IMG/VR virus record: IMGVR_UViG_648276643_000011
Source of the DNA: a virus
Lineage: Duplodnaviria > Heunggongvirae > Uroviricota > Caudoviricetes
Reading direction: 5' to 3' (one strand)
DNA: 33,508 nucleotides
Shown: positions 1 to 33,508 of the stretch, in pieces
Numbering within the stretch: position 1 is the first letter of the stretch
How the letters are laid out: the number at the start of each line of letters is the position of its first letter
Program-made: the position numbers and the translations under genes
The notes under the pieces: model-generated
What the model saw: the letters and a program-made list of their open reading frames with translations, nothing else
What the model was told of the DNA's origin: nothing
Databases searched by the model: none

Positions 1-1002
1 TTACCCTCTATTGTCAAAAGGGTTCAATTCAACAGCAGCCTCTAAATGACCTGGAGCAAAATGCGCATAACGCATAGTCATTTTTATATCGCTATGCCCC
101 AGTATTTTTTGCAACACAAGAATATTTCCGCCCCGCATCATAAAATGACTGGCAAACGTGTGACGTAGCACATGAGTTAATTGCCCATCAGGAAGCTCGA
201 TCTTCGCTCTCTTAATTGCAGCGTCAAAAGCCTCATAACATGGTGAAAATAGCGCTCCTCGTTTTTTAGGAAGCATAGCTTGCAATTGAGGTGAAATCGG
301 TACAGTGCGGTTCTTCTTTCCTTTAGTTTTAACAAATGTGATTCGACCGGGCAGTACTTGAGATTGCTTTAATCCTTCTGCTTCACTCCACCGAGCACCA
401 GTCGCAAGCCCAATACGGACAACAACCCCCAAATCTTTATTCCGTGACTCATCACACGCAATCAGAAGGCGTTCAATCTCATCTACATACAGAAACGCCA
501 GTTCCTTTTCTTCCTCACGAAACTTGCGAATACCAGTCAGGGGGTTTTCACCAGACCACTCCCCAAGGCGCTTCAGTTCGGCAAAAACAGCATGTAGATA
601 TGACTGCTCGCGATTAACGGTTGCTTCACTAAGTTTTTTCTTCCCCTTGGGATTCCATTCTCCTGATAGCCTTCTTTCCCGATAAGTAGCAAACATATTT
701 TTGTCAAACTGAGAAGCAAATGGATCTCCCAGCCTGGAACAAATCGCCTCAAGTTTGACTTTGCGCTCTGCACCAGAGGACAAGGTTTTACCGTACATCT
801 CAAACCAACGAGCAATCAACTCAGAAAGACGAGGACCAGAACCATCTTGAAACTCGTCTCCAACTCTACTATTCATTAAACGGCGCTCATAAGAGAGCGC
901 CTCACTTTTTGTCGCAAACTGTTTACGAATGCGTTTTCCCGATGCCCCGTAGGGATAACATTCGCAAAGCCATTTACCTGATGGAATCTTACGAACCGAC
1001 AT
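1..1002 (-). CDS. int: Phage integrase, tyrosine recombinase (P2 Int-like)
   Basis: 333 aa ORF; C-terminal catalytic region with HxxR and terminal Tyr context (LRHTFASHFMMRGG ... MTMRYAHF) typical of tyrosine recombinases; alignable by eye to P2 Int; first gene at prophage end. Confidence 0.9.
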   Translation of the reverse strand: MSVRKIPSGKWLCECYPYGASGKRIRKQFATKSEALSYERRLMNSRVGDEFQDGSGPRLSELIARWFEMYGKTLSSGAERKVKLEAICSRLGDPFASQFDKNMFATYRERRLSGEWNPKGKKKLSEATVNREQSYLHAVFAELKRLGEWSGENPLTGIRKFREEEKELAFLYVDEIERLLIACDESRNKDLGVVVRIGLATGARWSEAEGLKQSQVLPGRITFVKTKGKKNRTVPISPQLQAMLPKKRGALFSPCYEAFDAAIKRAKIELPDGQLTHVLRHTFASHFMMRGGNILVLQKILGHSDIKMTMRYAHFAPGHLEAAVELNPFDNRG

Positions 1003-1007
1003 TTTAG

Positions 1008-1355
1008 TTACTTATCACATAAATCAAATGCAGCCTTAGTGACATCCCCCAGACTCTTTTTTAACCCTGGGGCGGCATCATTATCTAGCCAAAATGGATT
1101 ATTGTTATCTAACGGTAACGCACCAAATGTTTTACCTTTTATTCGAGCCAAACCTGTAAGTGCATATAACTTATTATCGTCAAAATTCATCACATAAGGA
1201 TTACCATCAAGACACTGTAATTGAACCTCATCAGTATTAAATGGCCATACCCCATTGAAACTCTCACGTTCAATAGTTTTAAAAGGCATTGCGACGGCGG
1301 AAAAAGAAAACATAGATAAAAAAGTAACTAATAGTTGAACCTTTTTTACTTTCAT
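1008..1355 (-). CDS. Secreted/periplasmic protein of unknown function, possibly DUF2511/YebY-like
   Basis: 115 aa ORF with N-terminal signal peptide (MKVKKVQLLVTFLSMFSFSAVA), strong RBS (GAGGT) upstream; pattern FN..EV.L.C..GN.YV...GK...LC recalled from YebY-type proteins (from memory, unverified). Moderately AT-rich. Confidence 0.55.
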   Translation of the reverse strand: MKVKKVQLLVTFLSMFSFSAVAMPFKTIERESFNGVWPFNTDEVQLQCLDGNPYVMNFDDNKLYALTGLARIKGKTFGALPLDNNNPFWLDNDAAPGLKKSLGDVTKAAFDLCDK

Positions 1356-1384
1356 ATCATTACCTCAATTTAGCTCAAGTAAGA

Positions 1385-2035
1385 TTACAAATTAAAAAAC
1401 GCCCTAGAAATGACACCGCCTACCAAAACCCCTACGCAGATAAAGAATATTATTTCTTTTGGATAAAGTCGGATTAATTCTGAAGCACGAAGTCGGACTT
1501 CTGGTAAGGTCGAACTCTCTGTGTGGCTTGATGCCGATTGTTGCTCTAACCACGACAATGCAGACTGTAACTGAGAACGAGTAAGATCGTTTAAACGTCC
1601 TGTACCGAAATTGATATGGCAATACCGCAGAAGTTTTTGTCGAAGTCCACAGTCTTCACTGTTACGTAGTAATAAACTTACAAGAGCCTTACAGGCATCA
1701 TGATCTTTACATCGCTCAAGCATTGCATGCAGAAAACTCTCCGCTGTTTTATATTGATTTACTGTCATATCATCAATACCAGCTACACCAATCTCCGCAT
1801 GTACTTTTTGCCAAATAATAAACGCTTCAGTATTGCTAGCTTCTGCAATAGCAGCAACCAAGCTATTTAGCTCCTTACGCTGAGCCTTAAGCAAAGGGCG
1901 ATCGTCATCATCATTATTCGAAGGGATTGCGATATTGACGGTATGAGAACCATCATATCGCTCTATCTGAATATTCTTTTCGTGAAAATCACGCCCAGCA
2001 ACGCGATTGTTTGAACCGTTTGAGTTGACGGCCAT
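1385..2035 (-). CDS. Hypothetical C-terminally membrane-anchored protein co-oriented with the repressor
   Basis: 216 aa ORF with strong RBS (GGGAGG) 7 nt upstream; single predicted TM helix at extreme C-terminus (IIFFICVGVLVGGVISRAFF); N-terminus carries motif SNNRVAGRDF that also ends the upstream repressor. Confidence 0.6.
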   Translation of the reverse strand: MAVNSNGSNNRVAGRDFHEKNIQIERYDGSHTVNIAIPSNNDDDDRPLLKAQRKELNSLVAAIAEASNTEAFIIWQKVHAEIGVAGIDDMTVNQYKTAESFLHAMLERCKDHDACKALVSLLLRNSEDCGLRQKLLRYCHINFGTGRLNDLTRSQLQSALSWLEQQSASSHTESSTLPEVRLRASELIRLYPKEIIFFICVGVLVGGVISRAFFNL

Positions 2036-2050
2036 GTCACCTCCCTACTA

Positions 2051-2455
2051 TCACCTACCCTTAGTTTCGTTATAGTCACGACCAGCGATACGGTTATTAC
2101 CACCAGAAATATTTAACTCACGTCCTGATGGCTGAGTTTCCTTTTCACTGATCGCACCTTTTAAAGCCCCAATCACCGCGTTTTTCACATCTAACGAAGC
2201 TGCTCGAAAGCGAGTAATCAATTCCTGCTCATCATCGTTATAAGTTTCAGGTGAGTGAATTCCCAACACAACATACTGAACATCAAGGCCAAAACGAGAC
2301 AGCGCTGCCAAATACGCAGCATCAGGAAAGCTATCTCCTTTCTCATATCTAAGCTGAGTTAGCTTTTTGACTCCACCAATGTCGCTCATGGCAACTTGAC
2401 TAAGTCCCAATCTTTCCCTTTCCTCACGCAACCGCTGACCAATATCATTTTTCAT
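2051..2455 (-). CDS. Immunity repressor, HTH XRE-family (C/CI position)
   Basis: 134 aa; N-terminal helix-turn-helix (QRLREERERLGLSQVAMSDIGGVKKLTQLRYEKG); divergent from the early operon as the lysogeny repressor is in P2/186-like phages. Confidence 0.75.
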   Translation of the reverse strand: MKNDIGQRLREERERLGLSQVAMSDIGGVKKLTQLRYEKGDSFPDAAYLAALSRFGLDVQYVVLGIHSPETYNDDEQELITRFRAASLDVKNAVIGALKGAISEKETQPSGRELNISGGNNRIAGRDYNETKGR

Positions 2456-2530
2456 ACAAAAACCTTGACAGGTATCTTTTTTGATACCAAAATGATTTCA
2501 CGAGCTATTAGATGATCACAATATACCACT
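2456..2530. promoter_or_regulatory. Divergent switch region with TTGACA -35 element and operator-like palindrome GGTATC-N6-GATACC
   Basis: TTGACA at 2465-2470 immediately followed by perfect inverted repeat GGTATC (2471-2476) / GATACC (2483-2488); lies between the divergently transcribed repressor and early genes. Confidence 0.5.
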
Positions 2531-2737
2531 ATGAAACAAGTTCTTCACGATACCAGATCACGCATTCCGCGTAACACCGCCACAGGTCCAAGACTGGCAC
2601 TTCGGCTGTCCCTCGAGGAGCGAGCCGTCATTGATGAAATGGCAGCTAAAGAACAACGCTCATCCTCTAACATGGCGCGCATGATCTTCCTTCGCGGCCT
2701 AGAGCTAACCCAGAAAGAACAAAACAAATCTTCCTGA
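2531..2737 (+). CDS. Small early regulator (Cro/Cox position), possibly ribbon-helix-helix
   Basis: 68 aa ORF, first gene divergent from the repressor; weak RBS; RLSLEERAVIDEMAAKEQRSS resembles RHH/MobC-like DNA-binding proteins (weak recollection). Confidence 0.4.
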   Translation: MKQVLHDTRSRIPRNTATGPRLALRLSLEERAVIDEMAAKEQRSSSNMARMIFLRGLELTQKEQNKSS

Positions 2738-2753
2738 TCAGGAGGCTAGTGGG

Positions 2754-2957
2754 ATGTCAGGTATAACCATCAATATCAATGTGAATGCCCCCTATGTATC
2801 CCTGCAGAAATATGCAGAGATAACAGGTATCCCTCTTAATACATGCAAAAAGATGTTGGCTGACGGTCGAATTATTATCCGCCCCAAACGCGCCAAAATG
2901 GAAAAGCCTGAAGTAAACCTTGTGGCGATGTTAAAAGACGCTTTGGCTAACAGCTAA
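2754..2957 (+). CDS. Excisionase/Cox-like HTH DNA-binding protein
   Basis: 67 aa; strong RBS AGGAGG; HTH-like segment YVSLQKYAEITGIPLNTCKKMLADGRI typical of AlpA/Xis/Cox family. Confidence 0.5.
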   Translation: MSGITININVNAPYVSLQKYAEITGIPLNTCKKMLADGRIIIRPKRAKMEKPEVNLVAMLKDALANS

Positions 2958-2978
2958 AACAATGAACAGAGCACCATC

Positions 2979-3329
2979 ATGAAAAAAAACGCTAATAATC
3001 CATACTCCAAATTTCGTAATGGCGTAGAACGCCATGTACACCACGTCGCTACCAGTGCATCACGTAGTAACAGTCGCTATAACCTGAACGAGACGCACGC
3101 AACACCGGATGGCCACGCTGTAAAACAAATCGGCGAACATGCCTGGCTGATTGAGAAAGCTGGAATCGTGGTCCACAAATGCCCACACAATCCGTTTACC
3201 GGAAACCGCATTTTTGCATTGAACTGCGGCGACAATCACTTCGGGCAGGATTTCACATTATACGAAGCACTTCGCACGGTTGATCGTCTGCTTCGCGGGC
3301 AAAGTTTTATTAAACAGGCTGATTTATAA
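2979..3329 (+). CDS. Hypothetical early protein
   Basis: 116 aa ORF in early operon; no recognisable motif. Confidence 0.45.
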   Translation: MKKNANNPYSKFRNGVERHVHHVATSASRSNSRYNLNETHATPDGHAVKQIGEHAWLIEKAGIVVHKCPHNPFTGNRIFALNCGDNHFGQDFTLYEALRTVDRLLRGQSFIKQADL

Positions 3330-3339
3330 CAGGTGCTTT

Positions 3340-3619
3340 ATGACCAAAGAGCATGCACAAGGTGTATTTATCCGTTTTATTGATTTTCGCGGTGAACTGT
3401 TATTACGCGCATCAGCCATTGACGGAGTTGTTCCATCCGAAAAAAAACGCAGCTACTTACGTTTATCTGAACGGTACGCGCCTGACTGTGGAGCTTCCGT
3501 ACCAGACCGTACGAGAAATCATTAGCGAAGCTGAAAAGGCACGTCAGGTTAATGGCGATGAACCCTATATCGAAATTATTTGTATGGATTCAGAAGCTGA
3601 AATTCAGAAAGCAGATTAA
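3340..3619 (+). pseudogene. Hypothetical early gene split by a frameshift in an A8 homopolymer
   Basis: Protein-like N-terminal half in frame 1 (MTKEHAQGVFIRFIDFRGELLLRASAIDGVVPSEKK) and protein-like C-terminal half in frame 2 (NAATYVYLNGTRLTVELPYQTVREIISEAEKARQVNGDEPYIEIICMDSEAEIQKAD) join exactly at the A8 run 3440-3447; A7 would give one 93 aa ORF. Confidence 0.45.
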
Positions 3620-3630
3620 AGGGCGTTGCG

Positions 3631-3873
3631 ATGGGCAAAGAATATAAAACTCTCATTAACAAAGCACTTGAACGATTTTATTTTCGCTTAAGTGCATCAG
3701 GCGCTCATGCTGAACGTGCAGCCCGTGACTCATTGACCAGGGCAATCCGGAGTTTGTATGACGTTGCTTTTTACGCTGATGATCTGGATGCACTTAACGA
3801 ACTTTCCGAGCTGATCTGTGCCGCAGAATGCGGGGAACACATTGAACCATATAAGCTGGGGAATATCGCATGA
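3631..3873 (+). CDS. Hypothetical early protein
   Basis: 80 aa ORF with RBS; translationally coupled to next small ORF. Confidence 0.45.
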   Translation: MGKEYKTLINKALERFYFRLSASGAHAERAARDSLTRAIRSLYDVAFYADDLDALNELSELICAAECGEHIEPYKLGNIA

Positions 3874-3983
3874 GTATATTTATCTCATGGCTTGTTCTGA
3901 TTATTTCGGTGGCCTGCGCCATTGGGATTATGCGAATTATTCATTCAGTAAAAAAGATTGAACGCTTTTTCACTGACAAATAA
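3870..3983 (+). CDS. Small single-pass membrane peptide (37 aa)
   Basis: ATGA overlap with upstream stop; MSIFISWLVLIISVACAIGIMRIIHSVKKIERFFTDK has one hydrophobic helix followed by basic tail; below the ORF-track size cutoff. Confidence 0.35.
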   Translation: MSIFISWLVLIISVACAIGIMRIIHSVKKIERFFTDK

Positions 3984-4075
3984 CAGCTTAAACAAAACAC
4001 CAGATTAAACCCGAAAACCTGAAAACTATCCGCATTCGCGGAGGTATTCGCACACGTAAATAACGGAGATATAAA

Positions 4076-4492
4076 ATGAACGCAAAAGAAAAAAATATTA
4101 TCAATACATTAAAAATAGTGTCAGCAGAGCAAGACAAGCTGTCCAGGGCAGCCCAGAAAGATAATCAACATATGGCAGCGCTTTACGCACTGACCATCGC
4201 AATAGCCACCTCTGAAGCAGCCAAAGTTATTGAGGAACAGAGCAAAGAAATCGACACTCTTAAAACACAGTCAACAGTTGCAGCCATGAATCCGTCCAGC
4301 ATTGGACGCTGCATTTATATTCTTGGTTCAGCAATGATGCTGCAATACACCATTATTGCCGAACTGCACGGCAAATACCTGATAACGCCTTACCACACAA
4401 AAGAGTCAGAGCTTCTGACAAATCTCCGCCTGATAGAACGCTCTCAAGCTGTATTCATTGATGACGCGCAACGTGCCGTATTTAACGCATAG
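4076..4492 (+). CDS. Hypothetical protein, AT-rich moron in early operon
   Basis: 138 aa ORF, RBS GGAG upstream; markedly lower GC than flanking phage genes. Confidence 0.45.
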   Translation: MNAKEKNIINTLKIVSAEQDKLSRAAQKDNQHMAALYALTIAIATSEAAKVIEEQSKEIDTLKTQSTVAAMNPSSIGRCIYILGSAMMLQYTIIAELHGKYLITPYHTKESELLTNLRLIERSQAVFIDDAQRAVFNA

Positions 4493-4515
4493 GGTTACTG
4501 GACAAAGGGGGCGCA

Positions 4516-4719
4516 ATGGCAATTAAGCATTTTCCCGTCGTTCGCTTTACCTCCAGAGGGCGCGAATACGAGGTCGACGAACGCCTGATTACCACTATCG
4601 ACAAACATCGTTCGGAAAAGGATGCACACCACATCTACCTCACTGACGGCACTTACTTCTGCGCCACCAACGTGGCGCGAGTAAATCTTATCCGACAGGT
4701 ACAGGAGCCACGCAGATGA
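4516..4719 (+). CDS. Hypothetical early protein
   Basis: 67 aa, RBS AAGGGGG; start of a translationally coupled trio (ATGA overlaps). Confidence 0.4.
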   Translation: MAIKHFPVVRFTSRGREYEVDERLITTIDKHRSEKDAHHIYLTDGTYFCATNVARVNLIRQVQEPRR

Positions 4720-4982
4720 CCATTCTGGACTACATCGCTACTCATCCGGGGTGTAGCGGCGGAGAGATCGCCGCAGCACTGAATACCCCAACCACAGCCA
4801 TTAATGCTGAGTTACGCCGACTTTGGCGCGGCGGCTTAGTCATCAGAACAAACCGCAGCACAGGTGGTCGCGCTCGCAAAACAGGAGGCAAGGCTTCTTA
4901 CCACGTAAACCCGATGCCGTTCGGGTGTAGCAATCCACTTACTCACATGTTTAACCAGCTACTGAAGGAAGCCAGAGCATGA
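4716..4982 (+). CDS. Putative winged-helix DNA-binding protein
   Basis: 88 aa; ILDYIATHPGCSGGEIAAALNTPTTAINAELRRLWRGGLVIR resembles MarR/winged-helix recognition module. Confidence 0.45.
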   Translation: MTILDYIATHPGCSGGEIAAALNTPTTAINAELRRLWRGGLVIRTNRSTGGRARKTGGKASYHVNPMPFGCSNPLTHMFNQLLKEARA

Positions 4983-5278
4983 GCACCATCAACCACCAGA
5001 AGCTACGCGAACTGGCATTTGCCCTGCAACGAATGGCAACGCCTCAAAAATTACTGGCATTTCGCGCAATGCTCTCGCCGTCTGCTGTGCTGGCACTGCT
5101 GGATCAGCTGGAGCACGCCAGAACCACGGCTCCAGCCATTCGCCTCACGCTCCATCATGAAATCGCTGATTTCTGCGCAACGCTGGGGGCACCTGGCGAA
5201 CCGGAAACGCCGGAAGCAATGCAGCAAGAGCTGCTGCAACGCATCGATAACGTTTTTGATTTTTTTCTGAACCAGTAA
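4979..5278 (+). CDS. Hypothetical early protein
   Basis: 99 aa ORF translationally coupled to upstream gene. Confidence 0.45.
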   Translation: MSTINHQKLRELAFALQRMATPQKLLAFRAMLSPSAVLALLDQLEHARTTAPAIRLTLHHEIADFCATLGAPGEPETPEAMQQELLQRIDNVFDFFLNQ

Positions 5279-5367
5279 GAAACCAGAACATGCACACACA
5301 AAAAAACCGCTTGCCATGCCGCAATCGGTCAGGTTACATTTCCGCTGCACCTCATAAAACGGGTGCC

Positions 5368-5556
5368 GGGATTCTCAACCCGATACAGAGCAAAGCGCAT
5401 AACCGCGCTAGCGGTTTTTTTGTGCGTACTGTATTGCCACGTCTTTTTCGCGTCAGAATTATGGCGGGGCGTACGGGGCCGACTTCGGTCGGGCCGGATT
5501 CTTTGCTCTCCGGTGTTGAGAACCCTGTACGTCTCGCCACCCCGAGATTCTCAACT
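5368..5556 (+). ncRNA. Candidate structured cis-regulatory RNA / sRNA region in a 320 bp non-coding gap
   Basis: 28 nt arm 5368-5395 is near reverse complement of 5501-5525; embedded intrinsic terminator; UUCG-tetraloop GC hairpin 5475-5496; 11 bp outer stem 5463-5473 with 5528-5538; motif GATTCTCAAC three times (5370, inverted 5515, 5546). Strand assumed from flanking genes. Confidence 0.3.
5401..5423 (+). terminator. Rho-independent terminator
   Basis: AACCGC-GCTA-GCGGTT stem-loop followed by TTTTTTT. Confidence 0.55.
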
Positions 5557-5600
5557 CTGGATGGTGAGTTATTTCTATCACCGAGCAAAGAGGCCACACC

Positions 5601-5831
5601 ATGGCAGACCGCAAACAGCACCGCGCTATCGCGGAGCGTCGTCACATCCAGACTGAAATCAACCGCAGACTTTCCCGCGCATCACGCGTCGCGCAAATCA
5701 TGCACATCAATATGCTGCATGAGCGCAGCCACGCACTATCAAACATTTATTCCGCCTCTGTTTTCAGCTATCTGGCGGATGATCTGCACGAGTTTCAACA
5801 GCTCATCCAGCAGCAAAACAAACTCCATTAA
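5601..5831 (+). CDS. Hypothetical protein, predicted coiled-coil
   Basis: 76 aa, RBS AAGAGG 7 nt upstream. Confidence 0.45.
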   Translation: MADRKQHRAIAERRHIQTEINRRLSRASRVAQIMHINMLHERSHALSNIYSASVFSYLADDLHEFQQLIQQQNKLH

Positions 5832-5903
5832 TTCCTGTTCCGGGCCTTTCCTGCACCTTGCGGCGGGAGGCCTTCGCACATCTGTAACAAGAGGATTGCC
5901 GCA

Positions 5904-6269
5904 ATGATTCTCGCCAACGACTTTCTTGAATACCTGCTCAACACAGAACGTGATCTTGCCGCTCGCGTGCGTGATCGTTATGACATGTACCTGAAATCCC
6001 TGCCTGTACCGCAGCTCGCTGACGGAAAGATTGTTATTGATGGTCGCTACATGATTGACAGCCACGAGGGAAATTACAGGCTTTACCGCATTGAAGGTGG
6101 CACCCCGACCGTTATTGGCATTTACCAGCGCCCATCCTCTGCAATCGTCGATGTGATTGCCGACAGCATCCGCATCACACATCGCCATGCCGACACAGAA
6201 GACACCGTGCTGGAAATTCAGCGGCTGGCTACAGCCTGCCGCGACACCCTGAATGGCATGACGAAGTAA
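5904..6269 (+). CDS. Hypothetical protein preceding replication gene
   Basis: 121 aa, RBS AAGAGG. Confidence 0.45.
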   Translation: MILANDFLEYLLNTERDLAARVRDRYDMYLKSLPVPQLADGKIVIDGRYMIDSHEGNYRLYRIEGGTPTVIGIYQRPSSAIVDVIADSIRITHRHADTEDTVLEIQRLATACRDTLNGMTK

Positions 6270-6275
6270 ATCACT

Positions 6276-9098
6276 ATGACGGCAGAGTACATCAGGGACT
6301 GGCAACAACCGCGCCACGCAGTGGGGCGTGAAGGAACGGGGATCCCCGCTCCTGAATCTGCGCTTTCCTCCTGGCTGGATGCCTACCGGGCAGAGAACGA
6401 GCGCCGCCAGGAAATGGCTGATGCGGCGTTCTCCGCCACACCGCTGGGCAACCTGATTAATAAAAGCCTGGACGCACAGGAAAAACAGGACAAAGCCATC
6501 ACACTGGCAGGAGACGCCAGAAAACAGGCACGCGGCGCGGTGGATGAAGCCATGGCCTCGCTGCGCCTGCTGCCGTCCTATTTGCGCGATCCACTTATTC
6601 GTCACCTCTCCTTCCTGCGCAAAAAACAGGAAGCCGATCGCCGGAAAGGCAAAAAGAGCTGGCAGGCAGAACGCTATGCACGCGGAACCCTGCGCAAGAT
6701 ATTCGATCGCATAAACCGCACCGACAGCCGCTGGCTGACACCGGGTTATCGCTCCCTTGCCGGACGCGAACGCCTGGACGATTTGCTTTACCTGCCGCAG
6801 CTCAACAAGCACCAGATACAGACGCTGGCTACCATGACGGCGGCGATGTTCAGCAGCACCTTCGAAAAACTCTGCGATGGTTTTGGCGCGACCGATGGCG
6901 AGCTGACCATGGATGTAACCCTGAAGGCGTATCAGATGCTGGCCCGCATGGCGTTACACCTGCACGCCATGCCTCCACATTATGACGCACTGACAACAGA
7001 CAAAGACCGGAGGAACGAACCGGACACGGAGCTGCTGCCAGGCGCAATCCTTCGCCTGACCTGTGCGGAATGGTGGAAACGCAAACTGTGGCTGTTACGT
7101 TGTGAGTGGCGGGAAGAACAACTTCGCGCCGCCTGTCTGGTTTCCAGAAAAACATCGCCCTATCTGAGCCAGGACGCGTTAAGCGAGTTTCGCGCACAGC
7201 GCGAGAAAACACGCGATTTCCTGAAAAGTTTCATGCTGGAAAACGAAGACGGGTTCACGATTGATCTCGAGACAGTGTATTACGCGGGAGTAAGTAACCC
7301 GGTTCACCGTAAGGCAGAAATGATGGCCACCATGAAGGGGCTGGAACTTCTGGCCGAAGCCCGTGGCGACAAAGCGGTGTTTCTGACTGTCACCTGCCCG
7401 TCAAAATACCACGCCACAACAGAGAACGGTCATCCGAATCCCAAATGGAACGGGGCCACCATGCGCGACTCCAGCGATTACCTGGTTAACACGTTTTTTG
7501 CGGCGGTCCGCAAGAAACTGAACCGCGACGGCCTGCGCTGGTATGGCATCCGCACGGTGGAGCCTCACCATGACGGCACCGTGCACTGGCATATGATGGT
7601 CTTTGCTCATCCGGAAGAAATCGACACCATTGTGTCCCACACCCGTGATATTGCCATTCAGGAAGATCGTCACGAGCTGGGTGATGATATTACCCCACGC
7701 TTTAAGGCGGAGTACGTCGACGGCTCAAAAGGCACACCGACCAGCTACATCGCCACCTACATCGGGAAAAACCTGGACAGCCGTGCCGTGGATGGCATCG
7801 ACCCGAAAACGGGCAAGCCACGCGTTGACCACGAAACCGGAAAATCAATGGCCGAGAGCGTGGAACGCGCCATCGGCTGGGCGCGCCTTCACCGGGTCCG
7901 CCAGTTCCAGTTTTTTGGTATCCCCTCCCGTCAGGTGTGGCGTGAGCTGCGTCGCCTTGCCAGCCAGATGGCACGCAACCCGGAAGGCCCACAACGGCTG
8001 AAGGATGACGCAATGGATGCGGTTCTTGCTGCCGCTGATGCCGGATGTTTTGCCACCTACATAGAGAAACAGGGCGGCGTACTTGTTCCACGCAAGGACT
8101 ACCTGGTTCGCACCGCCTACGACCTCGCAGATGAACTGAATGATTACGGCGAACAGAGCGTACAGATTTACGGGATCTGGTCACCACTCATCGGGGAATC
8201 CTCTCGTGTGTGCACGCATCCGGATAACTGGAAGCTGGTAAGACGTAAACCGGAAACGGAAGACAGCGCCCGCGAAAATGGTTTTGACCTTCAGGGCGGC
8301 CCTGCCGCCCCTTGGACTCGTGGCAATAACTGTCCCCGTGTACAGGAAACGGACAACAACGGGACAGAACAGCCGGAAGAACGGCCAGCACCGTGGCCGC
8401 AGCTCCCTGACGGCGTTGAAGTGAACGAATGGATGCGCTCACTGAAACGGCACGAACGCCGGGCGCTGATGCGTTCGCTTCGTGACAAACAGGCAAAAAA
8501 CAGCAGTGATGAAATGCAGAGCTGGACACAGAGCCGCAAACAGCAGCGGCCTTTGCCTGATAACCACGAATTACTCGCTAAAGAATGGCGGGAGTCTGCT
8601 GAATCTCTCGGCCTGCATATCGGTGAACAACAGATGCAGCACCTGTTACGGGGCGGCAGTCTGTACGTTGACGGCAGCATCATTGCACCGCAGGGATTTG
8701 AAATTATACGCAAACCGGATACCCGCCCGGACAGCCGAATCACGCAGCTCTGGCAGCGCCTGAGCCGTAATCACGGCGTAAGCAGCACGGAGATCCGCCA
8801 TAACCCGGTCGCCAGCTATCTGGCACAGCTGGGGGCATCAGCCCCTGAAGCCGCCGCACGCCTGGCATCCACACTTCAGCAGGACCAGAACACCATGAAA
8901 ACACCCGTTACCGTGCTTTCTGACATGCTGCGCGCCATCCGCGACGCAGAGCACGCACAGAGAATCAGTGAAACCACTGAACGCGCCCGCCGCAAAGCAG
9001 ACCTGCTGCGGGGTGGCCTGACCAGTGGAAACAATAAACAGACAGAAACGGGACTCACGAATCCCGTAAATGAGCAAAAAACGCGCAGCGATATATGA
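6276..9098 (+). CDS. A: Replication initiation protein A (rolling-circle HUH endonuclease, P2 gpA family) with long C-terminal extension
   Basis: 940 aa; HUH-type motif VHWHMMVF and paired catalytic tyrosine motif TSYIATYIGKN as in P2 A; canonical position before the variable locus. Confidence 0.85.
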   Translation: MTAEYIRDWQQPRHAVGREGTGIPAPESALSSWLDAYRAENERRQEMADAAFSATPLGNLINKSLDAQEKQDKAITLAGDARKQARGAVDEAMASLRLLPSYLRDPLIRHLSFLRKKQEADRRKGKKSWQAERYARGTLRKIFDRINRTDSRWLTPGYRSLAGRERLDDLLYLPQLNKHQIQTLATMTAAMFSSTFEKLCDGFGATDGELTMDVTLKAYQMLARMALHLHAMPPHYDALTTDKDRRNEPDTELLPGAILRLTCAEWWKRKLWLLRCEWREEQLRAACLVSRKTSPYLSQDALSEFRAQREKTRDFLKSFMLENEDGFTIDLETVYYAGVSNPVHRKAEMMATMKGLELLAEARGDKAVFLTVTCPSKYHATTENGHPNPKWNGATMRDSSDYLVNTFFAAVRKKLNRDGLRWYGIRTVEPHHDGTVHWHMMVFAHPEEIDTIVSHTRDIAIQEDRHELGDDITPRFKAEYVDGSKGTPTSYIATYIGKNLDSRAVDGIDPKTGKPRVDHETGKSMAESVERAIGWARLHRVRQFQFFGIPSRQVWRELRRLASQMARNPEGPQRLKDDAMDAVLAAADAGCFATYIEKQGGVLVPRKDYLVRTAYDLADELNDYGEQSVQIYGIWSPLIGESSRVCTHPDNWKLVRRKPETEDSARENGFDLQGGPAAPWTRGNNCPRVQETDNNGTEQPEERPAPWPQLPDGVEVNEWMRSLKRHERRALMRSLRDKQAKNSSDEMQSWTQSRKQQRPLPDNHELLAKEWRESAESLGLHIGEQQMQHLLRGGSLYVDGSIIAPQGFEIIRKPDTRPDSRITQLWQRLSRNHGVSSTEIRHNPVASYLAQLGASAPEAAARLASTLQQDQNTMKTPVTVLSDMLRAIRDAEHAQRISETTERARRKADLLRGGLTSGNNKQTETGLTNPVNEQKTRSDI

Positions 9099-9145
9099 AG
9101 CGCGCACAAAACAGGCAAAAACGGGATTTCAGAATCCCGTAAACG
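9046..9145. repeat. Two copies of a 23 bp palindromic iteron (ACGGGA-N8-TCCCGTAAA), candidate ParR binding / centromere-like site
   Basis: Copy 1 at 9046-9073 inside the 3' end of gene A, copy 2 at 9117-9145 about 30 bp upstream of the parM-like start; each has a 6 bp inverted repeat. Confidence 0.4.
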
Positions 9146-9174
9146 ATTAATTAATCAACATAAGGAAAAGCGAC

Positions 9175-10134
9175 ATGAAAATTTGTATCGACGACGGCTC
9201 CACCAACATCAAGCTGGCATGGACTGAGAACGGCGAACGCCGCAACGCCATCAGCCCGAACAGCTTCAAGTCGGAATGGTCTGCGCCGTTCGGTGGCACG
9301 CAGCCCGCGAACTACATGCTTGATGGCGTGCGCTATGGTTTTGATCCTGTCAGCGATCGCTTTGTCCAGACGACCGACACGCAATACCAATACAGCGATG
9401 TGAATGTCATTGCCATTCATCACGCGCTGGTCAAATCAGGCATCACGCCACAGGAGGTGGATGTGGTTGTCACCCTGCCACTGAGCGAGTATTTCGACAC
9501 AAACGCACAGCCGGACATGGCCAACATCAACCGCAAAAAAGCGAACGTTATGCGCCCGGTGGAGTACCAGAACGGCAAAGCATTCACTATCCGTAACGTA
9601 CGGGTTATGCCTGAATCTATTCCGGCTGGCTTTAAAGCACTGGCTGACATGAGTCCGTTTGAATCCCTGCTGATTGTGGATTTAGGCGGAACCACGCTGG
9701 ATGTGGCAAAGGTTCAGGGACAACTGGCAGGTATCAGCCAGGTGTTTTGCGATCCACACGTAGGCGTTTCCCTGATGGCCGATGCAGTACTGTCGGTGAT
9801 GGCCACTAACGGTATGCGTACCAGTCACCACATCGCCAATACCATTATCGAACATCGCCATGATGAAGCTTGGCTGCGCCAGCACATCCACAATGACGCG
9901 CATTACGCCAGCCTGATGGCGGTTATTCGTGAAAAGGAAGAAACACTGAAACAACGCGTGATCCGCGCGCTGGCGGGTTTTTCGGGTTACGGGCGGGTGA
10001 TGGTTGTCGGTGGCGGAGCGGAGATTGTGGCACCCGCTATCCGCGAAGCCTGCGGGGTTAATGCGACTTTCATCGCGGACGGGGTGCCACAGTTTGCTCT
10101 GGTTAATGGGCTGTACGCAATGGACAAGGAGTAA
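9175..10134 (+). CDS. parM: ParM/StbA-family actin-like ATPase
   Basis: 319 aa; N-terminus MKICIDDGSTNIKLAW matches ParM phosphate-1 motif; further ParM-like blocks (YSDVNV.A.HHAL, MPESIPAG, LI.DLGGTTLD, GGGAE) alignable by eye to plasmid R1 ParM (from memory); RBS AAGGA. Confidence 0.8.
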   Translation: MKICIDDGSTNIKLAWTENGERRNAISPNSFKSEWSAPFGGTQPANYMLDGVRYGFDPVSDRFVQTTDTQYQYSDVNVIAIHHALVKSGITPQEVDVVVTLPLSEYFDTNAQPDMANINRKKANVMRPVEYQNGKAFTIRNVRVMPESIPAGFKALADMSPFESLLIVDLGGTTLDVAKVQGQLAGISQVFCDPHVGVSLMADAVLSVMATNGMRTSHHIANTIIEHRHDEAWLRQHIHNDAHYASLMAVIREKEETLKQRVIRALAGFSGYGRVMVVGGGAEIVAPAIREACGVNATFIADGVPQFALVNGLYAMDKE

Positions 10135-10138
10135 ACCA

Positions 10139-10450
10139 ATGACGACACCAACCAGACGGATAAGTTTCTATCTGAAGCCCGCCGCCGTCAAGAACGAAGG
10201 CGAAGCATGCGCCTGGCTGGACAGCCTTACACCAGAAGCCCGTAAAAACGGCCAACGCGTGGCTTTTCTGGCCGGGCTGGCGCTTCTGAAAATGAATCCG
10301 GCAGAGGCTTACCGACTGGCAGCATGGGCTGACGATGAGGCGTTATCAGTGACACAAACCAGGACAGAACGCCCCCTGTCACAGCCAGTACCAACCGCAC
10401 AGATAACCAGTCAGATGGCCGGAAATATCAGGGCGTTATTTCCTGAATAA
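10139..10450 (+). CDS. parR: ParR-like ribbon-helix-helix adaptor
   Basis: 103 aa starting 5 nt after the parM-like stop with RBS AAGGAG; N-terminal RRISFYLKP ... LDSLTPEARKNGQRVAFLAGLAL and C-terminal NIRALFPE resemble R1 ParR as recalled from memory. Confidence 0.6.
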   Translation: MTTPTRRISFYLKPAAVKNEGEACAWLDSLTPEARKNGQRVAFLAGLALLKMNPAEAYRLAAWADDEALSVTQTRTERPLSQPVPTAQITSQMAGNIRALFPE

Positions 10451-10457
10451 CACAACG

Positions 10458-10477
10458 TCAGGGCGAGTTCGCCCTGA
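10458..10477 (+). other. GC-rich perfect hairpin (TCAGGGCGA-GT-TCGCCCTGA) downstream of the parR-like gene
   Basis: 9 bp perfect inverted repeat 8 nt after the stop codon; no U-tract, so a stability element or protein site rather than a classic intrinsic terminator. Confidence 0.4.
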
Positions 10478-10513
10478 TCTCCATCTCAGAACATAAACAA
10501 GAAGAGCGACTTA

Positions 10514-10762
10514 ATGAGCAAAATCAACTATCAGGCATTACGTGAACGTTATTCACCTGCACCAGTACCAAAATGCCCTATTTGCGGCGAAGAAATGTCA
10601 ATTCAGCGAATATCTGGAGCACAGGTTGTTTATGCCTGCTCCAGTTATGGTGATGATGGAGATTTCAAAGTTGGTCGAACTCTTGTCGACGAACATTATG
10701 AAAAATCACGCGTAACAGTGTTGGATGTCGGGGCCCCTGAAGTATTGGCGCTACTTGATTGA
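10514..10762 (+). CDS. Small putative zinc-binding protein; frame stays open past its TGA stop
   Basis: 82 aa with CPICG ... YAC cysteine pattern; the same frame continues for 45 sense codons after the TGA at 10760-10762, with no conventional start codon in that extension. Confidence 0.45.
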   Translation: MSKINYQALRERYSPAPVPKCPICGEEMSIQRISGAQVVYACSSYGDDGDFKVGRTLVDEHYEKSRVTVLDVGAPEVLALLD

Positions 10763-10987
10763 CTGGAAACCAAAGACAACCGAATCACTGAACTGGAAAA
10801 AATCGCCACTGACTATGCACTTAAATTCCAGAAAGCACAGGACGCATTAAAGTACGCCGCTTTGCTGCATAGCAGGACAGCGCAGCTAAAATACTAACTT
10901 AAAGCGGAAGATTAATACATGGTGAGTCGGGGTAATTTGTTTTTATCCCGACAAATAAACAAAAAAGTGGACTATCTCTGTAGTATC

Positions 10988-11518
10988 TTATTCAGCATCG
11001 TCTCGTGCAGTCTGTGCATACGTCACAACAACGCCCAATGCATTAGTTTTCTTTTCAACATAGATAATATTGTCATATTCATAGTTACCATACGGATAGC
11101 AAATAAGAATATTTTTATGCAGTTCGGGATCATCAACAAACGCTCCGGAACAGCTTCTTGAACTACCAGATGTATACTCATACGGTGCAACATATGATGA
11201 TGTTACTCCTGGTAAAAAATAAGTCACCATCATAAGAGGGATAATCAGGAATATCCCTGTAAGAATGCAAGAGCCAGCATAAACCTTCAGGTATTCCGAC
11301 AGTCCTTTCCAGCCACTTTGCTTCACTACCCCCCTCTTCACCAGAAACAAGGAGAAGAAAAAGGACATACCCATACTACACAAGATGTAATAATTGGATA
11401 TACGCGAATTAAGATATGTAATCCTGTAGATATCTGCCCTCCACCAGTAAAAGAGGAAAATAATCCCTAGCACTGAAACAGTCATGCAAATCAAATAAGG
11501 ATATGAATCTTTCTTCAT
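10988..11518 (-). CDS. AT-rich integral membrane protein (3 predicted TM helices plus soluble C-terminal domain), candidate lysogenic-conversion or exclusion gene
   Basis: 176 aa on the strand opposite the flanking early genes; hydrophobic segments about 10-26, 44-59 and 79-105; lowest-GC segment in the window; at the P2 tin/old position. Confidence 0.55.
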   Translation of the reverse strand: MKKDSYPYLICMTVSVLGIIFLFYWWRADIYRITYLNSRISNYYILCSMGMSFFFSLFLVKRGVVKQSGWKGLSEYLKVYAGSCILTGIFLIIPLMMVTYFLPGVTSSYVAPYEYTSGSSRSCSGAFVDDPELHKNILICYPYGNYEYDNIIYVEKKTNALGVVVTYAQTARDDAE

Positions 11519-11590
11519 GTCTTGCGCTCATTAAAATTTCCCTGCTACGAACAAATTTACCATCCGTTTTTTGCGCAGAAAACAGCACGA

Positions 11591-11623
11591 TGCACACTGC
11601 ACGATAGTGCACAAATTTGCACA
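11591..11623. repeat. Four phased TGCAC(A/G) repeats upstream of the membrane-protein gene
   Basis: TGCACA 11591, TGCACG 11599, TGCACA 11608, TGCACA 11618, spaced 8-10 bp; 70-105 bp upstream of the minus-strand start at 11518. Confidence 0.35.
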
Positions 11624-11998
11624 ATTTTTTTGAACGACTTTTTACCCTTCCGCCCCGCATGGCGGCTGGATCCGTCAAGGATCCGTGCGTGCACAAAAAA
11701 AAGCGTTTTTTCTGCGCGCAGGTGACGGGGGAACAGCCCGCGTTTCAGGGGGTAAATAGCATTCCCTGAGCGATGTCGCAGCGACACAACAGAATGGCTG
11801 TATTTCTCACGCTGAGCGTGAAAAAGACGTGAGGGCTTTTGATTTGATGGGGTAACAGATAAGGCCGCCAAAATCGCACTGAGGCGGCAGGAACATGCAG
11901 TCAACGCGGTGGGATTGCGTAAGAGTCTGACCGTCGATGATGGCAATAAGCTGGAAGGCGTCGTGAAATTATCTGATTGATACAGGAGCTGGAGAGTC

Positions 11999-12021
11999 GG
12001 GGCATAAATTTTTTATGCCCC
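11999..12021. terminator. Perfect 10 bp stem hairpin (GGGGCATAAA-TTT-TTTATGCCCC) just 3' of portal gene Q; possible terminator or part of cos region
   Basis: Perfect palindrome 27 bp downstream of the Q stop codon; a cos-like segment (GAGGCGGCAGGAA) lies at about 11880-11893 but could not be aligned confidently to P2/186 cos from memory. Confidence 0.35.
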
Positions 12022-12048
12022 GGCGAAGCAGCAGACAAGCGAAGCGCG

Positions 12049-13095
12049 TCAGGCTGTGGGCTGAGTGTCTAACAGTGCGTAAGGGTTAAAGCGGATCACC
12101 TCTTCGCCCAGCCAGTCATTGATGTGCTTCATGGCCTCCATGACGGGCATCAGCTCATTAATTGCGTAAACCCGCGCGGCCTTCTCCACATCACCAAACG
12201 CACTTTTTTCGCCCGGCATCGCCCCCATCAGTTGCGGTGGAACGCGGTGCGCAGCCAGCACATCATCACGGGATGCCGCCTTAACATTCATGAACTCATC
12301 CTTTGCGGTGATCTGCTGGAACGGCAAAATTTGCACCCCTTCTTTGCCCCCGTTGGGCGCATGAATGAGCACGTTTTTAAACGCACCACCACCACGTGCC
12401 CCCTGTAGCGTTTCTTTCAGTGAGTCCATGCTTTCGCGGTTTACCTGCGCTGCACCGATGTAGATGATGCACCCGGCGTGGGAGCCGTTGTCGTAGTACA
12501 GTTTTCTGAACATGTCCGCCGAATGAGACAGGCTGGCCGAGAGTAATGCACCAAGATATTCCGGCATGCCGTAGATTTCCTGGTTAATATCCGGATTCAT
12601 CAGGTGGCACACTTTGCCAGGGCGAAACTGAAACGCGTCCTTACCATCCTGCACATACCACCATGATTCAAGATCGCTTCCGCGTCGCATGTATTTCGCC
12701 AGGGCGTGCCGTAATTTAAGCGGTTCGCCGAGCATATTGCTTCGAAGCTCAAGGAATGCGTTACCGAACACAAACCAGTCCAGCGCCAGCGCCGAGAAAT
12801 CCTGCCGGGAAAGCAGCGGGTGCGGGATGTAGCAACCGAGTAATACATTGCGCTTAAAGTAAAGCGCAGATTGATGCCAGGACGTTTGCCGGGCAGCTCT
12901 TGCCAGACCGTACCAGTCCACCGGGGTTTCATACCACCGCCCGTTATCAGCACAGTACATATTGTCCAGCAGGTCATGCCCGGTCAGGCGGTAAGGACCA
13001 TCAAATGTGAATGCACTGAGCGATGATTCTTTCCTGAGCGCATCAGCGAGATCAATGCGTGAACTCATGCGCACTTTTTTATTTTTTCTGCTCAT
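12049..13095 (-). CDS. Q: Portal protein (P2 gpQ)
   Basis: 348 aa; position and orientation (divergent from O, downstream of P) and by-eye similarity to P2 Q. Confidence 0.9.
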   Translation of the reverse strand: MSRKNKKVRMSSRIDLADALRKESSLSAFTFDGPYRLTGHDLLDNMYCADNGRWYETPVDWYGLARAARQTSWHQSALYFKRNVLLGCYIPHPLLSRQDFSALALDWFVFGNAFLELRSNMLGEPLKLRHALAKYMRRGSDLESWWYVQDGKDAFQFRPGKVCHLMNPDINQEIYGMPEYLGALLSASLSHSADMFRKLYYDNGSHAGCIIYIGAAQVNRESMDSLKETLQGARGGGAFKNVLIHAPNGGKEGVQILPFQQITAKDEFMNVKAASRDDVLAAHRVPPQLMGAMPGEKSAFGDVEKAARVYAINELMPVMEAMKHINDWLGEEVIRFNPYALLDTQPTA

Positions 13096-14846
13096 CAGAA
13101 CTCCATAACCGTGAAACGCTCGTTTTCTCCTTCGCCGCCAATCGGTTCGTTAATGACAGCAAGCATGGTTGCCCACGCAAGGTCGCCGTGGCTAATCCCC
13201 CTCGCGCGGTCCGTTTCGTAAGTGATAAAGCCGCCCGGTGTTTTCACCTTACGCACGGCGTTAAAGGCCGCGACCAGCTCGCGTTCGGCGCGATCGTATT
13301 CCCACCGCCCGGCACGCATTATTTGCAGCATTTTCAGTACCAGCGACCGTTTTGATGACAGCGTGAAGGTGTACGGAATAGCTGCAGGGAAAAACCGTTT
13401 CACTATCTGATAAACAGCCTCCCCGTTCCCGCCCGTCACATCAATGCCGATGTGTTCCACGTTGTAGCGATACGTGAACTCTTCAATGACTCTGGCCTGT
13501 TCTTCAAACTCCAGCCCCTGAACGCGTCGCGTCTCCACCGTTCGAAAACGGCCACCAGGAACAGCCGGAGGAACCACCACGGACACTGCACCGCTGTCGC
13601 CGTTTCCACTGCTGCCGTTTGCGTCATACCCAATCCATACCGGACGATTCCCCATCGGGCGGGGAGCAAAAGGTTTCCAGTCTTTCCAGTCGTCGTATCC
13701 GTCAACACCGCAGCCAATCAGGATATTCAGGTTAAATGCCGATTCCCCTTCGCGAACAAACTCACACATATAGAGATTGAGGAACTCGTCTTCGGTGTTT
13801 TCATCACGGATTTCGTCAATATCGGTGTGTTTCCAGCCGTGATTAACCACATCTTCCAGCGTGACAATTTGCCGCCACGTCCGGTCAGGGCAGATAAGCC
13901 CGTTATGCAGCGTTTTCCAGTCCACAGAAAAACGCTGGCGTTTATGCGAGGCCTTTTTCTCGTTCCAGCGGTCGCCGTTCCAGTAGGCGTATGCCTCGTG
14001 CGTTTCGGTGGATGGCGTGGAGAAGTAGGTGCGCCGCAGTCCGCTGAGGGTTGCCATAGCGCCAGCCACCTTGCGCAGTTCAGCAAAGCGACTGACCCAG
14101 AAAAATTCATCAAAATAAAAATTGCCCGTATAGGACTGTGCCGACGCAGCAGAAGTGCCGAGAAAATGCAGCTCTGCGCCGTTGGAGAGGATGATTTTAT
14201 CGCCCCCTTTCAGCTCCACATCAACTTCAGCCGCGGCCTTCTGAATAATGCTTTTAAACTGGAACGCCTGACGACGCGACGCAGACAAAAAAATCTGGTT
14301 ACGCTGGTAAGGTTGCGCCACATCGTCACGCAGCGCCATCAGCAGTGCTTCCTGTGCAAAATACCAGGTCGCCCCAATCTGTCGGGATTTCAGGATCATC
14401 CTGTTACGTATCCCGGCTTCCCTGCAAAGAGTCAGGGAGTCAAACCAGCCCCGCTGATGCCACTCCAGCCTGCTGATGATTTTTTCCCGCAGTGCGGCAA
14501 TCTGTTCCGGCGTGAAATGATTTTTAAGTTTTTTCGCCCGGCCTTTCTTTCCTGTGGCCGTCGCATCCGGCTGGCCATCATGCATTTTTTTAAGCTGCCG
14601 GGTCAGCAGGTCTATTTCCTTGAAGTCACCACCTGTTTTATTCTGTTTTTCAGTAAGCTGGATGAGGCGCGCATCGATGGACTGCGTGACACGCTGCACG
14701 GGTGGCGTTTCATCCCACTGGTCGCGTTTTTTCCACGCATAAATCGTGTTCGGGTTTATTCCCATCAGACGTGAGATTTCTGCGGGCGGATAACCCTGCC
14801 AGTAAAGTTGCCGCGCACGCTGGCGCACAAAAGCGTCCTGAATCAT
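13095..14846 (-). CDS. P: Terminase large (ATPase) subunit (P2 gpP)
   Basis: 583 aa; N-terminal HTH-like start MIQDAFVRQRARQLYWQGYPPAEISRLMGINPNTIYAWKKR; overlaps Q start by 1 nt; canonical P-Q arrangement. Confidence 0.9.
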   Translation of the reverse strand: MIQDAFVRQRARQLYWQGYPPAEISRLMGINPNTIYAWKKRDQWDETPPVQRVTQSIDARLIQLTEKQNKTGGDFKEIDLLTRQLKKMHDGQPDATATGKKGRAKKLKNHFTPEQIAALREKIISRLEWHQRGWFDSLTLCREAGIRNRMILKSRQIGATWYFAQEALLMALRDDVAQPYQRNQIFLSASRRQAFQFKSIIQKAAAEVDVELKGGDKIILSNGAELHFLGTSAASAQSYTGNFYFDEFFWVSRFAELRKVAGAMATLSGLRRTYFSTPSTETHEAYAYWNGDRWNEKKASHKRQRFSVDWKTLHNGLICPDRTWRQIVTLEDVVNHGWKHTDIDEIRDENTEDEFLNLYMCEFVREGESAFNLNILIGCGVDGYDDWKDWKPFAPRPMGNRPVWIGYDANGSSGNGDSGAVSVVVPPAVPGGRFRTVETRRVQGLEFEEQARVIEEFTYRYNVEHIGIDVTGGNGEAVYQIVKRFFPAAIPYTFTLSSKRSLVLKMLQIMRAGRWEYDRAERELVAAFNAVRKVKTPGGFITYETDRARGISHGDLAWATMLAVINEPIGGEGENERFTVMEF

Positions 14847-15000
14847 TGCTCCCCCTGAGTAATTACAGGAAGATTACCCGCGCGCGAAACCGTTCTCCTT
14901 AACCCCCTGTTCTGGCCGTTTTCTTACAACAAAAGGCCTTTGTATCAGCCTGTTACGCTTTGCCATCATGACTGAAGAACCAGTCAGAGGGGCAAAAACT
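14847..15000. promoter_or_regulatory. Divergent late promoter region between P and O
   Basis: 154 bp gap between divergent terminase and scaffold genes, where P2 carries its Ogr-dependent late promoters; contains TGT/ACA dyad-like elements but no confident match to the consensus. Confidence 0.4.
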
Positions 15001-15837
15001 ATGGCTAATGAAAAAAAGACATCCCGCAAAAAGTTTCGCGTGGCTGTCTCCGGATCAACTGTTGATGGCCGCGAAATCAGTCCGGTGCATCTGCGTGAAG
15101 CCGCCGAGAACTTCAACCCGGATGTTTACGCCGCCCGCGTGAACGTTGAGCACTATCTCTCGCCATGCCCGTCAAGCGAATTTTCCGCAATGGGCGATGT
15201 CACCGCGCTGAGTACGGAAGACATTACGGAAGGTCCGCTGGCCGGACGTACTGCGCTGTATGCAGAAATCGAACCGACCGAGCGCATGAAGCAGCTTGTC
15301 GCGGACGGCAAGAAAATCTATTCCAGTATCGAACTGCACCCGCAGTTCTCCGTTAACGGGCGCGCCTATCTGGTTGGGCTGGCGATGACCGACACCCCGG
15401 CAAGCCTGGGCACTGAACGCCTGAAATTCACGGCACAGCAACGTCAGGCGGTGATGACGTTCAACAGTGTCCAGGGTGAAGCACCGCTTATCTCCGAAGC
15501 CATCGAGTCTGAAATCATCGAAATGGCAGAACAATGCCAGGAAGAAGGCACCCAGTGGTTTAACCGCGTAATGGGGATTATTGGCCGTGGCCGCAAAGCG
15601 GATGACGCCAGTTTCTCCCGTATTCAGGAAGCGGTGGAAGGCGTCGCAACGTCACAGGCCGACATTATCGACCGTTTTAATACGCTGGAAACCCGCCATC
15701 AGCAGGACAGCCAGAAAATCACGTCACTGACCACAGAGCTGACAGCACTGAAGGAGAAACTGCGCACGCAGGACGGCGATCCGCAGAACCGGTTCACCGC
15801 AACGGGCGCAGCCTCCGACCAGCTGGCTGACTTCTGA
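15001..15837 (+). CDS. O: Capsid scaffolding protein (P2 gpO)
   Basis: Start chosen at ATG 15001 (MANEKKTSRKKFRVAVSGSTVDGREIS) with RBS GAGGGG; the track ORF starts 11 codons earlier; similarity to P2 O (YLVGLAMTDTPASLGTE). Confidence 0.85.
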   Translation: MANEKKTSRKKFRVAVSGSTVDGREISPVHLREAAENFNPDVYAARVNVEHYLSPCPSSEFSAMGDVTALSTEDITEGPLAGRTALYAEIEPTERMKQLVADGKKIYSSIELHPQFSVNGRAYLVGLAMTDTPASLGTERLKFTAQQRQAVMTFNSVQGEAPLISEAIESEIIEMAEQCQEEGTQWFNRVMGIIGRGRKADDASFSRIQEAVEGVATSQADIIDRFNTLETRHQQDSQKITSLTTELTALKEKLRTQDGDPQNRFTATGAASDQLADF

Positions 15838-15859
15838 TAAGACAAAGGAGCAAATTTTT

Positions 15860-16912
15860 ATGAATCTGGTGATGTCAGATATTACCCGCAACAAGCTGGG
15901 TTGCTATATGGCGCAGCAGGCGTCGCTTAACAATATCCCGGTTTCTGCGCTGGTATCGAGATTTACCGTGGAACCCGCGGTGCAGCAGCGTTTTGAAAAC
16001 GCCTCAAAGGACAGCACAGAATTAACGAAAAGAATTAACGTGATCGGCGTGACCGACCAGAAAGGCGAAAAAATCCTCCTGGACACCACAGGACCGATTG
16101 CGCGCACGAATACCAGTTATGACGGCACAAAACGCCGTAACCCGAATAACGTGGTTAATCTGAAAAACCGCAAATACCAGTGCGAACAGGTGAACTACGA
16201 CACGTTTATTTCGTATCCGCAGCTTGATGCCTGGTCGGCACACCCTGATTTTCAGTCCCGCATCAGCGCACAGATTGCCCGACAGGTGGCGCTTGACCGC
16301 ATCATGATCGGTTTCAACGGCACGTCTCACGCGGATGAGTCCAACTTCAGCACCAACAAGCTGCTTCAGGACGTTAACGTGGGCTGGCTGGAGCACATCA
16401 GAACCGACGCCAGCGAACGCGTTATGAATGACGTGACGCTGACCTCCCGCAACATGGACAACACCGTGGCGCACGTGGGTAAGTATGCGAACGCTGATGC
16501 ACTGGTACAGGACGCGCGTTCATCCCTGCTGGATGAATGGCACAAGGAAGCTGACGACCTCGTGGTGATTATGGGGCGCAACCTGTTTAACTCGCTGCGT
16601 CTGCCCGTGCTGAACAGCATCAGCGGCCAGAATCCCAATGCGGAATTACTTGCCGGGCAGCTCATCCTGTCATCGCGCACCATTGGCGGGCTGGGCGTGT
16701 TCCTTGCGCCGTTCTTCCCGGATGCAACGATGCTGATCACCTCGTTCAACAACCTGTCGATTTACTGGCAGAAAGGTTCAATGCGTCGTCTGATGAAAGA
16801 CGAACCGGAATACAACCGTATCGCCACCTACCAGTCCATCAATGACGCTTATGTCGTTGAAGACTATGGCAAGTGCGCGATGGTCACTGGCCTGAAGTTC
16901 GCCGACAGCTAA
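15860..16912 (+). CDS. N: Major capsid protein (P2 gpN)
   Basis: 350 aa; RBS AAGGAG; conserved blocks shared with P2 N (FTVEP, GFNG, YVVEDY). Confidence 0.9.
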   Translation: MNLVMSDITRNKLGCYMAQQASLNNIPVSALVSRFTVEPAVQQRFENASKDSTELTKRINVIGVTDQKGEKILLDTTGPIARTNTSYDGTKRRNPNNVVNLKNRKYQCEQVNYDTFISYPQLDAWSAHPDFQSRISAQIARQVALDRIMIGFNGTSHADESNFSTNKLLQDVNVGWLEHIRTDASERVMNDVTLTSRNMDNTVAHVGKYANADALVQDARSSLLDEWHKEADDLVVIMGRNLFNSLRLPVLNSISGQNPNAELLAGQLILSSRTIGGLGVFLAPFFPDATMLITSFNNLSIYWQKGSMRRLMKDEPEYNRIATYQSINDAYVVEDYGKCAMVTGLKFADS

Positions 16913-16957
16913 TCAACTCACGGCGGGCATCATGCCCGCCTGTAACGGAGAGAAAAA

Positions 16958-17758
16958 ATGATTACTCCTGCACAGCAACACTGGCAGAACGTGATGGCAC
17001 AGCGCGCAGGCCGGGCGAATGAAGGCGTGGACCACGCCGCGCGTACCGCGCATGAAGAGGTGCTGTATCGTCTGCGTCTGGCACAGGCCCGGCTTAAGGG
17101 CGTACAGGCCAGAAGCGCGAAAGCCGCCATCAAAAAAGAGTTGTTGCCGGACTTTTCCGGCTGGATTGAGGGAACGCTGGAGGCTGACGGCGGGCAGCAG
17201 GACGAAGTGATTGCCACGCTGATGGTGTGGGCGATTGACTGCGGCGATCTTCCGCTTGCGCTGCGTATTGGCGCGTATGTGGTCCGTCACAACCTCATCA
17301 TGCCGGATAACTTTGGCCGTACTGCTGCCACAGTGCTGACCGAAGAAATCTGCAACCCGGTACTGACGCAGGCCGGGACGGATGCCGACGCGGATTTGTC
17401 CGCCTTTATCGAACCACTGGATACCCTCCGGGAGATTGTCACCGACCAGGACATGCCGGACGAAGTGCGCGCCAAATTATGCAAGGCGTGCGCCTTTGCC
17501 CGCCGTGGCCTGAGCGATGCGGACAGCATGGCCCTGTCACTGAAGCTGCTGCGCGAAGCAATGCACCTGAACCCGAACGCAGGTGTGAAACGCGAGATTG
17601 CAACCCTTTCCCGCGCCCTGAAAAAAGCCGATTCCGCAGCCGCACCAGAAGATGCCAGCACACCGCAGGCGCAGGACGAAAGCAGCAAAAGTAAAAAGAC
17701 AACGCGGAAGCCTGCAACACGAAAAACCACCGCGACGCAGAAGGCGAAGCGCGGTTAA
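16958..17758 (+). CDS. M: Terminase small / endonuclease subunit (P2 gpM)
   Basis: 266 aa; RBS GGAGAG; MPDEVRAKL block and basic C-terminal tail as in P2 M. Confidence 0.85.
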   Translation: MITPAQQHWQNVMAQRAGRANEGVDHAARTAHEEVLYRLRLAQARLKGVQARSAKAAIKKELLPDFSGWIEGTLEADGGQQDEVIATLMVWAIDCGDLPLALRIGAYVVRHNLIMPDNFGRTAATVLTEEICNPVLTQAGTDADADLSAFIEPLDTLREIVTDQDMPDEVRAKLCKACAFARRGLSDADSMALSLKLLREAMHLNPNAGVKREIATLSRALKKADSAAAPEDASTPQAQDESSKSKKTTRKPATRKTTATQKAKRG

Positions 17759-17859
17759 CGACTGACCCCGTCAGCGGGCGGCGTACGCGGTGTTCCGGTT
17801 TGACTCCGTGACCGTTTACACCGCGCACCCACCGCCCGATTTTTTCAGGAGTGAACCCC

Positions 17860-18354
17860 ATGAGTATGGTTGCCAGAACCAACCCCGGACCCGCAGAGGA
17901 CGACATCACCGATACCGATGATGGTGATACCCGTATTTCAGCGGGTGCATTCTGGCCGGATATTGTGCTGCGTGAACTGCGTCTGGCGGTACGACTGCCG
18001 GGCCGTGTGACCACCTCCCGCCTGCTGCATACCGCCACCGGGGCCGTGGCACACGTTACCCGCGAGCTGGAAGCGTGGCAGCAGGAACAGCAGGCGGCTG
18101 GCCATCAGACGCTGGCCGATGTTCCGGCACCCGTAATTAACGGAGAAAGCGTCAATCTCTGGCACTGGCGCAATGCGGTTTACACCGCCACACGCGCCCT
18201 GATTCTGGAGCGTTACCGCGATGCGGACACAACGGACAAGGGCGACCGCCGGGCGGACGCACTGGATATACAGACATCGGATTTGTGGCGCGATATGAGC
18301 TGGGCCATCTCTGACATTCTGTGCCGCCCGCGAATCTTTGCGGAGTTGTGCTGA
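17860..18354 (+). CDS. L: Head completion/stabilisation protein (P2 gpL)
   Basis: ATG 17860 preferred (RBS AGGAG 6 nt upstream) over the GTG at 17851 used by the track; LADVPAP and WRDMSWA blocks as in P2 L. Confidence 0.8.
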   Translation: MSMVARTNPGPAEDDITDTDDGDTRISAGAFWPDIVLRELRLAVRLPGRVTTSRLLHTATGAVAHVTRELEAWQQEQQAAGHQTLADVPAPVINGESVNLWHWRNAVYTATRALILERYRDADTTDKGDRRADALDIQTSDLWRDMSWAISDILCRPRIFAELC

Positions 18355-18554
18355 TGAAAGTGAAGGCACTGGAAGGCGACACCGTGGATTCGCTCTGTTT
18401 CCGGTACTACGGCACGACGCAGGGCGTCACCGAAAAGGTGCTGGATGCCAACCCCGGACTCTGTCAGCAGGTATTTCTGGACGCCGGGCAGGAAGTGGAG
18501 ATGCCGGAGCCGGAGAAGAAGAAACGAGAAATGATTCAGTTGTGGGGGGAGTAG
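18354..18554 (+). CDS. X: Tail protein X (LysM-like)
   Basis: 66 aa MKVKALEGDTVDSLCFRYYGTTQGVTEKVLDANPGL closely parallels P2 gpX; ATG overlaps L stop. Confidence 0.8.
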   Translation: MKVKALEGDTVDSLCFRYYGTTQGVTEKVLDANPGLCQQVFLDAGQEVEMPEPEKKKREMIQLWGE

Positions 18555-18556
18555 CA

Positions 18557-18880
18557 GTGAGCACCATTCAAACAGGGATCACAGAGCAGGTTATTGCGTG
18601 GCTCTTTGACCACCTGCCAACGGTGTATGCAGTAGGCGCGGCGGTCAGCATTTCCGCGCTGATGAGTCTTTATGACGGACGAACTCTGGTTCAGACCGTA
18701 ACGGGATCGCTGGCGTGCGGCGTTCTTGCCATGGCCGTGGCCGGGTCGTTGCGCTTCTTCGGTTTTCCTGAAGATGCCGTGACGTTTATCGGCGCATCAA
18801 TCGGTTTTATGGGTGCAGAGAAAGCACGCGACAAGGTTATTGCGGCCTTTAATCGCAGGGTGAAGGAGAAGGACGAATGA
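18557..18880 (+). CDS. Putative holin
   Basis: GTG start 2 nt after X stop; 107 aa with hydrophobic helices and charged C-terminus; directly precedes the endolysin. Confidence 0.6.
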   Translation: MSTIQTGITEQVIAWLFDHLPTVYAVGAAVSISALMSLYDGRTLVQTVTGSLACGVLAMAVAGSLRFFGFPEDAVTFIGASIGFMGAEKARDKVIAAFNRRVKEKDE

Positions 18881-19269
18881 GCAACACATTTAAATTCAGC
18901 AGCCGGAGCGAAAAGAATTTGCAGGGCGTAAATCCTGATCTGGTGAAAGTGACCCGACGGGCACTGGAAATCTCGGAAGTGGATTTTGGTATCACCGAAG
19001 GGTTGCGCAGCCGTTACCGCCAGAAGCAACTGGTGGCCACGGGTAAGAGCCAGACCATGAACAGCCGCCACCTTACGGGGCATGCCGTGGATGTTGTGGC
19101 TTATATCGGCAGCCAGGTGTCATGGGAATGGCCGCTGTACGAAAAAATCGCAGCAGCATTCAGACAGGCCAGCCGGGAACTGAATATTCCGGTGGAATGG
19201 GGCGGCGACTGGAAGACCCTGAAAGACGGACCGCATTTTCAGTTACCACACGGAGCCTATCCGGCATGA
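18877..19269 (+). CDS. Endolysin, peptidase M15 family (L-alanyl-D-glutamate endopeptidase type)
   Basis: 130 aa; zinc-ligand motif SRHLTGHAVDV and C-terminal H, compact size typical of M15 endolysins; lysis-cassette position. Confidence 0.8.
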   Translation: MSNTFKFSSRSEKNLQGVNPDLVKVTRRALEISEVDFGITEGLRSRYRQKQLVATGKSQTMNSRHLTGHAVDVVAYIGSQVSWEWPLYEKIAAAFRQASRELNIPVEWGGDWKTLKDGPHFQLPHGAYPA

Positions 19270-19673
19270 AGCTCTGGCCCACGCTGGGCGTCGCTTTCCT
19301 TCTGATTGCCGCATGGGGAACATCCATGCGTCTGTCGTGGTCGCTGGGCCGGGAGAACGCCAGAAACGAAGCGCAGGCCAGCACCCTGAAAAGTACCGTC
19401 GACACCCTGAATATCATCAGCGCCGGGGTACAGGATATGCAGCAGGTGCTGGCACAACTCCGCGTGGAAAATCAGCAACGCAATCAGGACGGAGAGGCCA
19501 GACGTGAACAGCTACGCAACGATATTGCAAAAGATGAATGCGCCCACGCTTTGCCTGATGCTCGTTTTACTGACAGGTTGCGCAGGCACGCTGAACGCGC
19601 CACGGCCAGCGCCGTCAGTCCGGCTTATACCGCAGACGCTGACCATACCGGTAACGCCGCCCCCCTTCCCTGA
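19266..19673 (+). CDS. i-spanin (Rz/LysB-like)
   Basis: ATGA-coupled to endolysin; N-terminal TM helix followed by coiled-coil-like region. Confidence 0.6.
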   Translation: MKLWPTLGVAFLLIAAWGTSMRLSWSLGRENARNEAQASTLKSTVDTLNIISAGVQDMQQVLAQLRVENQQRNQDGEARREQLRNDIAKDECAHALPDARFTDRLRRHAERATASAVSPAYTADADHTGNAAPLP

Positions 19674-19824
19674 CACTCCCACATGGGGAAATCTCGGTAT
19701 ATGGGGCGACCGCCTTCTGGATGCACTGGAAACCTGTAACGCGGATAAACGGGCCATTGAATTACTGGAGCAGCGCAGACTGCAACGACTGAACAACGAG
19801 GACAACAGCCATGCTGAAAACTGA
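19534..19824 (+). CDS. o-spanin (Rz1/LysC-like) lipoprotein, overlapping the i-spanin in another frame
   Basis: Lipobox LLTGC after signal peptide MNAPTLCLMLVLLTGC; proline-rich mature region; starts inside the Rz-like gene and extends beyond it. Confidence 0.6.
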   Translation: MNAPTLCLMLVLLTGCAGTLNAPRPAPSVRLIPQTLTIPVTPPPFPDTPTWGNLGIWGDRLLDALETCNADKRAIELLEQRRLQRLNNEDNSHAEN

Positions 19825-20278
19825 TTCCCTGCGTGAAGCCATGACCCGTTCATGTCGATGGTGTCACGCCAACCCGGAGAAATTCACCATTTTCGTGGAG
19901 AGCGGCAACATTGAAACGACCGGAGAAACTCCCTCGTTTGTTTACCGCTATCAGATGGTGATGTTTGTCATGGATTACGCCGGGGAGCTGGACGACCTCA
20001 CGCTGCCGCTGCTGGCGTGGTTATCCGAAAATCAGCCACAGTTGTTGCTCAACCCTGAGCGTAATCAGGACATCAAATTCTCCGCCGTTATCAATGACGA
20101 TGACAGCGCCGATCTCCTGTTTACGCTCCCCCTGCGGGAACGCGTTCGCATCACGCGCAGCAGTCAGGGCACACCGCAGGCAGAACACCTGCCGGAGCCA
20201 AAACCCCGTCTGCCCTCTTCCGAAGGCGACTGGTCGCATGTATTCCAGGATGTGACGTGGGGTGAAAGCGATGGATAA
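19811..20278 (+). CDS. R: Tail completion protein R
   Basis: 155 aa; MLKTDSLREAMT ... LLAWLSENQP parallels P2 gpR. Confidence 0.8.
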   Translation: MLKTDSLREAMTRSCRWCHANPEKFTIFVESGNIETTGETPSFVYRYQMVMFVMDYAGELDDLTLPLLAWLSENQPQLLLNPERNQDIKFSAVINDDDSADLLFTLPLRERVRITRSSQGTPQAEHLPEPKPRLPSSEGDWSHVFQDVTWGESDG

Positions 20279-20906
20279 GGCATTCACCCGCGTGGATGAA
20301 ACCTTTGAGGCCATCCGCGACAGCCTGAATCAGCAGGCCATCAATAACATCGCCAGAAAGCTGGCACAGGATTTACGTCGCGCCCAGCAGGCACGTATCC
20401 GGTCACAGAAAGCGCCGGACGGGACCGCATGGACACCACGCAAACGCCGTGTAACCCGGATACAGGAACGCATTCGCTTTATCTGGAATAACGAAGCACG
20501 CACGCTGAAAAACTGGCATCACGACACGGGGAAATACGGGCGAACCATCACCGGGTGGGATGAGGATAAAAACAACATCCGCACGTTTTACCGGGATGAC
20601 ATCGACCGCTTTCTGGAAATACGCACCCGGCGCATCAACCAGGACAGCACAAAGCGCGTCCCCATGTTCGTAAAACTGCGCACCGCCCGCTACCTGAAAG
20701 CCCGTGCAGATGCTTCCGGTGTGACGGTGGGTTACAGCGGCGTGGCCGCACGTATTGCCCGCGTTCATCAGTTCGGTGAGCGCGATCAGGTTGCGCCGGG
20801 CATTTTCACCGATTACCCGGTACGTGAGTTGCTGGGTATCAGCCAGGCAGATGAGCGCCTGATTTATAACACGGTGCTGGGCCGGATTGCGGAGGCTGTA
20901 CGGTGA
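20271..20906 (+). CDS. S: Tail completion / virion morphogenesis protein S
   Basis: ATG 20271 overlaps R stop (ATGGATAA); position between R and V. Confidence 0.7.
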   Translation: MDKAFTRVDETFEAIRDSLNQQAINNIARKLAQDLRRAQQARIRSQKAPDGTAWTPRKRRVTRIQERIRFIWNNEARTLKNWHHDTGKYGRTITGWDEDKNNIRTFYRDDIDRFLEIRTRRINQDSTKRVPMFVKLRTARYLKARADASGVTVGYSGVAARIARVHQFGERDQVAPGIFTDYPVRELLGISQADERLIYNTVLGRIAEAVR

Positions 20907-21484
20907 GCGCAGAACTCATGCGACTGCTGAGCAATATCATCCGCACCGGGATCATCTCTGAAGTTGATGAGAAGTCCTGGCGCGTGCGCGTTCGCAGCGG
21001 CGAACTGGAAACAGGCTGGTTGCGCTGGAACACCACGCGCGCGGGAGCCTTCAATGTGTGGCTGCCGCCATCACCAGGCGAACAGGTGGCAATTGCCTGC
21101 ATTGGCGGCAACCCGGAAACCGCCATGATAATTGGCAGCCTGTGGAGTGATGCCAATCCGGCCCCCGGCAAAAGCCTGAAAGAAATCGTGGTCAGCGCGC
21201 CGGACGGCGCGGTGTTCCGCTACGACGCGGACGCAGGCGCACTGAGTGCCAGCGGCATGAAAACGGCCACTTTGCAGGCATCCGTCAGCGTGAAACTGGA
21301 TACGCCCGTCGTGGAATGCACAAACCTTCTGAAAACAGCCGAGATTGACGTCACAAAAGGGGGAAAGATGAGCGGCAATATCACGCACAGTGGCGGCGAT
21401 TTCACCTCAAACGGCATCACAGTGCATACGCATAAGCACGGTGGCGTTAAAGGTGGCAGCGATTCGACAGGAGGCCCGCAGTGA
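20903..21484 (+). CDS. V: Baseplate spike/assembly protein V
   Basis: 193 aa; GTGA overlap with S; blocks IRTGII, GEQV, PDGAV, VECTNLL, KGG.M.GNI.H.GG, NGI.VHTHKH match P2 gpV. Confidence 0.85.
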   Translation: MSAELMRLLSNIIRTGIISEVDEKSWRVRVRSGELETGWLRWNTTRAGAFNVWLPPSPGEQVAIACIGGNPETAMIIGSLWSDANPAPGKSLKEIVVSAPDGAVFRYDADAGALSASGMKTATLQASVSVKLDTPVVECTNLLKTAEIDVTKGGKMSGNITHSGGDFTSNGITVHTHKHGGVKGGSDSTGGPQ

Positions 21485-21831
21485 CAACCCGCTACACAGG
21501 AATGAACCAGGACGGAACGGGAAACCTGAACGATATGGAGCACCTGAAACAGTCAGTCAGGGACATCCTGACCACCCCGCTGGCAAGCCGGGTTATGCGA
21601 CGGGAATATGGCAGCCTTGTGCCTGATTTGATTGACGAACCCATGAATAACACCACGCGTCTGCAATGCATGAGTGCTGCCGTGATTGCACTGACACGAT
21701 GGGAACCCCGCATTGCCCTGGATGCCATCGACGTTGTCTGGAAAGCGGGAGGCCGCGCCGGGGTGACGCTGTCGGGCACTGTCATGCAGACCATGCAGAA
21801 TGTTGAATTAACCATCACGCTGAGGGAGTAA
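21481..21831 (+). CDS. W: Baseplate wedge protein W (gp25-like)
   Basis: GTG start overlapping V stop; TTRYTGMNQDG and RVMRREYGSL parallel P2 gpW. Confidence 0.85.
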   Translation: MTTRYTGMNQDGTGNLNDMEHLKQSVRDILTTPLASRVMRREYGSLVPDLIDEPMNNTTRLQCMSAAVIALTRWEPRIALDAIDVVWKAGGRAGVTLSGTVMQTMQNVELTITLRE

Positions 21832-21834
21832 ATC

Positions 21835-22731
21835 ATGCCCGCCGTTGACCTTTCACAGTTACCGGAACCCGCCATCATCGCGGAGCCTGACTTTGAAGCA
21901 ATTCTGGCTGACACAAAGGCCATGATGATTGCGGCTTATCCCGCCGAACAGCGTGAAGCCGTCTCCGCCGCGCTGGAACTGGAATCAGAACCACTGAACG
22001 TTATCGCTCAAACCATGTCTTTTCGTGAAATGCTGTTACGCCAGCGGGTCAATGAGGGTGCACGCGCCTGCATGTTAAGCCACAGCGTCGGGACAGACCT
22101 GGACAACCTCGCGGGCAATATGAACACAAAGCGCCTGGTTATCACTCCGGCAACGGATACCACCGACGCGGTGATGGAAAGCGACACCTCGCTGAGACTG
22201 CGGGCGCAACGGGCGTATGACGGTCTGAGTGTTGCTGGCCCGTCAGGCGCATACGAGTATTTTGCACGCAGCGCCAGCGGTCTGGTACGCGACGCGCGAG
22301 CCATCAGCCCGTCTCCGGCCAACGTGACGGTTTCCATTCTGTCCACTGAAGGCGACGGCACAGCAACGGAGGCGTTGCTTAATACCGTTCGCGCCGTTCT
22401 GAATGCAGAGGATACCCGCCCGGTGGCCGACCGCCTGACGGTACAGAGCGCCAGAATCGTGACATGGCGGCTGAATGCAAAACTGTTCTTTTACCCCGGC
22501 CCGGAATCCGAACCTATTCTGGCTGCGGCGGAATCGTCGTTCAGGAAGTGGCTGGCTGAGCAGGGGCTTATCGGTCAGGACGTGGCGCTGTCAGCCATTG
22601 CTGCCGCACTGCATGTGCACGGCGTGCAACGCGTGGAGATAATCGAACCCACACAGAATATGGCCATCAGCGACATACAGGCGGCGCGCTGTGAGTCATT
22701 CACCATCAGCGAAGGTGGGCGTAATGAGTAA
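21835..22731 (+). CDS. J: Baseplate assembly protein J
   Basis: 298 aa; extensive by-eye identity to P2 gpJ (LPEP, SEPL, RPVADRLTVQSA, YPGPESEPI, LHV.GVQRVE). Confidence 0.9.
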   Translation: MPAVDLSQLPEPAIIAEPDFEAILADTKAMMIAAYPAEQREAVSAALELESEPLNVIAQTMSFREMLLRQRVNEGARACMLSHSVGTDLDNLAGNMNTKRLVITPATDTTDAVMESDTSLRLRAQRAYDGLSVAGPSGAYEYFARSASGLVRDARAISPSPANVTVSILSTEGDGTATEALLNTVRAVLNAEDTRPVADRLTVQSARIVTWRLNAKLFFYPGPESEPILAAAESSFRKWLAEQGLIGQDVALSAIAAALHVHGVQRVEIIEPTQNMAISDIQAARCESFTISEGGRNE

Positions 22732-23251
22732 TTCACTGTTACCGCCATCAGCCAGCAGTTTCATGCGTTGTGCCGAAGCCGTCGGGACACGCATTACAGA
22801 CATTCCGGTAGACCTCAACACGCTGTGGTCGCCGGATACCTGCCCGGTGCATCTGCTGCCTTATCTCGCCTGGGCATTTTCCGTTGACCGCTGGGATCGC
22901 AACTGGCCGGAAGAGACAAAGCGACAGGTGATTCGTGATGCATGGCTGATACACCGACACAAGGGAACCATCAGCGCACTGCGCCGGGCCATTGAGCCGC
23001 TGGGATATCTCATTCGTGTGTCTGAGTGGTGGGAGTTCGACGGCGAACCCGGAACATTCAAGGTTGATGTTGGCACGCTGGACAGTGGTGTGACCGAGGA
23101 AATGTATCTGGAAATGGAACGGCTGATTGCCGATGCCAAACCCGCAAGTCGCCACCTTATCGGCCTGAACATTATCCAGGACATTCCTGGCTATCTGTAT
23201 ACAGGCGGTGTGGTCTGTGATGGTGATGTTATTACTGTTTATCCCGGATAA
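22724..23251 (+). CDS. I: Baseplate/tail protein I
   Basis: ATG 22724 (MSNSLLPPSAS) overlaps J stop; the track ORF begins upstream at 22691; canonical J-I-H order. Confidence 0.8.
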   Translation: MSNSLLPPSASSFMRCAEAVGTRITDIPVDLNTLWSPDTCPVHLLPYLAWAFSVDRWDRNWPEETKRQVIRDAWLIHRHKGTISALRRAIEPLGYLIRVSEWWEFDGEPGTFKVDVGTLDSGVTEEMYLEMERLIADAKPASRHLIGLNIIQDIPGYLYTGGVVCDGDVITVYPG

Positions 23252-23261
23252 GTGAGAAACA

Positions 23262-25919
23262 ATGAGCACGAAATTTAAAACCGTTATCACTACTGCCGGA
23301 GCCGCGAAGCTGGCAGCCGCCACTGTCCCCGGCGGGAAAAAAGTAACTCTGTCTGCAATGGCCGTGGGTGACGGTAATGGCAAATTGCCGGTGCCGGATG
23401 CCGGTCAGACGAAACTGGTGCATGAGGTCTGGCGTCACGCTCTGAATAAAGTCAGCGTGGATAACAAGAATAAAAACTATATCGTGGCTGAACTGGTTGT
23501 ACCGCCAGAAGTGGGCGGCTTCTGGATGCGTGAGCTGGGTCTGTATGACGATGCCGGAACACTGATTGCGGTCGCTAACATGGCGGAAAGCTATAAACCT
23601 GAACTCGCTGAAGGCTCCGGGCGCGCGCAGACCTGCCGCATGGTTATTATTGTCAGCAACGTGGCGTCCGTTGAGCTGAGTATTGATGCCAGCACAGTGA
23701 TGGCGACGCAGGATTACGTCGATGACAAAATCGCAGAGCATGAGCAATCCCGCCGCCATCCTGACGCCACGCTGACAGAAAAAGGTTTTACTCAGTTAAG
23801 TAGCGCAACAAACAGCACCAGTGAAGAGCTGGCGGCAACGCCAAAGGCAGTAAAAGCAGCCTATGACAATGCTGAAAAACGTATGCAGAAAGACCAGAAC
23901 GGTGACGATATTCCAGATAAGGGCGCTTTTCTGGACAATGTTGGCGTTACCAGCCTGACGTTTATGAAAAACAATGGCGAAATGCCGCTTGATGCTGACT
24001 TGAATACATTTGGTCCCGTTAAGGCTTATCTTGGCATCTGGTCTAAAGCAACATCCACCAACGCAACACTGGAGAAAAATTTCCCGGAAGATAATGCTGT
24101 CGGTGTGCTTGAGGTTTTTGCAGCTGGCAATTTTGCAGGCACGCAACGTTTTATCACGAGAGACGGCAATGTATACATGCGTAAACTCGCCAATAAGTGG
24201 AATGGCACTGATGGTCCGTGGGGCGTATGGCGTCACACTCAATCAGCTACCCGCCCTTTGAGTACGACTATAGACCTGAATACGCTTGGAGCCGCTGAGC
24301 ATCTTGGTTTATGGCGTAACAGTAGCTCGGCTATAGCTTCATATGAACGCAATTATCCAGAGGAAGGCGGCTTTGCTCAGGGGACGCTTGAGATCCTCGA
24401 AGGCGGGAATTATGGAAGAACGCAACGTTATACCACTCGTCGTGGGAATATGTACGTTCGCTGCCTTGCGGCAAGCTGGGATGCATCAAATCCGCAGTGG
24501 GAACCGTGGTTAAGAGTCGGTCATCAGTCAGAGAGCCGTTATTACGAAGGTGATTTGAATGTTCTAACCGACCCCGGTATTTACAGTGTTACAGGAAAGG
24601 CGACAAACGGTCCGATGCTGGACGCTGCTGGGGCGACATTGCTTGGGATACTGGAAGTAATCAGGCGTTTTGATGGTGTATCTGTCTGGCAGCGTTACAC
24701 AACCACAGGAAAATCAGAAACCACACAGGGGCGCACTTTTGAGCGCGTCTACGCCGGGAGCACATGGACCGAATGGCGAGAAGTGTATAACTCCTTTTCG
24801 TTGCCCCTGAATATGGGGATCGGTGGCGCAGTGGCAAAACTCACCAGCCTGGACTGGCAGACCTACGATTTTGTGCCGGGCAGTCTGATAACCGTTCGGC
24901 TTGATAACATGACCAATATTCCCGACGGTATGGACTGGGGCGTCATTGATGGCAACCTGATAAACATCGCTGTTGGTCCGAGTGATGATTCCGGTACGGG
25001 GCGCTCAATGCATGTATGGCGCAGCACTGTAAGTAAAGCGAATTACCGCTTTTTTATGGTTCGCATTTCAGGAAATCCGGGAAGCCGCACGATTACGACA
25101 AGACGTGTGCCAATTATCGACGAAGCTCAGACATGGGCGGCGAAACAGACATTCAGCGGTGGTCTTTCTGGCGAACTATCCGGCAATGCTGCTACAGCAA
25201 CAAAGCTGAAAACGGCAAGGACAATTAACGGCGTAAAATTTGACGGCTCGGCAAATATTGAAGCGTTTCCGCCAGGTGTTCCGCTGCCGTGGCCATCAGA
25301 TACTGTGCCGTCTGGTTACGCCCTGATGCAGGGACAGACTTTTGATAAATCTGCATACCCGAAACTTGCAGTCGCTTATCCGTCAGGCGTGATCCCGGAT
25401 ATGCGTGGCTGGACAATCAAGGGCAAACCCGCCAGTGGTCGGGCCGTATTGTCTCTGGAACAGGACGGCATTAAATCGCACACCCACAGTGCCAGCGCAT
25501 CCAGTACGGATTTGGGTACGAAAACCACATCGTCGTTTGATTACGGTACTAAATCAACGAATAACACAGGTGCACATACCCACAATGTATCTGGTACTGC
25601 AAATAGTGCTGGCGCACATACTCATACCGTTCCATTAAGGAGACCAAACAGTGGCGGTATGAATTTCGACTGGCTGGATGGTGCATCAAGTGGCACGGTG
25701 GTGGGGAATGGAACTGTGCCTTCTTCTGGCGCACATACCCACTCAGTATCAGGTACCGCTACAAGTGCTGGGGCACATGCACACACTGTTGGTATTGGCG
25801 CTCATACGCACTCTGTTGCGATTGGTTCACATGGACACACCATCACCGTTAACGCTGCTGGTAACGCGGAAAACACCGTTAAAAACATCGCATTTAATTA
25901 TATTGTGAGGCTTGCATAA
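23262..25919 (+). CDS. H: Tail fibre protein H with internal tandem domain triplication and His-rich GAH(T)H repeats near the C-terminus
   Basis: 885 aa; conserved P2 gpH-like N-terminus; three about 85 aa tandem repeats (residues about 235-500); six GAHTH/GAHAH/GSHGH motifs in the last 130 aa. Confidence 0.9.
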
Positions 25920-26536
25920 TGGCATTCAGAATGAGTGAACAATCACGTACTGTAAAAATTTATAACCTGCTGGCCGGAACTAATGAGTTTATTGGTGAAG
26001 GTGACGCATATATTCCACCTCATACAGGGCTGCCAGCCAATTCTACAGATATCGCCCCACCGGAAATTCCTGCTGGCTTTGTGGCAGTTTTTAACAGTGA
26101 AAATGAATCGTGGAATATTGTTGAAGACCATCGTGGTAAAACGGTCTATGACGTGGCATCGGGGGACGCGTTGTTTATTTCTGAACCCGGACCGCTACCA
26201 GAGAATGTCACCTGGTTGTCGCCAGCAGGGGAGTATCAGAAGTGGGACGGCGTATCCTGGGTGAAGGATGAGGAAGCAGAAAAACTGTTTCGGATACGGG
26301 AAGCGGAAGAGAAAAAGGCAAGGTTGATCCAGGAAGCAACAGATAACATCGCAATTCTGCAGGATGCAGTTAATCTTGAAATAGCAACAAACGAGGAAAA
26401 TTCACAACTGGATTCCTGGAGAAAATACAGAGTATTAGTGAGTAGAATTGACACCAGTACAGCTCCGGATATCGTATGGCCAGAGCTGATGAATCAGGGT
26501 TATGTGCGGGAGGACGAGCAGATAACTTCAGACTGA
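25919..26536 (+). CDS. G: Tail fibre assembly chaperone (gpG-like)
   Basis: 205 aa; ATG overlaps H stop (TAATG); position after H. Confidence 0.8.
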
Positions 26537-27063
26537 AATTTAGTGATGAATGTTGAATCATCTGGAATATCATGCAATACCAATGCATGAGCACCTATTG
26601 TGACATTGTTTCCTATACGCACTTTGCCACCAAGAATGGTGGCATTACAACCAATGGTCACATTATGTCCTATAACAATATCCATATCATTAAAATCACC
26701 ACGCAGCCCAATAGTTACCCCTGGTTTTATTGAACAATTTTCACCGATTGTTACTTTGTGACCGATAACAACACTGTTGAGATAAGAAATATCAAAGCCT
26801 TTCCCTATATTTACAGTTAAAGGGACTGTTACATTATATTTATCAAGAATGAAACGTTCTATTTTCCCCGCAATCTTCCGACAGTATCCGCCTTTATCAA
26901 AAAGGTATTTGGCTATGCGCCACCAAAATAAATAACGAACTCTTCTATGTTTTATTGCGCGAACAATTGCCTTTCGCCAGGAGAAAGGACGCTCGCTACC
27001 GATTACTTCATAGTGAATACAATCTTTAAGTTCATTAATATTCATATCTCTATTATTCAGCAT
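26500..27063 (-). CDS. Hexapeptide-repeat (left-handed beta-helix) acyl/acetyltransferase at the Z/fun variable locus
   Basis: 187 aa; consecutive hexapeptide repeats [21 protein letters not shown] ... [34 protein letters not shown]; about 35 percent GC; convergently overlaps the 3' end of G by 37 bp. Confidence 0.75.
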
Positions 27064-27185
27064 AAGATAATCATGTGACCAATTATTGTAATAATTTTAA
27101 TGGTATGTTTCTACTGGCTATCCAGCGTGTCTGATGTCCAGTAACAAATCGTTAACACTGGTGCAATCAAATGGTGAGTGTTAAG

Positions 27186-27225
27186 ACTGGCCACTTATTA
27201 CCAGGTATGAGGGTATGAGTGGCCA
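27186..27225. other. 9 bp inverted repeat (CTGGCCACT ... AGTGGCCAG) with 22 nt spacer, immediately 3' of gene U
   Basis: Perfect 9 bp arms at 27186-27194 and 27217-27225, between U stop and the acetyltransferase start; weak terminator or protein site; lies at one boundary of the inverted tail block. Confidence 0.35.
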
Positions 27226-27233
27226 GCATTAAA

Positions 27234-27728
27234 TCAGAACAGCCCTTTAACTGAACTGGCCGCGCTGTTAAGGGATGATGTCACTTTATCTTTGAAGCCG
27301 GACAGCATATCGCTGAACGATGAGGATTGCAGGCGCTCCCGCAAATCCTCATCACAGCGTTCAAGGGTCAGTGAAAATTCTATCTTTTTCGCCTTACCGT
27401 AGCGATCAAACTCGGAACGGGTCGTATTCGTTTCGGTCAGGACATACATGCCGTAAATCTGCCCGACGCCATCAATAAGAGGCCAGGGGCGTCCTGTATA
27501 CGCCTGCGTGGTCAGCAGCGACAGCGACACTTCGCCACCTGTAATTTCAGGATAAAGCACACCAGAAAGAACGATGCGATCATCACCTGCACCGATATAC
27601 TGCCAGCTTGCTGAACGGTTAACGCGTTCATTTTTCACATGCCGCCAGCTTTTGTTTTGCTGTAACTGCTGATGCGGCAGCGTGCGCAGCTCAAAAACAA
27701 ACATGCCGTAGATCATCATCATGGCCAT
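27234..27728 (-). CDS. U: Tail protein U
   Basis: 164 aa; follows tape measure as in P2; similarity to P2 gpU. Confidence 0.85.
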   Translation of the reverse strand: MAMMMIYGMFVFELRTLPHQQLQQNKSWRHVKNERVNRSASWQYIGAGDDRIVLSGVLYPEITGGEVSLSLLTTQAYTGRPWPLIDGVGQIYGMYVLTETNTTRSEFDRYGKAKKIEFSLTLERCDEDLRERLQSSSFSDMLSGFKDKVTSSLNSAASSVKGLF

Positions 27729-27734
27729 GACTCC

Positions 27735-30578
27735 TCAATCTTTATCGTAAAAACTGCCACGCCCGGCACGGGCGCGCCGTTCCATTTCTGCCCTGACCAT
27801 TTCACCGACCAGTTTCGCCAGTTCGCGGGGATTCTGCGTAACAACGTTATGCAGATGAACATGAATTTCACCACCAAATCCGGAGGCAACAGGCTCCCGG
27901 TTACGGGAAGTTACAGGAACTGATGCCACTGGAGATCGTATGGCCTCCGCCACCGGGCGGGAGCTGGCCGCAACAACAGGGACCAGCGCCGGAGGCAGCG
28001 GAGCCGGGACCACGGGTGTGATATTAATTGCGGGGGCAGGCTTACTGACCTGCGCAATCTTCCGCTCCTGCCACTCTCCACGAACAGCAAGTGCGCGGGG
28101 CAGGTTCTTAAAGACAATATCGCCGGGGCCAATGCGTTTTTTCGTCTCATCAACCAGCTTACCTGTGTTATCAGCAATTTTGCTGAGTCTGCGTAGCGTC
28201 CCGGTATTGCTGTCTGTGAGCGGTTTGTTGTCTTTGGGTTTATTACCTCCGGTGCCATTGCCATTTTCCACAGGCTTCGGCGGATTGATTTTCGCCAGGT
28301 CACCCTGAAGCAAGGCAACCTTGTCCTGAAGAATGGCCGCACGCTGTGCGTCTTCGATTTTCTTGCGCGCTCTTTCCGCTTCATCCGGAAGGACGCCAAG
28401 TTTTTCAAGTATCCACGCCAGCGTATCCAGTAGCATTTTTGCAGGTGTCAGAACAAGCTGTAACGCACCGCCAAGAACGTTACCGAATATCTCGCCAGCA
28501 CTGGTACATTTATCCAGCGTTTCCTTGCTGGACTCCATCGGTGACAGCAGCGATTTAAACCAGTTAAACACCTGGCTGATCCCGCTTCCGATTGTGTCAA
28601 AAACAGGACCAAACCGTTCAAAGGTTTCGCGCAACGGGGTCAGCCTTTCCATAATCCCGCTGAACACCCCGGCAAAAAATGCCCTGATGGGATCCCAGTA
28701 TTTCCAGATAAGAACGGCAGCTCCGGCAAGCGCAGCCACGATAAGACCAACCGGACTGAACAGCGCCCCGATAGCGCCTCCCAGTAAAGAAACGGAACCC
28801 GTCACCATTCCCCACAGCGCAGGCAACACCCTGACGACATTCATTGACCGGGTAAGAATGTCAAAACCAAGACGCAGGGTGGCCAGCTTCCCGTAAAGCA
28901 CCCCAATAACCAGCGACAACGAGCCAATCGTTGCAGTCATTGCCAGCAACGCACCGCCTGCTATCAGTAGCTGGCGCGTCAGTACCGGATGGGCCTGCGC
29001 CAGCGAGGTGATTTTTTCAAGCACCCGCGTGAGCCACTGCGTGACAGAACGCAGCGGACCGTCAACCAGATCACTGATGCGAATACGAAGACCTTCCCAT
29101 GCGCTGTCGAGATTTTTCAGGTCCCCATCAAGATTATCGGCCATTACTTTTGCGACGCGATCGGCCTCTCCCCTTGCCCCCTGCAATTCTCTGGTCAGTT
29201 TTTGCAGCTCTCCTGAACCAGCCGCCGCAACAAGCGTCTGCAAACCAACGAACGCCTCTTCTCCGGCGATGTCCTTGAAGAAGGAAACCTGGTCCACCTG
29301 TCCGTATTTTTGTGTCGCCTTATAGAGATCAAGCAGCACATCCTCCATCGGGCGCATTTTGCCTCTGGCGTCAGCAACTGACACCCCCAGCTCTTTCAGT
29401 GCATCAGCCGCAGCTTTTGGCGGTGATGCAAGGCGGGACAGACTTGCGCGCATGGCCGTACCAGCATCGCTTCCGCGAAGACCATTATTGGCAAGCATCC
29501 CGGCCATGGCTGCCGCTTCTTCAAGACTGATACCAAGTTTTGCGGCAACCGGACCGGTATACTTCATGGTTTCGCCCAGCGCGCGTAAATCAGTATTGGT
29601 CCGGGTGAATGCTGCTGTCAGCGTATCGCCAACACGGTCCATTTGATCGGCTGTCAGGTTGAACTGTGTGAGGATATTGGAGCCTATATCAGCCGTCTCG
29701 CCGAGTTCGACGCCACCTGCCAGCGCCATATTAAGAACACCGGGCAATGCGGCCTGAATGGCCTGCGGAGTAAAACCAGCCATTGCCAGAAAGCTCTGCC
29801 CACTGGCGGCATCACTCGCAGTAAACTGTGTTTCAGAGCCAAGTTTTAACGCCTGCTCACGCAGCGCCTTAAACTGCGGGCTGTTTTTGTCGATTCGCGT
29901 CAGTGCCTGAACACGGGACATCTCTTTGCCGAACCCGATCGCAGGCTGCAAAAAACGCCCGGCAGCATAGCCGCCCGCCGTTGCCGCACCAATTGCCAGC
30001 GCACCACCTGTTTTCAGTTTTCCCGCTGTTTCCTGCGCGCGCGAATACCGCTCACGCGCCCGTGTTACACGCGCAAGCGCCTGCCGTTCGCGTTCAAGCT
30101 GGTTGTTGTACTGTTCGGTGCGTCTGATGGCCTGCTGGATGGTGTTATCGCTGCCTGTCAGGGAAATGCCGTGGCGTTTCAGCTCTCCGCCAAGCTCCCG
30201 CATTTTCTGAATTTCCCGTGTGCGCGATTCATTCAGGCGTTCAAGCCGGGTGCTTAACTGCTGCATCAGCTTTTGTTGTTTTTCGCTGAGCACTGTACCC
30301 GTGCGTTGTAACTGATTAAGGGCGTTAAGCTGGCGTCGTGCTTTCAATATGCCAGCATCCGCTTTACTGACAGCGTCACGGGCGCGCTCAAATGAACGCG
30401 CCTGACGCTCGAGATTTTTGATCGCCCCCTGCGTTCGCTGGATGGAGTCACCAAACTGCCCCATCAGGCGGCGGGCGTTTTCGGCAGGCCGGGTCAGCCT
30501 GTCAACGGCGCTGAAAGCGACCCGGATGTCAAGAGTCTTCATTGTCTGCATTCCCGCTGCGAAGTGCCGCCCGCTCAC
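27735..30578 (-). CDS. T: Tail tape measure protein T
   Basis: 947 aa, alpha-helical N-terminal half with coiled-coil character, central hydrophobic/glycine-rich segments. Confidence 0.9.
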   Translation of the reverse strand: MSGRHFAAGMQTMKTLDIRVAFSAVDRLTRPAENARRLMGQFGDSIQRTQGAIKNLERQARSFERARDAVSKADAGILKARRQLNALNQLQRTGTVLSEKQQKLMQQLSTRLERLNESRTREIQKMRELGGELKRHGISLTGSDNTIQQAIRRTEQYNNQLERERQALARVTRARERYSRAQETAGKLKTGGALAIGAATAGGYAAGRFLQPAIGFGKEMSRVQALTRIDKNSPQFKALREQALKLGSETQFTASDAASGQSFLAMAGFTPQAIQAALPGVLNMALAGGVELGETADIGSNILTQFNLTADQMDRVGDTLTAAFTRTNTDLRALGETMKYTGPVAAKLGISLEEAAAMAGMLANNGLRGSDAGTAMRASLSRLASPPKAAADALKELGVSVADARGKMRPMEDVLLDLYKATQKYGQVDQVSFFKDIAGEEAFVGLQTLVAAAGSGELQKLTRELQGARGEADRVAKVMADNLDGDLKNLDSAWEGLRIRISDLVDGPLRSVTQWLTRVLEKITSLAQAHPVLTRQLLIAGGALLAMTATIGSLSLVIGVLYGKLATLRLGFDILTRSMNVVRVLPALWGMVTGSVSLLGGAIGALFSPVGLIVAALAGAAVLIWKYWDPIRAFFAGVFSGIMERLTPLRETFERFGPVFDTIGSGISQVFNWFKSLLSPMESSKETLDKCTSAGEIFGNVLGGALQLVLTPAKMLLDTLAWILEKLGVLPDEAERARKKIEDAQRAAILQDKVALLQGDLAKINPPKPVENGNGTGGNKPKDNKPLTDSNTGTLRRLSKIADNTGKLVDETKKRIGPGDIVFKNLPRALAVRGEWQERKIAQVSKPAPAINITPVVPAPLPPALVPVVAASSRPVAEAIRSPVASVPVTSRNREPVASGFGGEIHVHLHNVVTQNPRELAKLVGEMVRAEMERRARAGRGSFYDKD

Positions 30579-30797
30579 GCCAGCTAACCACTTCGCCGGG
30601 CGTCATCATGAAGATTTCGGCGGGCGACCAGTTAAAAATGGCGGCAATATCCGCCACCAGATCTTCGATGTGCTCAAAGCACACCAGGGTGATTACGCTG
30701 CCGTCTCCTGCACGCTCTTCGCGCCAGAGTCTGGCTCGCTCATAAAATTTACAGCCACAGCGCACAACTGAATAAAATCGCGTGACGACATTTTTTT
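30529..30797 (-). other. E' extension reached by programmed -1 frameshift from E (tail assembly chaperone E+E')
   Basis: The -1 frame opens directly after a TAA at 30796-30798 and runs to 30529, overlapping the start of T; slippery A7 tract (plus-strand T7 at 30791-30797) inside E. Confidence 0.6.
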
Positions 30798-31058
30798 AAT
30801 CATCACTTCATCCAGTCGTGGCGAGGTCACGCGAGGCAACAGCGTGAACATGGTATCCGCTTTCAGATTCAGCACATCAGACAGCGACAGACCACGCAGG
30901 GATCCAGCCTGCTCAATAGCCCCGGTGATCTCCACATACGTGATTTTTTCGCCACCACGCTCAATTGGTCGGGTCAGTTTTACGCCACGCTCGCTGGTTT
31001 CTTTCACAGTGTCAGCAACGACCGTATTTTCGGTATCGATGTTTTTCGTCACTTTCAT
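30693..31058 (-). CDS. E: Tail assembly chaperone E
   Basis: Blocks GSLRGLSL and LLPRVTSPRL parallel P2 gpE; the true start may be an internal codon because the 121 aa ORF is longer than P2 E. Confidence 0.75.
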   Translation of the reverse strand: MKVTKNIDTENTVVADTVKETSERGVKLTRPIERGGEKITYVEITGAIEQAGSLRGLSLSDVLNLKADTMFTLLPRVTSPRLDEVMIKKMSSRDFIQLCAVAVNFMSEPDSGAKSVQETAA

Positions 31059-31112
31059 CAGGAAACTCCTTTCAGTCAGAGGCGACGCACTGCGCCGCCT
31101 GCATATTACTTA

Positions 31113-31625
31113 TCAGCCAAGCCCGAGCGCGGAACGGATGCGATCGGGCACAATGTCCTTGCCGTCCTTCCGGTAAATGAAGTTCAGCAGGTCAATCTCC
31201 CACAACGGGCGATCGTTAACACTCAGCTTGTAGTAGGTGTTTTTAATGGCGTAAGTGTGTGATGTGGCTTCGCCCTGTTTGGCTTCCCCCATATCAATTT
31301 CCGTCACACGTCCGCGCATTTCGACTTCATACAGGTCGCTTTCATCATCGGTGTAGTATTCACCCGCAAAACGCAGTAGCGTGCCGTCAATCGTGCCGCC
31401 ATACTTCAGGAACAGCTCACGAACTGCGCCCCCCATGACAAAGCTCGCATCAAGCGCGGAGTCGTCCAGACCGAGATCAATACTTACCGCCCCCATCATG
31501 CCACCACCCCGGTAGCTGTCGGTTTTGCGCGTCAGTTTAGGCAGGGTGACGGACGTCACCTTACCCACTTCGTTTTCACCATCCACAAACAGCGTAAAAA
31601 AGCGAAGATGTTTTGGTACAGCCAT
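31113..31625 (-). CDS. FII: Tail tube protein FII
   Basis: 170 aa; size and position after sheath; by-eye match to P2 FII. Confidence 0.9.
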   Translation of the reverse strand: MAVPKHLRFFTLFVDGENEVGKVTSVTLPKLTRKTDSYRGGGMMGAVSIDLGLDDSALDASFVMGGAVRELFLKYGGTIDGTLLRFAGEYYTDDESDLYEVEMRGRVTEIDMGEAKQGEATSHTYAIKNTYYKLSVNDRPLWEIDLLNFIYRKDGKDIVPDRIRSALGLG

Positions 31626-32809
31626 CAGGCACCTCCCAGCACCGCAAATGCGGGACCAAAGAATTCATCAGTAAACGACTGGTAAAGCTCCATGTCTTCC
31701 AGCGGAGGAACGGGCGTATATTTGTAGCGAATACGCACACGCCCCTGACGTAAATTCGTGGTGCTGTTATCCACGATGTCATACCAGCACTCCGCGCCAA
31801 TCAGTTTCCCGGCAGTAACCAGTGAATCCAGTTTTGCCCTGATGGCACTGATAACATCCTTCACGTTCGCAGGCGTCAGTGGACTGTCGATGGTTTCAAA
31901 CTGCGCTTCCGCAATTGAATCAGCCAGCACCTGTGCAGTTCGGGTATACACCTCAAAGATGTAGGCGTTCGTTTCCGGTGTGCGGTTGCCCCAGAAGCGG
32001 AACCCGTTGCGACGAATAATGGTCGTGATTTCTTTGTTGTTGAGGCTGTTGGCATCGCTGTCTTCGGCCTGCAACGACCAGAACACATGCCTGGACATCC
32101 CCAGCACATTTTTAACCGGAACATTGGACAGTGATTTGTGCCATCCCTGCTCATGGTCAATGTACGCACGAAGGCCGCACGCATAGGCAGGCGCGGGGAA
32201 CGTTTCGTTTTTGCCACTTTTCGGGTTGTAGGCGATGAAGTCCGGCCATAAGAGCATCACCTCACGTTCATTGAATTTCTGGCGGTAGGTAATCGCCTCA
32301 GCCATCGTGTTACAGCCGTGACATGAGGCATACACAAACGCGCGCAGTTTACCCGCAATCACGCACAGGGATTTTGTTACCGCCTCCGTATCCAGCTCCG
32401 GCGCGGCCAGAATACGCGGACGGTATCCGATGCTTTCATCCTGCTCTGCAACAAGCAGCGCATACATCCCCGTATAGCTGCCGTCAGATTCAGAACCACC
32501 GATAACCAGTTGATCCTGCGTTTTTCCGTCTTCTTCTTTGTGTTCAGCCACGCGAACGACGATCACCTTTGTGCTCACCTGGTCTGCGATGGCCTTAAGC
32601 GCACGATAAAGCGTCCCCGTTGTTCCGCATTTTCCCAGCACGTCATTGACGCGGGTCAGCAGTGTGGGCTTGTTCAGCGGGAACAGCTCCGCGTCCGCAT
32701 CATCCGCCATTGCCACGATACCGATAACACTGGAATCAACATCATTAATCGCTGTTACCAGGTCGGTACTTTCCGTAACACGGGCACCATGAAAACGAGT
32801 TTCACTCAT
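31625..32809 (-). CDS. FI: Tail sheath protein FI
   Basis: 394 aa; strong by-eye identity to P2 FI (DADAE.FPLNKP, KLRAF.Y, YRQ.F, WPDF, EQGWHK.LSNV, IRR.GFRFWGNRT, NYTRTAQV, YTPVPPLE). Confidence 0.9.
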   Translation of the reverse strand: MSETRFHGARVTESTDLVTAINDVDSSVIGIVAMADDADAELFPLNKPTLLTRVNDVLGKCGTTGTLYRALKAIADQVSTKVIVVRVAEHKEEDGKTQDQLVIGGSESDGSYTGMYALLVAEQDESIGYRPRILAAPELDTEAVTKSLCVIAGKLRAFVYASCHGCNTMAEAITYRQKFNEREVMLLWPDFIAYNPKSGKNETFPAPAYACGLRAYIDHEQGWHKSLSNVPVKNVLGMSRHVFWSLQAEDSDANSLNNKEITTIIRRNGFRFWGNRTPETNAYIFEVYTRTAQVLADSIAEAQFETIDSPLTPANVKDVISAIRAKLDSLVTAGKLIGAECWYDIVDNSTTNLRQGRVRIRYKYTPVPPLEDMELYQSFTDEFFGPAFAVLGGA

Positions 32810-32966
32810 AGCTTCAGCCCCTTGTATCCGTTAAATGATTCGGCAACAATCATCACCCACCACGCGCGTAATCTCACCCCTGCGCCGTTCTCCCGACCCG
32901 GCGACAACAAAAAGCAGTAACCCCCTCCGCACGCACATGCGACCATGCCGCACAGGGAGGGAACAG

Positions 32967-33234
32967 ATGACCGATACCACCATGCAATTGCTCAGTCAGG
33001 GCACAGACCCCGTGAAAATGCCGGATTTTGATATTCTCGCGGAGGGTAAAACGCTGTCAGGCGTGGCAGAGCGCCTGATGAGCCTGTCACTGACCGACAA
33101 CCGGGGATTTGAGGCGGACCAGCTCACCATCACGCTGGATGATGCGGATGGTCAGTTGCAGCTACCGCCACGGGGCGCGCGCCTGACGGTTCTCATTGGC
33201 TGGAAAGGAGAACCGCTGACAGAAAAAGGCACTT
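32967..33234 (+). pseudogene. D: Tail protein D, 5' fragment only (about 88 codons), interrupted by IS30
   Basis: MTDTTMQLLSQGTDPV ... LTDNRGFEADQL ... LDDADGQ ... GWKGEPLTEKG matches the P2 gpD N-terminus; RBS GGGAGGG upstream; homology ends where the IS30 terminal repeat begins. Coordinates plus or minus 1 nt. Confidence 0.8.
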
Positions 33235-33508
33235 GTAGATTCAATTGGTCAACGCAACAGTTATGTGAAAACATGGGGTTGCGGAGGTTTTTTGAATGAG
33301 ACGAACATTTACAGCAGAGGAAAAAGCCTCTGTTTTTGAACTATGGAAGAACGGAACAGGCTTCAGTGAAATAGCGAATATCCTGGGTTCAAAACCCGGA
33401 ACGATCTTCACTATGTTAAGGGATACTGGCGGCATAAAACCCCATGAGCGTAAGCGGGCTGTAGCTCACCTGACACTGTCTGAGCGCGAGGAGATACGAG
33501 CTGGTTTG
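33234..33508 (+). mobile_element. IS30 insertion sequence, left end (continues beyond window)
   Basis: Terminal inverted repeat TGTAGATTCAATTGGTCAACGCAACAG followed by the IS30 transposase start. Coordinates plus or minus 1 nt. Confidence 0.85.
33296..33508 (+). CDS. insI: IS30 transposase, N-terminal portion (partial at window end)
   Basis: MRRTFTAEEKASVFELWKNGTGFSEIANILGSKPGTIFTMLRDTGGIKPHERKRAVAHLTLSEREEIRAGL is the IS30 transposase N-terminus as recalled from memory. Start plus or minus 1 nt. Confidence 0.85.
   Translation, partial: MRRTFTAEEKASVFELWKNGTGFSEIANILGSKPGTIFTMLRDTGGIKPHERKRAVAHLTLSEREEIRAGL

What the first reader, a model, noticed from the sequence alone, without database searches (positions are those of the whole stretch)
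1008..2455. Repressor-linked two-gene cargo sharing a peptide motif with the repressor itself
Between the repressor and int, on the same strand, sit a C-terminally membrane-anchored 216 aa protein and a signal-peptide 115 aa protein. The repressor ends with GGNNRIAGRDY and the next protein begins with GSNNRVAGRDF. The underlying DNA is only about 70 percent identical over those 27 nt, which points to an old duplication kept at the peptide level rather than a recent repeat. The position mirrors lambda rexAB next to cI, i.e. genes expressed in the lysogen. The motif could be a shared recognition tag (protease, partner or oligomerisation) linking repressor status to a membrane effector.
Basis: partly seen in the sequence, partly recalled or inferred. 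Interest (0 to 1): 0.6.

Follow-up and report, generated by a model that had tools for sequence, protein, structure and literature searches.

The report
Phage repressor tail copied onto membrane partner
The repressor of this P2-like E. coli prophage ends in an ~18-residue peptide that is repeated at the start of the membrane-anchored protein encoded just downstream, and the two copies change together across many P2-like and Mu-like phages, pointing to an undescribed repressor-to-membrane coupling in lysogeny control.

Summary
The repressor tail NISGGNNRIAGRDYNETK matches residues 4-21 of the next protein, NSNGSNNRVAGRDFHEKN (0/3000 shuffles). The DNA is 19/27 identical in the core, with only 6/18 third codon positions shared.

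The reading as "two-gene cargo" is only partly right. The 216-aa protein has an Flk_N helical domain and a C-terminal tail anchor. It is a fixed partner of this repressor type. The 115-aa protein is a DUF2511/YebY-like exported protein in a swappable slot.

In about 17 independent lineages, the repressor's disordered C-tail resembles the N-terminus of the gene directly downstream. These lineages include phages B3, BcepMu and KS10. The motif differs between lineages but stays matched within each pair (permutation 0/100000). Codon use gives no sign of recent gene conversion. The partner bodies differ, but nearly all are membrane proteins, so the motif follows the repressor rather than the body.

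Best explanation: the two matched peptides pair directly and dock the repressor at the inner membrane, forming a membrane-linked switch. The layout, N/G-rich and L/P/K-poor composition and pseudo-repeats resemble amyloid-signalling gene pairs such as Bab/Agp. No NLR is present, and amyloid formation is untested. I found no prior description.

The parts
2051..2455 (-). XRE/Cro-CI-type immunity repressor, 134 aa. HTH at residues 5-64, two further helices at 74-103, disordered tail at 105-134.
   Evidence: ORF. Pfam HTH_31/HTH_3 and PHROG transcriptional repressor families. AF2 with 31-sequence alignment: pLDDT about 90 for the HTH and <50 for residues 105-134. It is divergent from the Arc-like and Cox-like genes, as in P2-type immunity regions.
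2060..2113 (-). Repressor C-terminal tail motif, residues 115-132: NISGGNNRIAGRDYNETK.
   Evidence: Conserved in orthologous repressors. Aligns to the partner N-terminus in hhalign, E 3e-6.
2036..2053 (-). Junction: TGA TAG TAG (three consecutive in-frame stops), then GGAGGTG Shine-Dalgarno and a 4-nt spacer before the ATG. The two ORFs are in the same frame.
   Evidence: Read from the sequence and the six-frame translation '...KGR***GGDM'. The triple stop argues against a read-through fusion. Gaps of -4 to +34 nt in relatives suggest translational coupling.
1385..2035 (-). Partner protein, 216 aa: N-terminal motif, acidic linker, Flk_N helical domain, C-terminal tail anchor.
   Evidence: ORF. 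phrog_5825, E 4e-103, unknown function. NCBIfam Flk PRK10715 partial hit at residues 37-166, E 8.6e-16. Precomputed Pfam PF27202 = Flk_N. AF2 model.
1973..2026 (-). Partner N-terminal motif, residues 4-21: NSNGSNNRVAGRDFHEKN. It is a copy of the repressor tail.
   Evidence: S5 G7 N10 R11 G14 D16 are invariant in 20 orthologues. The motif is kept in distant family members. AF2 pLDDT <50, i.e. disordered as a monomer.
1925..1972 (-). Degenerate second pseudo-repeat of the motif, residues 22-37: IQIERYDGSHTVNIAI. This is an inference.
   Evidence: Relatives show a clearer second copy about 10 residues after the first ('...AGRDFNESTVQVDQLIGRDIVNI', 'NRTAGRNYYEVKNANNVAGRDVIHVNL'). In the window it is only weakly recognisable.
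1520..1927 (-). Flk_N-type all-helical cytoplasmic domain, residues 37-172.
   Evidence: NCBIfam Flk hit. Pfam PF27202 Flk_N. AF2 helices 50-172 with pLDDT about 80-88. No significant structural neighbour was found; there is only a weak ORF6C/Sak-C-like 60-residue module.
1391..1462 (-). C-terminal transmembrane tail anchor, residues 192-215.
   Evidence: AF2 helix 192-215. The hydrophobic C-terminus is conserved in the family with G202 and G206 invariant. Flk is an experimentally established tail-anchored protein (PMC6794478).
1008..1355 (-). Swappable cargo gene: 115-aa exported DUF2511/YebY-like protein. It is not part of the conserved pair.
   Evidence: Pfam DUF2511, 28.4 bits against cut-off 21. 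phrog_2950. PDB 7n0j YebY, E 0.0027. The slot is occupied by unrelated genes in L003-L009.
1..1002 (-). Tyrosine integrase, the last gene of the leftward (lysogenic) gene string.
   Evidence: Pfam Int_N and Phage_integrase.
2531..2957 (+). Divergent early genes: Arc-like RHH protein (2531-2737) and Cox-like protein (2754-2957).
   Evidence: phrog_3431 Arc-like repressor. Annotation of the 97%-identical phage 520873.
2465..2493 (+). Promoter-like site for the early operon (TTGACA-17-CAAAAT). It contains the palindrome GGTATC-N6-GATACC (2471-2488), a candidate operator.
   Evidence: Consensus matches only; function is inferred.

Best explanation
The repressor and the 216-aa tail-anchored protein form a conserved two-gene immunity module. 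The membrane protein's cytoplasmic N-terminus is a paralogous copy of the repressor's disordered C-terminal tail. I infer that the two matched peptides bind each other directly by like-with-like beta-strand (cross-beta or short beta-solenoid) pairing. That would recruit repressor molecules to the inner membrane.

The partner would then act as a membrane-located modulator of the repressor, either an anti-repressor or a repressor anchor. Its state (envelope or periplasmic signal, oligomerisation, or turnover) would set how much repressor is free to hold the prophage silent. Each phage's partner would be specific for its own repressor.

Shown here: the motif match, its conservation, its lineage-specific co-variation, gene adjacency, membrane anchoring, and disorder of both peptides. 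Inferred: physical binding, membrane recruitment, and the effect on repression. The direction of the effect (inactivation or stabilisation) is not determined. The 115-aa DUF2511 protein is an unrelated periplasmic moron in a variable slot.
For: 1. The match is far beyond chance in the window (0/3000 shuffles) and between the two family profiles (hhalign E 3e-6).

2. In all 8 usable genome loci the partner gene follows a tail-bearing repressor directly. The same holds in IMG/VR loci and in phages B3, BcepMu and KS10.

3. The motif differs by lineage but stays matched within pairs. Examples: 'QVFHGAVSGGVAARDIIN'|'QEFQGNVDGGVAGRDIVN', 'GQQFNGPVGTVTSGDVVN'|'NQQFHDRVHQVAAGDIKN', 'QVFHGDINGQFAGNKIVN'|'QEFNGTAQGQFSSRDIIN', 'VVHGDVGQTVKGNV'|'IIHGDVGIVAEGDV'. 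Eleven lineages scored 0/2000 in composition-preserving shuffles. The cognate pairing sum over 23 cluster representatives was never reached in 100000 permutations.

4. The similarity is maintained at the protein level. Identical codons occur at 179 of 413 identical-residue positions, against 159 expected from codon usage.

5. The motif follows the repressor, not the partner body. The AGRD class sits on Flk_N plus tail anchor, on Zn-ribbon plus 2 TM (L055, L091), and on a 2-TM body (B3 ORF20). Flk_N bodies carry at least four different motif classes.

6. Nearly all partners are membrane proteins with the motif on the cytoplasmic side.

7. Repressors without a tail have no such partner (L083, L089, L094).

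8. Two motif classes coexist in one host. Pectobacterium has P0159 and P0171; P. aeruginosa has B3 and L014. This argues for pair-intrinsic recognition.

9. Both peptides are predicted disordered in the monomers, as expected for segments that fold on binding.
Against: No fused HTH-Flk_N protein was found among the 136 representative relatives, so there is no Rosetta-stone support. The partner appears co-expressed and translationally coupled with the repressor. Constitutive tight sequestration would therefore defeat repression, so the interaction must be conditional, weak or positive. There are exceptions: L085 has a tail but no partner; KS10 gp12 has the motif but no obvious TM; L075 and L082 are not significant by ungapped scoring. 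A phage-encoded third factor that reads both peptides would give the same co-variation.
Confidence: 0.5

Rival explanations
1. Amyloid-signalling (prion-like templating) module of the Bab/Agp or HET-S/NWD2 type. One protein nucleates a cross-beta fold in its terminal motif and templates the matching motif of the other. Either the repressor acts as sensor and switches on a membrane-damaging effector (exclusion or abortive infection), or clustering of the membrane protein converts repressor tails into an inactive aggregate and so induces the prophage.
For: The gene layout matches: adjacent collinear genes, with the motif at the C-terminus of one product and the N-terminus of the next, about 18-25 residues long. 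Composition is N 4.1x and G 2.4x enriched, and L 0.09x, P 0.12x, K 0.32x depleted. That is close to the bias reported for BASS motifs and beta-helical proteins (10.1101/2020.01.06.895854). The partner carries two or more pseudo-repeats against one in the repressor, as described for some BASS and HET-s pairs. The motif is combined modularly with different bodies. Amyloid signalling has been shown experimentally in E. coli for Bab/Agp, which lies in a prophage defence island (10.1101/2024.11.07.622273).
Against: Neither an NLR/STAND receptor nor a Bell/HeLo-type effector is present. Q is not enriched (0.84x). The AGRD class is rather charged and short. Amyloid propensity could not be computed or tested here. 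A heritable aggregated state of a repressor would be hard to reconcile with stable lysogeny unless it is tightly gated.
Confidence: 0.2
2. Shared docking tag. Both peptides are recognised by the same third factor, which may be a protease or adaptor (for example FtsH, ClpXP or Lon) or a phage-encoded antirepressor. The membrane protein would then compete with the repressor for that factor, or be co-regulated with it, much as lambda CIII protects CII from FtsH.
For: Both peptides are terminal and disordered, as degrons and docking tags usually are. A phage-encoded reader within the same immunity module would also produce pair-wise co-variation.
Against: Different motif classes coexist in the same host genus or species, which is awkward for a host reader. 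No third conserved gene accompanies the pair in both the P2-like and Mu-like contexts. No other protein in the window carries the motif.
Confidence: 0.15
3. One reading: a rexAB-like lysogenic-conversion cargo pair that happens to sit next to the repressor, with the shared peptide being a historical remnant of a duplication or gene fission and having little present function.
For: The position between repressor and int is a known moron site. The 115-aa DUF2511 gene does behave as swappable cargo.
Against: The motif is conserved and co-varies across P2-like and Mu-like phages of Enterobacterales, Pseudomonas, Burkholderia and Gilliamella. Third codon positions have diverged. The partner never separates from the tail-bearing repressor in the loci examined. 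There is no homology to Rex or any PADLOC defence model.
Confidence: 0.07

Closest known systems
Amyloid-signalling gene pairs (BASS/FASS motifs: Bell-NLR pairs in bacteria, HET-S/NWD2 in fungi, Bab/Agp in E. coli)
   Same: Two adjacent collinear genes whose products share a short terminal motif, C-terminal in one and N-terminal in the other. The motif is N/G-rich and L/P/K-poor, is predicted disordered, sometimes occurs as pseudo-repeats, and is attached modularly to different domains. One partner is membrane-directed. Bab/Agp also lies in an E. coli prophage.
   Different: There is no NLR/STAND or TPR sensor and no Bell/HeLo effector. The C-terminal motif sits on a DNA-binding phage repressor. 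The N-terminal motif sits on a small membrane-anchored protein. The module lies in the immunity region, not in a defence island. Fibril formation is untested, and membership in BASS1-11 could not be tested.
Flk (RflH), the tail-anchored flagellar export regulator of Salmonella and E. coli
   Same: It shares the Flk_N helical domain (NCBIfam hit E 8.6e-16; Pfam PF27202) and the C-terminal tail anchor with the bulk of the protein facing the cytoplasm.
   Different: Flk is about 330 aa with two matched stretches, is chromosomal, and the one Flk-like sequence read (P0284) lacks the N-terminal repressor-like motif. The phage protein scores 58 bits against a family cut-off of 353, so it is not an Flk orthologue. 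Many partners in other lineages have no Flk_N domain at all.
Membrane sequestration of transcription regulators (Mlc-PtsG, sigmaE-RseA, sigma28-FlgM; comparison from general knowledge)
   Same: A cytoplasmic regulator would be held or released by a membrane-anchored partner whose state reports on the envelope. Some partners here have a periplasmic Cys-rich domain that could sense a signal.
   Different: The known cases use folded domain-domain interfaces, not a duplicated terminal peptide. None involves a phage immunity repressor. This is an analogy of logic only.
Phage antirepressors (186 Tum, P22 Ant, Gifsy antirepressors, CTX-phi RstC)
   Same: They are small phage-encoded proteins that bind a non-cleavable repressor and alter its activity. 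The repressor here also lacks an S24 peptidase domain.
   Different: Known antirepressors are soluble, are transcribed separately (often under LexA control) and do not copy part of the repressor. Here the partner is membrane-bound and appears co-transcribed with the repressor. The only LexA-box-like site in the window lies inside the replication gene at 8330.
Lambda rexA/rexB next to cI
   Same: Genes downstream of the repressor in the lysogenic transcript; one product is a membrane protein.
   Different: No sequence or domain relationship. RexAB share no peptide with CI. Here the downstream gene co-evolves with the repressor tail.

Membership tests
Amyloid-signalling motif gene pair (BASS/FASS) | Adjacent, collinear genes | tested here: met
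   Same strand, with a gap of 15 nt in the window and -4 to +34 nt in most relatives. One pair has an 88-aa gene inserted between the two (L101).
Amyloid-signalling motif gene pair (BASS/FASS) | Shared motif of about 15-25 residues at the C-terminus of one product and the N-terminus of the other | tested here: met
   17-20 aligned residues in most pairs. Significant in at least 13 independent lineages at 3/2000 shuffles or fewer.
Amyloid-signalling motif gene pair (BASS/FASS) | Composition enriched in N, Q, G, V, I and depleted in K, P, L; beta propensity | tested here: inconclusive
   N 4.1x, G 2.4x, V 1.2x, I 1.1x; K 0.32x, P 0.12x, L 0.09x. However Q is 0.84x and D and R are enriched. Beta or amyloid propensity was not computed, because ArchCandy is not available.
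Amyloid-signalling motif gene pair (BASS/FASS) | One partner is an NLR/STAND-type receptor (or another large sensor) carrying the N-terminal motif | tested here: not met
   The partner with the N-terminal motif is a 117-329-aa membrane protein. Neither protein gave NACHT, NB-ARC or TPR hits.
Amyloid-signalling motif gene pair (BASS/FASS) | Motif forms amyloid fibrils or prion-like foci and templates its partner | not testable with these tools
   Needs peptide fibrillation assays (ThT, Congo red, EM) and GFP-foci assays as done for Bab/Agp.
Flk (flagella biosynthesis regulator, NCBIfam PRK10715) | Full-length match above the family cut-off (two Flk_N-type repeats, about 330 aa) | tested here: not met
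   58.1 bits against cut-off 353. Only residues 37-166 match profile positions 20-149 of 339. Flk-like representatives are 320-350 aa with two matched stretches.
Flk (flagella biosynthesis regulator, NCBIfam PRK10715) | Flk_N domain plus C-terminal tail anchor | tested here: met
   PF27202 Flk_N is precomputed for the family. TM helix at 192-215.
P2-type immunity repressor (XRE/Cro-CI HTH) | HTH_XRE DNA-binding domain; gene divergent from the cox-type early operon and upstream of int | tested here: met
   Repressor activity itself is inferred from homology and position.
DUF2511 / YebY | Pfam PF10709 above the gathering score; exported | tested here: met
   28.4 bits against 21. YebY structure 7n0j, E 0.0027. 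N-terminal hydrophobic signal-like segment. YebY function is itself unclear (PMC8689200).
Known anti-phage defence systems (PADLOC, incl. RexAB) | Match to a defence-protein model | tested here: not met
   No PADLOC hit for the 216-aa or 115-aa protein. Only generic HTH hits for the repressor.

The most novel reading that the evidence does not exclude
Temperate phages of at least two unrelated architectures (P2-like and Mu-like) control their master repressor through a prion-like, self-templating peptide shared with a membrane sensor. Clustering or activation of the membrane protein would convert repressor tails into a cross-beta assembly, or the reverse. This would give an SOS-independent, envelope-linked and immunity-specific switch between lysogeny and induction or exclusion. 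It would be the first case of amyloid-type signalling acting on a transcription factor in bacteria.
Probability: 0.2. Interest if true: 0.95.

Novelty: new variant of a known kind. Interest (0 to 1): 0.8.

Why it matters
How short XRE-type prophage repressors that lack a self-cleavage domain are switched off, other than by SOS-controlled antirepressors, is poorly understood. A membrane-anchored partner that carries a copy of the repressor's own tail would link lysogeny control to the cell envelope.

The module is present in about 10% of complete E. coli genomes (521/5426), including O157:H7. It is also present in the laboratory phages B3, BcepMu and KS10, so it can be tested directly. Such a link could explain SOS-independent induction, or immunity-specific exclusion.

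The rule itself is simple: the C-terminal 20 residues of one protein resemble the N-terminal 20 residues of the next gene's product. It is the signature used to discover amyloid-signalling pairs. Finding it on a transcription factor with small membrane proteins extends that logic beyond NLR/effector immunity. It also suggests a genome-mining screen for further matched-terminus pairs in mobile elements.

Tried and rejected
1. Read-through or frameshift fusion of the two ORFs. They are in the same frame but separated by TGA TAG TAG. In relatives the gap is -4 to +34 nt in varying frames. Rejected.

2. Recent DNA repeat or gene conversion. Third codon positions match in 6/18. Identical codons number 179 against 159 expected. 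Rejected.

3. Known defence system. PADLOC gave nothing.

4. Structural neighbours of the partner. Foldseek against PDB and BFVD gave nothing with E below 0.018, only a weak ORF6C/Sak-C-like helical module. Uninformative.

5. Rosetta-stone fusion. No HTH-Flk_N protein was found among the 136 hits in 1.84 billion representatives. The only N-terminal fusion seen has a different N-terminal region that I read, without testing, as Rha-like (P0352).

6. Structure prediction of the two ORFs submitted as one stretch. No multimer prediction is available here.

7. LexA control. The only CTGT-N8-ACAG site lies inside the replication gene at 8330, and 28 of 100 shuffles gave at least one site.

8. Deposited phage genomes. 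By tblastn the partner family is found only in phage 520873, where it is split into three aligned pieces and unannotated, and weakly in Ralstonia phages. The Pseudomonas L014 partner has no match.

9. Literature. Searches for a prior description found none. The BASS papers do not mention HTH, repressor or phage.

10. L075 and L082 looked similar by eye but are not significant by ungapped scoring, so they are not claimed.

11. The helix-type similarity in L100 is weak (59/2000) and is treated only as a lead.
Full report
**What is in the window.** All four genes lie on the minus strand:

- a 134-aa XRE-type repressor, 2455..2051
- a 216-aa protein, 2035..1385
- a 115-aa protein, 1355..1008
- a tyrosine integrase, 1002..1

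Arc-like and Cox-like genes are transcribed divergently from 2531. The window is a P88-like (Xuanwuvirus, Peduoviridae) prophage, 97% identical over 3.4 kb to Escherichia phage 520873. The repressor-to-DUF2511 segment occurs in 521 of 5426 complete E. coli genomes, among them many O157:H7 strains. No terminator-like site separates the four genes on their strand.

**Checking the observation.**

- The repressor ends NISGGNNRIAGRDYNETKGR*. The next protein starts MAVNSNGSNNRVAGRDFHEKN. The match runs over 18 residues, 10 of them identical.
- The best ungapped BLOSUM62 score between the two proteins is 62. In 3000 shuffles the mean was 27.4, the sd 4.0 and the maximum 52.
Only 6 of 18 third codon positions agree.
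- The motif occurs nowhere else in the six-frame translation of the window.
- The two ORFs are in the same frame. They are separated by TGA TAG TAG and then GGAGGTG(N4)ATG, so read-through fusion is excluded and translational coupling is likely.

**The individual proteins.**

- Repressor. AF2 gives a five-helix HTH (5-64), two more helices (74-103) and a disordered tail (105-134, pLDDT <50) that contains the motif.
- 216-aa protein. Residues 1-41 are disordered and include the motif. A helical domain spans 50-172 and a C-terminal TM helix spans 192-215. It belongs to phrog_5825, of unknown function. It matches part of the NCBIfam Flk model (residues 37-166, E 8.6e-16, far below the family cut-off). 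It carries the Pfam domain PF27202, named Flk_N. Flk is an established tail-anchored E. coli protein (PMC6794478). Foldseek found no significant structural neighbour. The family is small: 136 hits among 1.84 billion representative proteins.
- 115-aa protein. It is an exported DUF2511/YebY-like protein (PMC8689200).

**The motif is conserved in orthologues of both proteins.** In 20 partner orthologues down to 58% identity, S5, G7, N10, R11, G14 and D16 are invariant. Repressors from Serratia, Yersinia, Klebsiella, Salmonella, Dickeya, Pectobacterium and Hafnia end in 'NVSGxGNRVAGRDYNENKK'. A profile-profile comparison of the two families finds exactly one match, tail against N-terminus (25 columns, probability 88%, E 3e-6).

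**Pair versus cargo.** In the 8 usable genome loci recovered with the partner family, the partner gene always directly follows a tail-bearing repressor in a P2-type immunity region. These loci come from Rosenbergiella, Mixta, Izhakiella, Enterobacter, Symbiopectobacterium, Hafnia and Arsenophonus. The gene between the partner and int varies:

- DUF2511 in the window and in L002
- a BRCT-domain protein in Enterobacter soli
- unrelated 87-244-aa ORFs elsewhere
- nothing in Arsenophonus

So the 216-aa protein belongs with the repressor, and the 115-aa gene sits in a moron slot.

**The general rule and its co-variation.** More distant repressor homologues occur in Mu-like transposable phages, identified by an rve transposase, a DUF3102 protein, a Ner-like HTH protein and a downstream holin and transglycosylase. 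Their tails differ from the window's, and in each case the tail resembles the N-terminus of the gene immediately downstream:

| Source | Repressor tail | Partner N-terminus |
|---|---|---|
| Brenneria | QVFHGDINGQFAGNKIVN | QEFNGTAQGQFSSRDIIN |
| P. aeruginosa (L014) | GQQFNGPVGTVTSGDVVN | NQQFHDRVHQVAAGDIKN |
| Gilliamella | QVSAENIYN | QVAANNIYN |
| L073 | QVFHGAVSGGVAARDIIN | QEFQGNVDGGVAGRDIVN |
| L076 | FHGSVGQVVEGSITN | FHGDVGQVAGEKIVN |
| L101 | VVHGDVGQTVKGNV | IIHGDVGIVAEGDV |
| Phage B3 (ORF18 / ORF20) | ISVTGDGNRTAGRDFHE | IEVTGSNNIVAGRDFIE |
| BcepMu (gp17 / gp18) | QEQVFHGSVGQAV | GKQEFNKPVGQAI |
| KS10 (gp13 / gp12) | VASGSGITQVGS | MSASGFGIIQVAG |

Statistics:

- Composition-preserving shuffles gave 0/2000 for eleven lineages and at most 3/2000 for two more. 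The values were 14/2000 for L060 and BcepMu, and 37/2000 for L078.
- L075 and L082 are not significant and are not claimed.
- Over 23 tail-cluster representatives, including negative cases, the cognate pairing sum was never reached in 100000 permutations.
- Identical codons at identical residues number 179 of 413, against 159 expected. The similarity is therefore held at the protein level and not by recent gene conversion.
- Repressors of the same family that lack the tail have no such partner (L083, L089, L094).

**The motif follows the repressor, not the partner body.** The partner bodies differ:

- Flk_N plus tail anchor
- a 151-aa two-TM protein (Gilliamella)
- 117-118-aa Zn-ribbon proteins with two TM helices (L055, L091)
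- 160-195-aa two-TM proteins (L076, B3 ORF20)
- 260-329-aa single-pass proteins with a periplasmic Cys-rich domain (BcepMu gp18, L073, L074)

The AGRD-type motif occurs on three of these body types. Flk_N bodies carry at least four motif classes. Almost all partners are membrane proteins with the motif on the cytoplasmic side; KS10 gp12 is an apparent exception.

Two motif classes coexist in one host genus or species: Pectobacterium (P0159 and P0171) and P. aeruginosa (B3 and L014).

**Mechanism.** The most economical reading is that the two matched, intrinsically disordered peptides bind each other, which would place the repressor at the inner membrane. The partner would then be a membrane-located, immunity-specific modulator of the repressor. 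Binding, localisation and the direction of the effect are inferences. The partner appears co-expressed with the repressor, so the interaction must be conditional, weak or positive.

The layout closely parallels amyloid-signalling gene pairs. The parallels are:

- adjacent genes with matching C-terminal and N-terminal motifs
- N/G-rich, L/P/K-poor composition (compared)
- pseudo-repeats in one partner
- modular attachment of the motif to different bodies

This mechanism has been demonstrated in E. coli for Bab/Agp. However, no NLR-type sensor or Bell-type effector is present, Q is not enriched, and fibril formation is untested. I therefore treat prion-like templating as a rival and sub-case with probability about 0.2.

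Other rivals are a shared docking tag or degron read by a third factor (0.15) and incidental rexAB-like cargo (0.07).

**Novelty.** I found no description of this tail/N-terminus relationship. The KS10 genome paper lists gp12 as having no significant match. The BASS papers do not mention repressors, HTH proteins or phages. Other searches were empty. Relative to amyloid-signalling pairs this is a new variant: different proteins, in the immunity region, acting on a transcription factor. As a component of phage immunity regions it appears undescribed.

**Verdict.**

- Observation: confirmed.
The link between repressor and membrane protein holds; the 'two-gene cargo' and rexAB-like readings do not.
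- Interest: high (0.8). The feature is widespread, statistically solid, unexplained by known systems, and directly testable in laboratory phages.

Noticed in passing
window 9175-10450 (+): A ParM/StbA-type actin-like segregation ATPase (319 aa; StbA_N E 4e-82) is followed by a Plasmid_stab_B (StbB/ParR-like) protein. They sit after the replication gene A of this integrating P2-like prophage. It is a plasmid-partition cassette in a prophage.
   Followed up: partly
window 2036-2053 (-): Three consecutive in-frame stop codons (TGA TAG TAG) end the repressor gene just before the partner's Shine-Dalgarno sequence, and the two ORFs are in the same frame. This looks like insurance against read-through.
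   Followed up: yes
window 2471-2488: A perfect palindrome GGTATC-N6-GATACC lies inside the promoter-like site of the early operon (2465-2493). A 12-nt direct repeat ATACCAAAATGA/ATACCACTATGA is at 2484 and 2523. These are candidate operators.
   Followed up: partly
L001 (NC_049344.1, phage 520873) 1039-3485: In the deposited phage record the integrase is annotated as two CDS. The 216-aa and DUF2511 genes are not annotated, and the 216-aa gene aligns in three tblastn pieces. The cause is probably sequencing frameshifts or decay in that record.
   Followed up: partly
L100 1607-2758 and L099: In this variant lineage the repressor lacks the G/N-rich tail but has a C-terminal helical region ('DAKRLARIVELLE'). 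The Flk_N partner has an extra N-terminal helix 'ADERLAKLAGLLNE' ahead of its beta-type motif. The similarity is weak (59/2000 shuffles). It hints that the partner may copy whatever self-association element the repressor uses.
   Followed up: partly
L097 2163-2945 (BcepMu gp18); L073, L074, L082 partners; P0367: Several single-pass partners end in a conserved periplasmic Cys-containing segment ('C.F.G.PY..GS.I.N..APD..C'), which could be a sensor domain. It matches no Pfam family.
   Followed up: no
L009 3069-3966 (Arsenophonus triatominarum): There are two tandem repressor-like ORFs, one full-length (128 aa) and one truncated copy (89 aa). Both end in '...QRIAGRDYNE(T/R)K', upstream of the partner gene. 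This looks like a duplicated or decaying immunity region in an endosymbiont.
   Followed up: no
L084 2501-2878: The repressor's 3' end is frameshifted and has lost the tail, while the downstream partner still carries 'NRAAGRDFHE'. This is a likely pseudogene or an assembly error.
   Followed up: no
L005 4635-5513 (Enterobacter soli): The variable slot between partner and integrase holds a 292-aa BRCT-domain protein (BRCT E 2e-8). Other loci hold unrelated ORFs with no Pfam family. The slot behaves as a moron or defence hotspot.
   Followed up: partly
P0352 (270 aa): A protein with a different N-terminal region, which I read as Rha-like without testing it, is fused to a segment matching the first helices of Flk_N. 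PHROG antirepressor (Ant) families also hit residues 49-108 weakly. The Flk_N core may therefore share a helical module with phage Rha/Ant/ORF6C C-terminal domains.
   Followed up: partly

Follow-up and report, generated by a model that had tools for sequence, protein, structure and literature searches.

The locus examined here raises a simple question: are the two short open reading frames that meet at positions 3340-3619 of the window (the whole 33,508-nt stretch of viral DNA that was analysed) two small genes, or one gene whose frame has been broken, misread or made switchable at a run of adenines? The original prediction described a single early gene cut by a frameshift at the run, and left open whether the cause was a genuine inactivating slip, a sequencing or assembly error, or an on/off switch controlled by slippage. 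Read directly from the sequence, positions 3440-3447 are AAAAAAAA, with G at 3439 and C at 3448 on either side. The ORF that starts at ATG 3340 in frame 1 passes through the run as GAA AAA AAA CGC... and stops at TAG 3523-3525; its 61-aa product in the ORF list is MTKEH...PSEKK followed by 25 out-of-frame residues, and this exact 61-aa sequence is found in public assemblies (protein P0016). Frame 2 is open from ATG 3353 (or GTG 3362) to TAA 3617-3619 and reads ...NAATYVYLNGTRL...EIQKAD after the run. With one A removed, the two frames fuse into a single 279-nt gene, as had been predicted; the product is of 92 aa, however, and not of the 93 aa then given, which is the number of codons including the stop. 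The elements of the locus are as follows.

3340-3619, plus strand: early gene of 279 nt, present here as a frameshifted copy of 280 nt; its 92-aa protein belongs to PHROG 3800, a family of unknown function, and the intact form is RefSeq WP_000159462.1
3440-3447, plus strand: A8 homopolymer, ancestrally A7 (GAA AAA AAC, Glu34-Lys35-Asn36, E-K-N) by alignment with A7 orthologues; the additional A causes a +1 shift downstream
3340-3525, plus strand: predicted translation of the A8 allele, 61 aa when read from the native start (35 native residues, one Lys and 25 out-of-frame residues), ended by the premature TAG at 3523-3525
3446-3619, plus strand: C-terminal 57 codons in the native frame (Asn36-Asp92) plus stop, out of frame with the start
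3331-3335, plus strand: Shine-Dalgarno-like AGGTG, its role putative, 4 nt 5' of ATG 3340 and directly after the upstream stop TAA 3327-3329

Gene callers give 3353/3362-3619 as an ORF of 85 aa (from GTG 3362) or 88 aa (from ATG 3353), with an artefactual N-terminus, the first ~30 residues of this 'protein' (P0025, P0023, P0034) being in the wrong frame. There are hundreds of deposits of this artefact, some of them labelled Salmonella Typhi or Dolosigranulum pigrum.

The run by itself is not unusual, since the window holds three A8 runs against 2.8 expected from shuffles, without excess. It is the combination of a frame change exactly at the run, a match to PHROG 3800 and identity to intact proteins that is beyond chance. 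The repaired protein matches this family with E=4e-59, its residues 1-92 lying on profile positions 1-95 of 95, while no sequence match was found in Pfam, NCBIfam, PADLOC or PDB, and it has exactly the sequence of proteins annotated as intact in prophages that are otherwise the same. The locus occurs in ~1,350 of 5,426 complete Escherichia coli genomes, and in phages P88, 520873, P884B11 and others. A comparison of orthologues could have revealed two independent genes with their own starts; instead, a single ORF runs over the junction, of 279 nt in strains and phages 7784, FCI1, Ecol_542, E-1246, BCE049, P88 and 520873 and of 288 nt in PEC240; the annotations of strains 7784 and FCI1 and of phage P88 give one CDS of 279 nt here. 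The intact orthologues WP_000159462.1 (FCI1), WP_000159449.1 (7784) and P88 gp05 (YP_009113048.1) are the same gene in the same position between the DUF4761 and DUF4754 genes, with 279 nt and 92 aa. They differ from the window in having A7, or an in-frame A8 coding E-K-K (P88), so that one ORF is kept throughout. Pairwise dN/dS against six intact orthologues ranges from 0.07 to 0.29. The AlphaFold (AF2) model, built with good confidence from 21 homologues (pLDDT 83, pTM 0.73), is one compact domain with five strands, a helix at residues 54-71 and two further strands, in which the run codes for residues 34-36, in the loop joining strands 27-32 and 39-43. On this model, the A8 product would lose ~60% of a single fold, and the two halves would not be independent domains; with the run lying mid-domain, the gene would therefore be a null allele. 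The claim of one gene cut at the A-run is thus borne out by the PHROG 3800 match of the repaired product and by the single ORF of the intact orthologues.

The window is a P2-like prophage of E. coli, of the P88/Xuanwuvirus type. The integrase and repressor are encoded on the minus strand, and the plus strand opens with a Cox-like gene, a DUF4761 gene, the split gene and a DUF4754 gene, followed by small ORFs, the replication endonuclease gpA (6276-9098) and then head, lysis and tail genes. The neighbours of the split gene are the following.

2754-2957, plus strand: Cox-like excisionase/repressor gene, first in the early operon (PHROG 575, E=1.2e-27)
2979-3329, plus strand: DUF4761 gene, directly upstream (Pfam PF15958, E=2.4e-64)
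3631-3873, plus strand: DUF4754 gene, directly downstream (Pfam PF15946, E=2.8e-54)

By its position, and given the organisation of the P2 genome, the split gene would be a member of the early lytic operon; its place in the Cox-side operon of the prophage agrees with its earlier description as an early gene. The start of the DUF4754 gene lies 105 nt past the premature stop, as against 11 nt past the native one. The start of the DUF4761 gene holds an in-frame A8 of its own at 2982-2989 (ATG AAA AAA AAT), which offers a natural internal control for tract instability or read miscalls.

The same A8 sequence is found outside the window. RefSeq pseudogenes EST51_RS10925 (strain 631, NZ_CP040263.1) and N5O78_RS12630 (strain E5, NZ_CP104521.1) have a 280-nt sequence identical to that of the window, labelled 'hypothetical protein, frameshifted' by PGAP, and the 'frameshifted' label is also given in five more complete genomes (JB2, CDE6306, CFIAFB20180511, CAVP819 and 51489). 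The prophages of 631 and E5 lie at the same site by yecA and are 1-2 SNPs from the window over 33 kb: up to the IS30 junction (33235), two SNPs (9149 and 27489) separate the window from 631 and one (22753) separates it from E5, and all have A8. The allele is also present in the same prophage in GCA_964054625. Positions 33235-33508 of the window are the left end of the IS30, inserted in late control gene D. In 631, E5 and FCI1, the prophage has no such IS30 and gene D continues, so that the window belongs to a further genome with the same prophage. The chromosomal flanks of 631 and E5 have diverged (~170 differing sites in 9 kb, ~2%) while their prophages are nearly identical, a contrast that points to movement of the A8 phage from host to host, with recombination of the region as the alternative. 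The occurrence of one A8 allele in independent genomes, together with the intact A7 orthologues, supports the first of the causes proposed for the split, a genuine inactivating slip.

The prophage of strain FCI1 deserves separate attention, as it has no SNPs relative to the window and lies in the chromosomal background of E5, but its tract is A7. Across the split gene, FCI1 is identical to the window, 631 and E5 save for A7 in place of A8, and a difference of one A in run length is thereby the sole cause of the frame change. The FCI1 state may precede the slip (through a second lysogenisation), may be a reversal of the slip, or may be a deletion made in assembly. FCI1 was considered as proof that A8 arose very recently, a proposition that is weakened by further isolated deletions that FCI1 shows against 631 and E5. 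One of these, of 1 nt at window position 28581 (C3 to C2; locus L009 against L010 and L011), frameshifts the tape-measure gene; another removes 3 nt at window 29837-29839, and there is a deletion in the flank. Isolated 1-nt indels also separate E5 from FCI1 in otherwise identical chromosomal flanks. Together, these differences point to indel noise in one or more of these assemblies.

Within the wider population, the length of the tract is polymorphic. Among complete genomes, where the counts cover only copies with identical 36-37-nt flanks, A7 was found 121 times, A8 six times, A6 twice and A9 never; a pattern scan of IMG/VR allowing A6-A9 gave 43, one, one and zero copies of A7, A8, A6 and A9, respectively. 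The off alleles thus amount to 8/129 exact-flank copies and 2/45 IMG/VR copies; their share is put at about 1-5%. One further A8 copy, with a flanking SNP, is present in strain 51489, and the 42-aa products expected of A6 are seen on two haplotypes (80 and 133 contigs). The A8 tract occurs on at least five gene haplotypes and in at least four neighbourhoods (yecA, btuC, pdxB-type and pheA/tyrA-type), as well as in an IS66-disrupted prophage, and 24 complete genomes carry the CDE6306 haplotype with A7. Since A8 is found on several haplotypes and at several integration sites, the slips are probably recurrent, and the simplest reading is that of repeated slips of one A in either direction at a hot spot, some of them spread by descent and recombination. 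This reading fits the exponential climb of the indel rate with homopolymer length in E. coli (PMC8510543). The run sits where the protein varies most, and the tract at the homologous site is GCAGCAAAAGAT in BCE049 (A4), GGTAAAAACGGA in PEC240 (A5, with a 9-nt insertion), GATAAAAGC in phage 520873 (A4) and GAAAAAAAAGCA in phage P88 (an in-frame A8, E-K-K). In P88 (NC_026014.1 2402-2680), an equally long run is tolerated in frame as GAA AAA AAA GCA, and it would be equally prone to slip. Frame changes are not restricted to the run: in alleles P0090, P0098, P0116, P0118 and P0134 the frame changes near residues 62-75 (homologous to window ~3520-3647), giving forms of 101-104 aa that read on into ...KQIKGRCDGQRI and overlap the beginning of the DUF4754 gene. 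Breaks in the split gene thus fall at several sites in the population, which indicates general erosion.

We propose, with a probability of roughly 85%, that the split gene is a pseudogene made by replication slippage, one A having been added to the A7 run in a non-essential early gene of a P2-like prophage. A slipped-strand error during replication would have inserted the A; a ribosome entering at the native start would then read 35 correct residues and 26 wrong ones before stopping at TAG 3523-3525, and this truncation presumably abolishes function. The A8 allele would pass on with the prophage, and it may persist because early lytic genes are silent in the lysogen and the split gene is likely to be dispensable. 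It can be argued on the other side that the recurrence of A8 on several haplotypes could mean selection for the off state, and the A7 of FCI1 in the chromosomal background of E5 also weighs against the proposal. The feature is ordinary and already known, since RefSeq annotates the frameshifted pseudogene in identical prophages. Its correct annotation is one frameshifted pseudogene and not two small genes, which matters little otherwise. The locus illustrates neatly an A7 run that behaves as an indel hot spot within a prophage gene that is silent, with both A8 and A6 circulating at ~1-5%, and it suggests that the PHROG 3800 protein is dispensable for the spread of P88-like phages. Its interest would rise only if the tract were to switch at a high rate or if the truncated forms were functional.

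A first alternative to the slippage pseudogene is that the A-run is a selected and reversible on/off switch, that is, a phase-variable contingency locus controlling the early gene. We regard this as quite improbable, although several observations are in keeping with it: tract variants longer and shorter by one A are both in circulation, several A8 haplotypes have existing A7 forms, and E5 (A8) and FCI1 (A7) have both the prophage and its chromosomal flank in common. In the contingency loci of Haemophilus, Neisseria and Campylobacter, as in the window, a mononucleotide run in the coding sequence sets the frame, and alleles of both signs are found in the population. Homopolymer contingency loci typically have runs longer than A7 or A8, however, whereas this one is short and orthologues do not preserve it (A4 in BCE049 and 520873, A5 in PEC240, in-frame A8 in P88). 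The off alleles are rare, at just ~1-5% of copies, and the gene, in contrast to those of contingency loci, has no known function under fluctuating selection. The frameshifts at further positions of the gene fit general decay, and the E5/FCI1 pair has to be weighed against an FCI1 assembly that is prone to indels. The switch offered in the original prediction is accordingly not supported by the unconserved tract, the scarcity of off alleles and the breaks elsewhere in the gene.

Two further variants of regulation at the tract are retained because A8 recurs on several haplotypes and because E5 and FCI1 differ in the gene only at the tract. Either the P88-type E-K-N A7 tract might be a low-rate contingency site, where recurrent toggling of A7 to A8 or A6 and back would turn the early protein off in a subpopulation of prophages; or the wild-type A_AAA_AAC, with GGAG 13 nt upstream, might already yield the 61-aa form by a -1 shift, which A8 would have fixed. 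Taken together, they are very improbable. If the tract were a contingency site, the prophage might gain by evading a host defence that detects the protein, or through a changed induction.

It is also very doubtful that the source tract is truly A7 and that the additional A is a homopolymer miscall. Such an error would be of a familiar kind, as homopolymers are classic sites of indel errors in long reads; near-identical assemblies differ here by isolated 1-nt indels (in the E5/FCI1 flanks and the FCI1 tape-measure gene), and the same prophage reads A7 in FCI1. Against it, the window source shares A8 in the same prophage with the independently assembled 631, E5 and GCA_964054625, whereby a sequencing or assembly error, another of the causes first considered, is largely excluded for the window. 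A collection of 15 billion proteins was moreover searched for the products that depend on A7 and on A8. The exact intact 92-aa protein, which requires A7, is on at least 1,000 contigs, and the 85-aa ORF MYLSV...FHPKKNAATYV..., which requires A8, is on 467 contigs and in 696 index blocks. All seven of the fetched examples of this ORF had A8 (L018, L019, L020, which is the CDE6306 locus, and L021-L024), and they include a contig with a SPAdes-style name and metagenome scaffolds. With the ORF on so many contigs and A8 in every fetched example, a miscall peculiar to the window is very unlikely, and A8 is a real minority allele, the tract of the window itself being known from the assembly.

A further proposition, which we find highly unlikely, is that the A8 allele still yields full-length protein by recoding, through the loss of one A in the mRNA or through a +1 shift of the ribosome on AAA-A. 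Were tRNA-Lys to slip by +1 from AAA 3442-3444 to 3443-3445, the wild-type ...SEKNAAT would be restored exactly, and slippage at long A/T runs does restore the frame in bacteria (PMC1088944). The broken ORFs of Shigella mxiE (T9), Thermus dnaX (A9) and Citrobacter rodentium tssM resemble the window in having an A/T run at the junction (PMC1088944, PMC4256274), but their runs are of 9 or more and mostly involve insertions, whereas the window would need a deletion on A8. With E. coli RNA polymerase, no poly(A) run tested rescued a reporter that depended on the loss of 1 nt, and with fewer than 8 A reporter activity was undetectable (PMC6260861). The run is also below 9 nt, the length from which selection against slippery runs is typically evident (PMC1088944). 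At the level of translation, A_AAA_AAA is phased for a -1 shift, with a stop after 7 codons, whereas +1 is needed, and the two-frame layout is not conserved, the orthologues being single ORFs. A structured RNA 3' of the run was considered as a stimulator of frameshifting and rejected, as the downstream sequence folds no better than its shuffles (MFE -17.2 kcal/mol against a shuffle mean of -17.95, z=0.26) and no downstream stimulator was found.

Neofunctionalisation, by which the 61-aa product or the 85-88-aa frame-2 ORF with its hydrophobic new N-terminus would have a function of its own, is extremely unlikely, for although both ORFs are open, gene callers choose the frame-2 ORF and the A8 allele is widespread, the starts at 3353 and 3362 are without a well-spaced Shine-Dalgarno sequence, the AF2 model is one domain cut mid-way, and the out-of-frame segments are confined to the A8 allele, with no independent conservation.

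The slippage pseudogene is not the only decayed element of this prophage, which shows, besides the split gene, the IS30 in gene D and two other pseudogenes; owing to the IS30, the prophage in the host of the window is probably defective. In the interval between integrase and repressor (1008-2035, minus strand) lie a DUF2511/YebY-like gene and a gene for a 216-aa protein with a Flk_N match, neither with a PADLOC match; both look to be moron-type cargo of this immunity type. The two other pseudogenes, both flagged by PGAP in the identical prophages, occupy the interval from the ParM-like partition genes to the portal gene: one is another hypothetical gene marked 'frameshifted', at ~10988-11563 (minus strand), and the other is an ead/Ea22-like fragment with an internal stop, at ~10514-10885 (plus strand). 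Near these, the window holds runs of C6 (11329-11334), T7 (11625-11631) and A8 (11695-11702).

What the first reader, a model, noticed from the sequence alone, without database searches (positions are those of the whole stretch)
5290..5600. Highly structured 320 bp non-coding region with long-range inverted repeats, an embedded terminator and a thrice-repeated GATTCTCAAC motif
Between two runs of tightly packed small genes lies the only large gap in the early operon. It holds a 28 nt arm (5368-5395) whose near reverse complement sits at 5501-5525, a canonical intrinsic terminator (5401-5423) between them, a UUCG-tetraloop hairpin (5475-5496) enclosed by an 11 bp outer stem (5463-5473 with 5528-5538), and three copies of GATTCTCAAC, one inverted. 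The mutually exclusive pairings look like a terminator/antiterminator switch or a stable sRNA, placed where it would gate transcription into the replication gene A.
Basis: seen in the sequence. Interest (0 to 1): 0.5.

Follow-up and report, generated by a model that had tools for sequence, protein, structure and literature searches.

The report
Antisense-RNA immunity cassette in P2-like prophage
The structured gap is a well-known kind of phage control module, a small C4/CI-type antisense RNA with its IsrK-type leader as in phages P1 and P4; here it sits inside the early operon of a P2-like E. coli prophage and most likely silences an anti-repressor-like gene just upstream of the replication gene.

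Summary
The 322-nt gap (5279-5600) holds two Rfam families above their curated thresholds: an IsrK/SeqA-type leader RNA (5347-5421, ending in the intrinsic terminator) and a C4 antisense RNA (5457-5544). The "long-range inverted repeats" and the thrice-repeated motif are the family's recognition sites. Loops b' (5500-5509) and a' (5515-5524) of C4 are complementary to a1/b1 in the leader (5370-5379, 5387-5395) and to a2/b2 downstream (5546-5555, 5583-5591). Site b2 overlaps the Shine-Dalgarno of a 76-aa homologue of the P4 epsilon "derepression" protein (ATG 5601). Order and spacing match the annotated P1 c4-icd-ant region and the P4 seqA-CI-seqC-epsilon region.

In 80 related P88-like prophages the scaffold is nearly invariant, while the six sites vary together: 5 a-types and 8 b-types in 10 combinations, always self-complementary. 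These types assort independently of the protein repressor.

The likely mechanism is antisense block of translation of the epsilon-like gene, with inferred polarity on replication gene A. It is a new, unannotated member of a known kind, present in about 22% of complete E. coli genomes.

The parts
5311..5340 (+). Sigma-70 promoter-like site (TTGCCA-18-TACATT). It would start transcription at about 5347, the first base of the isrK match. Its position is equivalent to P4 PLE and to P1 P1c4.
   Evidence: 9 of 12 consensus matches. Apart from a few spacer substitutions (one frequent, C/A) it is unchanged in 42 sequence variants. Function is inferred.
5347..5421 (+). IsrK/SeqA-type leader sRNA. Hairpin 1 is 5347-5366. 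Hairpin 2 is 5367-5382 and carries a1 in its loop. A single-stranded stretch carries b1. The RNA ends in an intrinsic terminator.
   Evidence: Rfam RF01394: 63 bits, threshold 50, full-length match. The MFE fold shows the three hairpins.
5370..5379 (+). a1, the upstream target copy for loop a' of C4 (GATTCTCAAC).
   Evidence: It covaries with a' and a2 across 5 allele types.
5387..5395 (+). b1, the upstream target copy for loop b' of C4 (AGAGCAAAG).
   Evidence: It covaries with b' and b2 across 8 allele types.
5401..5421 (+). Intrinsic terminator of the leader RNA (AACCGC-GCTA-GCGGTT followed by T7).
5463..5541 (+). C4/CI-type antisense RNA. The mature ends are placed by analogy with the annotated P1 c4 RNA; the Rfam match covers 5457-5544. 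It has an outer stem of 16-17 bp (5462/3-5478 with 5523-5538/9), a UUCG hairpin (5479-5492), a hairpin at 5493-5514 whose loop is b', an internal loop a', and a 3' tail ACC.
   Evidence: Rfam RF01695: 78.5 bits, threshold 45. The MFE fold is identical to the family structure, z = -4.9. On 18 diverse homologues 99.4% of cells are paired and 15 of 27 pairs carry compensatory changes.
5500..5509 (+). b' recognition loop (TCTTTGCTCT).
5515..5524 (+). a' recognition internal loop (GTTGAGAA, extending into CC).
5546..5555 (+). a2, the downstream target copy on the mRNA (GATTCTCAAC). It begins 5 nt after the inferred 3' end of C4.
5583..5593 (+). b2, the downstream target copy (GAGCAAAGA, 5583-5591). 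It overlaps the Shine-Dalgarno AGAGG (5589-5593), which lies 7 nt before ATG 5601.
   Evidence: In all b-types the site ends in the AG(A/G)GG Shine-Dalgarno.
5601..5831 (+). 76-aa homologue of the P4 epsilon helper-derepression (anti-repressor) protein. It is the gene whose translation start C4 would mask.
   Evidence: Pfam PF25738 'Derepression': 31.9 bits, threshold 27. BLASTP against P4 epsilon: 32% identity, E 6e-9. Annotated 'derepression protein' in phage P88.
5904..9098 (+). Downstream genes that could be affected by polarity: a 121-aa ORF of unknown function (5904-6269) and the replication initiator gene A (6276-9098).
   Evidence: Pfam Phage_GPA, E 1.9e-131; phrog_3237 of unknown function. 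The polar effect is inferred.
5294..5314 (+). Upstream arm specific to the P88-like lineage. It matches 19 of 21 positions as a complement of 5407-5427, which covers the terminator loop, the 3' half of the stem, the U-tract and 6 further nt. It is present only in transcripts that come from the early promoter upstream.
   Evidence: repeat I1. The fold of 5285-5430 replaces the terminator with this helix, whereas 5347-5430 forms the terminator. The arm is absent from P4, P1 and the lambdoid homologues. There is no covariation, so its function is speculative.

Best explanation
The gap encodes an RNA-based immunity / anti-immunity cassette of the P1 c4 and P4 CI type.

Proposed sequence of events:
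1. An internal promoter (about 5311-5340) makes a roughly 75-nt IsrK/SeqA-type leader RNA. This RNA displays the sites a1 and b1 and mostly ends at the intrinsic terminator (5401-5421).
2. Transcripts that read through the terminator, and transcripts arriving from the early promoter upstream, contain the C4 RNA (about 5463-5541). C4 is a tRNA-acceptor-like hairpin with a 3' ACC tail. In P1 and P4 the equivalent RNA is cut out by RNase P.
3. The two exposed loops of C4, b' and a', pair with a2 and b2 on the mRNA immediately downstream.
4. Because b2 overlaps the Shine-Dalgarno sequence, the 76-aa epsilon-like anti-repressor gene (ATG 5601) is not translated.
5. The untranslated mRNA is then expected to suffer Rho-dependent polarity, which would lower expression of the 121-aa ORF and of replication gene A.
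6. The a1/b1 copy in the leader serves as a decoy or competitor for C4, as shown for Gifsy-1 IsrK, and/or as a site where C4 promotes termination, as proposed for P4.

The a/b sequences are the specificity determinant, and different prophages carry different self-matching sets.

Shown here: family membership, structure, the site layout, three-way covariation, and the identity of the downstream gene.
Inferred: promoter use, processing, the translational block, the polarity on A, and the biological target of the epsilon-like protein.
For: Family membership. Two Rfam matches exceed their gathering scores: C4 78.5/45 and isrK 63/50.

Structure. The C4 fold equals the family consensus. On 18 homologues from P88-likes, P4-likes, lambdoid phages and P1, 99.4% of cells are paired and 15 of 27 pairs show compensatory changes; slid controls give 33-46% paired.

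Layout. The order promoter, a1, b1, terminator, C4, a2, b2, then start codon about 10 nt later matches the experimentally annotated P1 record. There a1 is 48255-61, b1 48269-76, c4 48343-48419, a2 48423-29, b2 48452-59 and icd 48470. P4 has the same layout: isrK 8615-8692, C4 8420-8507, and b2 overlapping the AGGAGG of a 65-aa ORF that is coupled to epsilon.

Conservation and covariation. All 80 IMG/VR relatives carry the module. In the 42 sequence variants, 47 of the 74 site positions vary, against 63 of 216 positions elsewhere. There are 5 a' alleles and 8 b' alleles in 10 combinations. Own-locus complementarity is 7-8 nt for a and at least 9 nt for b1. Loci with a different allele average about 4 nt.

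Downstream gene. It is a P4-epsilon homologue.

Independence from the protein repressor. The same protein repressor occurs with three RNA types, and the window's RNA type occurs with both repressor families tested and in loci where neither was detected. This parallels immC and immI in P1.

Published mechanism in homologues. Gifsy-1 IsrK/STnc1160/AnrP is described in PMC4825925. The equivalence of IsrK with seqA and of C4 with CI is stated in PMC3632133.
Against: No expression, processing or termination data exist for this prophage lineage.

The promoter call is a 9/12 consensus match only.

The c4-a1b1 Rfam model scores only 15.9 bits against a threshold of 46.7.

Polarity on gene A is weakened by the 72-nt gap between the epsilon-like ORF and the next ORF, and by the lack of evident translational coupling.

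The epsilon-like protein is 89-100% conserved across prophages that carry different repressors. Whether it antagonises its own repressor is therefore unknown.

In the lytic cycle, early-promoter transcripts must somehow pass both the terminator and C4 control to express A. How they do so is unresolved.
Confidence: 0.85

Rival explanations
1. A purely cis-acting terminator/antiterminator attenuator. Alternative pairings within one nascent transcript decide whether RNA polymerase stops at 5421 or continues to gene A, with no trans-acting small RNA involved.
For: An intrinsic terminator sits in the leader. With the upstream arm 5294-5314 included, the MFE fold replaces the terminator with a long-range helix; without it, the terminator forms. 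In the Gifsy-1 homologue, cis pairing between the IsrK segment and the C4-homologous segment gives alternative conformers (PMC4825925).
Against: The same sites occur a third time downstream, at the ribosome-binding site, and all three copies covary; a cis attenuator does not need this. The central element is a bona fide C4 RNA. The 5294-5314 arm pairs with the 3' half of the stem and the U-tract, which emerge last, so it is kinetically unfavourable. It shows no covariation and is absent from P1, P4 and the lambdoid homologues.
Confidence: 0.1
2. The region encodes a protein: the 205-aa ORF 5290-5907, or an 'Ash family' protein as annotated in some related records. On this reading the repeats are incidental.
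For: ORFs of 97-205 aa span the gap on both strands. Pfam Phage_ASH gives a weak match, E 0.0027. Related records carry 'hypothetical protein' or 'similar to ash family protein' at this position.
Against: The Pfam score of 18.6 is below its threshold of 26. Variable sites show no codon periodicity in any of the three ORF frames (33/40/37), unlike the neighbouring real ORF (16/16/24). Substitutions cluster in mutually complementary RNA sites. The Phage_ASH family itself matches the translation of the old P4 'cI' ORF, which contains the C4-family match (the RNA that PMC3632133 calls CI RNA).
Confidence: 0.02
3. A decayed, non-functional remnant of a C4 module, acquired by recombination with a P4-like satellite or a lambdoid phage.
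For: The module is mobile between phage types: P2-like, P4-like, lambdoid and P1.
Against: All 80 relatives keep it intact at 82-100% identity. Every allele type keeps a'/a1/a2 and b'/b1/b2 complementarity, which requires ongoing selection. The match is full-length and high-scoring against both RNA models.
Confidence: 0.03

Closest known systems
Phage P1/P7 immI region: c4 antisense RNA - icd - ant (Citron & Schuster 1990, cited in PMC2864571 and PMC12197685; annotated in NC_005856)
   Same: The order is the same: promoter, a1, b1, intrinsic terminator-like hairpin, C4 RNA of 77-79 nt, a2 starting 4-5 nt after C4, and b2 over the Shine-Dalgarno about 10 nt before the first ORF. The C4 fold is the same, as are the 5' context GAAUUAU|GG and the 3' GCCACC. 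The a/b sequences define heteroimmunity types (P1 versus P7, from established knowledge). The controlled operon encodes an anti-repressor.
   Different: In P1 the first ORF is icd, translationally coupled to ant. Here the first ORF is itself a P4-epsilon homologue. The cassette here lies 2.7 kb inside the early operon of a P2-like phage, just upstream of the replication gene, not in a separate operon under C1 control.
Satellite phage P4 immunity: PLE - seqA - CI RNA (seqB) - seqC - epsilon - orf151 - alpha (Ghisotti 1992, Sabbattini 1995, Briani 2000, Forti 2002; equivalence to IsrK/C4 stated in PMC3632133 and PMC4825925)
   Same: The same two Rfam families occur in the same order: isrK 60.8 bits and C4 74.9 bits. 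An epsilon-family gene and then the replication gene lie downstream. b2 overlaps a Shine-Dalgarno sequence. The population shows the same reassorting a/b polymorphism, with 3 a-types and at least 6 b-types.
   Different: P4 has an extra 65-aa ORF between b2 and epsilon. Its replication protein is the alpha primase-helicase rather than a GPA rolling-circle initiator. The spacer between the leader and CI is 107 nt, against about 40 nt here. The polarity of the a site is reversed (a' is UUCUCAC in P4 and GUUGAGAA here). In P4 the RNA is the only immunity factor, whereas this phage also has a protein repressor (2051-2455).
Salmonella Gifsy-1 IsrK - STnc1160/'orf45' - AnrP (PMC4825925)
   Same: An IsrK sRNA with its own promoter and a leaky terminator. 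A processed stable RNA lies downstream, in the position that the C4 RNA occupies in this window. An anti-repressor-like gene is silent unless IsrK is supplied in trans. IsrK pairs with the downstream segment.
   Different: The context is lambdoid. The anti-repressor is a different protein family. The published model stresses activation by IsrK rather than repression by the C4-like RNA.
Lambdoid / Stx prophage isrK-C4 modules upstream of Rha-family or anti-repressor genes
   Same: About 71-74% nucleotide identity to the window's module, with both Rfam families present.
   Different: The downstream gene is a Rha/Ant-type regulator, and the module is not next to a replication initiator.

Membership tests
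C4 antisense RNA (Rfam RF01695; P1 c4 / P4 CI) | Covariance-model score at or above the curated gathering score, over the full length of the model | tested here: met
   78.5 bits against 45, model positions 1-87 of 87, E 6e-14.
C4 antisense RNA (Rfam RF01695; P1 c4 / P4 CI) | Long outer stem enclosing two hairpins and an internal loop, supported by covariation | tested here: met
   The MFE fold equals the consensus. On 18 homologues 99.4% of cells are paired and 15 of 27 pairs have double changes; shifted controls give 33-46%.
C4 antisense RNA (Rfam RF01695; P1 c4 / P4 CI) | Loops a' and b' complementary to a2 and b2 on the downstream mRNA, with b2 at the ribosome-binding site of the first ORF | tested here: met
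   a' 5515-5524 with a2 5546-5555. b' 5500-5508 with b2 5583-5591, which overlaps the Shine-Dalgarno 5589-5593; ATG at 5601. Complementarity is kept in all 10 allele combinations.
C4 antisense RNA (Rfam RF01695; P1 c4 / P4 CI) | A second, upstream copy of the targets (a1, b1) | tested here: met
   a1 5370-5379 and b1 5387-5395. Both covary with a' and b'.
C4 antisense RNA (Rfam RF01695; P1 c4 / P4 CI) | Mature RNA of about 77 nt released from a longer precursor by RNase P | not testable with these tools
   Only the substrate-like features are visible: the acceptor-like stem, the 3' ACC and the conserved GAAUUAU|GG 5' context.
C4 antisense RNA (Rfam RF01695; P1 c4 / P4 CI) | Controls an anti-repressor / anti-immunity gene | tested here: met
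   The downstream ORF belongs to Pfam 'Derepression' (31.9 bits against 27) and is 32% identical to P4 epsilon, E 6e-9. Its activity was not tested.
isrK / P4 SeqA leader RNA (Rfam RF01394) | Covariance-model score at or above the gathering score; two 5' hairpins plus a Rho-independent terminator | tested here: met
   63 bits against 50, model positions 1-77 of 77. Hairpins and terminator appear.
isrK / P4 SeqA leader RNA (Rfam RF01394) | Own promoter, partial read-through of the terminator, Hfq binding | tested here: inconclusive
   A promoter-like site lies at the right distance and is conserved. Read-through and Hfq binding cannot be tested in silico.
c4-a1b1 motif (Rfam RF03163) | Covariance-model score at or above the gathering score | tested here: not met
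   15.9 bits against 46.7. P4 itself scores 44.1, also below threshold. The same bases are covered by the isrK model, so the a1/b1 element is present, but it is not a member of this particular model.
P4-type immunity by antisense-RNA-dependent premature termination of the replication operon | The RNA causes transcription to stop before the replication gene | not testable with these tools
   The layout is compatible: C4, then the epsilon-like ORF, then a further ORF, then gene A. No termination data exist.
Classical cis attenuator (terminator/antiterminator) | An alternative stem that overlaps the terminator stem and is mutually exclusive with it | tested here: inconclusive
A different arm, 5294-5314, does overlap it in MFE folds, but it shows no covariation and is restricted to this lineage.

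The most novel reading that the evidence does not exclude
P2-like helper phages of the P88 group carry the same RNA-immunity hardware as their P4-like satellites, with two additions.

(i) A lineage-specific upstream arm (5294-5314) lets transcripts from the early promoter, but not those from the internal promoter, bypass the leader terminator. Termination would then depend on which promoter the transcript came from.

(ii) The a' loops have the opposite polarity to those of P4-like CI RNAs. Examples are helper GUGGAAA against satellite UUUCCAC, and the window's GUUGAGAA against P4's UUCUCAC. Helper and satellite immunity RNAs could therefore pair with each other or with each other's targets, giving RNA-level cross-talk in the helper-satellite conflict.
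Probability: 0.1. Interest if true: 0.6.

Novelty: new member of a known kind. Interest (0 to 1): 0.3.

Why it matters
The module is unannotated, or mis-annotated as a hypothetical or 'ash' protein, in RefSeq and phage records. A match covering at least 80% of it occurs in 1203 of 5426 complete E. coli genomes, including O157:H7 chromosomes that are 100% identical.

Recognising it adds a second, RNA-encoded immunity layer to a large group of P2-like prophages. That layer can be typed from two short motifs. The typing should predict which prophages and superinfecting relatives are homo- or hetero-immune, and therefore which combinations trigger anti-repressor expression and induction.

It also places P4-type control of the epsilon and replication genes inside a helper-type phage, which bears on how helpers and satellites exchange regulatory parts. 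None of this changes the known mechanism class.

Tried and rejected
- Protein-coding reading of the gap. Pfam, NCBIfam and PHROGs searches of the overlapping ORFs gave only a sub-threshold Phage_ASH match, and there is no codon periodicity. Rejected.
- Homology of the second downstream ORF (5904-6269) to P4 orf151. None found, E 0.16. PADLOC and NCBIfam gave nothing.
- Satellites with exactly the window's b'+a' sequence. All 39 IMG/VR matches are P2-like (epsilon-like gene plus GPA) and none carries the P4 alpha gene, so there is no direct evidence of specificity shared with satellites.
- A small 'antiterminator' hairpin overlapping b1 and the 5' half of the terminator (5394-5409). Analogous weak hairpins form in truncated folds of all lineages, but they are only 4-5 GC-rich pairs that could arise by chance. 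I did not build on it.
- A second promoter-like site at 5434-5462. Its -10 hexamer is the conserved GAAUUAU leader of C4, shared with P1, and its -35 hexamer varies among relatives. It is treated as doubtful.
- Literature. I found no paper describing this module in P88-like or P2-like phages.
- MAFFT alignment of the terminator region across lineages. It did not keep the 3' arms in register, so the outer helix was tabulated from individual folds instead.

Full report
CONTEXT. The window is a complete P2-like prophage of the P88 group (genus Xuanwuvirus, family Peduoviridae). Bases 4000-9200 are 96% identical to phage vB_EcoM-569R5 and 94% identical to P88. The gap region is 100% identical to E. 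coli O157:H7 chromosomes.

The left end encodes an integrase and, on the minus strand, an HTH repressor (2051-2455). From 2531 a tightly packed rightward early operon runs to replication gene A (6276-9098; Phage_GPA, E 1.9e-131). The only large gap in that operon is 5279-5600.

CHECKING THE OBSERVATION.
- The '28-nt arm' is two separate complementary blocks.
- The stem that encloses the UUCG hairpin is 17 bp, not 11 bp.
- The third GATTCTCAAC copy has one mismatch.
- A further copy of the second motif at 5583-5591, over the next gene's ribosome-binding site, was missed.

Motif counts alone are not striking: 3 found against 1.9 expected for GATTCTCAAC with one mismatch. The clustering, the folding z-scores of about -4.8, and above all the comparative data below show that the pattern is not chance.

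WHAT IT IS. An Rfam scan gives two matches above the curated thresholds: isrK (RF01394) at 5347-5421 with 63 bits against 50, and C4 antisense RNA (RF01695) at 5457-5544 with 78.5 bits against 45.

The repeats are the recognition system of this family. C4 presents loop b' (5500-5509) and internal loop a' (5515-5524). Their complements occur upstream in the leader (a1 5370-5379 in the loop of hairpin 2; b1 5387-5395 in a single-stranded stretch). They occur again downstream on the mRNA (a2 5546-5555; b2 5583-5591). Site b2 overlaps the Shine-Dalgarno AGAGG (5589-5593), which lies 7 nt before ATG 5601.

The richly annotated P1 record shows the same order and nearly the same spacing: promoters P2c4/P1c4, a1, b1, c4 RNA, a2, b2, then icd 11 nt later. 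P4 shows it too. Its isrK match (= seqA) is at 8615-8692 and its C4 match (= CI RNA) is at 8420-8507. Its b2 overlaps the AGGAGG of a 65-aa ORF that overlaps the start of epsilon.

The gene after b2 in the window is a homologue of P4 epsilon, the helper-derepression protein. It scores 31.9 bits against 27 on Pfam PF25738 and is 32% identical to P4 epsilon by BLASTP, E 6e-9. The window thus carries the whole P4-style unit of leader, CI/C4 RNA, epsilon-family gene and replication gene. The replication gene, however, is the P2-type A.

COMPARATIVE EVIDENCE. All 80 IMG/VR contigs that encode the 76-aa protein carry the module at 82-100% identity.

Aligning the 42 distinct versions shows an almost invariant scaffold. 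Substitutions are concentrated in the six sites: 47 of 74 site positions vary, against 63 of 216 elsewhere. There are 5 a' alleles and 8 b' alleles in 10 combinations. These include obvious reassortants; for example L081 combines the a of L048 with the b of L079.

Within each locus, a' matches a1 and a2 over 7-8 nt, and b' matches b1 over 9 nt and b2 over 7-11 nt. Between loci with different alleles the mean longest match is about 4 nt. This three-way covariation is strong evidence that the pairings are the selected function.

P4-like satellites show the same behaviour, with 3 a-types and at least 6 b-types.

The C4 secondary structure is independently supported on 18 sequences from P88-likes, P4-likes, lambdoid phages and P1. 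In that set 99.4% of cells are paired and 15 of 27 pairs carry compensatory changes, while shifted controls give 33-46% paired.

The RNA type assorts independently of the protein repressor. One repressor type (99-100% identical) occurs with three RNA types, and the window's RNA type occurs with both repressor families tested and in loci where neither was detected. This is the arrangement known from P1, which has two independent immunity determinants, immC and immI.

MECHANISM. From the anatomy and the homologues, C4 most likely masks the ribosome-binding site of the epsilon-like gene.

The leader RNA (IsrK/SeqA type) carries a decoy copy of the targets. In Gifsy-1, IsrK supplied in trans activates translation of the downstream anti-repressor operon by pairing with the segment downstream of it (orf45/STnc1160), which occupies the position C4 has here. 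Its authors suggest that the processed STnc1160 RNA may act like P4 CI (PMC4825925). In P4, the CI RNA pairing with seqA and seqC causes premature termination that keeps the replication operon off (as summarised in PMC4825925 and PMC3632133).

By analogy, silencing of the 5601 ORF here would also reduce transcription into gene A through polarity. That step is inferred. It is the weakest link, because a 72-nt untranslated gap and a separate 121-aa ORF intervene.

Promoter use (5311-5340) and RNase P processing are also inferred. They rest on positional equivalence and on conserved substrate-like features: the GAAUUAU|GG 5' context and the GCCACC 3' end shared with P1.

'Stable sRNA' is right, and 'gates expression toward A' is plausible. 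The proposed mutually exclusive cis pairings are not a classical attenuator, because the arms do not touch the terminator stem.

Two additional structures bear on termination.
- The 7-9 nt after b1 pair with the 7-9 nt after the U-tract in all six lineages examined, with different sequences in each: GCGCAUA/UGUGCGU here, GCGACAUA/UGUGUCGC in P4, and UGCGGACA/UGUCCGUA in P1. This conserved helix exists only in read-through RNA and is not part of the Rfam model.
- In P88-like phages only, 5294-5314 is a 19/21 complement of 5407-5427. In silico it replaces the terminator hairpin when the transcript starts upstream, but not when it starts at 5347. This could let early-promoter transcripts read through. 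It lacks covariation, and it is kinetically awkward because it pairs with the last-transcribed half of the terminator.

ALTERNATIVES REJECTED. A protein-coding reading fails. There is no codon periodicity (33/40/37), and the Phage_ASH match is sub-threshold. That Pfam family itself matches the translation of the old P4 'cI' ORF, which contains the C4-family match. A decayed relic is excluded by the maintained complementarity in every allele type.

NOVELTY. The kind is well known from P1/P7 c4, P4 CI, N15 and Gifsy-1 IsrK. Barquist et al. already speak of an 'IsrK-C4 immunity system' (PMC3632133).

I found no description of it in P88-like or P2-like phages. It is unannotated or mis-annotated in the records. 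A match covering at least 80% of the module occurs in 1203 of 5426 complete E. coli genomes.

It is therefore a new member of a known kind. Three features are of interest: the population-level matrix of reassorting specificities, its placement inside a helper-type phage next to gene A, and two uncharacterised helices around the leader terminator.

Noticed in passing
window 5395-5401 with 5421-5427; also L003 (P4), L204, L205, L206, L207 (P1): A helix between the bases just 3' of b1 and the bases just 3' of the leader's U-tract is present in six lineages. Its sequence differs in each while staying complementary. It encloses the terminator, can exist only in read-through RNA, and is not part of the Rfam isrK model.
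   Followed up: partly
window 5294-5314 versus 5407-5427: A 21-nt inverted repeat (19/21) brackets the whole leader RNA and overlaps the 3' half of the terminator and the U-tract. The core ACAAAAAAACCGC is conserved in all P88-like variants. The repeat is absent from P4, P1 and the lambdoid homologues. It may act as a promoter-dependent anti-terminator.
   Followed up: partly
L004-L083 (IMG/VR relatives), regions equivalent to window 2051-2455 and 5498-5524: The C4 a'/b' specificity type and the protein repressor type assort independently. One repressor occurs with three RNA types, and one RNA type occurs with both repressor families tested and in loci where neither was detected.
   Followed up: yes
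L123-L202 (P4-like satellites) versus L004-L083 (P88-like): The polarity of the a site is reversed between the groups. P4-like a' alleles are UUCUCAC, UUUCCAC and UUCCUAC; P88-like a' alleles include GUUGAGAA and GUGGAAA. Helper and satellite RNAs are therefore complementary to each other over 6-7 nt at a'. The b sites are unrelated. Lambdoid members occur with either polarity (phi346 GUGAGAA, E. coli 222 UUUCCAC).
   Followed up: partly
L003 8168-8584 (-) and window 5290-5907 (+): Pfam family Phage_ASH (PF10554) matches the translation of the old P4 'cI protein' ORF (E 4e-16), which contains the C4-family match (the RNA called CI RNA in PMC3632133). It matches the window's spurious ORF weakly. 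The protein family appears to be built, at least in part, on an RNA gene, and it drives 'ash family protein' annotations in genomes.
   Followed up: partly
window 1008-2035 (-): Two cargo ORFs lie between the integrase and the repressor: 115 aa (DUF2511) and 216 aa (no Pfam family). Neither matched a PADLOC model. This could be an accessory or moron locus.
   Followed up: partly
window 6276-9098: The replication protein A is 940 aa. The Phage_GPA domain covers only residues 179-503, so there is a long C-terminal extension of unknown function.
   Followed up: no
L206 2217-2268: In a lambdoid E. coli prophage, a DicF RNA (RF00039, 61 bits) lies about 230 nt upstream of the isrK-C4 module, and dicB follows the Rha gene. 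Two prophage small-RNA systems are therefore adjacent.
   Followed up: no

Follow-up and report, generated by a model that had tools for sequence, protein, structure and literature searches.

Among the closest described counterparts of the locus considered here are the parC sites of plasmids R1 and R100. R1 parC spans 159 bp, in which two sets of five direct 11-bp iterons enclose a 39-bp core with a clear promoter, and is reportedly strongly curved (PMC2241845). The parC1 centromere of pB171 par1 has just two 10-bp repeats upstream of parM, which are likewise direct, and no ParR characterised to date recognises palindromes, direct repeats being the target in every case (PMC9426499); a full ParR ring is made of roughly 12 dimers (PMC5016525). 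The SXT/R391 elements, which are ICEs and normally chromosomal, carry the actin-like partition cassette srpMRC, which acts on the excised circle, and its srpC site upstream of a ParM-like gene likewise has few repeats, namely four short ones of 13 bp, direct and inverted (PMC4489591). The Corynebacterium prophage CGP3 combines an actin-like protein, a DNA-binding adaptor, and cis sites in its AlpAC/alpS system, which, once the prophage has been induced, serves to transport and replicate the phage DNA (PMC4446434, PMC5539076).

A cassette of this kind is found in the window analysed here (the whole stretch of DNA, 33,508 nt), which is a P88-like (P2-family) prophage of E. coli. Gene A, parM, and parR follow one another on the + strand inside a tightly packed rightward early operon, and the features of the region are as follows, in window coordinates:

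6276–9098, + strand: gene A, P2-type replication endonuclease (Pfam Phage_GPA, 1.9e-131), with its TGA stop codon at 9096–9098.
9036–9073, no strand: block 1, the distal 38-nt repeat over the last 21 codons of gene A; direct-repeat family, 78% identical to a Hafnia relative.
9050–9065, no strand: palindrome 1 core, GGGACT-CACG-AATCCC; its two half-sites are inverted, lie 10 bp apart from centre to centre, and have one arm mismatch (GGGACT); GGGA and AA.CCC are invariant in four lineages.
9074–9108, no strand: 35-bp core between the blocks, with the gene A stop (9096–9098) and a CGCGCA...GCGCGCA repeat; without a consensus promoter and poorly conserved across lineages.
9109–9146, no strand: block 2, the proximal 38-nt repeat in the A–parM intergenic region; the most conserved non-coding stretch relative to Hafnia (87%).
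9123–9138, no strand: palindrome 2 core, GGGATT-TCAG-AATCCC, a perfect dyad (8+8, 4-nt centre) in which CGGG and A.CCC do not vary among four lineages.
9146–9158, + strand: conserved ATTAAT(T/C)AA box, 3′ of palindrome 2 and 5′ of the ribosome-binding site; the GATTAAT.AA columns are invariant in the four-lineage alignment.
9162–9167, + strand: parM Shine–Dalgarno sequence AAGGAA, read off the sequence and kept in relatives.
9175–10134, + strand: parM, actin-like segregation ATPase of 319 aa (Pfam StbA_N, 3.8e-82; ParM C-terminal domain, 1.3e-68; phrog_691, ‘partition protein’).
10139–10450, + strand: parR, predicted centromere-binding adaptor of 103 aa (Pfam Plasmid_stab_B, 5.5e-24; phrog_2515).
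10458–10477, no strand: perfect palindrome with an 8-bp stem just past the parR stop, possibly the end of the cassette.

The two proteins form the set expected for a type II parC, namely an actin-like ParM and a ribbon-helix-helix-family ParR with a C-terminal tail. ParM is full length, is 47–52% identical to plasmid ParMs (47% to that of R1/R100), and matches the R1 ParM structure 1MWK at 2.3e-92. ParR belongs to the same Pfam family as its R1/R100 counterpart (PF10784), and its sole significant match among solved structures is pB171 ParR/StbB (2JD3; profile search, E = 0.0012); an AlphaFold2 monomer model (mean pLDDT 56) was too poor for a fold search, as is expected of an obligate dimer. 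In the alignment of P88-group ParR proteins, RRISFYLKP at the N-terminus and NIRALFPE at the C-terminus do not change, whereas the linker is variable. The DNA-binding β-strand, (R/K)(I/V)SFYL(K/N)P, is kept in six of six phage lineages, again with the linker free to vary, and the C-terminus aligns with those of the R1 and IncL ParR proteins.

An earlier note on this DNA had described two copies of an ACGGGA-N8 palindrome, each directly followed by AAA, one in the last codons of gene A and the other just 5′ of parM. Both are present as described, ACGGGA-N8-TCCCGT occurring at 9048–9067 and 9121–9140; only their spacing, given as 71 bp, needs correction, since the copies lie 73 bp apart from start to start. 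Copy 1 sits 9–16 codons ahead of the gene A stop, and copy 2 ends 34 nt from the parM ATG (9175). Across the window, ACGGGANNNNNNNNTCCCGT at up to one mismatch matches only these two places, where 0.04 matches are expected on average and none of 100 dinucleotide-preserving shuffles reached two, and no further copy was found in the 33.5 kb even with two mismatches to GGGATT-N4-AATCCC. The inverted arms reach further inward (GGGAYT-N4-AATCCC), and the palindromes are enclosed by 38-nt direct repeats (9036–9073 and 9109–9146; 82% identical, spacing 73 bp) with the consensus AAACAGRCARAAACGGGAYTnnnnGAATCCCGTAAAnGA. The repeat blocks thus span ~111 bp (9036–9146) and stop 28 nt short of the parM ATG, adjoining parM–parR as a parC does, and they consist of short repeated units, as parC requires, in the form of two blocks with two inverted GGGAWT half-sites each. 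A more accurate name for the element than ‘iterons’ would be two inverted iteron pairs. Within 9020–9175, AAAC/A-tract motifs are phased at 10.5 bp (R = 5.07 of 7; P ~0.014 versus random positions, in a post-hoc test).

As in R1/R100 parC, the element lies directly 5′ of parM–parR, has two repeat blocks offset by 72–73 bp about a central core (72 bp across the core in the R1 type and 73 bp in IncL), and combines an A/C-rich iteron core of the AAWCCC type with A-tracts in helical phase; the 35-bp core of the prophage occupies the place that the 39-bp promoter core has in R1 parC (PMC2241845). The half-site AAWCCC resembles the R1 parC iteron core: an R1-type parC (L016), whose cognate ParM matches 1MWK over its full length (7.5e-213), is built of repeated AAACCCAAAAAC-type units, and this 12-mer recurs as the right arm in one of two Hafnia relatives (Hafnia-2). 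Unlike R1 parC, however, the prophage element has 2 × 2 inverted half-sites in its ~111 bp, no detectable promoter, and a distal block that lies inside the upstream coding sequence. The likeness to pB171 parC1, whose ParR is the one matched in the structure search, is one of repeat number and not of repeat orientation; SrpR has no similarity to ParR, and SXT/R391 is not a phage; the AlpAC proteins of CGP3 are unrelated at the family level and work in a Gram-positive host. The worry raised earlier, that two copies are too few for a centromere, proves to be no obstacle, since pB171 ParR binds two 10-bp repeats (PMC9426499) and srpC has four 13-bp repeats (PMC4489591).

No sigma-70-like promoter was found by a consensus scan around or between the repeats, either in the window or in two diverged relatives, whereas the same scan detects the par promoter between R1-type iteron blocks. 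Candidates picked by hand (TATATG in the core, and ATTAAT past palindrome 2 with a −35 element in the palindrome centre) lack key consensus positions and were rejected. A weak or non-consensus promoter could still be present at the element. Because none was detected, the classical autoregulatory role of parC cannot be claimed here, and parMR are probably transcribed mainly by read-through from the early operon. Of the earlier proposal of a parC-type centromere/operator, the operator and promoter part thus finds no support, while the comparison with relatives speaks clearly for the centromere part.

In the comparison with a Hafnia relative, the unconserved C-terminal tail of gene A, which reads through block 1, is 57–65% identical, and identity then rises to 78% in block 1, 74% in the core, 87% in block 2, and 86–87% in parM, which places the edge of the conserved parMR module at block 1. 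In Hafnia-1, the gene A stop falls within the centre of palindrome 1, so the conservation is not due to the coding of A. Four lineages (E. coli, two Hafnia, and Plesiomonas, with ParM identity down to 62–63%) retain GGG(+)/WCCC(−) pairs, always as GGG-N10-CCC and always with the pairs 72–73 bp apart. Counted from the parM ATG, the pairs lie at −125/−113 and −52/−40 in E. coli, and at −124/−112 and −51/−39, −128/−116 and −55/−43, and −131/−119 and −59/−47 in the other three lineages. Only those GGG/CCC bases, the ATTAAT box, and the Shine–Dalgarno sequence are invariant in the four-lineage alignment. In Serratia and Enterobacter relatives (ParM 54–58%), which have long inverted arms around a 26–28-bp core, a GGGAAC site is retained at about −117 to −120, and its inverted partner is clear at −55 in Enterobacter and only degenerate in Serratia. 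The repeats therefore persist in relatives that keep the cassette, as the earlier note had anticipated for a genuine site, with the geometry kept in four lineages and a GGGA site pair in six; the exception is one rare deletion remnant, in which parMR is retained and the palindromes are gone.

In Hafnia-2, the site pair lies within the end of a 167-aa ORF unrelated to gene A, and in Enterobacter two genes separate gene A from the sites; the element thus follows parM and not A. Variation within the P88 group is uninformative, since the whole region is ~95–99% identical among 68 unique P88-like sequences, in which the palindromes show no more conservation than the sequence on either side. All P88-group ParR relatives (42–84% identity) retain the N-terminal strand and have the same palindromes, so that these give no real test of covariation between ParR and the palindromes.

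The junction is present in 1304 of 5426 complete E. coli genomes (about a quarter), O157:H7 and O55:H7 strains included, and the element is chromosomal at 1441 of the 1443 places in these genomes; a database record of one complete P88-like genome, 34.5 kb long, gives it as circular and extrachromosomal. A genome-wide scan with ParM returned near-identical loci only, and a tblastn search with ParR for intermediates in plasmids or other phages found only P88-like elements in the phage and plasmid collections. Exact palindrome matches in viral contigs outside P88-like loci have unrelated flanks only and are consistent with chance, by a rough estimate based on 14 specified bases. Public annotation of these prophages names parM and parR but not the cis site, and no paper on this prophage cassette was found in the literature searched.

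It is fairly probable, judging from sequence comparison, that the two palindromes are specific ParR-binding sites of a minimal parC-type centromere belonging to a prophage type II ParM/ParR cassette. Each palindrome would offer two inverted iteron cores (GGGAWT/AWTCCC) with centres 10 bp apart, and since this is about one helical turn, a single palindrome could seat a pair of ribbon-helix-helix ParR dimers on the same face of the helix; with the palindromes 73 bp (7.0 turns) apart, all four half-sites would face the same side, flanked by A-tracts in helical phase. The conserved C-terminal tails (NIRALFPE) of bound ParR may then meet ParM filaments at their ends, and the filaments would push apart or position circular, non-integrated phage genomes after infection, after excision, or during replication. 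Several points weigh against the centromere reading: the ParR proteins characterised to date recognise direct repeats and not palindromes (PMC9426499), four half-sites are far below the roughly 12 dimers of a full ring, no promoter was detected, the palindromes do not stand out from their flanks in the P88-like population, a rare remnant has parMR without them, and the element is almost always chromosomal, so that the need for partition is not obvious.

Binding of the palindromes by a protein other than ParR, such as another regulator of the phage, a factor that works with gene A in replication, or a dimeric DNA-binding protein of the host with control over expression 3′ of A, is unlikely. P2-type origins are located inside gene A, where copy 1 also lies, and helix-turn-helix dimers typically bind spaced dyads like ACGGGA-N8-TCCCGT. 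The binding of direct repeats by all characterised ParR proteins points the same way (PMC9426499). However, the sites stay beside parM where unrelated genes part it from A, and the conserved module starts at block 1 and not inside A, contrary to what is expected of a P2-type origin or another cis site tied to gene A. In addition, the half-site resembles the iteron of R1 ParR, the palindrome occurs nowhere else in the prophage window, and its matches in viral contigs outside P88-like loci, with their unrelated flanks, are roughly at chance level. The palindrome is not known to match any host-factor consensus.

It is quite improbable that ParR binds the sites in a complex that is only regulatory or architectural, or that keeps out ParMRC plasmids or related phages by incompatibility or exclusion, and does not segregate the phage genome. 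The almost always chromosomal state of the prophage and the presence of just four half-sites would suit such a complex, and non-classical behaviour has been described for ParMRC cassettes encoded in chromosomes (PMC12270681), but no promoter that could be regulated was detected at the element, ParM is full length and as close to plasmid ParMs as given above, the invariant C-terminal tail of ParR aligns with the ParM-binding tail of R1 ParR, and one P88-like genome is on record as an extrachromosomal circle.

Very improbable is a role of the palindromes as RNA hairpins in the processing or stability of the A–parM intercistronic mRNA, or as minus-strand tandem terminators against antisense transcription from the late/portal side: although both copies form hairpins of an 8-bp stem and a 4-nt loop (−9 to −11 kcal/mol, z −2.5 to −3.6), one copy is able to pair with the other, and T-rich runs follow both hairpins on the minus strand (terminator-like in the scan, with a T-run also in Hafnia-1), the 1.8 kb to the right hold no gene on the minus strand, an Rfam scan gave no family match, Plesiomonas and Hafnia-2 keep only 3–4 pairs and have no site in the terminator scan, hairpins independent of each other would have no reason to share arm sequence and a fixed 72–73-bp spacing, and the GGG/CCC pairs never vary in the four-lineage alignment whereas the three inner pairs are lost in one or two of these lineages, with a single double change that is no better than in shuffles. 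A rho-independent terminator was also rejected in its own right, as the + strand has no U-run after the hairpins, the minus-strand sites in E. coli are weak (four G–C pairs), the T-runs are not kept across relatives, and the loss of inner pairs is uncompensated.

The two palindromes are most likely the centromere of the prophage ParMR cassette, which would be expected in it yet is so far undescribed. A more far-reaching idea, possible but rather doubtful, is that P88-like phages carry a working miniature centromere of four inverted ParR half-sites and use ParM filaments on their own circular genome, either as facultative phage-plasmids or for DNA positioning in lytic growth like that of CGP3 AlpAC, which would make this the first ParR of the R1 family shown to read palindromic iterons in place of direct ones. 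If the centromere reading is true, the recognition range of ParR would widen to take in iteron pairs in inverted orientation and a centromere of very small size. A defined site provides a precise 111-bp target for asking what use a P2-like phage that integrates has for a segregation machine of the plasmid kind, for which stable carriage before integration or after excision, the positioning of replicating DNA, and incompatibility with ParMRC plasmids are possible reasons. Given the presence of the junction in 1304 of 5426 complete E. coli genomes, the effect of the cassette, if any, would be widespread.

The palindromes lie in a prophage region that shares 95-98% identity with the genomes of phage P88 and further members of Xuanwuvirus (P2-family, Peduoviridae). 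The integrase and a CI-like repressor are encoded on the minus strand, to the left of the early genes, and from ~2.5 kb to 11 kb every gene is on the plus strand and tightly packed, so parMR comes at the downstream end of the early operon. A hexapeptide-repeat acyltransferase-like gene on the minus strand amid the tail genes (26500-27063) looks like cargo.

Features of the region from gene A to parR
6276-9098, plus strand: gene A, P2-type replication endonuclease, 940 aa (Phage_GPA, 1.9e-131)
9036-9073: block 1, a 38-nt direct repeat; palindrome 1 within it (9048-9067) lies in the final codons of A
9109-9146: block 2, 82% identical to block 1; palindrome 2 within it (9121-9140) ends 34 nt before the parM ATG
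9175-10134, plus strand: ParM, actin-like segregation ATPase (StbA_N, 3.8e-82; ParM C-terminal domain, 1.3e-68; R1 ParM structure 1MWK, 2e-92)
10139-10450, plus strand: ParR, centromere-binding adaptor, 103 aa (Plasmid_stab_B, 5.5e-24; profile against the pB171 ParR/StbB structure 2JD3, E=0.0012)

The motif ACGGGA-N8-TCCCGT matches exactly twice in the whole 33.5-kb window, at the two palindromes, against a mean chance expectation of 0.04 matches in 100 dinucleotide-preserving shuffles, 0 of which held at least two; no further copy is found in the window when two mismatches to the 12-base core are allowed. The two copies reported in the earlier note are therefore borne out, as is their placement in the last codons of A and upstream of parM; their start-to-start distance is 73 bp, not the 71 bp that the note gave. 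The dyad extends inward as GGGAYT-N4-AATCCC, perfectly in copy 2 and with one mismatch in copy 1, and AAA directly follows both copies on the 3' side. The 35-bp core between the blocks contains ACGCGCA and GCGCGCA, 20 bp apart (9080-9106), both of which read CGTGCA in a Hafnia relative (Hafnia-1); this coordinated change may be coincidence, as other relatives alter one copy only.

The window was compared with Hafnia-1, whose ParR is 73% identical. The coding tail of A shares 57-65% identity with the window; the level increases from about 9030 onward, to 78% for block 1, 74% for the core, 87% for block 2 and 86-87% for parM. In Hafnia-1 the stop codon of A falls within the central part of palindrome 1, so the A protein does not account for the conservation of block 1. 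Judged from this alignment, the conserved unit begins at block 1 and continues into parMR. A ParM search retrieved P2-like prophages in a second Hafnia (Hafnia-2), Plesiomonas, Serratia and Enterobacter, in which ParM is 54-63% identical and parM-parR sits between A and the portal gene. Four lineages (E. coli, both Hafnia and Plesiomonas) keep a top-strand GGG with WCCC 12 nt downstream, twice, with a constant GGG-N10-CCC geometry and a pair-to-pair distance of 72-73 bp.

Positions of the conserved pairs relative to the parM ATG
E. coli (window): distal -125 / -113; proximal -52 / -40
Hafnia-1: distal -124 / -112; proximal -51 / -39
Hafnia-2: distal -128 / -116; proximal -55 / -43
Plesiomonas: distal -131 / -119; proximal -59 / -47

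The columns that stay invariant in the four-way alignment are essentially GGGA / AA.CCC and CGGG / A.CCC, together with the ribosome-binding site and an ATTAAT.AA box; conservation of the core is poor. The ATTAAT(T/C)AA box (9146-9158), itself a short palindrome between palindrome 2 and the ribosome-binding site of parM, is invariant despite the diverged non-coding DNA around it, and might be a non-consensus -10 element or a site for another protein. Retention of the repeats in relatives with the cassette, which the earlier note had made a point of, is thus seen in four lineages. A remnant beside btuC in the E. coli EC7518 chromosome (L019, 3330-3545), with integrase, HTH repressor, DUF4761, parM and parR, has neither gene A nor either palindrome, and its similarity to the window begins directly after palindrome 2.

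The ORF whose end contains both palindromes in Hafnia-2 is 167 aa long and has no similarity to A, and in Enterobacter A is set apart from the sites by a small ORF and a methyltransferase-like gene; the element thus goes with parM rather than with A. A GGGAAC site around -117 to -120 is retained in Serratia and Enterobacter; its inverted partner is a clear GTTCCC at -55 in Enterobacter and degenerate in Serratia, and in either lineage these sites belong to one long inverted repeat with 14-20-nt arms and a 26-28-bp core. The ParR beta-strand (R/K)(I/V)SFYL(K/N)P is conserved in 6/6 lineages. The N-terminal 60 and last 8 residues of ParR are nearly invariant among relatives, whereas the linker (residues about 65-95) is hypervariable and overall identity falls to 42%, which suggests modular evolution or recombination inside parR. 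A perfect 8-bp-stem palindrome without a clear T-run (TCAGGGCGAGTTCGCCCTGA, 10458-10477), 8 nt past the parR stop, may mark the cassette end. The slot just downstream of parR, which in the Serratia and Enterobacter relatives (L104, 4950-5584; L105, 4911-6257) holds a HicA/HicB toxin-antitoxin pair or a KAP-family NTPase, one in each, appears to be an accessory-gene hotspot.

An R1/R100-type locus, whose ParM matches 1MWK full length (7.5e-213), carries the classical A/C-rich iterons (AAACCCAAAAAC...) in two blocks around the promoter, offset by 72 bp, and repeat offsets in an IncL cassette are 10 and 73 bp. The half-site of the phage, AAWCCC, is similar to the core of the R1 iteron, and R1-type parC contains the identical 12-mer that makes up the right arm of palindrome 1 in Hafnia-2 (AAACCCAAAAAC). 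R1 ParR has a minimum requirement of two iterons, the pB171 protein binds two repeats of 10 bp and pCW3 has four of 17 bp (PMC9426499); by analogy, few repeats would suffice, which answers the concern of the earlier note over only two copies. All characterised ParRs bind direct repeats (PMC9426499), so that inverted sites would represent a variation. Strong curvature has been reported for R1 parC (PMC2241845); AAAC/A-tract motifs between 9020 and 9175 recur in phase with a 10.5-bp period (R=5.07 of 7; P about 0.014 against random positions), in a test chosen after the sequence was seen.

The palindromes could instead serve another binding protein or the origin of A, a reading against which stand the linkage to parM in Enterobacter and Hafnia-2, the module boundary at block 1, the R1-like half-site and the lack of the palindrome elsewhere in the prophage; the copies in viral contigs that are not in P88-like loci all have unrelated flanks, which fits chance occurrence. 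RNA hairpins or terminators are rejected as the main function: the palindromes have folding energies of -9 to -11 kcal/mol and T-runs follow them on the minus strand, where they are listed as terminator-like in E. coli, but the GGG/CCC pairs never vary in four lineages, the three inner pairs are broken in one or two lineages with a single double change, no better than shuffles, no Rfam family matches, Plesiomonas and Hafnia-2 have no terminator-like site, and no minus-strand gene is nearby.

The palindromic pair is a real, conserved cis element, and is probably a minimal, palindromic parC of the prophage ParMR cassette and a putative ParR site. Of the parC-type centromere/operator proposed in the earlier note, the centromere part is favoured by parM linkage, conserved geometry and the R1-like half-site. 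The operator part is unsupported because the promoter scan, which detected no sigma-70-like promoter between 8800 and 10700 of the window, nor ahead of parM in Hafnia-2 and Plesiomonas, does find TTGACT-16-TAAACT between the iteron blocks of the R1-type locus; read-through transcription of the early operon may provide for parMR expression. No description of this element was found in the searchable literature.

Among 5426 complete E. coli genomes, 1304 contain the A-parM junction, at places that are chromosomal in 1441 of 1443 cases. The 34,461-bp record NZ_CP148288.1 from an E. coli isolate, a complete P88-like genome with A-parM-parR, was submitted as a non-mobilisable circular 'plasmid' and could represent either an extrachromosomal form or a replicative form that was assembled. 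The accessions of phage records 520873 and 503458, CP025923.1 and CP025874.1, have the CP prefix. The presence on a 226-kb contig with a Firmicute label (NZ_JBQPOM010000071.1, 'Vagococcus sp. WN89Y') of a ParM that shares 98% identity with that of the E. coli prophage probably reflects assembly contamination or mislabelling.

The putative parC is unusual in its inverted iteron pairs, its distal block in upstream coding sequence, its lack of a detectable promoter and its integrating phage host. We infer a mechanism in which each palindrome would offer two half-sites with centres 10 bp apart, which is how far apart two ribbon-helix-helix dimers on a single face of the DNA should lie if binding is of the type known for ParR (PMC5016525), Arc and CopG. 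A distance of 7.0 helical turns between the palindromes would place all sites on the same side of the DNA, and the AAAC flank of the 38-nt blocks may take additional, weaker ParR contacts. The tails of bound ParR would then capture ParM filament ends, and the substrate would have to be the non-integrated circular phage genome, analogous to the use of such systems on SXT/R391 (PMC4489591) and by AlpAC of CGP3 (PMC4446434, PMC5539076).

Follow-up and report, generated by a model that had tools for sequence, protein, structure and literature searches.

ParMRC of plasmid R1 combines a full-length actin-like ATPase, ParM (structures 1mwk and 4a62), with a ParR adaptor of the Pfam family PF10784. 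Its gene parM precedes parR, and the centromere, parC, lies in cis upstream of parM as ten 11-bp direct iterons around a promoter. An adaptor of the same kind, ParR/StbB of pB171, is represented by structure 2jd3. A phage-borne pair is found in D6, a P1-like phage with an extrachromosomal prophage, in which an R1-type ParM (StbA) is followed by a small StbB and several TCTCA-type iterons lie upstream.

Two further systems serve elements that are carried in a bacterial chromosome. The srpMRC locus of the SXT/R391 elements is a type II partition locus that stabilises the excised, rolling-circle-replicating form of the element and is expressed only on activation (PMC4489591). In the Corynebacterium prophage CGP3, AlpC and AlpA tether circular phage DNA to actin-like filaments; both are induced early and required for efficient replication, and AlpA binds sites upstream of its own operon (PMC4446434). 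For P2-like phages, Rousset et al. (2022) reported a partition system at the hotspot between gpA and gpQ in about a fourth of these phages (PMC9122126).

We analysed a cassette of this type in a 33,508-nucleotide stretch of viral DNA (the window). The window is a P88-like (Xuanwuvirus) phage of the P2-like kind: Escherichia phage P88, Xuanwuvirus P884B11, Citrobacter phage phiSM and other Peduoviridae are 95–98% identical to the region. The original prediction, made from the letters alone, that an integrating P2-like prophage carries a complete ParM/ParR pair between genes A and Q is borne out by our analysis. Its further suggestion of an undescribed system is not, since the pair is annotated in RefSeq, PHROGs and GenBank, is very common and has been published at the same locus (Rousset et al., 2022). 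RefSeq/PGAP uses the names 'plasmid segregation protein ParM' and 'plasmid partitioning/stability family protein', PHROGs families exist for both proteins, and the GenBank entries of phages P88, phiSM, P884B11 and 520873 carry the cassette in annotated form. The GenBank record of phage D6 even remarks on similarity to 'phage P88 StbA'. Our literature searches turned up no work on the function of ParMR in Xuanwuvirus or other P2-like phages. That the cassette exists and where it lies had been reported before.

The ParM ATPase and the ParR adaptor

The two open reading frames lie where they had been predicted, at 9175–10134 and 10139–10450 on the + strand. The first of them, parM (9175–10134 including the stop codon; start MKICIDDGSTNIKLAW), encodes an actin-like ATPase of the R1 type with 319 residues. 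Over its whole length, the protein matches the Pfam families PF06406 (StbA_N, E 3.8e-82) and PF21523 (ParM C-terminal domain, E 1.3e-68), and it also matches PHROG 691, 'partition protein'; a match to the Pfam family ALP_N is marginal (E 6e-6). The R1 ParM structure 1mwk from the PDB aligns to residues 2–316 with an E-value of 2.3e-92. In this alignment, motifs DDGSTN, MPES, DLGGTT and GGGAE are identical, placing D6/D7, E147 and D169 of the window protein at the corresponding positions. We take DDGSTN to be the phosphate 1 motif, DLGGTT (Asp170 in R1) the phosphate 2 motif and GGGAE the adenosine motif, with Glu148 of R1 as the catalytic glutamate. Identity to R1-type ParMs is 50–52%, with 52% for the ParM of an IncL/M plasmid, and StbA of the plasmid prophage D6 is 48% identical. 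Both the profile searches (Pfam) and the structure-database search (PDB 1mwk) therefore favour the predicted assignment as ParM.

The gene is under strong purifying selection. Across 69 distinct sequences, parM has a dN/dS of 0.054, lower than the values for the final 1.5 kb of the essential gene A (0.139) and for parR (0.19), and it is intact in 89 of 89 related loci. An apparent interruption of parM in one locus (L094) was rejected as an artefact of a second short alignment segment. In the copy from Hafnia, ParM is still 95% identical, whereas ParR retains only 73% identity and the upstream DNA has diverged. Since the dN/dS of parM is low, the copies are intact and the Hafnia ParM is conserved, the cassette appears to be in use rather than decaying.

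Only 4 nt separate the parM stop codon from the ATG of parR (10139–10450, + strand), and a GGAG Shine-Dalgarno sequence is situated within the end of parM. The product, a ribbon-helix-helix adaptor of 103 residues, belongs to the Pfam family Plasmid_stab_B (PF10784, E 2.2e-24) and to PHROG 2515, 'partition protein' (E 5e-58). A profile built from eleven ParR relatives matches the pB171 ParR/StbB structure 2jd3 over residues 6–78 (E 1.1e-7). The likeness to the pB171 protein is confined to the shared ribbon-helix-helix domain and is detected at the profile level only; linker and tail differ. As for ParM, the profile searches (PF10784, 2jd3) favour the predicted identity of this protein. BLASTP detected no similarity between the window ParR and the ParR of the IncL/M plasmid, which belongs to the same Pfam family.

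An alignment of ParR sequences reveals the layout typical of such adaptors: the N-terminal DNA-binding domain (approximately residues 1–60) and the C-terminal tail, NIRALFPE, are conserved, and the linker between them is variable. The tail, which may bind ParM, is kept as NI(R/Q)ALFPE across allele groups that share 42–84% identity, and the N-terminal strand RRISFYLKP is the same in all aligned alleles with the exception of the D6 outgroup. ParR alleles are diverse and mosaic, whereas ParM is constant; in many copies, the sequence switches to a second parR allele at position 10193.

With ParMRC of R1, the cassette shares the full-length ParM and its motifs, the order parM–parR, a ParR of family PF10784 and repeats in cis upstream of parM. 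The R1 system, however, is hosted by a plasmid and the window cassette by an integrating phage. D6 resembles the window in having a phage-borne R1-type ParM followed by a small StbB. In P88, P884B11, phiSM and E. coli prophages, the cassette is found in the same context and nothing essential differs: among 14 phage records, it is 94.6–98.1% identical at the DNA level, and ParM is 96.4–99.7% identical at the protein level. What does vary between P88-like copies is the ParR allele and the cargo downstream.

Position beside gene A and distribution

Upstream of parM lies replication gene A (6276–9098, + strand), which encodes a rolling-circle initiator of 940 residues (Pfam Phage_GPA, E 1.9e-131; PHROG 91, 'nicking at origin of replication'). 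The portal gene Q (12049–13095) and the tyrosine integrase gene (1–1002) are both on the − strand. E. coli E5 carries an identical cassette (100%) in a prophage that adjoins yecA on its chromosome. The window copy is itself integrated and not a separate replicon, as it adjoins yecA and an integrase is present.

Of 5426 complete E. coli genomes, 1308 (24%), O157:H7 strains among them, yielded the cassette in a megablast search with 9030–10480, and in 1454 of 1456 places the copy is chromosomal. Every match listed in this search adjoins a gene annotated as 'replication endonuclease'. At least 80% of the cassette is present in 1279 of the 1309 E. coli records with any match, a count for which the query included the last 69 bp of gene A. 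The order gpA–parM–parR–(variable)–Q is constant in Escherichia, Salmonella, Citrobacter, Cronobacter and Hafnia, and, over 48 loci, parM and Q are separated by 806 to 2704 bp. In the window, the cargo to the right of parR comprises a truncated Ead/Ea22-like open reading frame and a putative membrane open reading frame. At the left edge of the hotspot, ParMR adjoins gene A almost invariably, and the variable cargo is situated downstream of parR. The view that the cassette is itself exchangeable cargo thus does not apply within this lineage, in which the A–Q interval varies to the right of parR.

Among 72,556 plasmid records (PLSDB), this ParR was found in seven. Four of these records are between 272 kb and 1.4 Mb in size, one is an IncC plasmid with a gene A–parMR segment and one is a partial Shigella record of 26.8 kb. 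The circular 'plasmid' record NZ_CP148288.1 (34,461 bp), the one apparent exception to integration that we encountered, is a whole P88-like phage genome; in a sister strain of its host, the chromosome contains a left end that is 99.9% identical. Among conventional plasmids, the closest parM reaches approximately 66% at the DNA level. Since plasmid records are few and the best plasmid parM is this distant, the cassette represents a phage-specific ParMR lineage and not a recent capture from a plasmid.

Candidate centromere, transcription and module edges

Two direct repeats of 38 nt precede parM, 82% identical and 73 bp apart from start to start. Repeat unit 1 (9036–9073) lies inside the 3′ end of gene A, whose final 20 or so codons overlap it, and contains a 20-bp palindrome at 9048–9067, ACGGGACT-CACG-AATCCCGT. 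Repeat unit 2 (9109–9146) contains a perfect 8-4-8 palindrome at 9121–9140, ACGGGATT-TCAG-AATCCCGT, which ends 35 nt upstream of the parM ATG. Both palindromes share the core GGGATT-N4-AATCCC. The motif occurs twice in the window and nowhere else in it, with 0.03 occurrences expected by chance. P2 and 186 lack the motif, and we rejected the idea that such palindromes are typical of the ends of gene A in general.

A comparison of 50 distinct upstream sequences showed little or no variation in the GGGATT/AATCCC core, in contrast to the 4-nt spacer, which varies freely. The core is also conserved in the Hafnia variant, in which the stop codon of gene A falls inside the loop of site 1, indicating that the right arm is conserved as non-coding DNA. 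Both ParR alleles compared (the window type and the type of loci L002 and L003) are preceded by the same upstream sites.

The limits of the module can be read from two relatives. Locus L048 has unrelated sequence in place of the gene A tail (window positions 8513–9035), and homology restarts exactly at 9036, such that the repeats are co-inherited with the module. A rare relative without parMR, L005, lacks the region from about 9104 to 10495 and defines the right edge. The module therefore spans 9036 to about 10495.

From their sequence and placement, we infer that the two repeats represent a candidate two-site centromere, consistent with binding by ParR. The arrangement differs from the iterons of R1 in that it consists of two 20-bp palindromes, located partly in the upstream gene and without a detected promoter. 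It also consists of two units instead of an iteron array as in the IncL/M plasmid and phage D6, and such a site may be too small for a filament-capping complex. An equally plausible reading is that the palindromes act as RNA hairpins and not as protein sites. They fold individually with −9 and −10.7 kcal/mol, and long-range pairing between the two yields −33 kcal/mol (z −5). In a covariation check of the two palindromes, the core was invariant and there were no double compensatory changes; single changes favour neither strand consistently. A search for known RNA families in 8700–11700 found none.

A consensus scan detected no sigma-70-like promoter in 8800–11100, an absence that is weak evidence; by eye, a weak TTCAGA-16 nt-ATTAAT overlaps repeat 2. 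A terminator scan found no U-tract terminator between gene A and parM. Downstream of parR, a G+C-rich hairpin (10457–10478) with a 9-bp stem and −16.4 kcal/mol is likely to mark the end of the transcription unit. This hairpin had been considered as a second centromere, a role that we rejected: a different hairpin occupies the place after the other parR allele, which makes a terminator more likely. With no promoter, no terminator between gene A and parM, and a hairpin after parR, parMR may well be co-transcribed with gene A in the early lytic operon, weak as these indications are. ParM and ParR are absent from the supplements of an EHEC proteome study (PMC3210124) and of a ciprofloxacin transcriptome and proteome study (PMC11125564), in which a few CP-933T proteins are listed.

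Possible roles in the phage life cycle

We consider the chances even that the cassette of the P88-like lineage is a functional ParMRC machine that partitions extrachromosomal phage DNA. According to this model, parM and parR would be made together with gene A from the early lytic operon, while the genome is extrachromosomal and is being copied by gpA. ParR would bind the two palindrome-bearing 38-nt repeats at 9036–9146 as its centromere, and ParM filaments, capped by ParR–DNA complexes, would push the circular phage genomes apart. The benefit would lie in having copies in both daughter cells, or well placed, as long as the phage is not integrated: once a cell has been infected but the genome has yet to integrate, following excision, or in a carrier state. 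While the prophage resides in the chromosome, the partition machine would be dispensable. Since the lytic cycle ends without cell division, partition to daughter cells would be useful only in non-lytic extrachromosomal states. Carriers of the cassette include active phages, namely the inducible P88 and the spontaneously active phiSM (PMC6456863).

The logic would be the same as that of srpMRC for excised SXT/R391 elements. srpMRC is the closest functional analogue of the cassette, as its element is normally chromosomal, like the window prophage. SrpM, however, is no more than a distant relative of R1 ParM, SrpR is not homologous to ParR, and the element is conjugative and not a phage. AlpC and AlpA of CGP3 correspond to the window pair in that an actin-like protein and a DNA-binding adaptor are encoded by an integrated prophage, but they belong to another actin-like subfamily and another adaptor type, and their host is Gram-positive. 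The original prediction had argued that an integrating element should not need a partition machine, an objection already answered for srpMRC (PMC4489591) and AlpAC (PMC4446434). 

Partition of extrachromosomal DNA has to be weighed against other roles. The cassette might act as an organiser of replication or packaging similar to AlpAC, its filaments moving or spacing the circular monomers made by gpA during lytic growth instead of serving inheritance; we regard this as possible, albeit somewhat unlikely. P2-type phages package from circular monomers, which we counted in favour of this role, and the cassette is located at the end of the replication operon. A precedent is provided by the CGP3 proteins, whose early induction and requirement for efficient phage replication were described above (PMC4446434). 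The window ParM, however, is an orthodox R1-type partition ATPase, at 50–52% identity, and no relative of AlpC; moreover, P2 and 186, in which the motif is absent, replicate well without the cassette. Long persistence as a low-copy plasmid prophage, i.e., a stable plasmid lifestyle, was suggested by Rousset et al. (2022) (PMC9122126) and would agree with the circular record NZ_CP148288.1 of a whole P88-like phage as well as with plasmid prophage D6, which uses a 48%-identical StbA/StbB. Such a lifestyle is nevertheless improbable in our view, given that all but two of the 1456 E. coli places lie in chromosomes, that the window copy is integrated and retains its integrase, and that the left end seen in NZ_CP148288.1 is chromosomal, with 99.9% identity, in the sister strain. 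In addition, at least five of the seven PLSDB records with this ParR are not free phage episomes, and neither a theta replicon nor copy control is evident.

The location of the cassette in a known defence hotspot, gpA–gpQ (PMC9122126), raises the question of exclusion or incompatibility, in which ParR and ParM made by the prophage would interfere in trans, at the centromere, with related phages or plasmids that enter the cell. The diverse and mosaic ParR alleles beside a constant ParM would be in line with this, but they share their DNA-reading strand and their sites and therefore do not create new specificities. Neither ParM, ParR nor the neighbouring hotspot open reading frames match a PADLOC family (E ≤ 0.01), the consensus scan detected no promoter for expression in the lysogen, and the cassette is fixed, unlike the exchanged cargo of the hotspot. 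Taken together, exclusion is very unlikely. Still less credible is a vestigial relic of a plasmid or phage-plasmid ancestor that has no present function. Although the prophage is kept by integration and the parMR-less variant L005 exists, a dN/dS of 0.054, intact genes in 89 of 89 loci, retention across genera and presence in 24% of complete E. coli genomes are hard to reconcile with decay. We also see a slim chance that the cassette does not serve inheritance, but either excludes superinfecting relatives in trans or uses its minimal two-site centromere, embedded in the replication gene, to organise rolling-circle replication and packaging. If this were true, it would represent a lineage-specific weapon or organiser in the most common lineage of P2-like prophages in E. 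coli.

Our preferred reading remains the partition of extrachromosomal phage DNA. To what was known of the cassette, the present analysis adds the selection on parM, the limits of the module, the candidate two-site centromere, the lack of a detected promoter of its own and the cargo downstream of parR. The cassette, under strong purifying selection, occurs in roughly every fourth complete E. coli genome. It raises the questions of whether the life of P2-like phages includes an extrachromosomal state that depends on partition, whether a type II centromere can consist of two palindromic sites, partly in gene A, and whether the logic of srpMRC and AlpAC extends to tailed coliphages.

Boundaries and alleles of the parMR cassette

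On one viral contig related to the window (L048, 3082–3861), unrelated sequence stands in place of the C-terminal part of replication gene A (8513–9035 in the window). The replacement segment encodes a separate ORF of 157 aa with a CxxC...CxxC zinc-ribbon motif, and the last ~20 codons of this ORF, which overlap repeat 1 (9036–9073), are the same as in gene A of the window. Homology between the contig and the window restarts at exactly 9036.

The chromosome of E. coli CUVET19-1704 carries a rare relative that lacks parMR (L005, 4001–4100); here, the Ead/Ea22-like gene comes immediately after gene A and its repeat 1. This arrangement looks as if about 9104–10495 (window numbering) had been deleted. 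Most of the cassette is missing in only ~30 of the 1309 matching E. coli records.

Within the cassette, parM (9175–10134, plus strand) is 95–100% identical while the parR alleles diverge. The parR gene (from 10193 onward in the window, and in the related loci L002 and L003) falls into several mosaic allele groups, with identities of about 84, 73, 63, 55 and 42%. The groups have the first 18 and last 8 codons in common and differ mostly in the linker. The second parR allele is present in many O157:H7 genomes.

Spacing and pairing of the repeats

In the parC region of an IncL/M plasmid (L098, 1300–1475), the repeat families 5′ of the plasmid parM recur at 72–73 bp, which is also the spacing of the two window repeats (repeat 2, 9109–9146). 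This agreement may be a coincidence or may reflect a shared two-block centromere geometry. When 9030–9175 is folded as RNA, a long-range helix is predicted between the two palindromes (−33.3 kcal/mol; z of −5 versus shuffles), and this helix would enclose the gene A stop codon. The palindrome pair could be an element for mRNA processing or coupling, either replacing the candidate protein-binding site or acting alongside it.

Neighbouring cargo and unusual records

The variable cargo of the gpA–gpQ hotspot is represented in the window by two ORFs within 10514–11518, a stretch of low G+C content (39–43%). One is a truncated Ead/Ea22-like ORF (10514–10762; PF13935, E = 1.7e-17), annotated as a pseudogene by PGAP, and the other encodes a multi-pass membrane protein of 176 aa (10988–11518, minus strand; phrog_1416); neither has a match in PADLOC. 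Two further minus-strand ORFs are located in the interval from the integrase to the HTH repressor; they encode a DUF2511 protein (1008–1355) and a 216-aa protein (1385–2035) with no match in Pfam or PADLOC. This region (1008–2035), also low in G+C (35–42%), may serve as another site for cargo.

A ParM 98% identical to that of the window E. coli prophage is found on a 226-kb contig (NZ_JBQPOM010000071.1) labelled Vagococcus sp. WN89Y, a Gram-positive genus; this assembly is likely contaminated or mislabelled. A circular record of 34,461 bp from E. coli Z1323PEC0009 (NZ_CP148288.1), deposited as a ‘plasmid’, contains a complete P88-like phage genome including the integrase. The circle may represent the phage as an episome, its replicative form after excision or a product of the assembly.

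Follow-up and report, generated by a model that had tools for sequence, protein, structure and literature searches.

Prophage context of the locus

The window, i.e., the whole stretch of 33,508 nucleotides of DNA analysed here, is recognisable by sequence as a P88-like E. coli prophage of the P2 family (Xuanwuvirus), with its first 25 kb 100% identical to prophages in the complete genomes of E. coli 631, E5, and FCI1, and with Xuanwuvirus P88_4B11 (Peduoviridae) as the nearest named phage. The RefSeq annotation of E5 describes an otherwise intact P2-family prophage that adjoins yecA and displays the order integrase, regulatory region, gpA-type endonuclease, ParM, ParR-like protein, the open reading frame (ORF) under study, a minus-strand hypothetical gene, portal, terminase, capsid, lysis, and tail. 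The ORF is located in the segment between gpA and gpQ, a hotspot at which the gene content of P2-like phages is documented to vary (PMC9122126). The features of this segment comprise, in window positions:

6276-9098, plus strand: gpA-type replication endonuclease (PGAP annotation of the identical E5 sequence)
9175-10134, plus strand: ParM (PGAP annotation of the identical E5 sequence)
10139-10450, plus strand: ParR-like partition protein (PGAP annotation of the identical E5 sequence)
10514-10762, plus strand: 82-codon ORF and its TGA stop (ORF list and translation; PF13935, PHROG 368, and PGAP)
10760-10762, plus strand: premature TGA, from TGG (Trp83) (alignment with 14EC020 and P88_4B11; 51-mer counts; metagenome loci)
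10763-10884, plus strand: codons 84-124 as an untranslated, still in-frame remnant covering the beginning of the family's coiled coil (Pfam, nucleotide identity, and protein alignment)
10885-10897, plus strand: end of the frame, codons 125-127 (LKY) and TAA, derived from a cassette (homology to the full-length architecture stops at 10884)
10885-11596, no strand assigned: 712-bp cassette in place of 258 ancestral bp, among them the last 72 ead codons (BLAST against E2865)
10988-11518, minus strand: 176-residue hydrophobic ORF in the cassette, convergent with the ead remnant (ORF list)
12049-13095, minus strand: portal protein (gpQ), on the far side of the gpA-gpQ hotspot (PGAP annotation)

Several observations concern the surroundings of the ORF. 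A plasmid-type partition module, ParM/ParR (9175-10450, plus strand), lies between the replication endonuclease and the hotspot cargo of this integrated prophage, and is conserved in P88-like phages. The gap separating the ParR-like gene from the ead remnant contains a perfect 8-bp hairpin rich in GC (10458-10477, TCAGGGCG-AGTT-CGCCCTGA), which a scan scored as terminator-like for the minus strand alone; this hairpin could set transcription units apart or bind a protein. A consensus scan of positions 10100-12100 returned no sigma-70-like site at all, and is uninformative as to a promoter belonging to the ORF or to the segment past its stop.

Elsewhere in the prophage, PGAP flags another small hypothetical gene, which belongs to the early region (3340-3619, plus strand), as frameshifted in the identical E5 prophage. 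That prophage comprises only three pseudogenes, all of them accessory, with every structural and replication gene intact. Directly after the tail fibre assembly gene, on the opposite strand, a gene for an LbetaH (hexapeptide-repeat, acetyltransferase-like) protein (26500-27045, minus strand) occupies a typical moron position and is possibly a surface-modification gene. In addition, the prophage lies between yecA and a second gene for a "YecA family protein" (window 1-1002, minus strand; 1-644 and 35476-35508 of locus L011), an arrangement suggesting that the prophage inserted at yecA or inside it and that the end of the gene was duplicated or replaced.

The open frame past the stop and the Ead/Ea22 family

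The ORF starts at an ATG, and its 82-residue translation ends in ...APEVLALLD at the TGA of 10760-10762, which is followed by C. The initial annotation had proposed that the same frame stays open past this stop, and translation of 10514-10900 agrees, disclosing 44 sense codons (LETKDNRITELEKIATDYALKFQKAQDALKYAALLHSRTAQLKY) ahead of a TAA at 10895-10897. The extension had been given as 45 codons, a count reached only with the TAA included, and the read-through product as 128 residues, where translation gives 127 (82 + 1 + 44). The stretch past the stop had further been described as devoid of a conventional start codon; it contains neither ATG nor GTG in frame, and its sole in-frame alternative start is a TTG located 11 codons from the end. 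The length of the open frame is not, by itself, beyond chance: among the inter-stop intervals of the whole window, taken over its six frames, 16.8% reach at least 44 codons, and the chance estimate for 44 stop-free codons, (61/64)^44, is 0.12. The post-stop frame is nevertheless counted here as a real feature, because homology, and not length, supports it.

This homology is to the Ead/Ea22 family. The 82-residue ORF matches Pfam PF13935 (Ead_Ea22) with 64.8 bits (E = 1.7e-17, profile positions 1-74 of 139), compared with a curated gathering threshold of 27 bits for family membership, and the PHROG 368 match agrees with the assignment. The 44 residues past the stop match profile positions 76-111, whereas an uninterrupted 127-residue relative scores 102.7 bits over positions 1-111 and the intact 196-residue relative 113 bits over positions 1-134. 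One domain model thereby spans the TGA without a break.

Ea22 proteins comprise (i) a short N-terminal domain, (ii) a coiled coil, and (iii) a variable C-terminal domain (PMC10834534, PMC7093339), and Ea22 of lambda and Stx phages is a pro-lysogenic protein encoded in the exo-xis region (PMC7093339). The intact P88-type relative preserves this three-part layout. The window copy does not display the architecture described for the family (PMC10834534): the coiled coil is cut, since the TGA ends translation first and homology then breaks off at 10884, and the C-terminal domain is absent. Judged by this comparison, the window copy is a remnant of an Ead/Ea22 family member and not an intact member, and the part that is still translatable corresponds to the N-terminal Cys/His-containing module of an ead/Ea22-like protein. 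Important differences from the known systems concern both location and integrity. [quoted passage not shown]

The N-terminal module displays 51-57% identity to ES18 gp41, ST64B Sb32, and phage D6 orf92. Residues C21 and C24, which form a C21-x2-C24 knuckle, together with C42 and H61, are invariant or nearly so among homologues. A zinc ribbon is defined by a pair of zinc knuckles on beta-hairpins, with four Cys/His ligands. Matches to zinc-ribbon Pfam families are sub-threshold (E = 0.008-0.03); a zinc-ribbon-like label for the module is plausible. A PDB sequence search found no relative, and AlphaFold2 on a 13-sequence alignment gave a model with a mean pLDDT of 55.7, a confidence insufficient for searching by fold. 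In the intact 196-residue relative, the C-terminal domain matched no Pfam family besides PF13935 and no PDB relative by sequence. In a search for a defence function that covered the ORF, its intact relative, and the ORF of the cassette, PADLOC returned no match, and the NCBIfam matches, to zinc-finger or topoisomerase families, were all sub-threshold.

Replacement of the 3' end and the stop at codon 83

The intact orthologue comprises 196 codons and is represented by gp56 of P88_4B11 (YP_009877445.1) and by E. coli WP_001289969.1, the form found also in E. coli E2865; both occupy the same position after ParM/ParR as the window ORF. It shares ~95% nucleotide identity with window positions 10400-10884, and differs by a TGG at codon 83 and by 72 extra C-terminal codons, which a cassette replaces in the window. 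BLAST of the window against E2865 aligns only 10400-10884 and 11597-12100, delimiting the 712-bp cassette. The 127-codon frame is itself a truncated remnant of the 196-codon gene. Of the complete genomes, 77 carry the cassette at ≥95% identity, and 83 others carry it at ~78% identity at another chromosomal locus. The 127-codon cassette state is common to many E. coli prophages, and most cassette-bearing relatives keep the truncated frame intact; this intermediate is taken to be non-functional from the PGAP criterion and from scattered private nonsynonymous changes only. PGAP labels the identical E5 sequence as an ead/Ea22-like family protein with "internal stop; incomplete; missing C-terminus", and gives the TGG-bearing cassette form the same label minus "internal stop". 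Since the TGG cassette form already lacks the C-terminus, the C-terminal replacement came first and the nonsense mutation second.

The 176-residue ORF of the cassette shares 79% identity, without gaps and over all 176 residues, with WP_000711110.1 of E. coli D6, a protein encoded near dsdC/torI in 83 other E. coli genomes, and has no significant Pfam or PADLOC match. PGAP annotates it as frameshifted (576 nt) in E5, whereas the RM13322 copy (WP_000711113.1) is annotated as intact; the frameshift flag may be wrong, and the ORF an intact moron gene. In pig ETEC/O139 strains an IS1 is inserted inside the cassette (locus L026, E. coli O139:H1 P15-25, 828-1522, corresponding approximately to window position 10930) and truncates this ORF, which further indicates that disruption is tolerated at this spot. 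The same IS1 was considered as a lesion of the ead remnant and rejected, its annotated position being downstream, within the cassette.

At codon 83 the nearest relatives carry a sense codon. TGG (Trp83) is found in E. coli 14EC020, which is 98.2% identical to the window across 561 nt, in phage P88_4B11, and in E2865, RM8352, and M8; in short, a sense codon (TGG) occupies the position in all checked relatives without the TGA allele, and homology continues past the stop. Counting of the 51-mer centred on codon 83 in complete E. coli genomes (n = 5426) gave TGG in 207 and TGA in 3, i.e., TGA in 3/210 of the complete genomes with this allele family. Over 25 kb, the prophages of these three genomes match the window with 100% identity; within complete genomes, TGA therefore represents a single lineage. 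An IUPAC scan of a metagenome collection, accepting either base, recovered nine loci, all nine with G (TGG). The more distant ES18 gp41, ST64B Sb32, and D6 orf92 display Glu at the corresponding position. The initial annotation had named homologues that end at the same position as the outcome refuting its reading; none ends there, and every one runs past ...LLD into the coiled coil. Because near relatives read TGG and homologues continue, the window carries a derived G-to-A nonsense change at 10762, and the first of the alternatives put forward initially, a recent nonsense mutation, is the one upheld.

Single-base errors are able to create stop codons, and a false stop from sequencing or assembly was considered on that ground; it is exceedingly improbable, and was rejected, given that three complete genomes, each sequenced independently and differing in host and country of origin, display the identical base, as do numerous draft and metagenome contigs.

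The exchange of TGG for TGA at codon 83 is shared by at least three diverged P88-like prophage backgrounds, (i) the window type, (ii) the type of locus L017, and (iii) locus L021, which differ from one another by 39-66 substitutions over 1710 nt of parM-parR-ead. In L021, from a Logan assembly, the TGA lies within the full-length 196-codon architecture, in a locus free of the cassette. Among the protein variants, P0001 (loci L017-L020) has A58V and the TGA in common with the window and adds A79V of its own, lacking the other changes of the window, while P0031 equals the window type plus T56N. Mosaicism is visible in the region, and the gene family is modular, recombining at the junction between N-terminal module and coiled coil; the shared TGA may reflect either recurrent mutation or short-patch recombination. 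A Dcm (CCWGG) deamination hotspot was rejected as the source of recurrence, because the sequence around the change (reverse strand CCAGCCAA) does not constitute a Dcm site. The exact 82-residue product is recorded on 297 contigs of a large public collection, so the TGA-carrying lineage is not rare in absolute terms, although this number may reflect heavy sampling of one clone.

A further 82-residue variant, P0040 (12 contigs), was considered as a set of many independent stops and rejected: among the 4 of its 12 contigs listed, three end at that base, and L021 is the only listed one with a verified internal TGA. Several short-read contigs (L022, L023, and L024) end exactly at ...CTTGATTG (equivalent to window position 10761), one base before the polymorphic A/G, which suggests an assembly-graph branch produced by two prophage variants in one sample. 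Such contig ends give rise to spurious 82-residue "partial" proteins, such as P0040, in databases.

Substitutions and further lesions point to decay. Compared with ten relatives, the window lineage displays six private codon changes, G44S, I53V, A58V, D74A (two bases), W83stop, and A92T, none of them synonymous. Substitutions private to the TGA lineages amount to seven nonsynonymous (G44S, I53V, D74A, A92T, A79V, T56N, and A98T) and no synonymous ones, five inside the retained 82 codons and two (A92T and A98T) downstream of the stop. This 7:0 ratio has P ~0.13 under neutrality and ~0.001 if omega = 0.2; it fits relaxed constraint and fits purifying selection poorly, and with so small a count it is suggestive. 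Other lineages are damaged independently of the TGA: E. coli RM13322 and two food-metagenome contigs carry a 1-nt deletion at codon 73, and P0030 is a further frameshift variant of the same remnant. In addition, some cassette-bearing copies have private changes that are nonsynonymous, one of which, G25C, falls in the CxxC motif. The marks of decay thus comprise the replacement of 72 C-terminal codons, the 7:0 substitutions, and the independent frameshifts elsewhere.

Pseudogenisation, read-through, and truncation

The feature is very probably a doubly damaged pseudogene remnant of an accessory Ead/Ea22 prophage gene, and not a case of programmed read-through. The 712-bp cassette swapped out the 3' end of the 196-codon gene, leaving the 127-codon frame, and a G-to-A transition at 10762 subsequently converted Trp83 (TGG) into TGA. 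Both lesions, their order, and their distribution are documented at the level of sequence comparison. The protein-like appearance of the post-stop frame reflects coding in the recent past, with too little time since then for further stops to accumulate. Translation would be expected to end at the TGA and to yield, at most, the 82-residue N-terminal module; any extension would reflect the basal, unprogrammed leakiness of UGA, and the restoration of the ancestral Trp by near-cognate tRNA-Trp would be coincidental. We infer that the remnant is without function and that read-through is negligible; a trace 127-residue product is conceivable, and would be incidental. That the sequence is a pseudogene is already known from the RefSeq (PGAP) annotation of the identical sequence, and is confirmed here.

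The initial annotation had also offered programmed TGA read-through and recoding, and neither was sustained. A functional read-through would yield an abundant 82-residue N-terminal domain and a minor 127-residue form, in the manner of the coat protein and A1 of phage Q-beta. UGA-C counts as a rather weak termination signal in E. coli, near-cognate decoding of UGA by tRNA-Trp inserts Trp and would here give back the ancestral residue, and the downstream frame is open in each TGA-bearing sequence seen. The window ORF resembles coat/A1 in having a UGA stop followed by an open in-frame extension; in Q-beta, however, both stop and extension are conserved and the longer product is indispensable, whereas the window stop is a rare derived allele and the extension a remnant of an ancestral ORF. 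Among homologues with the extension the stop is indeed not conserved, being absent from 207 of the 210 complete genomes and from all nine metagenome loci, with Glu in distant homologues. The sequence downstream did not evolve for read-through, since TGG alleles carry the same sequence, and both post-stop substitutions of the TGA lineages (A92T and A98T) are nonsynonymous. RNA folding of the 106 nt from the stop (10755-10860) gave a minimum free energy of -8.6 kcal/mol against -12.9 kcal/mol for shuffled controls (z = +1.54); because this segment folds less stably than the shuffles, neither a stimulatory structure nor a SECIS-like hairpin is found there. TGA-C, moreover, ends five other ordinary genes of this prophage, and programmed read-through is accordingly rated as very unlikely. 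Recoding of the TGA as selenocysteine, or as Trp under a variant code, has next to no chance of being correct: TGA serves both kinds of recoding elsewhere, but the host is E. coli, homologues display Trp or Glu at codon 83 and not Cys, and no hairpin occupies the bacterial SECIS position after the codon. A variant genetic code is excluded because TGA is the commonest stop of the prophage, ending 23 of its 45 annotated genes, none of which contains an internal stop.

An adaptive truncation, in which the nonsense mutation was selected because a free 82-residue module or the loss of the coiled coil benefits the lysogen, is decidedly unlikely. It draws on the position of the TGA, which the protein alignment places exactly where the conserved N-terminal module gives way to the coiled coil (...LLD|coiled coil), on its presence on three separate backgrounds, on the 297 contigs with the exact product, and on a modular family in which recombination takes place at this very junction. 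The 82-residue fragment might still fold and act, and the several TGA backgrounds leave some room for selection towards truncation. Yet TGG is one step from a stop by only two routes, so that recurrence is expected across many thousands of sampled genomes; short-patch recombination also accounts for the sharing, and heavy sampling of a single clone may account for the contigs. The five nonsynonymous and zero synonymous private changes within the retained 82 codons argue against constraint, and the codon-73 disruptions of other lineages destroy the end of the N-terminal module as well. A related scenario, in which a favoured TGA recurs or spreads by recombination and lysogens make mainly the free 82-residue module plus, through the leakiness of UGA-C, a trickle of the Trp-restored longer protein, is a long shot; if true, the favoured TGA would act in P2-family prophages as a switch in the stoichiometry of an Ea22-type lysogeny factor.

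As a doubly damaged pseudogene remnant, the locus is an ordinary decaying accessory gene, and the finding matters little in itself. It provides a case example in which a protein-like frame after a stop, in the accessory region of a prophage, is best explained by recent pseudogenisation. It also illustrates that the gpA-gpQ hotspot of P88-like prophages swaps cassettes at the cost of the 3' end of a neighbouring gene, and that ead/Ea22-like genes are often disabled in E. coli lysogens, which suggests that these genes are dispensable for prophage maintenance.

Follow-up and report, generated by a model that had tools for sequence, protein, structure and literature searches.

Long tail fibres that end in a needle of iron-coordinating histidines are best described in phage T4. 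The tip of T4 gp37 (PDB 2XGF) has seven coordinated irons, and H929/H931 are essential (PMC6957217). Mutagenesis of T4 located functionally critical tip residues, needed for LPS/OmpC binding, in segment 932-965; the critical residues other than histidine are I933, N937, G938, G940, G942, G943, S947, and Y949 (PMC6957217). Duplications of a small gp37 domain can widen the host range of T4 (Tetart et al. 1996, as cited in PMC6957217 and PMC3157838). The C-terminus of g37 together with g38 is held to derive from a temperate-phage pool of lambda-type Stf/Tfa loci (PMC3157838), and the HxH iron site has also been reported in pyocin fibres and in the P2 spike.

The locus described here combines such a tip with a P2-type shaft. 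It lies in a 33,508-nt stretch of viral DNA (the window; features in the table), where the order of genes is V-W-J-I-H-tfa, with Baseplate_J and Tail_P2_I recognized by Pfam 5' of H. The 885-aa ORF is the intact gpH tail fibre of a P88/P2-family E. coli prophage. An earlier note, made from the letters alone, had called it a tail fibre; the Pfam matches Phage_tail_fib, Phage_fiber_2, and Collar and the location between gpI and the Tfa gene, a P2-type late region as in the RefSeq annotation of a near-identical prophage, confirm this. Among the matches listed, six E. coli chromosomes carry the H gene at 100% nt identity. Nucleotides 1-1952 of the gene are 92-95% identical to Peduovirus H genes, the relatives including Yersinia phage vB_YpM_22, Peduovirus P24E6b, and PhiR44. 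What the note had observed is real and its reading was essentially right: gpH is an ordinary, well-understood mosaic phage fibre, very probably a trimeric, modular one belonging to a temperate myovirus of the P88/P2 family that is integrated in E. coli. The tail operon (U to FI) lies on the opposite strand; rearrangement damage as its cause was rejected, the same layout being found in isolated P88/PhiR44-type phages, and a search for inverted repeats flanking the operon found none.

Features of the H-tfa locus (positions in the window; residues of gpH)
Feature	Residues	Position	Strand	Basis or remark
Gene H (gpH), 885-aa tail fibre		23262..25919	+	ORF; identical to RefSeq WP_000104716.1; PHROG tail-fibre families
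N-terminal baseplate-attachment domain of P2-type fibres	1-151	23262..23714	+	PF12571 Phage_tail_fib; 92-95% nt identity to Peduovirus H
Phage_fiber_2 repeat, rod segment	170-210	23769..23891	+	PF03406, E 8.5e-22
Knob domain 1	246-337	23997..24272	+
Knob domain 2	338-430	24273..24551	+
Knob domain 3, diverged copy	431-520	24552..24821	+	hhalign to unit 1; AF2 strand pattern
Fourth knob-like domain	521-622	24822..25127	+	By fold alone; E. coli alleles hardly differ here
Conserved linker	636-665	25167..25256	+	Mosaic junction, Peduovirus shaft / gp37-type tip
Collar domain of gp37-type tip	666-735	25257..25466	+	PF07484 Collar; T4 gp37 alignment
Ascending needle strand, HxH 1-3	736-788	25467..25625	+	Aligned to T4
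DNA repeat copy 1, His boxes 2-3		25569..25631	+	Left lambdoid stf homology block ends at 25582
Head (distal tip) cassette, putative receptor-contact region	789-822	25626..25727	+	Hypervariable
DNA repeat copy 2, His boxes 4-5		25728..25790	+	Right lambdoid stf homology block resumes at 25734
Descending needle strand, HxH 4-7, conserved C-terminus	823-885	25728..25916	+	T4 alignment
tfa, tail-fibre assembly chaperone		25919..26536	+	PF02413 Caudo_TAP, E 1.6e-39

By alignment, residues 653-885 and the crystallized T4 gp37 fragment are directly homologous, a relationship beyond analogy. They match residues 16-242 of the 2xgf_A chain in phmmer (E 4.1e-84), and BLASTP gives 60% identity to T4 gp37 over 250 aa (E 8e-81). 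The collar, within which Pfam places PF07484 at aa 672-719 (E 1.3e-10), is ~90% identical to T4 gp37 811-878. The likeness to the T4 metal sites that the note had drawn is true homology. All seven HxH pairs (7/7) are in register with the seven iron sites of T4: H740/742, H772/774, and H786/788 align with T4 H883/885, H915/917, and H929/931 on the way up the needle, and H825/827, H839/841, H848/850, and H857/859 with T4 H966/968, 980/982, 989/991, and 998/1000 on the way down. Six Gly-Ala-His-x-His motifs had been counted in the last 130 residues. The number holds for the last 116 residues as six G(A/S)HxH, of which five are strict G-A-H-x-H (starting at aa 770, 784, 823, 837, and 846) and one is G-S-H-G-H (aa 855); the seventh HxH is K-S-H-T-H (aa 738-744). 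All 14 histidines (14/14) of the last 233 aa fall in the seven pairs, as compared with a mean of 0.77 and a maximum of 5 HxH in 20,000 shuffles; the first 652 aa contain 8 histidines and zero HxH. Exactly seven HxH are present in 112 of 123 homologous tips. Iron binding and a T4-like trimer geometry are expected of the gpH tip by extension from T4.

The proximal part of the protein is of P2 type. PF12571 is matched over 150/150 positions (E 1e-57), and the rod region, aa 167-233, aligns to the Mu tail fibre S structures (PDB 8ju3, 5yvq), the Phage_fiber_2 repeat being common to both fibres. The note had seen a three-fold repeat of about 85 aa with a shared motif. Three units do exist, with DLN starts at aa 246, 338, and 431, but at the sequence level only the first two closely resemble each other, the third having diverged; each is ~92 aa long, and TQR(F/Y).TR.GN.Y.R is present only in units 1 and 2. 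The Smith-Waterman score of unit 1 versus unit 2 is 180, against 26 +/- 4.6 in shuffles (z = 33), while pairwise comparison of unit 3 to units 1 and 2 gives no significance (z 0.2 and 1.3). Profile-profile comparison by hhalign connects unit 3 to unit 1 (probability 91%, E 1e-6, 75 columns, in register) and to unit 2 (probability 74%), and unit 3 has the same strand pattern in the AF2 model. Unit 4 has no sequence similarity to units 1-3 detectable by hhalign; modelled alone (AF2, Foldseek), it belongs to the same knob fold family. The models, which are of monomers and of moderate confidence (pLDDT 77-78, with a pTM of 0.37 for the four-domain model), suggest four tandem knob domains, three arising by duplication and the fourth related by fold only. 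The top Foldseek matches of the knob-region model are 5efv, 6cl6, and 6cl5; matches of the four-domain model to beta-propeller lectins (probability 0.4-0.8, TM <0.2) were discarded as an artefact of repeated four-stranded sheets. Pfam and NCBIfam have no match over aa 236-640, and NCBIfam has none for the fibre or Tfa. NCBI names the homologues "pyocin knob domain-containing protein". Tandem Repeats Finder returned nothing relevant on the gene; in their DNA, the protein repeats have drifted too far apart. Both repeat systems, knobs and His boxes, are found in related fibres, so that their absence there, which the note would have counted against its reading, is not what is seen.

Shaft and tip meet at the linker, where DNA identity to the P2-like allele NC_070906 stops (gene nt 1967, ~aa 655). 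The tfa start codon and the stop codon of H have one base in common (TAATG). Tfa, 28% identical to T4 gp38 over 178 aa (E 3e-19), is a predicted chaperone of the Tfa/gp38 type, on which the tip may depend as in T4. The distal fibre, tfa, and an acetyltransferase gene match at 93.6% a phage with a different N-terminus. The acetyltransferase (ORF 26500-27063), of the hexapeptide type, moves together with the distal fibre and tfa, the three forming a single cassette shared between myoviruses whose backbones are unrelated.

The DNA encoding the His motifs is itself repeated, and the note took it for a substrate of recombinational host-range switching. This is supported in part, between alleles more than within the gene. 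DNA homology to other stf alleles breaks and resumes at the two flagged His boxes, forming blocks shared with lambdoid stf alleles (25268-25582 and 25734-26483) with exact runs of up to 65 nt; tip and tfa DNA occurs in 3924 of 5426 complete E. coli genomes (72%) plus 638 phage records, and other alleles bear gp37_C or Gp34_trimer tips on this same shaft. Such mosaic patterns, rather than observed events, point to recombination. A recent transfer of the tip from T4 was rejected, the DNA identity being just 68-76%. It could be argued that the two 63-nt copies recombine with each other, an in-frame duplication or deletion of 53 codons shifting the host range: they are in-frame direct repeats with a spacing of 159 nt, Tetart et al. 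1996 (as cited above) offer a precedent in T4, and tips with 8 HxH (1/123) or 5-6 HxH (10/123) exist. This is quite unlikely. Over their 63 nt the copies agree at only 78% of positions, and exact runs reach no more than 12 nt in register, or 13 nt when the whole tip is considered. They match at 19/21, 19/21, and 11/21 of the first, second, and third codon positions, which marks a conserved protein motif and not a recent DNA duplication; the DNA is alike because the protein is conserved. Were the copies to recombine into a deletion, the head and two iron sites would also be lost, and the great majority of tips keep seven HxH, their lengths varying in the head loops and not in the number of His boxes. 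Judged by these matches, the internal repeat is a poor intragenic recombination substrate. That H is merely the relic of a defective prophage, its fibre function lost, is unlikely. A near-identical prophage in strain 631 does have frameshifted and internal-stop pseudogenes, as well as an 801-nt gpD-like gene (a short gpD) followed by an unrelated YecA-family gene. However, every baseplate, tail, and head ORF within the window is intact, as are H and tfa, H is 99-100% conserved across at least 14 records, and plaque-forming isolated relatives (PhiR44_2, P88 family) share the layout.

Which part of the fibre sets specificity is the other point on which readings differ. The note had chosen the distal region, and comparison supports a probable role for it, with the correction that loops, not histidines, would make the contact. 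The head, 34 residues between HxH 3 and HxH 4 and equivalent to T4 gp37 932-965, is the sole hypervariable part of the tip: among 96 homologous tips it has a mean identity of 20% in 49 variants of 12-51 aa, whereas its flanks are 90-94% identical; the descending strand has a mean identity of 94% among homologues. By analogy to T4 (PMC6957217) the histidines would be buried structural metal ligands and the loops from HxH 3 to HxH 4 would contact the receptor. Of the T4-critical residues other than histidine only 2/8, N937 and G940, are kept (gpH N796 and G799; BLASTP), so these residues do not point to a particular receptor; since the head loops differ from those of T4, it is probably a different one. 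T4's own set of OmpC/LPS contact residues is not kept in gpH by BLASTP, a result that touches specificity and not family membership. Alternatively, the chief determinant could be the knobs, which might for instance bind glycans on the cell surface, with the tip then being mainly a conserved folding or secondary-binding module. Knob-like domains are known in the literature from saccharide-binding tail proteins, and units 1 and 3 vary, independently of one another, from 41% to 95% among alleles in which unit 4 is 98-100% identical. We consider this improbable: no knob approaches the variability of the head, the T4 residues equivalent to the head are needed for LPS/OmpC binding (PMC6957217), and whole tips are swapped while the knob shaft is unchanged. 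A combined scheme, in which knobs 1 and 3 (possibly glycan-binding) and the head are two independently evolving determinants and the acetyltransferase modifies the surface structure recognized by the fibre, is quite unlikely; if true, the fibre and a receptor-masking enzyme would move as a matched pair.

In the preferred reading, a mosaic fibre with its receptor-contact loops in the head, the P2-type N-terminal domain anchors the fibre to the baseplate, and a short rod followed by the four tandem knobs forms the shaft. The linker joins the shaft to a tip of the T4 gp37/lambda Stf type, consisting of collar, needle, and head. Each chain would run up the needle (HxH 1-3), build the head at its distal end (aa 789-822), and return (HxH 4-7). 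As in T4, six imidazoles per HxH site would surround one buried octahedral Fe(II) in the trimer, and seven such ions stacked on the needle axis would keep the three chains in register and stiffened, leaving the head loops, and not the histidines, to touch the receptor. Folding of the tip would need the Tfa/gp38-type chaperone encoded directly 3' and translationally coupled. Homologous recombination with the numerous related stf/tfa loci of E. coli prophages would swap modules, acting at the linker and in the conserved stretches on either side of the head.

The discovery value is little, as every flagged feature has been described elsewhere: T4 gp37, lambda Stf, and Burkholderia phage fibres have the HxH iron needle, R-pyocins and Phi11 have the knobs, and Tetart and colleagues linked a small gp37 domain to changes of host range in T4. 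The practical value is modest. The fibre illustrates cleanly how a P2-type shaft and a gp37-type tip are joined in nature at a defined linker, and its head cassette of 34 residues, with His boxes on both sides, makes for a layout suited to retargeted P2-, pyocin-, and phage-derived particles.

Among known systems, the distal long tail fibre of Shigella phage JK23 (T-even type) is 57% identical to gpH over the four-knob region and shares the NAATATKL linker motif with it, but there the linker precedes the knobs and the C-terminus is not a gp37-type needle; Pfam found nothing on that C-terminus. The R1/R2 pyocin fibres (6CL5, 6CL6, 6CU2) and the Phi11 RBP tower (5EFV), the top structural matches of the gpH knobs, likewise consist of tandem duplicated beta-rich domains of ~85-100 aa, and this group shares with gpH an N-terminal domain for attachment, P2-like in type, as well as a shaft that holds an HxH iron site. 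They differ in having two knobs instead of four, in sequence (13-21% identity), and in ending in a lectin-fold foot rather than a gp37-type needle and head. Burkholderia phage E094 gp23, whose relatives include the fibre of the P2-like phage phiX216, has gp34- and gp37-like segments, seven C-terminal HxH, and a downstream Tfa; it comes from another host genus, and its likeness to gp37 is seen via HHpred only, as against 60% identity in gpH (PMC8174754). Lambda Stf/Tfa shares the tip and chaperone module (65.6% aa identity of gpH to lambda Stf), and stfR/tfaR and stfQ/tfaQ of the K-12 cryptic prophages are 81-92% identical in nucleotide sequence in the flanks. Lambdoid siphovirus side fibres have another N-terminus and another head cassette, and the K-12 stf loci adjoin the Pin invertase where the gpH locus adjoins the acetyltransferase. 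From T4, gpH differs in carrying its tip on a P2-type shaft and not on a T-even distal half-fibre, in the divergent head loops with a two-residue insertion, and in that gp57A is not known in its prophage. The two tips share the order collar-needle-head, the HxH register, and a gp38-type chaperone gene downstream, and their C-terminal 45 residues are nearly identical.

The window represents an E. coli prophage of the P2 family. Upstream of its H gene, which encodes the tail fibre gpH, lie genes whose products have Pfam Baseplate_J and Tail_P2_I domains; downstream is a Caudo_TAP (Tfa) gene, tfa, whose start codon shares one base with the H stop codon (TAATG). This Tfa is 28% identical to the T4 fibre assembly chaperone gp38 (E 3e-19). 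Six complete E. coli chromosomes carry H with 100% identity, annotated in RefSeq as WP_000104716.1, 'phage tail-collar fiber domain-containing protein', and the adjacent tail genes U and T match their counterparts in P88/PhiR44-type phages (genus Xuanwuvirus) at 98% identity. All features of H belong to well-described families, of which the protein itself is an uncharacterised member. In the identical region of E. coli strain 631, RefSeq also annotates a ParM-like plasmid segregation gene (window 9175-10134, +), followed by a partition/stability gene, between replication gene A and the portal gene.

The last 233 residues of H, the tip (aa 653-885), contain 14 histidines, all within seven HxH pairs; in 20,000 shuffles the mean number of HxH was 0.77 and the maximum five. 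The C-terminal cluster reported in an earlier note as six GAHxH motifs is real, with a corrected composition of five GAHxH, one GSHGH and one KSHTH. The resemblance to T4 gp37 that was pointed out there is true homology: the tip matches the crystallised gp37 tip (2XGF) with an E-value of 4e-84 and 60% identity to gp37 800-1026, and each of the seven pairs has its aligned counterpart in T4, at H883, 915, 929, 966, 980, 989 and 998. In gp37 seven iron ions lie along the needle at these sites, and H929 and H931 are essential (PMC6957217); an HxH octahedral Fe site is also found in pyocin fibres and the P2 spike (Buth et al. 2018, PMC6116203). Exactly seven HxH are present in 112 of 123 homologous tips. 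On this homology with T4, from which we infer iron binding, the tip is an iron needle of the gp37/Stf type, bearing a hypervariable head.

That the distal region sets specificity, as the earlier note proposed, is supported by comparison, with the caveat that head loops rather than histidines would be responsible. In an alignment of 96 non-redundant tips (query and T4 included), identity to the query collapses between HxH 3 and HxH 4 (Table), where 49 distinct sequences of 12-51 residues occur. This segment aligns as the counterpart of the T4 gp37 head, where residues required for LPS/OmpC binding were located by mutagenesis (PMC6957217). Since only 2 of the 8 non-His residues among these are conserved in H, its receptor probably differs from that of T4 and cannot be named from sequence. 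The histidines, by the same comparison with T4, would be structural. Overall, the original observation is confirmed with small corrections and its interpretation supported.

Table. Features of the H locus, the tip and the prophage right end (tip identities are means against the query)
Feature	Position	Strand	Remarks
H	23262-25919	+	ORF, 885 aa
Collar and stem	aa 666-769		90% identity
Ascending needle, HxH 2-3	aa 770-788		78% identity
Head, between HxH 3 and HxH 4	aa 789-822		20% identity
Descending needle	aa 823-885		94% identity
Hexapeptide-repeat acetyltransferase	26500-27063	-	187 aa; low-GC patch (0.43)
Tail operon	27234-32809	-	gpU, tape measure, E/E', tube FII, sheath FI
Diverged right end	33235-33508		L003 (strain 631) 29974 onwards

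The motif DNA, suggested earlier as a recombination substrate, does contain two 63-nt copies (25569-25631 and 25728-25790), but they are 78% identical with a longest exact run of 12-13 nt, and matches number 38/42 at codon positions 1 and 2 and 11/21 at position 3, the pattern that selection on the peptide motif would yield. Because of this identity and pattern the repeat would be a weak intragenic substrate. DNA homology with Qin- and Rac-type stf genes covers 25268-25582 (92%) and 25734-26483, ending in His box 2 and restarting in His box 4, the two places flagged, and the flanks hold exact runs of 25-65 nt. Host-range change is therefore more likely to proceed by cassette exchange between alleles via the conserved flanks. 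Small duplications, which are reported to change host range in T4 (Tetart et al. 1996, as cited in PMC6957217 and PMC3157838), are a possible minor route.

The shaft was described as a three-fold repeat, and three consecutive units do begin with DLN (aa 246, 338 and 431), but the copies are uneven. Units 1 and 2 are clearly homologous by sequence (local score 180; shuffles 26 +/- 4.6; z = 33). Unit 3 gave no significant pairwise alignment with either and came into register only by profile alignment (hhalign, 14-19 homologues per unit; U1-U3 probability 91%, E 1e-6; U2-U3 74%). Unit 4 (aa 521-622) showed no sequence similarity to units 1-3 in profile comparison. Foldseek matched an AlphaFold2 model of aa 236-640 (24-sequence alignment, pLDDT 77) best to the Phi11 receptor-binding protein (5EFV) and to the pyocin fibres R2 (6CL6) and R1 (6CL5). 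Buth et al. (2018, PMC6116203) count this same group among the relatives of the pyocin 'knob', which they describe as a module of ~83 residues, trimeric and beta-rich, occurring in tandem and of duplication origin. On these grounds the shaft is modelled as four knob-like domains, three recognisable by sequence (units 1 and 2 as close copies, unit 3 as a diverged one) and unit 4 by fold only; the label that NCBI gives to homologues is 'pyocin knob domain-containing protein'. In close E. coli alleles units 1 and 3 vary independently of one another (41% to 95% identity) and unit 4 is constant (98-100%), which leaves room for a secondary, unproven binding role of the kind suggested for pyocin Knob2 by Buth et al.

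The acetyltransferase gene is convergent with tfa, overlapping its 3' end by 37 nt. The product is CysE/EpsC/WcaB-like, scoring under every NCBIfam cut-off, and its PHROG family is without known function. It is absent from P88-type phages with the same adjacent tail genes, and could be a receptor- or surface-modifying moron.

The tail operon runs opposite to the upstream H/tfa and the downstream gpD-like ORF (32835-33299, +), unlike P2-like phage NC_070906, in which all three are collinear. Damage was set aside as an explanation: this layout is shared by the isolated phage PhiR44_2 and by the P88 family, so the orientation looks like a lineage feature. No inverted repeats flanking the operon were found in the window. 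Strain 631 is 99.99% identical over 3262-33234, beyond which the two sequences part within the gpD-like gene; in strain 631 this gene is just 801 nt long and has a YecA-family gene after it. Judged from these sequences, the right end of the prophage is not the same in all hosts, and in some it may be degraded.

H is itself a mosaic. Nucleotides 1-1952/1967 (aa 1 to ~655) are 92-95% identical to H genes of many Peduoviridae whose C-termini are unrelated (gp37_C or Gp34_trimer types), the junction lying within a conserved linker. Conversely, the unrelated myovirus vB_EcoM-613R2 differs at the N-terminus and shares aa 172-885, tfa and the acetyltransferase (93.6% nt identity). Tip homologues form >2000 protein clusters, and 638 phage records contain the tip, among them lambda Stf (65.6%) and T4-type phages. 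DNA of the tip and tfa together has matches in 3924 of 5426 complete E. coli genomes, among them K-12 stfR/tfaR and, in other strains, the stfQ/tfaQ loci. Downstream of the lambdoid stfQ/tfaQ-type and stfR/tfaR loci, which have the tip flanks in common with H, lie the Pin invertases pinQ and pinR (L006 2842-3432 and L007 4806-5396); no invertase takes that position in the P2-type locus of the window. A Burkholderia phage fibre likewise combines gp34-like and gp37-like parts with seven HxH motifs (PMC8174754). The 'large distal tail fiber subunit' (P0053) of the T-even-type Shigella phage JK23 is 57% identical over the four-knob region (23967-25181), and T4 gp37 matches the tip, so each half of the distal fibre has its own relative among virulent T-even phages. 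According to the literature, this temperate-phage pool is the source of the T4 g37 C-terminus and of g38 (PMC3157838).

Follow-up and report, generated by a model that had tools for sequence, protein, structure and literature searches.

The gene for an acyltransferase of the left-handed beta-helix (LbH) fold converges with the tail-fibre assembly gene of a P2-family prophage. We have analysed the locus in a stretch of 33,508 nucleotides of viral DNA (IMGVR_UViG_648276643_000011), referred to as the window. The window is a P88-like Escherichia coli prophage of the genus Xuanwuvirus: over positions 1-24000, phages P88 and 520873 are 95-96% identical to it at the DNA level, with a coverage of 78-87%. 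The integrase gene is followed by replication gene A and a ParM gene, then by Q/P, the capsid-to-baseplate genes, H and tfa, while the tail genes FI, FII, E, T and U occupy the minus strand in a block that is inverted, as in P88. Homology with P88 ends at 23290 and picks up again at 27229, and the acyltransferase ORF is located between these points, where the equivalent slot of P88 is taken up by a DNA invertase together with alternative versions of the fibre tip and of tfa (an invertible fibre segment). The coordinates of the relevant features are collected in Table 1.

Table 1. Features of the acyltransferase locus and of its surroundings in the window (residues in 187-aa numbering unless indicated otherwise).
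Feature	Position	Strand	Evidence and remarks
Integrase	1-1002	-	
Tail fibre (P2 H-like), with collar domain and His-x-His fibre repeats	23262..25919	+	Pfam Phage_tail_fib, Phage_fiber_2, Collar, Phage_fiber
Mobile host-range cassette: distal tail fibre, tfa, acyltransferase gene and its upstream region	23776..27324	.	blastn and annotations
Tail-fibre assembly gene tfa (Caudo_TAP)	25919..26536	+	Pfam, 1.6e-39
Atypical Tfa extension (last 15 codons)	26492-26536	+	Antisense to the 3′ end of the acyltransferase gene
LbH acyltransferase gene	26500..27045	-	181 aa from the conserved start; ORF call, Pfam Hexapep (1e-12), PHROG 2154
Hexapeptide-repeat left-handed beta-helix, residues about 84-170	26554..26814	-	Pfam, profile, AF2, Foldseek
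Codon TAT, Tyr94 (Tyr88 in 181-aa numbering), at the position of the general-base His	26782..26784	-	Alignments to CysE structures
N-terminal four-helix region, residues 7-76	26836..27045	-	AF2 pLDDT >90; profile alignment
Sigma-70 promoter-like site, TAGAAA-17-nt spacer-TACAAT	27085..27113	-	Consensus scan
Stem-loop without U-tract, directly after the gpU stop	27181..27232	-	Inverted repeat; dG -22.5 kcal/mol, z = -4.0
gpU tail protein, upstream neighbour on the same strand	27234..27728	-	Pfam Phage_P2_GpU, 5.5e-39

A preliminary description of this DNA had reported a low-GC acyltransferase gene spanning positions 26500-27233. The ORF is indeed present: counted from the ATG at 27063 it covers 26500..27063 on the minus strand and specifies 187 aa, so that the lower coordinate of the reported span stands while the upper one, 27233, takes in the 170-bp upstream spacer. 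The ATG at 27063 is an alternative upstream start and is not conserved (it reads TAC in the allele of the enterotoxigenic strain ETEC H10407). Because the homologues begin at the second Met, at 27045, as do the gene models in many RefSeq records, we infer that the latter is the conserved start. The low GC content is borne out (0.374 in the gene, with a GC3 of 0.29, compared with 0.45-0.59, about 0.52, in the flanks).

The promoter-like site listed in Table 1 has TACAAT as its -10 element in the window and TATAAT in other alleles. Some 100 bp of sequence containing this site are kept in the window, in the P1-like alleles and in the H10407 allele, and further upstream the sequences diverge or are unrelated. 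Judged from this conservation, transcription from the gene's own promoter is plausible, and late read-through from gpU is possible. The stem-loop behind the gpU gene possibly serves as a weak terminator, or defines an RNA end, for the tail operon; on the strand of the acyltransferase gene itself, no terminator was found 3′ of its stop.

The 3′ ends of the acyltransferase gene and tfa overlap by 37 bp (26500-26536), as had been claimed. Alignment of Tfa proteins showed that the window Tfa carries 15 extra C-terminal residues that occur in no other Tfa, the usual end being 2-5 residues past a conserved W-P. The extension is caused by a 2-bp deletion at the normal tfa stop, which, in comparison with the H10407 allele, removes the in-frame stop codon (CTG TGA in the latter). 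A gap of 10-43 bp separates the two convergent genes in H10407, Hafnia phage yong2, Citrobacter phiNP and a punavirus. The overlap is, as far as the alignments tell, a derived by-product of the junction in the window allele and not a design feature; a designed antisense function was rejected as the primary explanation, given that the overlap originates in the deletion and is absent from other alleles.

The gene adjoins tfa and is absent from P88 and from most Xuanwuvirus records, which agrees with its description as an accessory gene beside the tail-fibre genes. Its assignment to the Z/fun locus, in contrast, holds by analogy only: in P2, Z/fun is "moron position 2", between G and FI (PMC3573123), whereas the neighbours in the window are tfa and gpU and the FI-U block is inverted. 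The orientation, said to oppose the late genes, opposes H-G only; the gene is on the same strand as FI-FII-E-T-U, co-directional with this late tail operon and lying 170 bp downstream. The position behind the fibre-assembly gene is a hot spot for cargo concerned with host range and exclusion; it is taken by Z/fun in P2 and by the invertible fibre segments with their invertase in P88, P1 and Mu, but their gene content is wholly different: the window has a single fixed fibre and the acyltransferase, without an invertase system. With its atypical base composition and its variable presence among related phages, the gene can be classed as a phage accessory gene ("moron"), and probably as a self-contained one.

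That the product is a left-handed beta-helix acyltransferase, as previously described, is supported by Pfam, by profile search and by AF2/Foldseek. Hexapep (PF00132; 47.5 bits for a cutoff of 27) places it in the hexapeptide-repeat superfamily, and PHROG 2154, a family without assigned function, matches residues 5-186 of the 187 (E = 4e-79). A profile built from 41 family sequences retrieved serine acetyltransferases (SATs) from the PDB with E values of 1e-38 to 1e-31 over profile positions 3-171, whereas Maa, LacA and GlmU reached only about 1e-17. An AF2 monomer model computed from 99 sequences (pLDDT 91.5, pTM 0.84) gave the same ranking: SATs account for each of the best 41 Foldseek matches in the PDB (TM 0.65-0.74), with Maa as the first non-SAT (TM 0.30). 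A previous AF2 model, poorer in the helices, gave no informative fold matches. The four-helix region, in which an FWWR motif and R49 are invariant, matches the last helices of the SAT N-domain, in an alignment to residues 102-272 of the Neisseria gonorrhoeae enzyme (NgSAT). The protein is thus modelled as soluble and of SAT-like architecture, with a short helical N-terminus followed by the left-handed beta-helix.

The enzymes proposed earlier for comparison (WbbJ/WcaF/Vat/Mat) proved to represent the wrong branch of the superfamily: the NCBIfam models for LacA, Maa, WbbJ, WcaF and Vat scored 26-40 bits for cutoffs of 183-475, and the profile and fold rankings rule out an affiliation with this group. 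The nearest NCBIfam models are those of EpsC, CysE and WcaB, all far below their cutoffs. The short "SAT-like" polysaccharide O-acetyltransferases of the WcaB/EpsC type have the same size (160-190 aa) and domain layout as the window protein and give its best NCBIfam scores; the protein differs from them by these scores (60-81 bits for cutoffs of 150-196), by its location outside a glycan cluster and by the replacement of the general-base His by Tyr. Identity with WcaB itself was rejected on account of the scores (TIGR04016, 59.8 bits vs 194.65; PRK10191, 62.2 vs 196) and of the gene's location in a prophage rather than in a wca cluster. There is little biochemistry behind WcaB and EpsC themselves. 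Only four matches at E<=1e-30 were found among 1.84 billion cluster representatives, and the close family therefore appears narrow; it also appears to be enterobacterial.

CysE (6WYE, 1T3D, 8I04) provides the closest solved architecture, its last helices and beta-helix aligning over almost the whole window protein, which nevertheless lacks about 100 N-terminal residues, the C-terminal tail and every substrate-binding or catalytic residue. The NgSAT active site used in the comparison consists of Asp147, Asp161, His162, Glu170, Arg196 and His197 (PMC8786284); these align to Thr79, Ser93, Tyr94, His102, Met127 and Asp128, so that none of the six is kept. The cysE equivalog models score far too low (TIGR01172, 70.5 bits vs 210.65; PRK11132, 44.2 vs 397), and the SAT N-terminal domain (SATase_N) gave no Pfam match, the protein aligning from about SAT residue 100 onward. 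On these three counts a genuine serine acetyltransferase was ruled out, and the annotated function can be regarded as effectively excluded.

An unusual one among the six replacements concerns Tyr94, which aligns to His158 of E. coli CysE and to His162 of NgSAT, the general base of the family (catalytic role according to PMC8786284). Among the 113 homologues from a first search, this column contains 95 His, 14 Tyr and 4 Asn, and the 14 Tyr all come from the subclade of the window protein, which they span down to 53-54% identity; the copy in Hafnia phage yong2, outside the 113-member count, has Tyr too. A further 121 representatives of 50% clusters yielded 118 His, 1 Tyr and 1 Asn. Relatives at 37-50% identity keep the His, including the phage-borne copies of phiNP, the punavirus and ESSI2_ev015. 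No compensating His was found in the Tyr subclade, H102, H133 and H159 not being conserved across it, and the other invariant or near-invariant positions of the family are all kept, including the "IGENC" motif and the coil glycines.

Compared with alleles at 91% and 86% DNA identity (dS of 0.32 and 0.70), dN/dS is 0.07; it is similar for the allele at 73% DNA identity, where dS is saturated. By this measure the protein is evidently under strong purifying selection, which argues that the Tyr form is a maintained, functional state, with a catalytic role that is putative. The replacement of the general-base His may entail a chemistry other than standard O-acetylation, e.g., attack by an amine or substrate-assisted catalysis.

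In all, the gene was identified in 316 out of 5426 complete E. coli genomes (5.8%) at a DNA identity of at least 73%, carried on chromosomes and on phage-plasmids; 177 of these 316 genomes have the exact tfa-gene-gpU junction. The host-range cassette of the window (Table 1) is shared, at 93.7% identity, with 47-kb RepA phage-plasmids, in which the blastn match reaches about 90 bp into a gpU remnant. P1-like IncY phage-plasmids have 23941-27133 in common with the window (95.7% identity, blastn). The gene is a physical part of a cassette of fibre tip and tfa that has moved among Xuanwuvirus prophages, the 47-kb phage-plasmids and the P1-like phage-plasmids.

More diverged copies likewise converge with tfa: in a lambdoid-type prophage of ETEC H10407 (86% DNA identity), in Hafnia phage yong2 (53% protein identity), in phiNP of Citrobacter rodentium (39%) and in a punavirus (37%). 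This convergent arrangement was encountered in seven phage or prophage contexts in total, and at least three backbones share the cassette. An exception is ESSI2_ev015, where the gene is located after the integrase gene. There are also lambdoid phages whose fibre tip and tfa are 85-89% identical and that do not have the acyltransferase gene.

Outside phages, a lone chromosomal copy sits between rcdA and ybjL in about 70 E. coli genomes, a Pluralibacter copy adjoins ybjJ-ybjI-mdfA, and an Erwinia orphan is flanked by ORFs that resemble fnr and uspE, as judged solely by their N-terminal sequences. Orphan copies occur furthermore in the species-representative genomes of Rosenbergiella, Citrobacter and Leminorella. 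One genome carries three hexapeptide genes in tandem. Across the 80 species-representative loci with relatives, not one Tfa-like ORF turned up within 4 kb; the association with tfa is accordingly limited to phage-borne copies, and the linkage to the fibre could therefore be a matter of hitch-hiking in a recombination hot spot.

The function that we consider best compatible with these data, with a rough probability of 0.4, is that of a lysogenic-conversion acyltransferase that decorates a conserved envelope glycan precursor and travels with the host-range cassette. The low GC content, the conserved promoter-like site and the purifying selection all fit a lysogenic-conversion gene. A sugar acceptor is proposed because both distant family members sampled (31-37% identity) are found inside polysaccharide biosynthesis clusters (Wzx/Wzy-type), which hold glycosyltransferases together with a Wzx-type flippase or NeuB; the ranking of EpsC, CysE and WcaB as the nearest NCBIfam models counts in its favour as well. 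The lysogen would produce the protein, with late read-through from gpU as a possible further source; acting as a trimer, usual for the fold, the enzyme would transfer an acyl group from acyl-CoA to a precursor sugar of an envelope glycan (LPS core, ECA or similar) at the cytoplasmic face. The changed cell surface would in turn alter either the adsorption of phages that use this structure or other surface properties of the host.

More specifically, the acetylation of an LPS or capsule sugar that had been suggested earlier is putative. The carriers of the gene span many serotypes, and an O-antigen-specific target is therefore ruled out. Several further observations count against the preferred reading: the close family consists only of phage cargo or isolated chromosomal genes and is never found beside polysaccharide genes, the general-base His is replaced by Tyr, and the lambdoid phages mentioned above have a near-identical fibre tip and tfa but not the gene. 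Literature searches found no functional study of the gene. The reason for its presence was called unknown in a study of P1-like phage-plasmids, and two papers list it, unexplained, as a cysteine-pathway or "fitness" gene, the latter term being that of a paper on C. rodentium prophages. In Klebsiella, prophage acetyltransferases have been found to correlate with capsule loci.

The precedent nearest in function would be NeuO, the polysialic-acid O-acetyltransferase of the E. coli K1 prophage CUS-3 (PDB 3JQY), a prophage-borne, soluble LbH acyltransferase that is carried as lysogenic-conversion cargo beside receptor-binding genes and decorates a surface glycan; the two proteins have only the fold in common. 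NeuO is subject to an on/off switch based on repeats (a 5′ heptanucleotide tract). Such phase variation can be dismissed for the window gene, which has no repeat tract in or upstream of the ORF, where the only tandem repeat is an 8-mer present twice at 27204-27219. In position, the nearest precedent is NeaT of strain CFT073, the product of an AT-rich acyltransferase moron that lies directly after gene G and opposes it, in moron position 2 of P2-like phages, and that affects aggregation and the interaction with phagocytes (PMC3573123). NeaT differs in being an integral-membrane protein (Acyl_transf_3, PF01757) of unrelated fold; its gene stands in the canonical G-FI order of P2 and is seldom found in E. 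coli, compared with 5.8% of complete genomes for the window gene.

Some of the same observations would suit an enzyme that acetylates a soluble metabolite, a toxin or an antibiotic-like compound, in the manner of LacA, Maa, Vat or CatB, with a benefit to the host unrelated to adsorption. The orphan copies lie far from envelope-glycan genes, the one in Pluralibacter directly beside a gene for an MFS transporter; plasmids and phage-plasmids carry the gene, its distribution does not track serotype, and enzymes of the SAT branch have a small molecule as their substrate. We nonetheless regard this as doubtful. The alignable substrate and catalytic residues of SAT are lost without exception, the LacA, Maa, Vat and CatB models score 25-32 bits for cutoffs of 300-475, the distant relatives reside in polysaccharide loci, and the repeated pairing of the gene with a convergent tfa, seen in seven phage or prophage contexts, would be left unexplained.

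A more far-reaching version of the envelope-glycan reading, which we consider unlikely, takes this pairing at face value: the fibre tip, its chaperone and the acyltransferase-like protein would form one transferable "bind and mask receptor" module, in which the protein modifies or hides the receptor of the linked fibre, the change from His to Tyr reflecting either non-canonical chemistry (e.g., N-acylation or a different donor) or a binding role. If true, this would be a distinct and widespread superinfection-exclusion device, present in about 6% of complete E. coli genomes, and the module would be exchanged among P2-like, P1-like and lambdoid phages.

Enzymatic activity could also have been abandoned altogether. 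After the loss of the general-base His, the protein would then be a non-catalytic beta-helix pseudoenzyme that binds CoA, a host enzyme or a protein of another phage. We judge this quite unlikely, as the other invariant and near-invariant positions of the family, the "IGENC" motif and the coil glycines among them, have been retained, and as relatives of the His type are found in the same genomic niche, which hints at an activity common to both. Moreover, the hydroxyl of a Tyr could take part in acyl transfer, as it can in other enzyme families.

Very unlikely is a role in anti-phage defence or counter-defence, by acetylation of nucleotides, signalling molecules or the material of an incoming phage. 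Acetylation of a nucleotide signal had been named as an alternative in the preliminary description. The gene occupies a hypervariable accessory slot of a P2-family phage, of the kind that often holds defence genes, and its product is soluble and cytoplasmic; against this, no PADLOC 2.0 model matched even at E<=0.1, which excludes a known defence system, the gene stands alone without a partner, and a literature search found no precedent for the fold in defence. It is highly improbable that the gene is a functionless passenger, hitch-hiking with the tail-fibre cassette. Its location is a recombination hot spot, one copy (H126) is split by IS1, and frameshifted and truncated variants exist (P0002, P0004, P0018 and P0019), yet dN/dS is as low as 0.07 at dS values of up to 0.7, one copy persists intact in a heavily degraded prophage, and the gene stands by itself on the chromosome in the 70 or so E. 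coli genomes mentioned above. Least credible is that the gene specifies a true serine O-acetyltransferase and in this way raises the lysogen's synthesis of cysteine, as the GenBank and RefSeq product names and the nearest solved structures would have it, against the equivalog scores, the lack of a SATase_N match and the replacement of all six NgSAT active-site residues.

As phage cargo the gene is of an ordinary kind, apart from one unusual feature in the active site of its product. What makes it worth recording is its systematic mis-annotation, a near-unique change from His to Tyr under selection, and its co-mobility with fibre tips across phage families. The routine label "serine acetyltransferase" misleads metabolic and cargo analyses. 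The natural replacement of His by Tyr under strong purifying selection offers a clean test case for LbH acyltransferases that operate without the canonical base. If a conserved envelope glycan is indeed altered, there would be effects on phage susceptibility, on the host range of therapeutic phages and possibly on serology in ETEC and other pathotypes.

The 47-kb RepA phage-plasmids, which share the cassette of fibre tip, tfa and acyltransferase gene with the Xuanwuvirus prophages, retain a stretch of approximately 90 bp from the 3′ end of a gpU gene, adjoining the upstream region of the acyltransferase gene (plasmid pSCU-204-5). Since this remnant has been kept, the sequence suggests that the cassette of these phage-plasmids was derived from a Xuanwuvirus-type context. 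One P1-like phage-plasmid, pRHBSTW-00312_2, carries a gene for a macro-domain protein between the tail-fibre gene and tfa, the inserted gene being located immediately upstream of the same pair of tfa and acyltransferase genes.

In the tail fibre encoded in the window, the C-terminal region (25400-25900, + strand) contains many G-x-H-x-H repeats (AHTHSV, AHAHTV, SHGHTI), of the type usual in T4 gp37 or lambda Stf-type tips, for which the receptors are LPS core or OmpC.

Not all copies of the acyltransferase gene are intact. One is disrupted by an IS1 insertion (match H126, E. coli E1648, NZ_CM180508.1), and further disrupted or chimeric forms (homologous proteins P0002, P0004, P0006, P0018 and P0019) include a 230-aa stop-loss read-through, an internal deletion and a 213-aa variant that differs in its C-terminal half.

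Outside phages, a solitary copy of the Tyr-type (i.e., with Tyr at the general-base position, as Tyr94 in the window protein), with 73% DNA identity, is flanked by rcdA and ybjL in about 70 E. coli genomes. This site and that of a His-type relative in Pluralibacter, beside ybjJ-ybjI-mdfA, belong to the same chromosomal neighbourhood. A chromosomal islet of Enterobacteriaceae bacterium BIT-l23 harbours a tandem of three hexapeptide-repeat genes (181, 193 and 195 aa), the first of which is a His-type relative (52% identical).

Within the prophage, a ParM/StbA actin-like segregation gene, annotated likewise in P88, hints at a plasmid-like maintenance option. The DUF2511 gene and two ORFs without a Pfam match, of 216 and 154 aa, may be additional accessory genes.

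Coordinates of features in the window and in loci carrying homologues (L, own numbering)
Feature	Location	Strand	Context
ParM/StbA gene	9175-10134	+	within prophage
DUF2511 gene and 216-aa ORF	1008-2035	-	adjoining integrase
154-aa ORF	32835-33299	+	past sheath gene
gpU 3′ remnant	L007:4748-4838		pSCU-204-5
Macro-domain gene	L009:7154-8056		pRHBSTW-00312_2, CP056621.1
Lone Tyr-type copy	L012:3956-4507		E. coli O145 RM8843
Three-gene tandem	L015:5001-6697		BIT-l23
His-type relative	L016:5001-5543		Pluralibacter

A SAT-like LbH gene (31% identical) is annotated in the 987-group dairy phages of Streptococcus thermophilus (matches H68-H87), at a constant position, around 17 kb. Because of this fixed-site gene, the phage association of the LbH fold may reach beyond enterobacteria.
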